From positions 930,001 through 962,000 of the forward strand of contig OY970357.1 in the NCBI GenBank assembly GCA_963718585.1: DNA of 32,000 bases. The letters are read 5' to 3'. Below the pieces are notes generated by a model, which was not told the DNA's origin, searched no databases, and saw only the letters and a list, made by a program, of their open reading frames with translations. Positions within the stretch are counted from its first letter, which is position 1. Each line of letters begins with the position of its first letter. Both the position numbers and the translations under genes were made by a program. Below are positions 1 to 32,000 of the stretch, one piece after another. The stretch comes from Candidatus Saccharimonadota bacterium. GTDB taxonomy: Bacteria; Patescibacteriota; Patescibacteriia; 2-12-FULL-60-25.

Positions 1-2181
1 CAGGTGAAGGGTCGTGTGCTCCATCCCTCCGTTGTACAGGTCGACAGGCATCCAATACGAAAGCTTTTCCTGGTCCGCGAATGAATCATCATTGTGCGGA
101 TCGCAGTAGCGGAGGAAGTACCACGAAGACCCCGCCCAGTTGGGCATGGTGTCTGTCTCGCGCTCAGCCGGCTTCCCGCAATGCGGACAGGTCGTTTCGA
201 CCCAATCACGGATAGCGGCCAATGGCGACTCGCCCGAATCCGTCGGTTCGTAGTTCTCGACCTCCGGAAGCATGATGGGCAGCTGCGCATCCGGAACGGG
301 CACATAACCGCACACGTTGCAGATCACGATCGGGATGGGTTCCCCCCAATACCGCTGACGCGAAAAGACCCAATCACGCAGACGATACGTCGTTTTTCGC
401 TCACCGACACCATTTTCCGACAACCATTCGATCATCTTTTCCTTCGCCTCAGCGGTCGAAAGACCATCAAGAAAACCCGAGCTCGTCACAACACCTGCAT
501 CCGTATAACAGGTACCATGAAGAAGTTTTCGAAGCAGATAGGCATGCGCCGGATCCTTGATCTCCTCTTCGGCGCGCGTGATATCGACCCATTCGACCTG
601 GAACGCTTCGTGCGGCTCACGCACCGCGTCCTCGCGCACATCATCGACCAGGTCAAAGAGATACCCGGTGACATCGATGTTCCGCGCGACCCCTTTGGCA
701 TACGCGAAATAATGATGATGCACGACCTCGGAACGTGACACGAGCCGGACGTGCGTATATCCGGTCTCTTCCCGGATCTCCCGCTCCGCACAGGCGACCG
801 GATCCTCCCCGTTCTCGATCCCCCCACCGATGAGCAGGCGTCCGCCGTTCTTTTTCCAATCCAGGGTCAACACCTTCCCACTCTTCGGATCGCGAACGAT
901 CGCAATGATACTGGTACGCGATTCCTCATTCGACTGGGGCGTGCCCGTGACCGGTTCGACAACGACCTTCACCGGCAATCCAAAGGTCTGCGCAAACGCA
1001 TGGTCGCGCTCATCATGCGCCGGTACGGCCATGATCGCGCCCGTGCCATATCCGCCGAGGACGTAGTCCGCGATCCAGACCGGCACCATCTCGCCGTTCG
1101 CCGGATTCTTGGCCATGACACCTTGCAACGCGACGCCCGTCTTCTCCTTGTTCTCCTGCCGCTGCAATTCGCTCTTCAACGTTGTCCCTGCCTGATACGC
1201 GCGGACCTCGTCCGCATTCGTCACATCTCCTTCCGCGATCCAGGTCTCGATGAGCGGATGCTCCGGAGCCAACACCAGGTAGGTCGCACCAAAAAGCGTA
1301 TCCGGCCGGGTCGTGAACACGGTCACCTTGTCGGGCAGCAATCCGTTCGGTCCGGTGATCGTGAAATCCACATACGCTCCCTTGCTCCGGCCGATCCAAT
1401 TGATCTGTTGCGCCTTGATCTTCTCGAGGTAATCGACGGTCTCCAGATCATCGATGAGCCGATCCGCATAAGAGGTGATCCGGATCATCCACTGCGCCTT
1501 GATCCGCTGCTCCACATCTGCCCCGCAACGCTCGCACACGCCGCCCTGCGCCTCTTCGTTCGCCAGACCGATCTTGCATCGCGGACACCAGTTGATCGTG
1601 GATTCGGCCTTGTACGCCATGCGCTTCCCATCGACATAGGTTCGGACCGCGGCATCGCCCTGTTCGCGCACCGCGTCCGGGATCGCCAACTCCCCGATCG
1701 GGCGCGCGCGACCCTCGACCGGATCGAAATAGCTGTTGAAGAACCGCAGGAACATCCATTGCGTCCACTTATAGTACGCGGGATCCGTGGTGTTGATCTC
1801 GCGCGACCAGTCGAATCCGAACCCGAGCGACTTCAGCTGACGCGTGAAATTCGCGACGTTCTTTTTCGTCGCATCCTGCGGCTTGACCTTGTGTTTGATC
1901 GCGAAATTCTCGGTCGGGAGACCGAAGGCATCCCATCCGATCGGATAGAGGACGTTCTTCCCCTCCATCCGCTGCTTGCGGGTCATGATGTCGAGCGCCG
2001 TGTACGACCGCGGATGCCCGACGTGCAACCCCTCGCCGGACGGATACGGAAACTCGATCAAGCCGTAGAATTTGTCCGCCTTGTCCTCAGGGCGTCCGTC
2101 ATGCGCGTGATAGATCCCGTCACGCTCCCATGCGACCTGCCACTTCTTCTCGATGTCCTGAAACGGGTATCCGGATGCCAT
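1..2181 (-). CDS. leuS: Leucyl-tRNA synthetase, N-terminal 727 codons (C-terminus lies beyond the window start); contains an inserted Nudix domain
   Basis: Absent from the ORF track because it runs off the edge. Manual minus-strand translation from ATG 2181..2179 is open to base 1. It reads [15 protein letters not shown]...[18 protein letters not shown] (HIGH-type motif), [21 protein letters not shown] and [15 protein letters not shown] (CP1/editing hallmarks), and [27 protein letters not shown]. Two CxxC...CxxC zinc knuckles are present. Confidence 0.93.
517..939 (-). other. Nudix hydrolase domain inserted within the LeuRS CP1 region (about residues 415-555)
   Basis: The full Nudix box [23 protein letters not shown] (GX5EX7REUXEEXGU) is encoded at 760..828. 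It lies between [20 protein letters not shown] and [14 protein letters not shown], a stretch of about 60 aa in E. coli LeuRS as I recall it and about 190 aa here. Confidence 0.8.
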
Positions 2182-2236
2182 ATGTGTGCGGTAACGCTAC
2201 CAAGTCGCACCCCTTCTGGCAACGGATTCAGACGGT

Positions 2237-3556
2237 TCACGCGTGATCCCACCCGACCCCCTGGACCTTCCGGAACCCGATCCGATCCGGCGCCTCATCG
2301 CCAAGCTTCACCATGGGACCGAAGCGCAATGCCTCATCGCCATACCGGTCACGGACGAGGTCCACGGCATCGGACACGCGGCGATGGCGATCATCCCTCC
2401 ACTCCCCGCGCAGATGCGCGGTCCGGAACGGCATCACGATCTGCGATGACGGAGGCGCGAGATCAGAGAGCGTGACCGCGAGGAAATTCACGTCCTCCCC
2501 TTCCCACATCCCATGCAGCAGCCCCATCGCTGCGCCCACGAGCGTGAACGAGTCCGCCCCCGGTTCATCGAGATGGACGAAGTCATACCCGCTCTCCTCG
2601 ACCGGGGAGGAGAACCCGATCGGGACATGCGGGTCCGAGACACGGCGCGCGCCGCGGAATCCGACCGCGACGGATACCGTTCCCGCGACCAACCCCAATG
2701 CACGGAGTCGTCGTCCGGCACGTTCCGTCAGCTTCATGAGGACGCCCGGGATCTTCTTTTCCCTGTTCACGCGATGAGGGACGCAATAGGAATGACCGAC
2801 GGTCTTCGGCGTCGCGTCTTCCGGCAGCGTCAGTCGTTCGACCTCCATCCCATGGACCTTGCACCACAGACCGAACCCGTATTTCCCGAACTGGCGGATG
2901 AGATTCTCGACCGGGTAGCGTTTGAGCTCGATGAGCGAGCGGATCCCCAACCGTTCAAGACGCCGCCGGATCCGGGGACCGATGCCGCAGACATCCTCCA
3001 GGTCGAGCGATGCGAGCATGACATCAAGATTGTCCTGATCGATCACGGTCAGTCCGTTGGGTTTTTCCATGTCCGACGCGGTCTTGGCGAGAAAGCGTGA
3101 CGGCCCGATGCCGATCGAGCACCGGAGCCACTCGCCGACTTCGGTCGTGATGCGCTGACGCACGCGCGTCAGGGCCCACGCCGCCTCTGCCGCATCGCGA
3201 TACCACCCCGTCAGATCAAGGAAACATTCGTCAATGGAATAATGCTCGACCCGATCCGTGAGCTCGTGGAAGAACGGGAAGATCCGCGAGGTCACCGCGC
3301 GATACTTTGCCGGATCGTTCTGCACGAACACCGCCCCCGGGACCTTGAGCTTCGCTTCCTCGACCGTCATCCCGACCTTCATGCCCATGCGCTTCGCCTC
3401 GATCGACGCCGCGATCACGCACCCGCTCCGATGGAGATAGGCGCAGACGCCAAGCGGCCGGCCGCGGAGGGTCGGATTCGCCTGCTGCTCCACGGACGCG
3501 AAGTAGGAGTTCATGTCCACGTGCGCGATGAGCTTGTTGGACGGCGGGAGGAGCAT
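2237..3556 (-). CDS. dinB: Y-family DNA polymerase IV (DinB)
   Basis: Motifs AHVDMNSYFASVEQ, YSIDECFLDLTG and GIGPSRFLAKTASD, with the little-finger region and a C-terminal extension. I chose the ATG at 3556; the track's start at 3589 is a TTG. Confidence 0.9.
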   Translation of the reverse strand: MLLPPSNKLIAHVDMNSYFASVEQQANPTLRGRPLGVCAYLHRSGCVIAASIEAKRMGMKVGMTVEEAKLKVPGAVFVQNDPAKYRAVTSRIFPFFHELTDRVEHYSIDECFLDLTGWYRDAAEAAWALTRVRQRITTEVGEWLRCSIGIGPSRFLAKTASDMEKPNGLTVIDQDNLDVMLASLDLEDVCGIGPRIRRRLERLGIRSLIELKRYPVENLIRQFGKYGFGLWCKVHGMEVERLTLPEDATPKTVGHSYCVPHRVNREKKIPGVLMKLTERAGRRLRALGLVAGTVSVAVGFRGARRVSDPHVPIGFSSPVEESGYDFVHLDEPGADSFTLVGAAMGLLHGMWEGEDVNFLAVTLSDLAPPSSQIVMPFRTAHLRGEWRDDRHRRVSDAVDLVRDRYGDEALRFGPMVKLGDEAPDRIGFRKVQGVGWDHA

Positions 3557-3611
3557 AGAGAGATCAAAAAGACGCTCGACGCGCCTCAAACGTCGGAGAT
3601 GGTGAATGGTC

Positions 3612-3914
3612 TTACAACGTCGCCATCTCTTCGAGGTGCCACTTCATGCTTTCTGAGGAAAAGGACAGCCGATACGCGTTCGCTTCGTCGGAGACGGAAA
3701 AGAAGAGGACCTTCTCACGCCCGCGCCGCTCCGAATGCACGAGGTTCACCTTTTTGACCTGGTAATACCGATTCCCCCACTTGAAGGTCATGGGTTCCAT
3801 CCGCTCCTTGCGGAACGCGACGAGGACGTCGATGGGTTGAGAGACTTTTTCGTACATAGGCGTGAAGTGTGTTCGGCCGACATGGAGGATCTTCGCATCG
3901 AATGCGCAATTCAA
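3612..3914 (-). CDS. Small hypothetical protein between lexA and dinB (about 81-100 aa)
   Basis: Open frame in the same orientation, 48 nt after the lexA stop and 55 nt before the dinB ATG. It has a conserved-looking core, FKWGNRYYQVKKV...VLFFSVSD...YRLSF...WHLEEM. The start is uncertain: TTG at 3914 preceded by GAGGGG, or ATG at 3857. Confidence 0.6.
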   Translation of the reverse strand: MNCAFDAKILHVGRTHFTPMYEKVSQPIDVLVAFRKERMEPMTFKWGNRYYQVKKVNLVHSERRGREKVLFFSVSDEANAYRLSFSSESMKWHLEEMATL

Positions 3915-3962
3915 AGACCCCTCGATCCAGCTCGAGATGACCCCCTGGATAAGATGGATGGA

Positions 3963-4586
3963 TTAGAACGTCTGGTATTTCCGGATGACGGCGCGGACGA
4001 CTCCCTGGATCAACGGATCATGACAGTAGATCGGCTTCATCGTGGCGTTCGCAGGCTGGAGTCGGATCCGATCGCGTTCGCGATAGAACCGCTTGAGCGT
4101 CGCGTATTCGTTATCGAGGAGTGCAACGACCACATCACCGTTCTTCGGAGACGGATTGTGTTCCACGATCACATAATCTCCGTCAAAGATCCCATCGTCG
4201 ATCATGGAATCGCCCCGGACGCGTAGGACGTATGAATTCGCCGAGTCGCGAACGAGATCCACGGGGACGGCGAACGTCTCGCGCTCCTCGACGGCTTCGA
4301 TCGGAAGCCCGGCCGTGATCAGCCCCTTGAGCGGCAGGACGATGCTCTTTCCCCAGTGCACCGCTCGATCGGTCGGTTCGAGATTGCGTGCACCCGCGGC
4401 ATTCCCATTTCCCTTCAGATAGCCGCGCTCGCGCAACGCTTGGATGTGTACATGCACAGTCGATGGTGATGCCAGATCCAGACCTGAGGCGATCTCACGA
4501 AAGGATGGCGGATATCCACGGTCGTGAATGAATGAGACGATGAAGTCGAGGACTTCTTTTTGTTTGGGAGTAAGCGGCAACGGCAT
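3963..4586 (-). CDS. lexA: LexA repressor (S24 autopeptidase)
   Basis: N-terminal winged HTH (LTPKQKEVLDFI...GYPPSFREIA...STVHVHIQALRERGYL), an Ala-Gly cleavage site (ITAGLP), the catalytic Ser in VRGDSM and the Lys in ATLKRF. Confidence 0.94.
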   Translation of the reverse strand: MPLPLTPKQKEVLDFIVSFIHDRGYPPSFREIASGLDLASPSTVHVHIQALRERGYLKGNGNAAGARNLEPTDRAVHWGKSIVLPLKGLITAGLPIEAVEERETFAVPVDLVRDSANSYVLRVRGDSMIDDGIFDGDYVIVEHNPSPKNGDVVVALLDNEYATLKRFYRERDRIRLQPANATMKPIYCHDPLIQGVVRAVIRKYQTF

Positions 4587-4609
4587 AGCGTTGAGTGTTT
4601 AATAGATCC

Positions 4610-4638
4610 AGTATCGAACAAAAATAGAACACTGTCAA
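4610..4638 (-). promoter_or_regulatory. lexA promoter with an embedded direct-repeat operator candidate
   Basis: The minus strand reads TTGACA(4638..4633)-gtGTTCtatttttGTTC-GATACT(4615..4610), a 17-nt spacer. The spacer contains GTTC-N7-GTTC, which is GAAC-N7-GAAC at 4616..4630 on the plus strand. The -10 element ends 23 nt upstream of the lexA ATG. Confidence 0.6.
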
Positions 4639-4764
4639 CAGCCTGATTTTGCAGGATATTTTCTCTTTTATCCACAACATTTCTCAAAAAAGAATGAGAC
4701 AGGACTCTTGACATGATGAACCAGGTCATGGCAGCGGTGAATTAAGAGTCACGAACAATCTCAT

Positions 4765-7218
4765 ATGCCCAAAAGCACCTCTTTCATGCGGCTGGTTTCG
4801 TGCGCGCTCATCGCCGCGACCGCCATCCTCGACCCTCTTTCCGCCGGTATCGCCCATGCCGCCGGATCACCATCCGTCGTCATCGGCGAAGTCGCCTGGG
4901 CCGGATCGTCCCTTTCGACTGCGGATGAATGGATCGAGCTTTGGAACACGGGTGATACGACGGCGACCATCGGGGGATGGTCGCTCACGGGCGCCGGATC
5001 AAGCGGTGCCATCATTCCCTTCCCTGCCAACGCGGTCATCCCGCCTTTCGGCACCTACCTCATCTCCAACTACGAAGCATCGGATACCAAAAGCGCCCTC
5101 GACATCGCTCCGAACGTCGTGACCACGACCATCTCCCTCTCCAACAGCGCACTTCGGATCGACCTCGTCGACGATACCGGTGCGATCACGGACACGGCGG
5201 GTGACGGTGGACCGCCACCCGCAGGAACGAGCCTTCCAGACAAAGCTTCGATGGTCCGCCAAGAGGTCGGATGGATGACTGCGACATCATCACAAGACCT
5301 CGACCTCAATGTAGCGGACTTCGGGACACCGGGCGTGTGCGATGGCTGCGCATCACCGACCGTAACGGGGTCCGCATCTGACGTCACGACCAGCACCGGA
5401 TCACTATCCGCTCCATCGACAGCAACATCCACCTCAATGACAGATCCTCCCTTTTCTACGACCACATCGACCCCCCATGACGCAGGAACCACTTCGACAT
5501 CCTCCGATGTCCTGACCGATACGACATCAACAGAGATCGACACGACGACGATAGACGTTCTCATCGATGCCACATCGACGACGGACACAGACGCGACGAC
5601 GACCGTCACAGAAGCAGGGACGATCGATCAAACGAACACCACGACGGACGACGCGACCGCCTCGACATCCACAAACACAGAAACCGTGAGCATCGCGTCG
5701 ACGACCGCGTCATCTGGATCGACGGAGACGAATGACCAAACGACGGACAGCGCTCAAGACGCTCCGCCGCCGGCCTATCAGCTCCTGCGTCTGAATGAGT
5801 TCATGCCCGCACCGCCGACCGGAGAAAAAGAGTGGATCGAGATCGTGTCGCTCGATACGGCAACGCCGATCGACCTCACAGGCGTCGAGATCCACGATGC
5901 GACCGGTCGGATCCATACGATCTCGAATATCACGATCGACCCGACAGAATCTCGTTACGCGGTCATCCAGCTCCCGTCCGCAAAGCTCAATAACGGCGGG
6001 GATACGGTCGCGCTCTATGCGCCTGATGGCCGCCTGCTCGACGCGATCTCCTATACGAGCTCAAAAAAGGAACAAAGCTACGTCCGCTATCCGGACACGA
6101 ATGGCGATTGGGTCGATACGGACCGGCCGACCCCGGGCAATGCGAACCTTCCGTTCTCACCTCCAGCTCCAGATCCGACGCCGCAACCCGATCAAACTAC
6201 AGCGCCGGATCAGACCGCGCCGCAACCGATAGGACCCGAGGCGGTGCCTACAACGATCCAGACCATCACAAAAGCTCCTCCGAATGCTTCACCAACGCCG
6301 ACGCCGGTGACGAAAAAGAAAACGACTCCACCATCACCCGGACCTTTGGACCTGACGTCGATCCCGGTCGCACAGACCACGCCCAAAACGTCTGCAACGA
6401 AAACAAGGTCCGCAACGAAGACAAAGACATCGACTGAACCTGTCCCTCTCACCTTTGATATGACCACATCTGATGAATATGGCGGACTGCGTGTCCGCCT
6501 CACCGGCCGCGTTGGAACCCCGCCCGGCCTCCTCACGAACCACGGCTTCGTCCTCCAGGCGCCGGATGGGCGCGGGCTCAATGTCTCGCTCACGACAGCG
6601 CGGAAACTCCCACCGACCGGTGCGGATATCACCGTCATTGGTACGCTCCTGTTCGATAAAAACAACATCCCACACCTCTCCGTCCACACGACGGACGGAT
6701 GGATCCAGCTCCCGACCTCGACCGATCCCGTCCCACCACGGATCGTGGATCTGACCGCTCCTTCCACGGAAGATGCATGGAGCCTCATGAGCGTCACAGG
6801 TACGGTCACGAACGTGAAAAGTTCGAGCTTTGACCTCGATCTCGGCGACGCGGGTCTCACCGTCCTCGTCCGTTCGGTCGTGAAATATCGCGTCGCCCGG
6901 CTCACGAAAGGAGACCAGATCGTCGTGACCGGCGTCCTTGATACGACGGTGGATCCTCCGCGCCTCCTGCCACGGACCGCGGATGACATCCGTCTGATGG
7001 ACCACGCCGTCTCTCCGCTACCGACCACCTCTGGAAACACGGCATCGAATACACCCATGTCACTTCCGCCATGGACACCGCTCGGCGCGGCTGGAAGTGC
7101 GATCGCGGTGACCGAAGGCGCAAAGCAGTTCACGCGTCGGCGAAGGAAGAAGAAACTTGAACGGACACTCGCCACCATGACCGACGGAGATCAAAAAGAG
7201 CCCCCGGGGAGGCTCTAA
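4765..7218 (+). CDS. Secreted, C-terminally anchored protein with two lamin-tail domains (LTD), long Thr/Ser/Pro-rich linkers and two OB-like modules
   Basis: Signal peptide MPKSTSFMRLVSCALIAATAILDPLSAGIAHA. LTD signatures VVIGEVAWAGS...DEWIELWNTGD...GGWSL and LRLNEFMPAP...EWIEIVS...GVEIHD. C-terminal hydrophobic segment followed by RRRRKKK. Confidence 0.85.
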   Translation: MPKSTSFMRLVSCALIAATAILDPLSAGIAHAAGSPSVVIGEVAWAGSSLSTADEWIELWNTGDTTATIGGWSLTGAGSSGAIIPFPANAVIPPFGTYLISNYEASDTKSALDIAPNVVTTTISLSNSALRIDLVDDTGAITDTAGDGGPPPAGTSLPDKASMVRQEVGWMTATSSQDLDLNVADFGTPGVCDGCASPTVTGSASDVTTSTGSLSAPSTATSTSMTDPPFSTTTSTPHDAGTTSTSSDVLTDTTSTEIDTTTIDVLIDATSTTDTDATTTVTEAGTIDQTNTTTDDATASTSTNTETVSIASTTASSGSTETNDQTTDSAQDAPPPAYQLLRLNEFMPAPPTGEKEWIEIVSLDTATPIDLTGVEIHDATGRIHTISNITIDPTESRYAVIQLPSAKLNNGGDTVALYAPDGRLLDAISYTSSKKEQSYVRYPDTNGDWVDTDRPTPGNANLPFSPPAPDPTPQPDQTTAPDQTAPQPIGPEAVPTTIQTITKAPPNASPTPTPVTKKKTTPPSPGPLDLTSIPVAQTTPKTSATKTRSATKTKTSTEPVPLTFDMTTSDEYGGLRVRLTGRVGTPPGLLTNHGFVLQAPDGRGLNVSLTTARKLPPTGADITVIGTLLFDKNNIPHLSVHTTDGWIQLPTSTDPVPPRIVDLTAPSTEDAWSLMSVTGTVTNVKSSSFDLDLGDAGLTVLVRSVVKYRVARLTKGDQIVVTGVLDTTVDPPRLLPRTADDIRLMDHAVSPLPTTSGNTASNTPMSLPPWTPLGAAGSAIAVTEGAKQFTRRRRKKKLERTLATMTDGDQKEPPGRL

Positions 7219-7925
7219 GGCAGTGCCAGGAAGTTGAATGCTTCCTGGAACGGAGCTTTCTTAAGGATCAATCCTGCATGATCGAACGGCAACGAGCTGA
7301 ACGATGCAAGCGGATGTCGACAGCGCTCCGGCGGAGCGAGGATGTCCATTTCCCCAGCGATGGAAAGGAACGGGATATTCCGAACGCGCGGCCATTCACG
7401 CCACAGCCAGTACCGCGGATGGATCGGCAGGAGCTCTGCTGCGCCTGGGATGAACCACCCCGCATACGCGACCGGCGTCCCACGGAACGGTGCGCCGAGG
7501 CCGACAAGCCGAACCTCAAAGCCGTCGAATATTCCCTTTTCGATCGCTTCGAGCCCGATGATCCCGCCCATGCTGTGACCCACGACGTCGATCCGTTCCA
7601 GATATGGGTAGAGACCACGGACCCGCTGGATCCGTTGTTCTAGAAGCTTCAAGATCAGAGACATCGGAAGGGTCGAAACCAATCCGAGGTTGAAGCTGAA
7701 CGCGGGCACATGGGCTCGATCGAACCAGACCTCGAACGGATGCACAACGGCTCGGGGACCGAGGAAACCGGGGATGATCAAGACCGCCCGGCGAATATGT
7801 ATCGGCAGGATGCCAGAGTCTTTCCGTGCACGCGGGAGCTTTCGGCCCACGGCGTCGAATTGGTGCGAAAGGACGAGTTTGAAGTAACTCGCGCTGTTCA
7901 CCGCGGTCTCGACCAAAACATTCAT
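7215..7925 (-). CDS. Alpha/beta hydrolase (lipase/esterase-like)
   Basis: Nucleophile elbow VVGHSMGG. A perfect SD (AAGGAGG) lies 4 nt upstream of ATG 7925. The 3' end overlaps the convergent LTD gene by 4 nt. Confidence 0.8.
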   Translation of the reverse strand: MNVLVETAVNSASYFKLVLSHQFDAVGRKLPRARKDSGILPIHIRRAVLIIPGFLGPRAVVHPFEVWFDRAHVPAFSFNLGLVSTLPMSLILKLLEQRIQRVRGLYPYLERIDVVGHSMGGIIGLEAIEKGIFDGFEVRLVGLGAPFRGTPVAYAGWFIPGAAELLPIHPRYWLWREWPRVRNIPFLSIAGEMDILAPPERCRHPLASFSSLPFDHAGLILKKAPFQEAFNFLALP

Positions 7926-8005
7926 AGGACCTCCTTGTGGCCAGCGGCACCCACACGTTGCGGAACGTGGGAAAGTTTGTCAAAAAAGACATCCATAAAA
8001 CGGAT

Positions 8006-8043
8006 CAAAAAAAAGAAAGCACCCGCAAAGGGTGCTTTCTTTT
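8006..8043 (-). terminator. Intrinsic terminator following tRNA-Gly
   Basis: 10-bp stem GAAAGCACCC(8015-8024)/GGGTGCTTTC(8030-8039). An A-run at 8006-8014 gives the U-tract on the minus strand. Confidence 0.75.
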
Positions 8044-8118
8044 TGGAGCGGGTAAGGGGAGTCGAACCCCTATCTCCACCTTGGCAAGGTGGCATAATAG
8101 CCGCTATACGATACCCGC
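8044..8118 (-). tRNA. tRNA-Gly(GCC), CCA encoded
   Basis: Reverse complement reads GCGGGTA..CCACC-TTGCCAA-GGTGG..AGGGG-TTCGACT-CCCCT-TACCCGC-T-CCA. Acceptor, anticodon and T arms pair correctly; the D stem is weak. Confidence 0.87.
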
Positions 8119-8195
8119 TTGGTGACTAAAATTGTGACGAGAGACTATCAAACGGCGACCAAACGTGCAAGACCCGCAACTCCATTTTCAACGGG

Positions 8196-8654
8196 ATGAA
8201 CATTTCGAACATAGAAACCTTCGGGTATCCTGTCCTCATGCTTCCCCGACCATCCCCGCCATCCAAACGCGAGCCAAGCTTTGAGCAGTTCCACCGAAAA
8301 CAGGAATTGGAACGGCGAAAGTTCGAAATGGAAGCCGGCAAAAAAGCGCGCGCCCTGGAAGCACAACGAACGCGTCGACGGTTGGAGAATGAGGCTACGG
8401 CGCGCGCCGCCAAAGCAAAAAGGGAAGATGAGGCTCTCCAGGCGCGGATCAAGGCATCCATCACCTCAGGCGTCGCGTCTTCTGAAGAACCGGTACGTGG
8501 GGAAGAGACTGCCGCCGCGCCGTTCAAAGGCCGTTCGGCCCTTCCTTCTGAAACGACATTTCCCAAAGAGAAGCATCTGCCGAACAATCCCTTCGTGGAC
8601 GCACACGCGGACACGATCCTCGTCGAGCTTTCCGACGAAGACCGAGCCGCATGA
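8196..8654 (+). CDS. Hypothetical charged, coiled-coil-like protein
   Basis: 152-aa ORF with a Lys/Arg/Glu-rich helical middle. A plus-strand terminator lies downstream at 8759. There is no clear SD. The competing 197-aa antisense ORF looks like shadow sequence. Confidence 0.45.
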   Translation: MNISNIETFGYPVLMLPRPSPPSKREPSFEQFHRKQELERRKFEMEAGKKARALEAQRTRRRLENEATARAAKAKREDEALQARIKASITSGVASSEEPVRGEETAAAPFKGRSALPSETTFPKEKHLPNNPFVDAHADTILVELSDEDRAA

Positions 8655-8758
8655 CCCTCAAAACGTCGCGTGATTCCTTCCGACAAGCCGGACACCCGCC
8701 ATGTCGGAGGTGAGCGCACCCTTTCCCAATCCGAAGCGCGATAGGAGCTGACCGCTAT

Positions 8759-8787
8759 CCCCCACCCTGTTGGGGGCTTTTTCTTTT
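8759..8787 (+). terminator. Intrinsic terminator
   Basis: Stem CCCCCA(8759-8764)/TGGGGG(8771-8776), followed by CTTTTTCTTTT. Confidence 0.7.
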
Positions 8788-8819
8788 CCGTAAAAATCGC
8801 AACGCGGTATCATGTCCGC

Positions 8820-10589
8820 ATGACCAAGGCGCAGGAACTCGAAAAGATCTTCACGGAATTCTCGTATTATGACGAGATGCAGGGGATCGCGTTCAAACCC
8901 CGTGCGTACGAGCTTGCGGCCGAATCCGTATCCGCGCTCAAAGACGACGTGGAGGACGCATGGCGCAAAGGCGGCGTAAAAGCCTTGAAAGGACTTCCCG
9001 GGATCGGACAGAGCATCGCCGAGAAGATCGACGAGTTCTATCGCACCGGAAGGATCAAGGAATACCAGACGATGAAAAAGAAGTTCCCCGTCGACATGTG
9101 GGGACTCTCACGGATCGAAGGCCTGGGACCGAAACACATCCAGGAGCTGTACGCCCATCTCAAGATCCGAAATCTCACGGACCTCAAAAAAGCCCTCAAG
9201 GCGCACAAGGTCCGGACCATCCCCCGCTGGGGAGCAAAGAGCGAAGAGAAGCTTGCACGCGGACTCGGGCTCATGGAGCGCGCCTCCGGACGACGACTGC
9301 TCGGCGAGATCCTCCCGTACGCGGATGACATCGTCGCGGTGCTGTCCAAGGTGAAGGGCGTAAAGCGATGCGCGGTCGCAGGATCGATCCGTCGACGACA
9401 GGACACCGTGGGAGACATCGACCTCCTCGCGACATCCGCGGATCCCAAACGGGTGATCGATGCCTTCGTGTCCCTTCCGCTCGTCGAATCGATCCATGAG
9501 CGCGGAAAGAACCGCTCATCCGTCCGCCTCAAGATCGGCGTCGACGCGGACCTGCGCGTCCTCCCGGATACGGTCTACGGCGCAGCACTGCAATACTTCA
9601 CGGGCGACAAACGACACAATGTCCTGCTCCGAGAATACGCATTGAGTAAAGGATTTACCCTCAGTGAATACGGGCTCTTTCGCACCAAACGGAAGGGCCG
9701 CGAACACGGAAAAGGTTCTTTGGTCGTGTGCAAGACCGAAGACGAGATCTACCGCGCGCTCGGCATGGACACCCCTCCGCCCGAGATCCGCGTTGGCGGG
9801 GATGAGATCGATGCGGCGCGCGAACACCATCTCCCGAAGCTCCTCCCCTACGGATCGGTCAAAGGCGATCTACAGACACAGACCGAGTGGTCGGATGGGG
9901 CCGTCTCGATCGAAGAGATGGCGCGCGCAGCAAAGGCCGCCGGACTCTCCTACATCGCGATCACGGATCACACGCAGTCGCTCGCCTTCATCCACGGCCT
10001 CGACGAACGACGCGTCGCCAAACAGATCGCGGAGATCAAACAGCTGAACCGAAAGATGCGCGGCTTTACGATCTTTTCCGGGACGGAGTGCGACATCCTT
10101 AAAGACGGAACGCTCGACCTTGATGACCGGACGCTTACGAGGCTGGATTGGGTCGGCGTCTCCATCCATTCGCATTTCACCCTCTCCCGCAAAGAGCAGA
10201 CGAAACGGATCGTGAAGGCGCTCTCCGATCCGAATGTCGACTGCTTCTTCCATCCGACCTGCCGACTCATCGGCAAGCGCGAGCCCATCGACTTCGACAT
10301 GGACGAGGTGATGGCGACGGCCAAAGCACACCGGGTCGCCCTCGAGATCGATGCCTTTCCCGACCGTTCCGACCTCCGAGACACCCATGTCCGGGCCGCC
10401 GTGCGTGCCGGGGTCATGCTCGTGATCGATACAGATGCCCACGCACCCGAGCATTTCCGGTACATCCGGCTTGGGGAAGCGATCGCCCGCCGAGGCTGGG
10501 CAGGGACAAAAAACGTGTTAAATACGCGGTCTGCGCAGGCTGTGAAGGCCTATCTGGCCAAAAAACAGGATCTTTCGAAAAAGGCTTGA
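8820..10589 (+). CDS. polX: Family X DNA polymerase with a C-terminal PHP domain (PolX)
   Basis: HhH motifs ([22 protein letters not shown]), Pol-beta nucleotidyltransferase motif [25 protein letters not shown], and PHP motifs ITDHTQ...GVSIHS...DTDAH. Confidence 0.9.
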
Positions 10590-10681
10590 CAAAAGCCCCG
10601 ATTTTATGCAAAGTAGACCGTCCGCTCACTGGTGAGCGGTTCGCAAATTTCCAATCCAAACCCTAGGGAAAGGAAGGTTAC

Positions 10682-12139
10682 GTGACAAATGCACGCAGGT
10701 GGCGAAAGGTCCTGCCGGCGATATTGGTCGCCGTGCTCTGGACTGTCATCGCCATGCCCGCTTGGGCAGCATTGAAGGGTCATCTGCCGCACAAGCTCGC
10801 AGAGAGTTTGCGGCATGATCCGGACGCCATCGCCTGTTTGCAGCAGACCTGCAACAGCAACGTCACCGTCGCCGAGTGTTCACAGGAACACCAGGAACGG
10901 ATCGACGCGGCACTAAGCGGACGGGTCCTCCCCGTCCTGCGTGGCATGCCGTATGGGGAACACGATCCCTCGGTCACCTCCCTCGAGCACCATGCGTGCG
11001 GGGATGTCCGACCGGTGGAGACCGTGATCGCCGAGCGGAACCTCGCACTGAAAGAGCGTGTCCTGCGTGGCCTCGTGGCCCTGCGGGATGCGGTCAAGAT
11101 GTGCGTGGCGCACGGCGGCACCCTCCCCGACATCGACATTCCGAGGGTCCACGACGGATCACCGTCCCAAGACCTCGACGAGCTTACGGCGGAACGCGAC
11201 AGCCTGTACGCAACGCTCGACCAGGTCACGGCAGCGACAAAGGTCGCCCGATCACGGTGCACGATCCCCCAGGCGCAGCCGACGGAGATCGCGGACAACG
11301 CGCCGAAACCCTCCGAGAAGCGACCCCAGGCCCCTGTGCCTGCGACGCTTCCCGCGGAGATCGCTTCGGCCGGTGATAAGACCGTTTCGGAACTCGACAC
11401 CCCGCCCGCCACGCGCGGGCATCTCAAAACCGCATCGCGGACCGCTCAGGCCACGCGGCGGCGGACCTCCGTGTATGAGATCCGATCGCAGACGCCGAAA
11501 GAACTCCGCGTTTGGATCCGTCATGGAGCCACCCTCGCTGACCTTCAGCGTTCCCCCGCGACGCGCGGGTACGATACGTCCCCAGAGGGCGTCTTCCACG
11601 CCAACACGTACCAAGCGACCATCCCGTTCTGTGACAAGAACGGATCGCGGACCTTTGACCCGGTCCGCTGGCACTTCGGAACAGGCGGCCGGAAGGCCGG
11701 CGACGCGCCGAACGCGGCGTTCGCCGGATCATGCACCACGGATGGCGGCCACTTCGGGATCGCCCTCCAGGAGCGCCAGGTCCTGATCCTGCAGGCGAAG
11801 AATGCCACACCGGCATCGACAACGACGAAGGGTGCAAAGCCCGCGACGACCCCTAAGGCCGTCTCGTCCGCATCGAAGCCGCCGGCATCCGTTGCCATGT
11901 CGATGGGACCGACAGAACCGCCTGACGCGGGTGCCATGCCCGTCTCGACCGTCACCCCGCAACCGTCTCAAACGGGAGCGACGTGGACGCGCGGACGGAA
12001 CATGTCGCCGGAATGGCTGTTCTGGACATTGATCGCCTCGCTGGCGCTCAACGTCCTGCTCCTCCTCTGGCTCTTCAAGGTCACACGGGCGATCAAGACG
12101 CCACAAGCGTCGACGCCCCAGACCAAACGGAAGTCCTAA
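10682..12139 (+). CDS. Hypothetical secreted protein with a C-terminal membrane anchor
   Basis: GTG start preceded by GGAAGG. Signal peptide ...ILVAVLWTVIAMPAWAA, Pro/Thr/Ala-rich segments, and a C-terminal TM segment WLFWTLIASLALNVLLLLWLF. Confidence 0.7.
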   Translation: MTNARRWRKVLPAILVAVLWTVIAMPAWAALKGHLPHKLAESLRHDPDAIACLQQTCNSNVTVAECSQEHQERIDAALSGRVLPVLRGMPYGEHDPSVTSLEHHACGDVRPVETVIAERNLALKERVLRGLVALRDAVKMCVAHGGTLPDIDIPRVHDGSPSQDLDELTAERDSLYATLDQVTAATKVARSRCTIPQAQPTEIADNAPKPSEKRPQAPVPATLPAEIASAGDKTVSELDTPPATRGHLKTASRTAQATRRRTSVYEIRSQTPKELRVWIRHGATLADLQRSPATRGYDTSPEGVFHANTYQATIPFCDKNGSRTFDPVRWHFGTGGRKAGDAPNAAFAGSCTTDGGHFGIALQERQVLILQAKNATPASTTTKGAKPATTPKAVSSASKPPASVAMSMGPTEPPDAGAMPVSTVTPQPSQTGATWTRGRNMSPEWLFWTLIASLALNVLLLLWLFKVTRAIKTPQASTPQTKRKS

Positions 12140-12293
12140 CCCGAAGGATCCGAGGCCGATATGGCCGAGACGACCTGACCCTCGTCCGGATCCACGGAAG
12201 ACTCCCGAGAAAACCTTTCTCGACTGCGGCGGAAGAGTGATCTGACTCGCTGGCACTTGACCCTGCCATCCGCCCTTCGTCGAACCTTCTCAC

Positions 12294-12321
12294 AAACTCC
12301 CAACATGGGAGTTTTTGTTTT
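12294..12321 (+). terminator. Intrinsic terminator
   Basis: Stem AAACTCCC(12294-12301)/GGGAGTTT(12307-12314), followed by TTGTTTT. Confidence 0.7.
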
Positions 12322-12347
12322 AAAAAACCTCCGGGCAGGCCGGAGGT
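12322..12347 (-). terminator. Intrinsic terminator for the 12349..12849 gene
   Basis: Stem ACCTCCGG(12327-12334)/CCGGAGGT(12340-12347) lies immediately after the stop codon. An A-run at 12322-12327 gives the U-tract on the minus strand. Confidence 0.75.
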
Positions 12348-12348
12348 C

Positions 12349-12849
12349 TCACGACGGCAGCGTCTCATGAAGAAAGGTCACGATCTCGGACCATTCATGG
12401 ACCTGATGGACGCGCCGCAGGCTGAAGAAATACTTCTTGATCTCATGCGGCCTGGCACGGAAAAGGATGCGGCACCGGACGAACCGGTACATGAGCAGCG
12501 TCTCCATGGACCGATCCACGACATGCGTCGCATGAAGTTCTTTGCATGCGAGCAGACGCATACGGTCCTTCCGGTAAAAGGCCACGTGATCATTGCGGAT
12601 CCCCGTCCGTTCAAAGAAGCGACGGCGGATGAGCCAGTCACGCGTCCGCTCTTCCGCCTCCAGGCGGCATTTGAAGAAGACATACCGCCGATCGCCGAAG
12701 CGATCTACGAGCGCAGCAAGCGCGTCGAACGCTCCGGGGACTTCCGGCATCTCGAGATACCCATCGCCATACAGAGAACGATCAGACGTCGGATCTACGT
12801 GGTCAAACAGCACACCGCCGATGGTGGTGACAAAGACTTCGCCTGCCAT
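12349..12849 (-). CDS. Hypothetical protein, possibly HAD/5'-nucleotidase-like fold without the catalytic DxD motif
   Basis: ATG at 12849 is preceded by a perfect SD (cgAAAGGAGGttctcATG). The track's longer 291-aa version runs through tRNA-Leu and is rejected. The N-terminus TTIGGVLFD sits where HAD motif I (DxDGV) would be. The fold assignment is weak. Confidence 0.6.
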   Translation of the reverse strand: MAGEVFVTTIGGVLFDHVDPTSDRSLYGDGYLEMPEVPGAFDALAALVDRFGDRRYVFFKCRLEAEERTRDWLIRRRFFERTGIRNDHVAFYRKDRMRLLACKELHATHVVDRSMETLLMYRFVRCRILFRARPHEIKKYFFSLRRVHQVHEWSEIVTFLHETLPS

Positions 12850-12953
12850 GAGAACCTCCTTTCGAAAGGGCGTTGATATGAGCTTATCAAGCGCGAGGAA
12901 AAAGTCGAGCGCGATTGTCAGGGAGGAGCATTTCCGGCAGACTGATGTCGCGC

Positions 12954-13034
12954 GGGCCCGTGGCGGAATGGTAGACGCAGGGGACTTAAAATCCCCAGCC
13001 GCAAGGCGTGCAGGTTCGAGTCCTGCCGGGCCCA
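12954..13034 (+). tRNA. tRNA-Leu(UAA), class II with a long variable arm; no CCA encoded at this 3' end
   Basis: GGGCCCG-TG-GCG..CGC-A-GGGGA-CTTAAAA-TCCCC-AGCCGCAAGGCGT-GCAGG-TTCGAGT-CCTGC-CGGGCCC-A. All stems pair. TAG follows, not CCA. Confidence 0.87.
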
Positions 13035-13197
13035 TAGCAGACATGCTCCGACTTCGGGGCATGTGTGCTATGGGCAGGACTCGAATGGGGAAGGCGATGG
13101 GAACCGGGAGGTTCCCATGGCGGAGGGAATGTCGGAGGCAAAGCCGACGGAATGGGGAACCGATGGGTTCCCAAGAGGCCGAAGGCCGAGTAAGATC
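13035..13197 (+). other. Hairpin-dense 163-nt insert between two copies of the tRNA-Leu 3' end (candidate ncRNA, intervening sequence or integrative-element remnant)
   Basis: A stem of about 19 bp pairs 13031-13049 with 13057-13075. 13073-13085 is a perfect 13-nt complement of the T-arm (13015-13027). Two hairpins share identical stems, GGGAACC(13099-13105)/GGTTCCC(13110-13116) and GGGAACC(13155-13161)/GGTTCCC(13166-13172). Further hairpins: GTCGG/CCGAC (13131-13148) and GGCC-GAA-GGCC (13177-13187). Confidence 0.5.
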
Positions 13198-13213
13198 CCT
13201 GCCGGGCCCACCA
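13198..13213 (+). repeat. Second copy of the tRNA-Leu 3' end (CCTGCCGGGCCCA) followed by CCA
   Basis: Exact 13-nt direct repeat of 13022-13034. Here it is followed by CCA (13211-13213). Confidence 0.85.
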
Positions 13214-13227
13214 AAACATTTCAAGGC

Positions 13228-13740
13228 ATGAAACGCGTTTCACTATTGATCAAAGACCACGGACGCATCTTCCACCTCCGGATCCCGAGCGGGGTGAAGA
13301 TCATCTATCAACCGATCAAAGGCTTGTCCCTTTTTTCGGATCGGATATTCAAAAAAGGGGAAGTGGTCATGCCGCTCAGCGGGAAGATCGTCTCATCTGC
13401 GCATCCATCGCCGGAAGCAGTACAGATCGATGCGACGCATTTCATCGACAGCGTCGAATACGTGCCGGAAGATTTCATCAACCATGCCTGCAGGGCAGAC
13501 ACGATGCTCGACGTCGATCGGAAAGCCTTTATCGCGCTTCGCCGCATCCACCGAAATGAGGAGATCACCTTCAACTATCTCACCACGGAATGGGACATGA
13601 AACGCCATAACACGGATTTCGACTGCATCTGCGGCGCCAAACGTTGTTTCGGCCGGATCCGTGGATTTCGTTATCTGACCGATGCTCAGCGCAAACGGAT
13701 CGCCCCTCAATTGTCGCCGTTCCTCCGATCGATGCGCTGA
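13228..13740 (+). CDS. SET-domain protein (putative protein-lysine methyltransferase)
   Basis: Motifs FINHACRADT (NHxC-type), EEITFNY and the post-SET-like CICGAKRCFG. The track's N-terminal extension back to 13063 overlaps the structured insert and is rejected. Confidence 0.82.
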   Translation: MKRVSLLIKDHGRIFHLRIPSGVKIIYQPIKGLSLFSDRIFKKGEVVMPLSGKIVSSAHPSPEAVQIDATHFIDSVEYVPEDFINHACRADTMLDVDRKAFIALRRIHRNEEITFNYLTTEWDMKRHNTDFDCICGAKRCFGRIRGFRYLTDAQRKRIAPQLSPFLRSMR

Positions 13741-13768
13741 AAAGACGCCTCACGGGCGTCTTTTTTGA
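13741..13768. terminator. Bidirectional intrinsic terminator between convergent genes
   Basis: Stem AAAGACGCC(13741-13749)/GGCGTCTTT(13755-13763), with a T-run after it and an A-rich stretch before it. Confidence 0.8.
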
Positions 13769-13776
13769 TATGCGAT

Positions 13777-14793
13777 TCACGCGGCTTCGGCGATCTCTTC
13801 GCCTTCCAACCGCTGACCCTGCCACGTCGCCGGATCCGTCTCGGTCCGCACGACGAGCATCTCGTCCGGCGTGAGCTCGATCCCCTTCAACAGGGGTGAG
13901 ACATTCAACCGTTCAAGCAAATCCGCATCCGCCATGCCGATGACATCCTCCGTTCCCGGGTGCCGGTCGATCTGGATGACAATGGGTGTACGCGAGAGAT
14001 CCGCGTGCGCATGCGTCTTCATGACCTTCACGGCCAAGGCTATCCCTTCAAGCAACGCATCCGATTCCATCTCCGGAGACAAATGATACGTCACATTCCG
14101 ACGCGCGACCCAGGCGCGCGGCCGATCTCCGACATAGACACGCGTCCCGGCATGGGAACGGTCGAGTTCCGCCTTGCCTTCGGCGGAAGAAACACCTGTC
14201 TGCCCTGCGAGCGGCCCCGCCGCATGCACGGCCCGCTCTGGCAACTCTGTGCCATGGAACGGCTTCAACGCGTGAGCATCAGTGTCATAGAACGCGGTCA
14301 AGATATTCACGCCGTCGAATTCCGGACGGCTGCGTAGATCATCCGAGAGCTTCGTGAAGTACTCGGTCTGTGCAGCTTCATCTGCGGCGAACGCTGCGCA
14401 TCCCGCATGGCTGTCCGCCGCGCAATGATGCGGCATCAACCAGATCGTGAGCTCTTTGCCCGCCTTTCGCGCCGCTTCAAGCTGCGATCCATACGCTTTC
14501 AACAATTCATCCGGCGTCGTCCGTCCCCCGGGCGTCGCAAAAAGCTCCAACGCACCCAAGGGTTCGCCCGTTGCTTCACCGGCGAACGTGTCGCGCTCAT
14601 CCATGCAGGTCACATGGATCCCGAACGCCTCTGCGCGGCGCGCCTCCCGCGCCTCTTTCTGCGCCTCATATGCCGCGATGGCGGCCGCATGATCTTGATC
14701 AAGTCCTTCGAGGGCGTGCTGCTTCTGCTCTGCGCGCGGCAGAAGCGCTTCCTGGGATCCGGTGTGGATGTCAGACATAGATTCAGGGTGCAT
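13777..14793 (-). CDS. Hypothetical protein with beta-carbonic-anhydrase-like zinc-ligand motifs
   Basis: 338-aa ORF from ATG 14793 (the track uses TTG 14802). It contains HVTCMDERD (CxDxR), then LGALELFATPGG, then SHAGCAAF (HxxC) 66 residues after the first Cys. The N-terminal roughly 60 aa is helical and charged. The fold call is inference only. Confidence 0.7.
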   Translation of the reverse strand: MHPESMSDIHTGSQEALLPRAEQKQHALEGLDQDHAAAIAAYEAQKEAREARRAEAFGIHVTCMDERDTFAGEATGEPLGALELFATPGGRTTPDELLKAYGSQLEAARKAGKELTIWLMPHHCAADSHAGCAAFAADEAAQTEYFTKLSDDLRSRPEFDGVNILTAFYDTDAHALKPFHGTELPERAVHAAGPLAGQTGVSSAEGKAELDRSHAGTRVYVGDRPRAWVARRNVTYHLSPEMESDALLEGIALAVKVMKTHAHADLSRTPIVIQIDRHPGTEDVIGMADADLLERLNVSPLLKGIELTPDEMLVVRTETDPATWQGQRLEGEEIAEAA

Positions 14794-14798
14794 AGGAT

Positions 14799-15080
14799 TC
14801 AATTCGCCGTCTTCATGTCCTCCTTGAGCGACTGAAGCTCTTTCTCGATCCGATCGAGTTCATCGATCTCTGCGAGCCATGCGTTCCGGATCACATGATA
14901 AGAGTAGGTCTTCTGATCTTCCTGGACGTCATCGTGCGGGATGTTCTGGTCGAGCAACTCGACATTCGCGATCCACAAGGCCTGGACCTTTTCAACCTGC
15001 TCGAGATCCTTATCGATCTTCTCCGCGATCGCCCGACGCTGTGACTCGATGGAGGGTTCGGCGTGAAACGACTCGTTCAT
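14799..15080 (-). CDS. Small acidic coiled-coil protein (93 aa)
   Basis: Its ATG overlaps the upstream ORF's stop (ATGA at 15080..15077). Its own stop lies 5 nt before the downstream ATG. Confidence 0.6.
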   Translation of the reverse strand: MNESFHAEPSIESQRRAIAEKIDKDLEQVEKVQALWIANVELLDQNIPHDDVQEDQKTYSYHVIRNAWLAEIDELDRIEKELQSLKEDMKTAN

Positions 15081-15322
15081 ACGTCCATCGAATGCAATCG
15101 CTGATTGAGCCAGGCGAGACGGGACGACGCATCGTCCGGCGCCTGCGCGAGGACCGCGCGCATCCGTTCCGCTTCGGTCGAAAGGAAGGTCACGCGCGAC
15201 GTCAACTCATCGGTCTTCTGCGCGATGGCGCGCAACGTCGCCGGGCGATGCGTTTGCGGCGTCGAAGAAAGGGTTCGGATACGTGGGATCATATCGTCGT
15301 TCGACAGCCTAACGCATCGCAT
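15077..15322 (-). CDS. Small hypothetical protein (71-81 aa), first ORF of the three-gene operon
   Basis: The stop overlaps the next start (ATGA). There is no SD, and the upstream terminator is only about 15 nt from the ATG, so the start (15322 or 15292) and even coding status are uncertain. Confidence 0.4.
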   Translation of the reverse strand: MRCVRLSNDDMIPRIRTLSSTPQTHRPATLRAIAQKTDELTSRVTFLSTEAERMRAVLAQAPDDASSRLAWLNQRLHSMDV

Positions 15323-15336
15323 GCGATTTGGCGAGA

Positions 15337-15363
15337 GGAAAACGCCCCCGATGAACGGGGGCG
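15337..15363 (-). terminator. Intrinsic terminator after the small membrane-protein gene
   Basis: Stem CGCCCCCG(15343-15350)/CGGGGGCG(15356-15363). AAAA on the plus strand at 15339-15342 gives the U-tract on the minus strand. Confidence 0.6.
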
Positions 15364-15375
15364 GAGGATCGTGGT

Positions 15376-15591
15376 CTACAGACCAGAGACAAAGACGCGT
15401 TCTGAGACCCGGTCATCCGCCCCATGTTGTTCATGAAGGAGGATGAGGATCGTCAGGAGCAACGCCGTAGCGAAGATACCCAAGTGGATCACGCGATACG
15501 CCTCCCATGGGATGCCGAATGTGAGACATCCGATGAACCAGGCAGACCCGCCTGAACAAAACGGCAGACCGAATCGTTCGAGACGGGTCAT
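15376..15591 (-). CDS. Small integral membrane protein (71 aa)
   Basis: Two hydrophobic segments (AWFIGCLTFGI, IHLGIFATALLLTILILL). Its ATG overlaps the stop of the upstream ORF (ATGA). Confidence 0.55.
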   Translation of the reverse strand: MTRLERFGLPFCSGGSAWFIGCLTFGIPWEAYRVIHLGIFATALLLTILILLHEQHGADDRVSERVFVSGL

Positions 15592-15851
15592 AAGCCGACC
15601 TCGTCGCGTGGTAGAGACAGAGGAGCGACATACACCGGTTCCTCAAAAGTGGGAAACAGGGTCTGATCGACATGTTCACAGAACCCACCCGGACACAAAG
15701 GGTGACGTGGGACGACCAAGAGCCGGAACGTCGAAGGACCGACACATGTATCACCCGGCGGCGGAGCCGCGGACATCCCGGAGTTGTACCCGACCATGAA
15801 AGAGCCAAGGAGCAGGAAGGAAAGACCGACGGACCAGAGCAGCTTATGCAT
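15588..15851 (-). CDS. Small secreted Cys-containing protein (87 aa)
   Basis: SD GGAGGTG lies 4 nt upstream of ATG 15851. Signal peptide MHKLLWSVGLSFLLLGSFMVG. The mature part has three Cys. Confidence 0.65.
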   Translation of the reverse strand: MHKLLWSVGLSFLLLGSFMVGYNSGMSAAPPPGDTCVGPSTFRLLVVPRHPLCPGGFCEHVDQTLFPTFEEPVYVAPLSLPRDEVGL

Positions 15852-15935
15852 CGTTCACCTCCATCGTCACTTCATCACGCAGCGCCTCGACGGGCAAGCA
15901 CGCCGCGTCGTCCATCGCAGATGCCGTGTTACACT

Positions 15936-17195
15936 ATGCCCATGAAAAATCCGATCAAGCGGATCCTTGCCTCCCTCGGACCCGGCTTCATCACCGGTGC
16001 CTCGGATGACGATCCGTCTGGCATCGCAACGTATACGCAGGTCGGCGCGCAGTTCGGACTTGGTCAACTTTGGACCGCCGTCTTCGGCATCCCGTTCATG
16101 ATCGGGATCCAGGAGATGGTCGGCCGCATCGGCATGGTCGCGGGCGAAGGGATCGGCTCGATCCTCCGGAAACACTACGCCCGTTGGGTCCTCTGGATCT
16201 TCGTCATTCTCATCCTGATCGCCAACACCATCAATATCGGCACGGACTTGGGCGCCATGGCGGATGCGACACGTCTCCTGATCCCGCAGGCCCCGTTCGC
16301 CGTGCTCGCGATCGGATACACCATTTTCATCCTGATCCTCGAGATATTCCTCTCCTATCGTGTCTATGCGCGCGTGCTCAAATGGTTCGCCCTGAGTCTC
16401 TTCTCATACGTTTTGACCGCGCTGGTGGTCACGACCGACTGGCACACCGTGCTCTCGGCCGCGATCCTGCCGCATATCGGATTCGATCATGACTTCCTCC
16501 TTGGCCTTGTCGCCGTGGCAGGCACGACGATCTCTCCATATCTTTTCATCTGGCAGGCGGACGAGGAGGTGGAAGAAGAGGTCTCAAAAGGCCGAAAGAC
16601 CTTGAAGGCCCGCCGAGGGGCCAAACCGGAAGAGATCCATGGGATGCGCATCGACACTGCCGCTGGTATGGCCTTCTCGAATCTCGTCATGTTCTTCATC
16701 ATCGTGACCGCAGCCATGACCTTTTTCGCGCGCGGGATCACGGACATCCAAACATCGGCGGATGCGGCACGCGCACTCGTACCGATCGCCGGGCCCTATG
16801 CCGGACTGATCTTTGCGCTGGGGATCGTCGGCACCGGCCTCCTTGCGGTCCCGGTCCTTTCCGCCTCCGCGTCCTACGTCCTTTCCGAGGCATTCAAATG
16901 GTCTGAAGGATTGTATAAACGCTTTCGGGAAGCGCATGGATTCTACGGCGTGATCACGGTCGCCACCCTCATCGGCCTGCTCATCAACTTCACGGGTCTG
17001 AATCCCATCAAGGCGCTCTTTTGGACCGCGGTCGTGAATGGGGTGGTCGCCGCGCCACTCATCCTCGTCATCCTCTTCATCGGCAACAATAAGAAGATCA
17101 TGGGAAAATGGAAGAACGGATGGCTCTCCAACACCTTTGGACTCGCCAACTTCCTCCTTATTTCCATCACGGCGATCGCGACGTTCTTCCTTTAA
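15936..17195 (+). CDS. Nramp-family divalent metal (Mn/Fe) transporter
   Basis: LGPGFITGASDDDPSGIATYTQVGAQFG and about 11 TM segments. The track's start at 15672 overlaps the divergent genes and is rejected. In-frame ATGs at 15921, 15936 and 15942 cannot be distinguished. Confidence 0.88.
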   Translation: MPMKNPIKRILASLGPGFITGASDDDPSGIATYTQVGAQFGLGQLWTAVFGIPFMIGIQEMVGRIGMVAGEGIGSILRKHYARWVLWIFVILILIANTINIGTDLGAMADATRLLIPQAPFAVLAIGYTIFILILEIFLSYRVYARVLKWFALSLFSYVLTALVVTTDWHTVLSAAILPHIGFDHDFLLGLVAVAGTTISPYLFIWQADEEVEEEVSKGRKTLKARRGAKPEEIHGMRIDTAAGMAFSNLVMFFIIVTAAMTFFARGITDIQTSADAARALVPIAGPYAGLIFALGIVGTGLLAVPVLSASASYVLSEAFKWSEGLYKRFREAHGFYGVITVATLIGLLINFTGLNPIKALFWTAVVNGVVAAPLILVILFIGNNKKIMGKWKNGWLSNTFGLANFLLISITAIATFFL

Positions 17196-17240
17196 GGCAG
17201 AAATGACAAAACAGAGCGGAGCGTCTAAGCTCTTTTTGGT

Positions 17241-18263
17241 ATGGAAGACGAGGCACGCCTGATCTCCCCTGATCTGCAAGCCGCAGAAGCGGGCTTTGAT
17301 GTCTCGCTTCGGCCGCGAATGCTCGCGGATTTCATTGGCCAGCCCAAGATCAAAGAGAATCTGAGTGTCTTCTTGGAGGCCGCCCGACACCGGGGCGAGC
17401 CATGTGAGCACGTACTGCTCTACGGTCCGCCGGGTCTTGGGAAGACCACGCTGGCGCACGTCGTCGCACGCGAAATGAACGCGCCGATCAAGGTGACGAG
17501 CGGCCCGGCGCTTGAGAAGGTCGGAGACCTCGCCGCGATCCTCACGAACCTGGAGGAGGGAGAAGTGCTGTTCATCGATGAGATCCACCGCATGAACCGG
17601 ACGATCGAGGAGGTCCTGTATCCGGCGATGGAGGACTATGCCCTCGACATCGTGATCGGTAAGGGTCCGACCGCGCGGACGCTACGTCTCGATCTCAAAC
17701 GGTTCACACTCGTGGGCGCGACGACCAAAGTAAGTCTGTTGTCTGCACCGTTGCGTGATCGGTTCGGTGCGGTCTTCCATCTGGATTTCTACGGTCTCGA
17801 TGAGATGAGTCAGATCGTCCGCCGCGCCGCGAGCTTGCTGAGTATCGCGCTGGAAGAGGAGCCTGCCCGACACATCGCGGGACGGGCGCGACGCACTCCA
17901 CGTATCGCCAACCGCCTCCTGCGCCGCGTTCGCGATTTCGCACAGGTCCGGGGCGATGGTATCCTTGATGCGGCGACCGTGGATCGCGCGCTGAATGCGC
18001 TTGAGATCGATCCCCGCGGATTGGACGAGACCGACCGCCGGACACTGCGCATATTGATGGAGCGGTTCAATGGCGGACCCGCCGGTCTCTCCAACATCGC
18101 CGCCGCCATGAACGAAGAGGTTGCGACGCTCGAAGAGGTGATCGAACCATTCCTCATTCAGGAAGGTCTCTTGGTCCGCAGTCCCCGCGGACGCGTGGCC
18201 ACAGACCTTGCCTACGAACACCTCGGTGTCGATGCTCCGACCCGTTCCGGCACCCTTTTTTGA
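17241..18263 (+). CDS. ruvB: Holliday junction branch-migration helicase RuvB
   Basis: [12 protein letters not shown], Walker [10 protein letters not shown], Walker B LFIDEIH and the C-terminal winged helix. The length (340 aa) is typical. Confidence 0.95.
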
Positions 18264-18274
18264 ACCCACCCTCT

Positions 18275-18535
18275 ATGATCCCCCTTCCCTACTTCCTCAT
18301 CGCCTGGATCGTGCTTGTCGGGATCTACGCGATCATGGCCTTATTGTCAACGTATCAGATGCTGCGCTTCGGTCTTGCAGGGACCGGAACCTACCTTTCC
18401 ACGATCATCTTCCTCGCCGGCGTCCTGATCGTCATCTTCGCCGCGTCCGCGTATCTCGTCAGCATCGACTGGACCCGATCTGTCGACCTTTTCGGCACCG
18501 TGAGTAATTCCGCGATCCTGACCCCATTCCCCTGA
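18275..18535 (+). CDS. Small membrane protein (86-91 aa)
   Basis: Three hydrophobic helices. I chose the ATG at 18275; a TTG at 18260 would overlap the ruvB stop. The stop lies 1 nt before the next ATG. Confidence 0.6.
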   Translation: MIPLPYFLIAWIVLVGIYAIMALLSTYQMLRFGLAGTGTYLSTIIFLAGVLIVIFAASAYLVSIDWTRSVDLFGTVSNSAILTPFP

Positions 18536-18536
18536 T

Positions 18537-19142
18537 ATGCTCGATCTCCATCACCTCCCTGGTTCCAGCTTGGAAGAACATAAGATCGCGATCCATCGCG
18601 CGCATTGGATCACCCAGCTTCCGCTCATCATCAGTACGATCCTCGTCGTCGTGATCCCGATCGCCGGATACGTCGGCTTCTCCTATTTCAATCCCGGCGT
18701 CTTTGACGCCCCCGGTCATCAGGTCCTGTTCATTCTCGGCGCGAGTCTCTTCTTCCTCTTCGGATGGCTCTTCGTATTCCAATCGTTCATCGACTACTGG
18801 CTCGACCTCTTCATCGTCACAGACAAGCGTATCCTCGACGTGGAGCAGAAGGGACTCTTCAACCGGACGGTCTCAGAACTCCGCCTATACCGGATCCAAG
18901 ACGTGACCGCCCAGGTCAAAGGCATCTTCCATACCATCTTCAACTACGGGAACATCTACGTGCAGACCGCGGCAGAGACAGAACGATTCGAATTCAATGA
19001 CATCCCGCACCCGAACCGTCTGACGAAAGCGATCCTCGAAATGTCTGAGGAAGATCGAAAGGAACATCTGGACGAGGCGGTCGAAGAATTCGGCATGCCG
19101 GATAAGGGAGGGCATCCGGGCGCGGTCAAAAAAGTGGAGTGA
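18537..19142 (+). CDS. Membrane protein with a bacterial PH domain (YdbS/YdbT-like)
   Basis: Two TM helices followed by LFIVTDKRILDVEQKGLFNRTVSELRLYRIQDV...NYGNIYVQTA...FEFNDIPHP. Confidence 0.72.
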   Translation: MLDLHHLPGSSLEEHKIAIHRAHWITQLPLIISTILVVVIPIAGYVGFSYFNPGVFDAPGHQVLFILGASLFFLFGWLFVFQSFIDYWLDLFIVTDKRILDVEQKGLFNRTVSELRLYRIQDVTAQVKGIFHTIFNYGNIYVQTAAETERFEFNDIPHPNRLTKAILEMSEEDRKEHLDEAVEEFGMPDKGGHPGAVKKVE

Positions 19143-19161
19143 CTTTCGATATCCTGATCCA

Positions 19162-19190
19162 AAAGACCGCCATCGAGGCGGTCTTTTGTT
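19162..19190 (+). terminator. Intrinsic terminator
   Basis: Stem AAAGACCGCC(19162-19171)/GGCGGTCTTT(19177-19186), followed by TGTT. Confidence 0.7.
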
Positions 19191-19262
19191 CAGCGTGAAG
19201 AGATGTACTGCGGATGAGCTTCCACACGAAGCGCGATCAGATCAGGCGTTTCACGGTTCATC

Positions 19263-21629
19263 TTACTTATACGCTCGCATGAGAACCGTGCCCGTATAGA
19301 AGTACGTCAAGATCTTATTGTAATCCCATCCATCTGCGGCCGCACCGAGTGCTCCGGTCGCTGACATGCCCACACCATGGCCCCACAGAGTCTTCCCCAC
19401 GTCCCACGGGACCTTGACCGACACGAGCCATGGGATGCCGCTACCGCCCCACACCTCGGTCCAGTCGCGGGTCCGTCCATCGGAACGCGAGTAGTACGGC
19501 GTGATGGCGAGCTTCCCGTTATAGGTGACGATCTGACCACGCGTCGCATCCACGGCCGTCACCACGTTCGGATCGCGGGCTTCCGCGCCATATCCGCGAT
19601 AGACCTGATCATAGGTCGCATCCACCGTGAAATCCTCATTCGCATGTTTGGTGCCATGCATGACGTGATACATCGCATACGTCCGTGCGGCTGTAAGCAA
19701 TGCCTTTTGATATTCCTGCGGGCTCGAGTTGGACGTCTCACCGATGCCCTTTAAATACCATTCGATCGGAAGTTCGTTGATGGTCCAGACCGCGTCCGTC
19801 GCCGGTGTATACCGAAGTTCGACCTTGCCGCGGAACTTATTATCATTCGCGCCCGGTAACCACGACACGGGCCGCGAGAAATCTGTCATCACGATCGGTG
19901 AGATCCCGTCAGCGGCCACGGCATAATAGACATCCGTGGATTGCGACGTGCACCGTGGGCCCGTCGCTTTATAGACCTTCGCCGTCCGATCGAAATGGAT
20001 TGTCACGACCTCGCCGGCACTGAACGAACAGATCGTCTTGTCGCCCTGTTTGAGATAGAACTGTCCGGAAAGCGCTGTCAGCATGGTCTGATCATCCGTG
20101 GTCTGGAACAACCCCACGCGGATGATGGGCTCATCTGGCAATGCGGTCATGTCACCGCCGAGCGGCTGGACATTGATCACGGTCCCCGGCGTATCCGTCT
20201 GCGTATTGGTCTGCGTCGTATTCGTGTTCGTGTTCGTGTTCGTATCCGGTTCGATATACCCATCCGCTGTCACCGTGATCGGGATCATGATGGTCCCATC
20301 CTGAACGGGTTGTTCATCCGCCATCAACGTAAAGCTCGCGACATACTGCCCCTTCTTCGGCGGTACCTTGATCGTAAAGGTGACGAATCCGATCTGTCCC
20401 GGCAATGTCGGGGCGTTGATGCGCACCGGTTCCGTGCTGGACAGCCAAGAATCATCGCGGACCGACGTCGGCGTCGCCACCCCATCCGTCGCGATCCCGG
20501 TCGTTGCCGGCCGCAAGGACAACGTGGTCCATTTGGACGTCCCTACATTCTTGAATCCGTATGTCAGCTGCTGTCGGCCGTTTCCGGAGAGGGCGACATT
20601 TTTTGAAGAACTCAACAGGAGAAGTGCCTGATACGTGTCGCTTCCCGCTGGCACCGTCGGAGTCGCCATCGTATCGGTCAACGTGTCACCGGTGCCGTTC
20701 GACGTATTCGACGAGACATCGACGCCGGACGTCACGACGTGGATCGGAAAGGTCACCGTGCTGTTCGCGATACGCGTGAGGTGATCAGGAGAGAGCCCCG
20801 CCGCGAGTTCAAACGATGCGTTATGATCTCCGACAGTCGTCGGTGCGCGCAAATTGATGAGGAAGTGGGCGATACCACCCGGGCGGACCGTCCCTTCCTG
20901 CATCGGCGCGGCTTGCACGCTATTTTCCCAGGAATTGTCTTCAAATGCACTCTTTGTCCCGGCGGGCGTGGTCATCCAAACCGGATTTCCACCTTCGCTT
21001 GTCCACGTCTGCGTCCCCCGATTCTTGAACGCGACCATTGCCGTTAAAAGTCCGCCTGGATGCGTCTGCCATTCGATCCCGCCCTTGTCCGTCAACTCCG
21101 CTTTCCACGCATCAGACGCCGACGATGGTGCGACATTGGAAGAAGCACTCGTGACCGTAGAAACGGACGAAGCCGTCGCAGATCCGTTCACCGTAAAGGT
21201 CGCATTGAGGACCGAGCCCTTCATCCAAAGATCCGGACCGTACGAAAGGAGAAAGCGCTCGTGATACGTCCCGGGCGTAGATGGGGCGGTCACGGAAAAG
21301 ACCGCTGCACCGATCTGACCGGGTTTCACGATCGCTGGCGACACCACAGATGGCATATCAGACTTCAACCACGTCCCATTATGGAAAATGGATGAAGCAC
21401 CATAGAGATAAAAAGCCGTATGTGCCGTATCACCGATCCAGGTCGCCGTCCCATCATTCGTGAACTTGACGGTCAGGGTCTTGGTCTGACCTGGGTCAAA
21501 GGTCATGGCAATATCATGGACCGACGCGTGATATGTGCCGGTCGATGCCAATGCCATCTGCGGAAGCGCCGCGCCAAGTGGCGTGATGATCATCAGTTCG
21601 ATCAATAGCGCGACCAATCCCCGCTTCAT
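19263..21629 (-). CDS. Secreted SpoIID/LytB-domain protein with N-terminal repeated Ig/NBR1-like modules
   Basis: C-terminal motifs YLKGIGE...ALLTAARTYAMYH...YDQVYRGY...ITPYYSRSDGRT...HGVGMSATGA. I chose the start at MKRGLVALLIELMIITPLGAALPQMALA (ATG 21629). The track's start at 21761 adds 44 non-signal-like residues. Confidence 0.85.
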   Translation of the reverse strand: MKRGLVALLIELMIITPLGAALPQMALASTGTYHASVHDIAMTFDPGQTKTLTVKFTNDGTATWIGDTAHTAFYLYGASSIFHNGTWLKSDMPSVVSPAIVKPGQIGAAVFSVTAPSTPGTYHERFLLSYGPDLWMKGSVLNATFTVNGSATASSVSTVTSASSNVAPSSASDAWKAELTDKGGIEWQTHPGGLLTAMVAFKNRGTQTWTSEGGNPVWMTTPAGTKSAFEDNSWENSVQAAPMQEGTVRPGGIAHFLINLRAPTTVGDHNASFELAAGLSPDHLTRIANSTVTFPIHVVTSGVDVSSNTSNGTGDTLTDTMATPTVPAGSDTYQALLLLSSSKNVALSGNGRQQLTYGFKNVGTSKWTTLSLRPATTGIATDGVATPTSVRDDSWLSSTEPVRINAPTLPGQIGFVTFTIKVPPKKGQYVASFTLMADEQPVQDGTIMIPITVTADGYIEPDTNTNTNTNTTQTNTQTDTPGTVINVQPLGGDMTALPDEPIIRVGLFQTTDDQTMLTALSGQFYLKQGDKTICSFSAGEVVTIHFDRTAKVYKATGPRCTSQSTDVYYAVAADGISPIVMTDFSRPVSWLPGANDNKFRGKVELRYTPATDAVWTINELPIEWYLKGIGETSNSSPQEYQKALLTAARTYAMYHVMHGTKHANEDFTVDATYDQVYRGYGAEARDPNVVTAVDATRGQIVTYNGKLAITPYYSRSDGRTRDWTEVWGGSGIPWLVSVKVPWDVGKTLWGHGVGMSATGALGAAADGWDYNKILTYFYTGTVLMRAYK
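20215..20244 (-). repeat. In-frame hexanucleotide tandem repeat (5 units, KTCGTR on the plus strand) encoding (TN)n
   Basis: GTCGTA TTCGTG TTCGTG TTCGTG TTCGTA, which encodes DTNTNTNTNTT in a linker of the SpoIID-domain protein. Confidence 0.8.
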
Positions 21630-21968
21630 ACGGTCGGATGCAAAAAGGGGTCCGACCGACCATTCGCGAAGAATGATCCGTGACCGGACCCCGTTCTGCT
21701 CCTTCTTCGATTTTCCCACACGGAGACCCTGAGGCGTCCGTGTAGGACCGAAGCGATACATAATATGGAAGGTATTGTTTTTGTTTGTACCGACGAACTC
21801 AACTTTTATAACGTTATGATAGCAGTTTTTGGCTCAATTGTCAATAAAAATTGAGTACGTTTCAGGTTCAAACCCCTGAAAAACCCCTTTCTTGAGCGCA
21901 GAATACGTGCCATACTCATCATACTTGAAAATCGAGTATAAATCGTACTCGTTCTCCTTTCTCCCTCC

Positions 21969-23423
21969 ATGTCAACGACCCGTGCCATCGCCTGGAACAC
22001 CGGGGTCCAATTCATCGGCAAAGCGATCTCGACCGCCATCGGCATCGTGGTCGTCGGCCTCATGACCCGTCTGCTCGGACAGGAGGGTTTCGGCTACTAC
22101 TCGACCGCGAATGCCTACTTCCAGGTCTTCGCGATCCTCTTGGACCTCGGCCTGAATGTCACCCTCGTCCAAATGCTTGGAGAGCGCCATGGCGATACCG
22201 CGTACGAAAACCGTGCGGCGAGCGCGACATTCACGTTCCGCCTGCTCACGGCGATCGTGCTCCTGACCATCGCGCCGTTCCTCGCACTGTCCCTCAACTA
22301 CCCGACCGAACTCAAATGGGCGATCTTCGCGATCTGGGGATCGTTCTTTTTCACGGTCCTGAACCAGATCGTGATCGGGATCCAGCAGCGGCACTTGAAA
22401 ATGCATATCGTCGCGATCAGCGAGGTCGCCGGTCGCATCGTCCTGTTAGGTGGTGTCATCGCCGCATGGATCTTCAACTGGGGACTCATCCCGATCGTCC
22501 TCATCGTCTCCCTCGGTGGATTCGTGAACTTTGCGGTCAATGCACTCGTCGCACGCCGATACGCCTCCCTCACATGGAACTGGGATCCGGCGTTCTGGAA
22601 AGAACTTCTTCATCGCTCCTGGCCGATCGGCGTATCCATCTTCTTCAACCTCATTTACTACAAGGCAGATACGCTGATCCTGTCTTGGGCGCGGCCATTC
22701 ACCGAAGTCGGTGTGTATGGTGCGGCATATCGCGTGCTCGATATCCTCGTCACCCTGCCGTTCATGTACGCCGGGATCGTACTCCCGCTCCTTTCGCACG
22801 CCTGGGCCAAGCGCGATCTTCCGAGATTCCAGTCTCTGCTCGACCAGTCCTACGCCGTCATGGCGATCCTTGCCGCTCCCATGATCACGGGCGCCTGGGT
22901 CCTAGGCGACCGGATCATGCGTACCGTCGCAGGTAACGATTTCGCGGCCTCTGGCGGCATCCTGAAGATCCTCATGCTCGCGATGGGGCTCATCTTCGTC
23001 GGGACCATGGCCTCACATGCCGTCGTGGCCCTGCAGATCCAACGTCGCATGCTCAAGGTCTATGTCATCGTCGCGCTCGTGACCCTCATCGGATATATCG
23101 CGTTCATCCCAACCTACGGCATGTGGGCCGCGGCATGGCTCACGGTCGCATCTGAAGGAGCGATCGCGGTCGCCTCGACGGTGTACACGCTCGTCGTGTC
23201 CCGCGTCCGTATCCGTTTTTCCGCACCGCTCAAAGCCGTCGTGTCCGCGCTTCTCATGATGCTCGCGATATTGCCCATCAAGGATGCTTGGCTCCCCATC
23301 CCGATCCTCGCAGGCGTCATCGTCTACGGCATCCTCATCATTGCGAGCGGCGCGATCTCCCCCGCAGTCCTGAAAGAGATCCTCTCATTCAAACGCGGGA
23401 TGCCGACGGCAGACGCCAACTGA
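21969..23423 (+). CDS. Polysaccharide/lipid-linked oligosaccharide flippase (MOP/Wzx-like)
   Basis: 484 aa with about 14 TM segments. The N-terminus WNTGVQFIGKAISTAIGIVVVGLMTRLLGQEGFGYY is typical of Wzx/MOP flippases. Confidence 0.82.
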   Translation: MSTTRAIAWNTGVQFIGKAISTAIGIVVVGLMTRLLGQEGFGYYSTANAYFQVFAILLDLGLNVTLVQMLGERHGDTAYENRAASATFTFRLLTAIVLLTIAPFLALSLNYPTELKWAIFAIWGSFFFTVLNQIVIGIQQRHLKMHIVAISEVAGRIVLLGGVIAAWIFNWGLIPIVLIVSLGGFVNFAVNALVARRYASLTWNWDPAFWKELLHRSWPIGVSIFFNLIYYKADTLILSWARPFTEVGVYGAAYRVLDILVTLPFMYAGIVLPLLSHAWAKRDLPRFQSLLDQSYAVMAILAAPMITGAWVLGDRIMRTVAGNDFAASGGILKILMLAMGLIFVGTMASHAVVALQIQRRMLKVYVIVALVTLIGYIAFIPTYGMWAAAWLTVASEGAIAVASTVYTLVVSRVRIRFSAPLKAVVSALLMMLAILPIKDAWLPIPILAGVIVYGILIIASGAISPAVLKEILSFKRGMPTADAN

Positions 23424-23424
23424 C

Positions 23425-24666
23425 ATGCTCACACTCCTCCTTGCGCTGACAGGTGCGGCCGCGATCTTCGCCTGGCGTTTTCCGAGACTTCTGATCCTCT
23501 GGCTCCCCGTCATCCTTCCGGCATATGTGCTGCGGGCGCATCTCGGACCGCTCCCGACGACCGCGCTTGAATTGATCTTCCTCGGTGTCGCATTCGGTGC
23601 GACGGTCAGCGATCCACGGATCTGGCAACGCGGGTGGGACCGATCCAAAGCTTGGCGCGGACCTCTTGCGCTTTGGATCCTTGCCACGCTCGTCGCCGTC
23701 GTGATCGCACCCGACCATGTCGGAGGCCTCGGCCTCTGGCGCGCGTACGTCCTGGAACCGATCGCCTATCTCCTTCTTCTCGCGGGCGTCCTTGATGCGG
23801 AAAAAGACCGTGTGACCGTGATCCGCGCATTGATCGCCTCTGCCGTCCTTGTCGCCCTATGGGCGATCGTACAGTTCGCGACCGGACGATGGATCCCACA
23901 CCCGTGGGATACGGATCTCCTCACGCGCCGCGCCACCGGTCCCTTCCCCTTCCCGAACGCCCTGTCATTGTATTGCGCGCCGATCGCCGCACTTTGTGTC
24001 GGGCTCCTCCAGACGAAACGCGGAACCGCCTTGCGCGCCTGGGCTGCGGTCGGATTCACATTCGCAACGCTCGCGACCCTGCTCGCAAAAAGCGCCGGTG
24101 GAACGATCGCGATCTTGATCGCGACGGCGATCGCCCTCCTCGTGAATCCACGGACGCGCAAGATCGCGATCGGTCTGGGGATCGCCATGATCGCGGCACT
24201 GTTCATCCCGCAGCTCCACGATCTCCTCTTGCGACTCGTCGCGACCAAAGACTGGTCCGGACAGGTCCGTCTCACGATCTGGAAAGAGACATGGAACATG
24301 CTCAAAGACCATCCGATCTTCGGTGCGGGATTCGGCGCCTATCCGGATGCCATCGCCGCATACCACGCGGCGACCTATCTTGAGATCTTTCAGTATCCGC
24401 ACGACATCCTGCTTAATCTATGGAGCGAGACCGGCCTCCTCGGCATCGTCGCGTTCGCTTGGATCTGTGTCACGTGGATCCAACGCAGTCTCGAAGGTCA
24501 TAAAAAGGGTGACCTCCATGCCCTTGCCTTCATTCTCCCGCTCGTCGTCATCCTCTTACACGGACTGGTGGATGTCCCGTATTTCAAGAATGATCTCGCA
24601 TTCGCATTTTGGATCTTCGCCGCCATCGCGACGATCGGCAGATCGAACAAAAAGACCTCCTCGTAG
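23425..24666 (+). CDS. O-antigen ligase / Wzy-like membrane protein
   Basis: Polytopic membrane protein with IFGAGFGAYPD and a Wzy_C-like central loop. It starts 1 nt after the flippase stop. Confidence 0.78.
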   Translation: MLTLLLALTGAAAIFAWRFPRLLILWLPVILPAYVLRAHLGPLPTTALELIFLGVAFGATVSDPRIWQRGWDRSKAWRGPLALWILATLVAVVIAPDHVGGLGLWRAYVLEPIAYLLLLAGVLDAEKDRVTVIRALIASAVLVALWAIVQFATGRWIPHPWDTDLLTRRATGPFPFPNALSLYCAPIAALCVGLLQTKRGTALRAWAAVGFTFATLATLLAKSAGGTIAILIATAIALLVNPRTRKIAIGLGIAMIAALFIPQLHDLLLRLVATKDWSGQVRLTIWKETWNMLKDHPIFGAGFGAYPDAIAAYHAATYLEIFQYPHDILLNLWSETGLLGIVAFAWICVTWIQRSLEGHKKGDLHALAFILPLVVILLHGLVDVPYFKNDLAFAFWIFAAIATIGRSNKKTSS

Positions 24667-24673
24667 GAGCGTC

Positions 24674-25144
24674 CTATACCGACCCACTGCGAACGACCTG
24701 ATCCGTGCCCAGCTCACTGTACGGAACGCTTGAGGCAATGGCCTCAAGGCCGATCCGCACGTGCGGCATGGTCTTTTCCGGAAGACGACTCAACGGGAAC
24801 CATTCAAGACGGACGCACTTTTCGGGCTCCATATTCTGCGGTTCGCCGTCCCATGTTGATGCTTCAAAGAAATAGTCCGCCCGATCACCGGTCGGATCAC
24901 ACGCCGTGCGATACATCGTGTGCACCAATCGGACGTTCGACCGATCCAATTCGAGGCCGACCTCTTCCCTGGTCTCCCGGAGCGCCCCATCGACGGGCAT
25001 CTCACCGGGTTCAACATGACCCGAGGGGATCACATACCAGTCATCGAAATACCCGGTGTTCTGCCGCAGCATGAGCAGGATCTCGTCTCCCCGACGGAGG
25101 AGGACGTAGGACGCGGGGACCGCGGAATGTCGCATGTGTTGCAT
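24674..25144 (-). CDS. Nudix hydrolase
   Basis: Canonical Nudix box GHVEPGEMPVDGALRETREEVGL. Confidence 0.9.
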   Translation of the reverse strand: MQHMRHSAVPASYVLLRRGDEILLMLRQNTGYFDDWYVIPSGHVEPGEMPVDGALRETREEVGLELDRSNVRLVHTMYRTACDPTGDRADYFFEASTWDGEPQNMEPEKCVRLEWFPLSRLPEKTMPHVRIGLEAIASSVPYSELGTDQVVRSGSV

Positions 25145-25189
25145 ATCGCAAAAACCGTACCAGAATTGCCCTGTGTGAAAAATAGCTCC

Positions 25190-26098
25190 TCAATACACGG
25201 GTTGGATGATGAGCGTCCCCCGGATCGCATTGAACGCATCAAGCACCGCCTGACGGTCGAATGCCTGTACCGCACCGGGCGGATAATTCTCGATCACATT
25301 GGAGTGGATGAAATACCGGATCGCGATGCATGGGCGCGTACCGGGAATGGCGTAGACCTCTTCTTCATATCGATTCCCCACCCCAGCATCAGTCGATGAT
25401 GCGACGGAAACCTCGATCCCGTCGATGGTCGAAGTGACCGGCCCGCGCAGGCCCTGCCCAAGGTAAAGATCCGCGGAACAATCCGGGGCGTCCGGAAGCT
25501 CTTCAACGCTGAGTCGCGTATCCGGAGCGAGATTCGTCCCACTCGCCATGGATGCGGGGATCGTGAACGAAACGCCCTCGATCGCCTTTCCTGGCCCGAG
25601 CGCTTGATATTGATACGCCGGATCAACGGTGAATCCGTCCGGGTATCGGATCGAGAATCCTCGCGTCCCACTCGCGTACATCTGTTTGAGTCCACCGGGA
25701 TCCGGAGCGATCGCGATACAGTTACGATAGGTCTGCTCCCCGTTCTCCGTGACGAATGCGCCGTCCCCCTTGCTCCAAAAGACGAGCGACGCATCTGCGT
25801 TCGCATATCGGATACCGGACGCAGAGATGGTCTGCGGGAGCGAGACAGAACGACCATCGCTCAACAAAAGATCGACATGGCCACCGGGGACGGGTGGTAC
25901 ACCGGACGTTCCAGGCGTCGACGGTCCGGAAAAATACGAAGCGATGATCGCTTTGCTTTCTTCACACAGATATCGCGCCGACGCGACCGGTGTCGGCTGC
26001 ATCGAGACCGGTGCGGGCGCATGAAGGGAAGACGACACGATATAGACGCCGACGATGATCACGAGGATCGCGGCGATCGCAAGGAGGATCTTTTGCAT
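25190..26098 (-). CDS. Membrane-anchored protein with an MliC-like (lysozyme-inhibitor fold) domain and an unknown C-terminal domain
   Basis: N-terminal TM anchor. MliC-like pattern YLCEE...LLLSDGRSVSLPQTISASGIRYAN...VFWSKGDGAFV...YRNC. SD AAGGTGG lies upstream of the ATG. Confidence 0.7.
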   Translation of the reverse strand: MQKILLAIAAILVIIVGVYIVSSSLHAPAPVSMQPTPVASARYLCEESKAIIASYFSGPSTPGTSGVPPVPGGHVDLLLSDGRSVSLPQTISASGIRYANADASLVFWSKGDGAFVTENGEQTYRNCIAIAPDPGGLKQMYASGTRGFSIRYPDGFTVDPAYQYQALGPGKAIEGVSFTIPASMASGTNLAPDTRLSVEELPDAPDCSADLYLGQGLRGPVTSTIDGIEVSVASSTDAGVGNRYEEEVYAIPGTRPCIAIRYFIHSNVIENYPPGAVQAFDRQAVLDAFNAIRGTLIIQPVY

Positions 26099-26140
26099 AT
26101 CCCGACCACCTTAGCATAGCCTCGCGACAGAGGCAGCAAT

Positions 26141-26170
26141 AAAAAAAACGACCGGTTTGACCGATCGTTT
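26141..26170 (-). terminator. Intrinsic terminator after tRNA-Ser
   Basis: Stem AACGACCGG(26147-26155)/CCGATCGTT(26161-26169) with one mismatch. An A8 run on the plus strand gives the U-tract on the minus strand. Confidence 0.65.
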
Positions 26171-26174
26171 TTCA

Positions 26175-26264
<90 letters not shown>

Positions 26265-26474
26265 GTGCTCGCGTTGACCATCCGGCACCGCGTGACCGCC
26301 AATGACGTTCACTTATTCTTGAATGGCCCGCTGCGCTCGCTCACGTCATTCGCAATGGAAACGAATGGAACCGAGCGAAGGCGCACGCAATGTAGCGGAT
26401 AACAGGTCGATGGTCAATCGTCCTTTTTGCATCTCCGTTTACGTATTCGCACGTGCGGTCTACGATACATGCCT

Positions 26475-26930
26475 ATGCGATACGCGATGAAATGGCTCCC
26501 CGCCCTTGCGATCAGTGCACTCCTCGGAGCCGGATGCGCATCCGGACCGACTCCGGCCTCAACGGCACCGCCGTCGGGAACACAAGCGCCCCAGACAGAT
26601 ACCTCATCCATCCCGACACCCGCACGCACGACGAATGGATTCGTTGGCAGCTGCGATGTCCGGAACATGCTCGGGATGTGCTATGAATACAGCGGCTCCT
26701 GGTGGGATGCAGACCGCGCCAAAGGAGACTGCGACTCCGCTCCGGGTGGGGTCTTCAGTGCGACTGACCACTGTCCGACGGCTTCCCGCGTCGCGACTTG
26801 CCCGTACAACCCACAAGAAGGAAAGACGTCATACGATGGGACGCTGACCTACGTCTTCTACACACCGGCGACATTGGAACAGGCGAACAAGAGCTGTCCA
26901 AATGGGAACGTCACACCAGCGACTCCGTAA
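26475..26930 (+). CDS. Cys-rich lipoprotein
   Basis: Signal and lipobox MKWLPALAISALLGAGC, with six further Cys. Start is either ATG 26475 or ATG 26487. The candidate promoter TTTACG-17-TACGAT ends 8 nt before 26475. Confidence 0.7.
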   Translation: MRYAMKWLPALAISALLGAGCASGPTPASTAPPSGTQAPQTDTSSIPTPARTTNGFVGSCDVRNMLGMCYEYSGSWWDADRAKGDCDSAPGGVFSATDHCPTASRVATCPYNPQEGKTSYDGTLTYVFYTPATLEQANKSCPNGNVTPATP

Positions 26931-26931
26931 T

Positions 26932-27174
26932 ATGGCGACTCCCGAACTTCTGAAAAGCCTCTGCTACGACGACACGGGTGAATTGAAACCCATGGATCAA
27001 TGTCGCGCGGCCATGATCAATCATCTGATCCTCGAACAAGGCGAGGGCGTGGACGAGGCCGAGGATGCGGCGGATAAATTCATCCGCGAAAGCGGGATCT
27101 GGCCCGTGCCAGACTTCACGTGGGACGAAGAAGACGAAGAGGAAGACACGATGAAGAATGAAAAGAAGTCTTAG
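26932..27174 (+). CDS. Small acidic protein (80 aa)
   Basis: The ATG lies 1 nt after the lipoprotein stop. The C-terminus is acidic (WDEEDEEEDT). Confidence 0.55.
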   Translation: MATPELLKSLCYDDTGELKPMDQCRAAMINHLILEQGEGVDEAEDAADKFIRESGIWPVPDFTWDEEDEEEDTMKNEKKS

Positions 27175-27287
27175 GCTATCCACACCCCAACGCCTTGACG
27201 CATTCGCCACGCCGTGAGAAGAACAACGCATGAAAAAGGAGGTCCAGTCGCTCTTGAACGCTCAGACGGATCTCCGTCTGCGTTGAG

Positions 27288-27307
27288 TCCCGCTCGCGGG
27301 ATTTTTT
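27288..27307 (+). terminator. Intrinsic terminator
   Basis: TCCCGC-TC-GCGGGA followed by T6. Confidence 0.6.
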
Positions 27308-27330
27308 CGTAGAAGACCTCCTTTCAGAAA

Positions 27331-27516
27331 CTTGTCGGACGACGCGCGACTCGAGGGAAGCGTACGTGGTCCGACGAGCGAGCCAAGACCCTAAAAGTCT
27401 TTACTCCTGATCCGCCTTAGGCGGACTCACGGACACCTGACGTCGGTGTCGCCGTTGCCATGCTTGGCGGTGACACCGCGTCCAATGCCCCGCTTTTTCA
27501 AAAGCGGGGTTTTTTG
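27331..27516 (+). ncRNA. Candidate orphan structured RNA (about 185 nt) ending in a strong terminator
   Basis: Located between two plus-strand terminators, with no plus-strand gene downstream. Helices: CTTGTCGGAC(27331-40)/GTCCGACGAG(27369-78), AAGAC/GTCTT (27385-27401), TCCGCC/GGCGGA (27411-27425), and GGTGTC (27445-50), which can pair with either GACACC 27432-37 or GACACC 27472-77. I see no recognisable known RNA family. Confidence 0.35.
27488..27516 (+). terminator. Strong intrinsic terminator
   Basis: Stem CCCCGCTTT(27488-96)/AAAGCGGGG(27501-09), followed by TTTTTTG. Confidence 0.85.
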
Positions 27517-27520
27517 TTTT

Positions 27521-27555
27521 AAAAAAAAACGCCCCCGACACGAATGCCGGGGGCG
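27521..27555 (-). terminator. Intrinsic terminator of the minus-strand lipoprotein operon
   Basis: Stem CGCCCCCG(27530-37)/CGGGGGCG(27548-55). An A9 run on the plus strand gives the U-tract on the minus strand. Confidence 0.8.
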
Positions 27556-27580
27556 GAAGTTGAAGGGAAAGGGCGGAGCT

Positions 27581-28384
27581 CTATTCGAACTGTTCGTGCC
27601 GCACATTCATCCAGTGTTCTTCACCGTGCGTTCGCATGATGTTGAACGAAAAGGTGAACGTGTGGCCCATCTGGTGTTTGACGACCAGACGACCGGTGGG
27701 ATCCTGCCTGACCTCGTACGCTCGGAACATGACCGGGAAGGGCACTGATGCATCCCTGACGCCTGGCCGCTCGATCACCTGTCCGTTCACCCGACCTTCG
27801 TCGAGGATCCCGAACGTGGCTTTGAACGGCGCACGCCATCCGGTCGTGTCCAGGGCGTTGGGGGGCAACGCCTTGATCAGATCCTCGGTCCCATTGGGGT
27901 GCTGAACATGGATCACGACCTGCTTGATGGCCGCGTCACAGTTCAATGGCGACACCCAGGGGGATGCCACCTCGATGAAATACCCGGTCCAGTTCCGGAC
28001 CTCGAGCTTGTGCTCGGGATCCACACCGCACGTTGGGATATACATCGTGGACGCCCCTGCCATGCCGTAGCCCGGCGTAGGAAGTGGCGACCCCATGGGA
28101 GTCGGCTGCCTCGGACCTGGACCAGGAAGGACTGAGCCGTCCGCCTGCCCCGCTTCCGATGGCATGGACTGCAGAGCCTGCATGTTGGTCTCGTTCACGT
28201 ACTCCAGGCATGCCTGGTAATCCGCAGACGAGCTCTGACCCTTCACGCATCCGTGACCGGTCGGGTCGATGGCCCTCTTCCAGTCCCCCGTCGCCGCCTG
28301 CGCGGTCTGGGGGGCTGACGTCTGAACACCAGCCGAGCAGGCAGCGAGGAACAATGCGATCGAGAGGATGAAGAGTTGCTTCAC
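27581..28384 (-). CDS. Lipoprotein, unknown function (267 aa)
   Basis: GTG start overlapping the upstream stop (GTGA), with AGGAG upstream. Lipobox MKQLFILSIALFLAAC. Confidence 0.75.
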   Translation of the reverse strand: MKQLFILSIALFLAACSAGVQTSAPQTAQAATGDWKRAIDPTGHGCVKGQSSSADYQACLEYVNETNMQALQSMPSEAGQADGSVLPGPGPRQPTPMGSPLPTPGYGMAGASTMYIPTCGVDPEHKLEVRNWTGYFIEVASPWVSPLNCDAAIKQVVIHVQHPNGTEDLIKALPPNALDTTGWRAPFKATFGILDEGRVNGQVIERPGVRDASVPFPVMFRAYEVRQDPTGRLVVKHQMGHTFTFSFNIMRTHGEEHWMNVRHEQFE

Positions 28385-28962
28385 TTGGACGTCTCCTGCT
28401 CCTTCTTAGGAGCCTTGGGGTTTGAGGGTTCGGGTTTACCGGCGCTGTCGGCGGGAGCCGCCTGCGCCTTCTTGAGCTCGTTGAGCTCCTTCTGCTGATG
28501 CGCGAGTTCACGCGTCAGCAGGGCGGCGTTCGTATCGTCTGAACTGGACGACGCCTGAGCCGCCGGTTGAGGGACGACGACCGCGACCCCGCTCGAAGGC
28601 AGATCCTGCACCGCGGCTTGCGCCGGGGTGAGGGTGCTCGGCATGGTGACCGGGAACGGACCGCCAGGGACGACGACCGAGACACCGGTCGCACCCATGC
28701 CGTATCCGACACCGACGCCGCCACCGACCATGCCCATGCATTGCTGGTAGGCGATGGCAGTCGAGTACGCAGGCGCGAGACGCGCCATGCATTCGTTCAT
28801 CGCGCCGGTGGTATCCACCGTCCGCGTGGTGTCGTCACTGTAGGGACCTTCGTTATGCTTCACGGAGACCACCCCGCTCGGCGTGTTCGCGGTCATGGTC
28901 GCAGTGTGTGTCCCGCAACCGACCGCCACGATCGCGGCGCAGATGATGATGAATTGTTTCAC
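28381..28962 (-). CDS. Lipoprotein with a Gly-rich middle and a coiled-coil/Lys-rich tail (193 aa)
   Basis: GTG start with AAGGAG 6 nt upstream. Lipobox MKQFIIICAAIVAVGC. Confidence 0.75.
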   Translation of the reverse strand: MKQFIIICAAIVAVGCGTHTATMTANTPSGVVSVKHNEGPYSDDTTRTVDTTGAMNECMARLAPAYSTAIAYQQCMGMVGGGVGVGYGMGATGVSVVVPGGPFPVTMPSTLTPAQAAVQDLPSSGVAVVVPQPAAQASSSSDDTNAALLTRELAHQQKELNELKKAQAAPADSAGKPEPSNPKAPKKEQETSK

Positions 28963-29051
28963 TTGATTCTCCTTGTTGTCGAAGTTTCGAGCCCCTTAGG
29001 CTGGTTGATCGATCATCAGGTGGATTTACGATCCTCCATAATGAACAAATG

Positions 29052-29080
29052 AATATAGCACGAATTAACGATTTTGTCAA
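29052..29080 (-). promoter_or_regulatory. Near-consensus sigma70-type promoter for the 28962 lipoprotein operon
   Basis: The minus strand reads TTGACA(29080..29075)-17 nt-TATATT(29057..29052), which implies a 5' UTR of about 85-90 nt. Confidence 0.6.
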
Positions 29081-29114
29081 GGCATTGATGAACAAAATAA
29101 TGGCTTAACTAAGA

Positions 29115-29146
29115 TAAAAAACCCCGCCTCTGGAGGAAGGCGGGGT
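29115..29146 (-). terminator. Intrinsic terminator after the 29172..29540 gene
   Basis: Stem CCCCGCC(29122-28)/GGCGGGG(29139-45). An A6 run on the plus strand gives the U-tract on the minus strand. Confidence 0.8.
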
Positions 29147-29171
29147 GAGAGATCTTTCGCTGTGTTGAGCG

Positions 29172-29540
29172 CTATGGAACGAACGGGGCATTGGCGACAT
29201 AGGTCGGGGCATAGCCGTATCCGCCATACCCGTACCCAAGATAGCAATTGCCGTGTGCATCTTGGTACGCCAGGTACGGACAGGCCTTGGGCGCGCCGTA
29301 GCGCAGTGCCTCGACCTTCTCGCCACAGTCGCGCTCCGCATTGGGGTTTGACCCCTGCCCCTCCAGGCACTGGTCATAGACCGCCTGCGTCTGCGTGGCG
29401 CTGACGGACGACGAGCGGAACGGGCCGGTCGCGGTATGCGACCGAAACCGCACGCCTGGGAACGCACTCTGCGTGTCGTTGGAATGGATACCGCATGCCG
29501 TGAGTCCTACGGCCGCGATCATGAAAACGAACGTCCTCAT
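29172..29540 (-). CDS. Small lipoprotein with a Gly/Tyr-rich C-terminus (122 aa)
   Basis: ATG 29540 with AAGGAG 6 nt upstream. Lipobox MRTFVFMIAAVGLTAC. C-terminal GYGYGGYGYAPTY. The track's longer 174-aa version runs through the promoter and is rejected. Confidence 0.75.
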   Translation of the reverse strand: MRTFVFMIAAVGLTACGIHSNDTQSAFPGVRFRSHTATGPFRSSSVSATQTQAVYDQCLEGQGSNPNAERDCGEKVEALRYGAPKACPYLAYQDAHGNCYLGYGYGGYGYAPTYVANAPFVP

Positions 29541-29573
29541 CAGGTCTCCTTTCGGGTGCGAGGAATAGTCACA

Positions 29574-29602
29574 TTCATACCAAAAATAAAGGCATTTGTC
29601 AA
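29574..29602 (-). promoter_or_regulatory. Near-consensus sigma70-type promoter for the 29540 lipoprotein gene
   Basis: The minus strand reads TTGACA(29602..29597)-17 nt-TATGAA(29579..29574). The -35 element sits inside the palindrome GGCATT-TGTC-AATGCC (29591-29606). Confidence 0.6.
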
Positions 29603-29626
29603 TGCCTATGCACCTGTCTGGATATA

Positions 29627-29655
29627 TCAAAAGCCCCCCGGAAGACCGGGGGGCT
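29627..29655 (-). terminator. Intrinsic terminator after the polytopic membrane-protein gene
   Basis: 10-bp GC-rich stem AGCCCCCCGG(29632-41)/CCGGGGGGCT(29646-55), followed by a short U-tract on the minus strand. Confidence 0.7.
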
Positions 29656-29686
29656 TGAGACGTATAAGGAAGGAACGAAACCGAGC

Positions 29687-31123
29687 TCACTCGCACGAGC
29701 GCGGGAAACGTCGACAGAGCTCTTGGAGATCCGCCGACTGACCATTGGGGTTCGCCGCAACCGTCGTTTGCGGGGGCGCCGTTGCGATGGGTGCGGCTGG
29801 GGCAGGTGCGTCTGCCGGAGCTGCGGGCGAGGTTTGAGGCTTCACGGGTGGAGCCTCGGGAACCGTCTTGGACGCACCTGATGACGTCGATGGACGATCC
29901 TTGGAAGAACCATCATCCGACGCCACTACGAGCACGTGACTCGCGGTCCCAAAGACCGCTTGTGTCGTCTTGTGCCAGATGACGCCGGTCACGTGTAGTC
30001 CGAGGACCGCCGTGCCGTAGAGTGCCAACAGGATGAATGGGACTGCGAGGAGCTTGCGCACCCCATTGCCCCAGATCACCGCAGCGAGCGCTCCCAACAG
30101 GACCGTCCCACAGATCATGGCCAGCGTCTCAGCGCTCGTCAGTTGATGGATCCAGTTGAGCCCATCATGGAACCCGCCGAGAATGGACAAGGTCCCGAGC
30201 TGGAGATCCCTGAAGAGGACATCCACGAACTGCTCCGCGTCCGGAATGAAGATGACGAGCCCGTCGAACCCTAGCAGGACGAAGCACAGGACCTCGAAGT
30301 AGGCCGCCGACTTTCGACGGCGCTCCGACGTATCCACGCCTTCGGATTCGAGATTCCCCCACGCCATGGCCGTGACAGCCGCGACGATGAAGGAGAACCC
30401 GAGGACCACCGGGTACGGCATGAGGATCCCAAGGGCGATGACCGGATAGAGCGCGCGATTGATCTTGCGCTTCCCGTTCTTGACCCACGGCACCCACCGT
30501 TCCTGGTCGGCGATGTTCACGTCGGGGAGGGGCTTCTTGTCCTTGGTGACCCAGTTCATGGCGAACCGGACCACCACGTTCGAGCTCCCCTCAGCCAGGT
30601 CGATACCCAGCGCCGCCAAACGAGCCATGACCTCCAATGTCGCGAAAACGATGTCTCGCGCCATGAAGAGGAACAAGGCCCCGATGACAGCATGCGCACG
30701 ATTGTGTGCTGCAACGCCTCCGACGAACTCCCACAGTCCGAAAACTGCGAAAGAGAGCACCGGAATCGTCAAAAGGGGCGATAGGCGAAACTCCTCACGA
30801 GGCCGCAGACGATTGACGAGGACAGCGATGACCCCGACGACCGCAATGAGCACCGAGACGAGGATGACCCACCACGTGCCACTGACGCAGCTCAGCACGA
30901 CTCCGACGGCGAGCAAGAGGGCAACGAGCACGGAGAGTGTCCTGAGAACGGGAACGACCGTCTCGTACCAGACATCCCGCATGATCTCGCTGACATTCTC
31001 TGCAGTCTCTCCGAGCCGGTTACGGATCGCTGTCAGGACCACTCCGAATCCGAAGTGGTTGGCTGCGGCGACGAAAACGACAAACGCGACGATCGCCGCG
31101 ATGCTAACGAGGATCAGATGCAT
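29687..31123 (-). CDS. Polytopic integral membrane protein with a Pro/Ala-rich C-terminal tail (478 aa), unknown function
   Basis: About 10 or more hydrophobic helices. SD GAGGTGG lies upstream of ATG 31123, which is 3 nt after the upstream stop. Confidence 0.75.
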   Translation of the reverse strand: MHLILVSIAAIVAFVVFVAAANHFGFGVVLTAIRNRLGETAENVSEIMRDVWYETVVPVLRTLSVLVALLLAVGVVLSCVSGTWWVILVSVLIAVVGVIAVLVNRLRPREEFRLSPLLTIPVLSFAVFGLWEFVGGVAAHNRAHAVIGALFLFMARDIVFATLEVMARLAALGIDLAEGSSNVVVRFAMNWVTKDKKPLPDVNIADQERWVPWVKNGKRKINRALYPVIALGILMPYPVVLGFSFIVAAVTAMAWGNLESEGVDTSERRRKSAAYFEVLCFVLLGFDGLVIFIPDAEQFVDVLFRDLQLGTLSILGGFHDGLNWIHQLTSAETLAMICGTVLLGALAAVIWGNGVRKLLAVPFILLALYGTAVLGLHVTGVIWHKTTQAVFGTASHVLVVASDDGSSKDRPSTSSGASKTVPEAPPVKPQTSPAAPADAPAPAAPIATAPPQTTVAANPNGQSADLQELCRRFPRSCE

Positions 31124-31126
31124 CTC

Positions 31127-32000
31127 TTACCACCTCTTCTTCTTGTTGAGTTCGATGCGCGCACGGCGCGCTTGACGTCGTTGTTCCGCGGCAGTTGGCG
31201 TGCCGCCCGCCTGTGCAGGTGCACCTTGGGCAGCTTCCGCCGCTTGTTTCATACCTGGATCTATCATCTCGGCGATCGCTTGCGCATTCGCGGCAGGATT
31301 TTCCAAGAAATCCTTGAGGGACTTCTCCGCCTTTGGCACGATCGCATGCGTGATGCGCTTGCCGATGTTGAGGATCGAGCCGAGACTCGCGGGAGCGGTA
31401 GGCGGCTTCCCGTACAGTGCCTCGAGATAGCTGAGGCGCTGATCATTCTCCTGGGCGATGAAGGCCGAGAGGGCGATCATGTCATTGAGCTTCGGCCGGT
31501 AGAAGTCGAACTTCTTCCGGTCGTCTGCGCTCAAGCCACCGAGCCACACCAGCAGACGCTGGCGATCCGTAGCCGCAAGACGCGGAACAAGCTGAGCGAA
31601 CGTGAACTTACTCATCCGAGCCCCGAGATTTCCCTGGACCTGGACGAGGGCTTTATCCACGTCGTTTTCGGTCAACCTGCCACGCTGGACATAGCCCTGG
31701 CGTACACCTTCGATGAGATCGTCGAGCGCCTCATCGATGATGCCGTTGACCTCGGGCGGCAACCCGGCTTGTCGAAGATACTTCTTCAGGACTTCCGGGT
31801 TCTGGATCCAGGCTGCTAGAGCCGGGAATACCATGCCGCTCACCGTTGCTTTGCCGAACGCGGTCTCGAGGAACCCGGTGAGGGTCGAGACCCAGCCGAT
31901 GTCAAAGCCGCGACGACCGATGTCGTTCGAGATCATGCTGACGAAGTTCTTGAACATCCGCCAACTGAACTTACTATCCGACGCGACGTCGATCACTTTG
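31127..32000 (-). CDS. Hypothetical soluble protein, 5'-partial (continues beyond the window end)
   Basis: The frame stays open to base 32000. The track's GTG at 31996 is only the first possible start within the window. The C-terminus is basic (RRQARRARIELNKKKRW). Confidence 0.65.
   Translation of the reverse strand, partial: KVIDVASDSKFSWRMFKNFVSMISNDIGRRGFDIGWVSTLTGFLETAFGKATVSGMVFPALAAWIQNPEVLKKYLRQAGLPPEVNGIIDEALDDLIEGVRQGYVQRGRLTENDVDKALVQVQGNLGARMSKFTFAQLVPRLAATDRQRLLVWLGGLSADDRKKFDFYRPKLNDMIALSAFIAQENDQRLSYLEALYGKPPTAPASLGSILNIGKRITHAIVPKAEKSLKDFLENPAANAQAIAEMIDPGMKQAAEAAQGAPAQAGGTPTAAEQRRQARRARIELNKKKRW

Follow-up and report, generated by a model that had tools for sequence, protein, structure and literature searches.

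A tRNA-Leu(UAA) gene with a duplicated 3′ end

The DNA analyzed here, a single stretch of 32 kb that we call the window, carries a tRNA-Leu(UAA) gene on its plus strand at 12954–13034. The gene was recognized by ARAGORN and by Rfam (RF00005, 63.6 bits). It encodes a complete cloverleaf with discriminator A, and this cloverleaf is the minimum-energy fold of the 81-nt tRNA (−40.1 kcal/mol). The 3′ end of the gene reads ...GGTTCGAGTCCTGCCGGGCCCA and is followed by TAG instead of CCA. Its last 13 nt, CCTGCCGGGCCCA (13022–13034), comprise the 3′ strand of the T-stem, the 3′ strand of the acceptor stem and the discriminator. An exact copy of this 13-mer lies on the same strand at 13198–13210 and is followed there by CCA, the repeat and the CCA together occupying 13198–13213. 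Between the two copies are 163 nt of inserted DNA (13035–13197, plus strand) containing five hairpins, hereafter called the filler.

In the 32 kb, CCTGCCGGGCCCA is found exactly twice, at these two sites, as compared with 0.08 matches in shuffled sequence when one mismatch was tolerated. An initial annotation of this DNA had pointed out the duplication and the restriction of CCA to the distal copy, and both observations hold exactly. It had also stated that the other two tRNA genes of the window, tRNA-Gly and tRNA-Ser, encode CCA; they do, and each is followed by an intrinsic terminator consisting of a hairpin and a T-run.

We compared the locus with a separate assembly of run ERR11571143, in which two contigs span its two halves, one ending at 13125 and the other starting at 13098. 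Both contigs are 100% identical to the window. Because separately assembled contigs match both halves exactly, the sequence of the locus is not the artefact of one assembler. The separate assembly breaks inside one of the filler hairpins (H2, described below), where its two contigs overlap by 28 nt.

Related loci are empty sites

Judged by its neighboring proteins, the window belongs to the Patescibacteria (Candidate Phyla Radiation); its source contig measures 1,084,458 bp. The PolX gene, which lies 2.3 kb upstream of the tRNA, has many relatives that are 70–77% identical, some of them named Candidatus Uhrbacteria. Five related, Uhrbacteria-like loci (L180–L184) were collected via these PolX homologues. 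A sixth (L074), from Ca. Uhrbacteria bacterium UHB, was found by scanning species-representative genomes with the last 27 nt of the tRNA. The neighbor genes common to the window and the six loci are PolX, small minus-strand genes, and Nramp or RuvB; L074 and the window have in common PolX, tRNA-Leu(UAA), the small minus-strand genes and RuvB.

A tRNA-Leu(UAA) gene with CCA directly after the discriminator was present at all six loci, and in five of them a terminator hairpin follows the CCA. None of the six contains the filler, a homologue of it, or a nearby tRNA fragment. The other tRNA genes of the six loci and the window likewise encode CCA (13 of 13). Because CCA directly follows the tRNA in every relative, the distal ...GGGCCCACCA is the ancestral 3′ end of the gene, displaced downstream. 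By this comparison the arrangement in the window is derived, through a lineage-specific insertion of about 176 bp. The initial annotation had proposed just this polarity and had named an alignment of orthologous loci as the way to check it; the empty sites bear the proposal out.

The tRNA-Leu locus is a hot spot in the clade. In L180, which by PolX is the nearest of the relatives (77%), a truncated gene for a large serine recombinase adjoins the tRNA and runs antisense into it. Recombinases of the serine type leave no direct repeat, and therefore this gene shows a hot spot only. The tRNA is on the minus strand in L181 and L184, and tblastx showed it to be inverted in L181. L183 carries a 115-nt insertion just after the terminator, flanked by TCTGTAT. 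Compared with its relatives, the window itself carries additional genes to either side of the tRNA: between PolX and the tRNA, two that lack known relatives; downstream, the SET gene and others. For the gene just upstream of the tRNA, a search of 5.8 billion proteins returned no relative but the gene itself.

The filler is a dense array of hairpins

All five hairpins are described on the plus strand. As had been noted before, the filler opens with a hairpin that includes the last bases of the tRNA. The two arms of this hairpin, H1 (13030–13051 and 13054–13075), are 22 nt long and 91% complementary. H1 extends into a longer palindrome at 13015–13085, whose predicted fold has an energy of −54.2 kcal/mol (z = −9.5). 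The 3′ end of the palindrome, at 13073–13085, is a perfect 13-nt antisense copy of TTCGAGTCCTGCC, in agreement with the earlier report of an antisense copy of the T-arm at this position. Only about 0.2% of composition-matched random fillers contain an antisense match as good (p ~0.002).

H2 (13094–13121) reads GCGATGGGAACC GGGA GGTTCCCATGGC and has 12-nt arms with one mismatch and a GGGA loop. H3 (13131–13148) reads GTCGG AGGCAAAG CCGAC, H4 (13155–13172) reads GGGAACC GATG GGTTCCC, and H5 (13177–13187) reads GGCC GAA GGCC. H3 and H5 are the two further small hairpins that the initial annotation had mentioned. Tandem Repeats Finder detected nothing in 12900–13300.

The plus strand of the 163-nt filler folds at −78.7 kcal/mol (z = −6.4 relative to shuffled sequence) and the minus strand at −64.6 kcal/mol (z = −6.1), the plus strand being better by 14 kcal/mol. 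Because the z-scores of the two strands are similar (about −6), palindromes at the DNA level account equally well for the structure of the filler. A single G-U pair is the only pair of H1 that favors the plus strand.

Folding of the tRNA with its flank was calculated with a nearest-neighbor energy model, which takes no account of tertiary contacts, of base modifications or of the order of folding along a transcript. Constraining the fold to the cloverleaf costs 8.6 kcal/mol relative to the minimum-energy fold once the 3′ arm of H1 is included, and 14.6 kcal/mol over the full 260 nt. The minimum-energy fold of the entire region has the 5′ acceptor strand base-paired to the distal 3′ strand. According to this model, H1 could compete transiently with the T-arm and the acceptor stem, and the earlier suggestion that the antisense segment interferes with tRNA folding is plausible in terms of energy.

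Parts of the filler were copied in place

The 3′ part of the H1 palindrome (13054–13085) is the reverse complement of 13015–13053, from which it differs at two bases and by the loss of 5 nt located between GGC repeats. The stretch that was copied runs from the T-loop of the tRNA to its discriminator and continues through the first 19 bases of the filler, and its T-loop bases (TTCGAGT) lie outside the 13-nt direct repeat. Since T-loop bases beyond the 13-mer were copied together with the opening 19 nt of the filler, the inverted duplication was made in place, after the junction between tRNA and filler had formed. The initial annotation overlooked this derivation of H1 from the tRNA end and the adjoining 19 bases, a derivation that shows remodeling in place.

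Other parts of the array are also repeated locally. The GGGAACC-N4-GGTTCCC motif is present at 13099–13116 in H2 and at 13155–13172 in H4, and the two hairpins thus have like stems, as previously described. The accompanying description of their loops as compensating is meaningless, since the loops are unpaired; H4 is a duplicate of the H2 core, the pair forming a local duplication of 19 nt that is 84% identical and 56 nt apart. In addition, GAATGGGGAA occurs twice in the filler, and an 11-nt unit is tandemly repeated (GGAATGGGGAA / GGCGATGGGAA). Judged from these copies, much of the dense hairpin array is explained by local duplication rather than by imported design. For about 100 nt of the filler, among them the 19 nt that directly follow the tRNA, the window offers no template.

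We also considered a decayed tandem second copy of tRNA-Leu as the source of the filler and rejected it: direct-strand local alignment gave p = 0.27, and looser scoring gave values from 0.02 to 0.6. The filler contains short tRNA-like motifs, namely CGGAATGG, CCCATGGCGGA, a GCC-GAA-GGC hairpin resembling a variable arm, and CGAGT before the distal repeat; judged against shuffled sequences, the alignment was non-significant.

The tRNA and the downstream SET gene

A gene for a SET-domain protein of 170 aa lies on the plus strand at 13228–13740 (Pfam SET, 3.9e-09), and its homologues are 165–170 aa long. Its ATG at 13228 comes 14 nt after the distal CCA, a correction to the initial annotation, which had counted 15 nt between the end of the locus and this gene. 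We detected no terminator-like site in 12700–13400, where H1 is followed by AGGACTCGAA and not by a T-run. The first terminator-like site downstream of the tRNA is a hairpin with a T-run just after the SET gene (13739–13765, plus strand). Upstream, a weak, putative promoter-like sequence, TTGTCA-N17-CAGACT, can be read on the plus strand at 12915–12943, ending 10 nt before the tRNA. A consensus scan returned no promoter at the locus. The same layout can be read in L180 (TTGTCA-N17-CAAGAT-11 nt) and L074 (TTGAAA-N17-TATTGT-11 nt).

From this arrangement, tRNA-Leu and the SET gene are probably joined in one transcript via the hairpin spacer. A SET homologue in another GC-rich genome begins 30 nt downstream of a tRNA-Ser CCA, and no terminator separates the two. 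A conserved 5′ leader of SET genes was rejected as an identity for the filler, as three loci with SET homologues have neither similar upstream sequence nor a common neighborhood. In the public annotation, a 228-aa gene call runs antisense across the tRNA and a 207-aa SET call begins inside the filler; both look over-extended.

Searches for relatives of the filler and for a recombinase

The initial annotation had proposed looking for further copies of the filler and its hairpins in the genome and in metagenomes. Neither had a second copy in the 32-kb window, 147 kb of related loci yielded no homologue of the filler, and BLAST gave no match to it in phage and plasmid collections. A rebuilt, attP-like junction of filler and repeat was absent from viral contigs. 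When a 22-mer from the tRNA end was compared with viral contigs, the matches were mostly tRNA-Met genes and their prophage att copies, with no tRNA-Leu(UAA) gene among them. These tRNA-Met duplications at prophage borders are examples of the layout that integration into a tRNA 3′ end produces.

A metagenome scan for two GGAACC-N4-GGTTCC hairpins 32–52 nt apart returned 99 loci. We rejected them as homologues of the filler: they are unrelated hairpin-repeat families of other organisms that have only the searched motif in common with it, and none lies beside a tRNA. Some of these look-alikes, including L088 and L167, consist of 62–65-nt tandem units, in part in a very GC-rich genome, and one, in sample Ga0310122, is an element bounded by terminal inverted repeats. 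In viral contigs the same scan returned two loci, both unrelated.

The filler had no Rfam match at gathering thresholds. At E ≤ 10, a scan of 12850–13350 yielded the tRNA and chance-level miRNA and sRNA matches far below their thresholds, and no group I or group II intron or ribozyme. No recombinase or transposase was recognizable in the 32-kb window with Pfam, PHROGs or NCBIfam, in keeping with what had been noted from the open reading frames. The neighboring genes without known relatives, considered as candidates for a hidden recombinase, were without a match in all three collections, and this candidate was rejected.

A putative integration scar, later remodeled

The insertion is real, lineage-specific and of a known general kind, with curious local remodeling. 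We tentatively read the locus as an att-type (site-specific) integration scar or a minimal element that was later remodeled in place, and hold this reading with slightly less than even confidence. Site-specific integration is favored because the proximal copy rebuilds the tRNA while the distal copy keeps the CCA and the flank; a repeat that rebuilds the tRNA proximally and retains the original flank distally is the classic signature of integration into tRNA 3′ ends. A decayed integrative element is likewise the most likely of the mechanisms offered by the initial annotation. That part of its proposal stands on the geometry of the locus, with no integrase in the window and no homologue of the filler to go with it.

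In detail, an element with its own copy of the tRNA T-stem, acceptor strand and discriminator would have recombined with the gene. The element-borne copy would be attL, the proximal one, which now completes the tRNA and has TAG after it in place of CCA; the original end would have been pushed downstream, along with its CCA and host flank, as attR, the distal one. We infer that a recombinase carried out this step and that the element was then almost wholly deleted, unless it was minimal and non-autonomous from the start. The 163 nt remaining would have been remodeled, an inverted duplication producing the long H1 palindrome and a 56-nt duplication producing the H2/H4 pair. The predicted empty site is ...CCTGCCGGGCCCACCAAAACATTTC directly after the T-loop, and the predicted circle junction is ...GAGTAAGATC-CCTGCCGGGCCCA-TAGCAGACATG.... 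The insertion would have removed the encoded CCA and the terminator from the tRNA gene. The tRNA would then have to be released by an endonuclease and receive its CCA from a CCA-adding enzyme.

Two features expected of an att scar are found here, a repeat of the 3′ part of the tRNA whose proximal copy rebuilds the gene, and an unoccupied site in relatives (six of six loci); a recombinase beside the repeats was not recognizable in the window. Other points speak against a scar. Neither an integrase in the window nor a related element was found. For a tRNA att identity block, 13 bp is short, and the block stops before CCA, whereas prophage examples share ~45 nt including CCA. The remnant would be extremely small, and a plain deletion remnant need not be so structured (z = −6.4).

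Alternative explanations

One alternative is an origin by errors of repair or replication without any mobile element, which we regard as unlikely, though the likeliest of the alternatives. A break or a stalled fork at the highly transcribed tRNA gene, followed by template switching and slippage, would copy the tRNA end in direct and inverted orientation and leave small tandem duplications and filler DNA, and quasi-palindrome correction would then perfect the stems. Consistent with this, at least 32 nt (13054–13085) are a local reverse-complement copy and 13 nt a local direct copy, H2/H4 and the 11-nt unit resemble local duplications, the 5 nt lost between GGC repeats are what slippage would give, and no homologue of the filler was found anywhere searched. 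However, such errors leave ~100 nt without a template in the window, and alignment of the rest of the filler to the direct strand of the tRNA is non-significant (p = 0.27; 0.02 to 0.6 with looser scoring). The boundaries of the repeat are also exactly tRNA-restoring, which site-specific integration predicts and random repair does not. The same perfect direct repeat could be a 13-bp target-site duplication made by a non-autonomous element of the MITE or REP/BIME kind that entered the tRNA 3′ end, to which we give a decidedly small chance. GC-rich hairpins in repeated units would suit such an element; families of GGAACC-N4-GGTTCC hairpin pairs exist in many unrelated metagenomic organisms, and the 115-nt insertion of L183, flanked by TCTGTAT, lies beside the same tRNA. 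Against it, the terminal inverted repeats of a MITE are lacking: the ends read TAGCAGAC... and ...GTAAGATC, and TAGCAGACATGC... and ...GGCCGAGTAAGATC are non-complementary. Nor was a second copy of the filler or its hairpins found in the 32 kb or in the 147 kb of related loci, and the metagenomic families share only the motif by which they were selected and never adjoin a tRNA. A target duplication of 13 bp would be unusual, and H1 copies the target itself, not an end of the element.

A role for the filler as a working RNA, which would not exclude any of the other origins, strikes us as improbable, slightly more so than the non-autonomous element. One possibility is a module for processing or stability, placed between the tRNA and the SET mRNA, such as a long duplex that RNase III would cleave in place of the lost terminator; another is an anti-T-arm switch that pairs with the proximal or distal copy and tunes tRNA-Leu maturation. 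The very strong structure (z = −6.4 for the filler and −9.5 for H1), the 14 kcal/mol advantage of the plus strand, the predicted alternative fold that beats the cloverleaf by 8.6 to 14.6 kcal/mol, the lack of a terminator between the tRNA and the SET gene, and the other SET homologue that begins 30 nt after a tRNA-Ser CCA, again with no terminator, all fit such a role. On the other side, the filler is unique to one genome among those compared, with no covariation or conservation as a sign of selection, and it belongs to no Rfam family even at E ≤ 10. The z-scores are alike on both strands, a single G-U pair in H1 favors the plus strand, and the relatives manage with a simple CCA and terminator. 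Still more radically, the locus might hold a tRNA-embedded RNA module, either an intervening sequence or a switch (13071–13085) that gates maturation of what is probably the sole tRNA-Leu(UAA) and couples it to expression of the SET methyltransferase; we consider this very improbable. A true intervening sequence, in which 176 nt would be removed from the transcript and the tRNA body joined to the CCA-bearing distal end, is the least probable reading of all. The only encoded CCA is indeed that of the distal copy, the 5′ acceptor strand is base-paired to the distal 3′ strand when the whole region adopts its minimum-energy fold, and bacterial group I introns classically reside in tRNA-Leu(UAA). 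But no group I, group II or ribozyme model matched at E ≤ 10, the insertion site is not the anticodon loop, 163 nt is below the size of known self-splicing cores, and the six relatives lack the insertion. Moreover, the proximal copy already yields a complete, high-scoring tRNA, so the non-canonical intervening sequence suggested by the initial annotation is unsupported.

Comparison with known systems

The closest counterparts of the locus are the att duplications made by prophages, ICEs and genomic islands at tRNA genes, including decayed remnants and integrase-less CIMEs. These, too, carry a direct repeat of the tRNA 3′ end, with a proximal copy that makes the tRNA whole and a distal copy that retains the original flank, and their relatives present empty sites. 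The tRNA-Leu locus differs from them in having no integrase or other element gene, no related element in the collections searched, and a repeat of 13 bp without CCA, and in that its content is a set of hairpins partly copied from the tRNA itself. In Oenococcus oeni, prophage remnants have been described at tRNA sites with degenerate att sites (PMC8074189). Those remnants measure 5.2–19.5 kb (PMC8074189), whereas only 163 nt separate the repeats of the tRNA-Leu locus.

REP/BIME and MITE sequences resemble the locus in their GC-rich stem-loops, short repeated units, intergenic position and short flanking direct repeat. Unlike them, the filler is single copy in the sequence searched, has no terminal inverted repeats and belongs to no family. 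Quasi-palindrome or template-switch mutations and fold-back inverted duplications produce near-perfect inverted copies of adjacent sequence round a short loop, as in H1, and such processes also resemble the locus in its local tandem duplications and slippage-type 5-nt deletion. Template switching would explain H1 and H2/H4, but not the ~100 untemplated nt or the exact tRNA-restoring repeat.

Two further comparisons concern tRNA-Leu genes. The 3′ external transcribed spacer of E. coli leuZ reportedly acts as an sRNA sponge. Like spacers of that type, the filler lies directly downstream of a tRNA-Leu and is predicted to be part of the precursor, but it has no sequence relation to the leuZ spacer and no conservation. 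The group I introns of cyanobacterial and plastid tRNA-Leu(UAA) genes interrupt the anticodon loop, and their ribozyme core measures ~200 nt or more. The same tRNA species carries extra sequence in the present case; here, however, the additional 163 nt lie at the 3′ end and match no Rfam family.

If the integration-scar reading is correct, integration scars would be present at tRNA genes even in Uhrbacteria-like genomes of ~1 Mb, and a scar of this kind could strip the encoded CCA and the terminator from a gene without destroying the tRNA. The locus would be of greater importance if a CCA-adding enzyme or RNase Z were missing from the genome, or if tRNA-Leu maturation or SET expression were controlled by the hairpins. 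The locus also shows how inverted and tandem duplication can build up a dense array of hairpins on the spot, without RNA function being selected.

Variation at the tRNA-Leu(UAA) locus in related genomes

Among the six related Uhrbacteria-like loci, which share the tRNA-Leu(UAA) neighbourhood and have no filler, the closest to the window by the upstream gene PolX (77%) is L180 (JGI 3300050348). Directly after its tRNA-Leu(UAA), we found a gene for a large serine recombinase (L180:5879-7512, minus strand; Pfam Recombinase and Zn_ribbon_recom), whose reading frame overlaps the 3' half of the tRNA in antisense. No Pfam match to a resolvase N-domain was obtained for this protein; therefore, the recombinase is probably truncated. 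No second tRNA fragment was detected in L180 up to the contig end.

Comparison of L183 with L182 (L182:6900-6905), whose tRNA-Leu genes differ by one base, revealed a 115-nt insertion just 3' of the tRNA terminator in L183 (L183:3486-3600). The insertion is flanked by TCTGTAT, contains repeated motifs that include TTTACG, and has an unremarkable fold (z = -1.6). In L181 (8114-8197) and L184 (8850-8934), tRNA-Leu(UAA) is encoded on the strand opposite to PolX, an arrangement found neither in the window nor in the other four relatives. The small flanking genes and Nramp keep their orientation in both loci; apparently, only the tRNA-Leu(UAA) gene was inverted or moved at some point in the history of the clade.

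Genes flanking the tRNA

The gap between PolX and the tRNA is 12-100 nt in L074, L180, L182, and L183, whereas the window holds two genes there, at 10682-12139 (plus strand) and 12349-12870 (minus strand; 173 aa); other genes occupy this interval in L181 and L184. Neither window gene matched Pfam, PHROGs, or NCBIfam, and the 173-aa protein had no homologue besides itself among 5.8 billion proteins.

Two public gene calls in the window look over-extended. The 228-aa product (12349-13035, minus strand) starts at 13035 and runs antisense through the whole tRNA, and the 207-aa SET product (13117-13740, plus strand) starts at 13117, within the filler, its homologues being 165-170 aa. In L179 (GCA_052033915.1; L179:2948-3075), the encoded CCA of a tRNA-Ser(CGA) is followed 30 nt later, with no terminator between them, by the start of a SET-domain homologue (53% identical). 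The window has the same layout, its SET gene also lying right behind a tRNA. The tRNA-Ser(CGA) gene is overlapped by the public call (193 aa).

Hairpin elements and separate assembly

Multi-copy hairpin elements with GGGGAACC-N4-GGTTCCCC stems were observed in many unrelated metagenomic organisms (L075-L175), for example at L088:2140-2265, at L167:2011-2136, and in many contigs of sample Ga0310122. In some, the units are 62-65 nt long and arranged in tandem; in one family, a hairpin of this kind sits in each of two long terminal inverted repeats.

A separate assembly of run ERR11571143 broke inside the filler hairpin H2 (window 13098-13125), yielding two contigs, L070 and L176, with a 28-nt mutual overlap at the break, which may reflect the palindrome, a variant, or coverage. 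The window encodes a LexA-like repressor (3963-4586, minus strand; LexA_DNA_bind and Peptidase_S24). In the separate assembly (L176:8540-10777), a Y-family polymerase gene (IMS and IMS_C) is located close to the repressor gene, an arrangement that points to an SOS-type cassette in the small genome.
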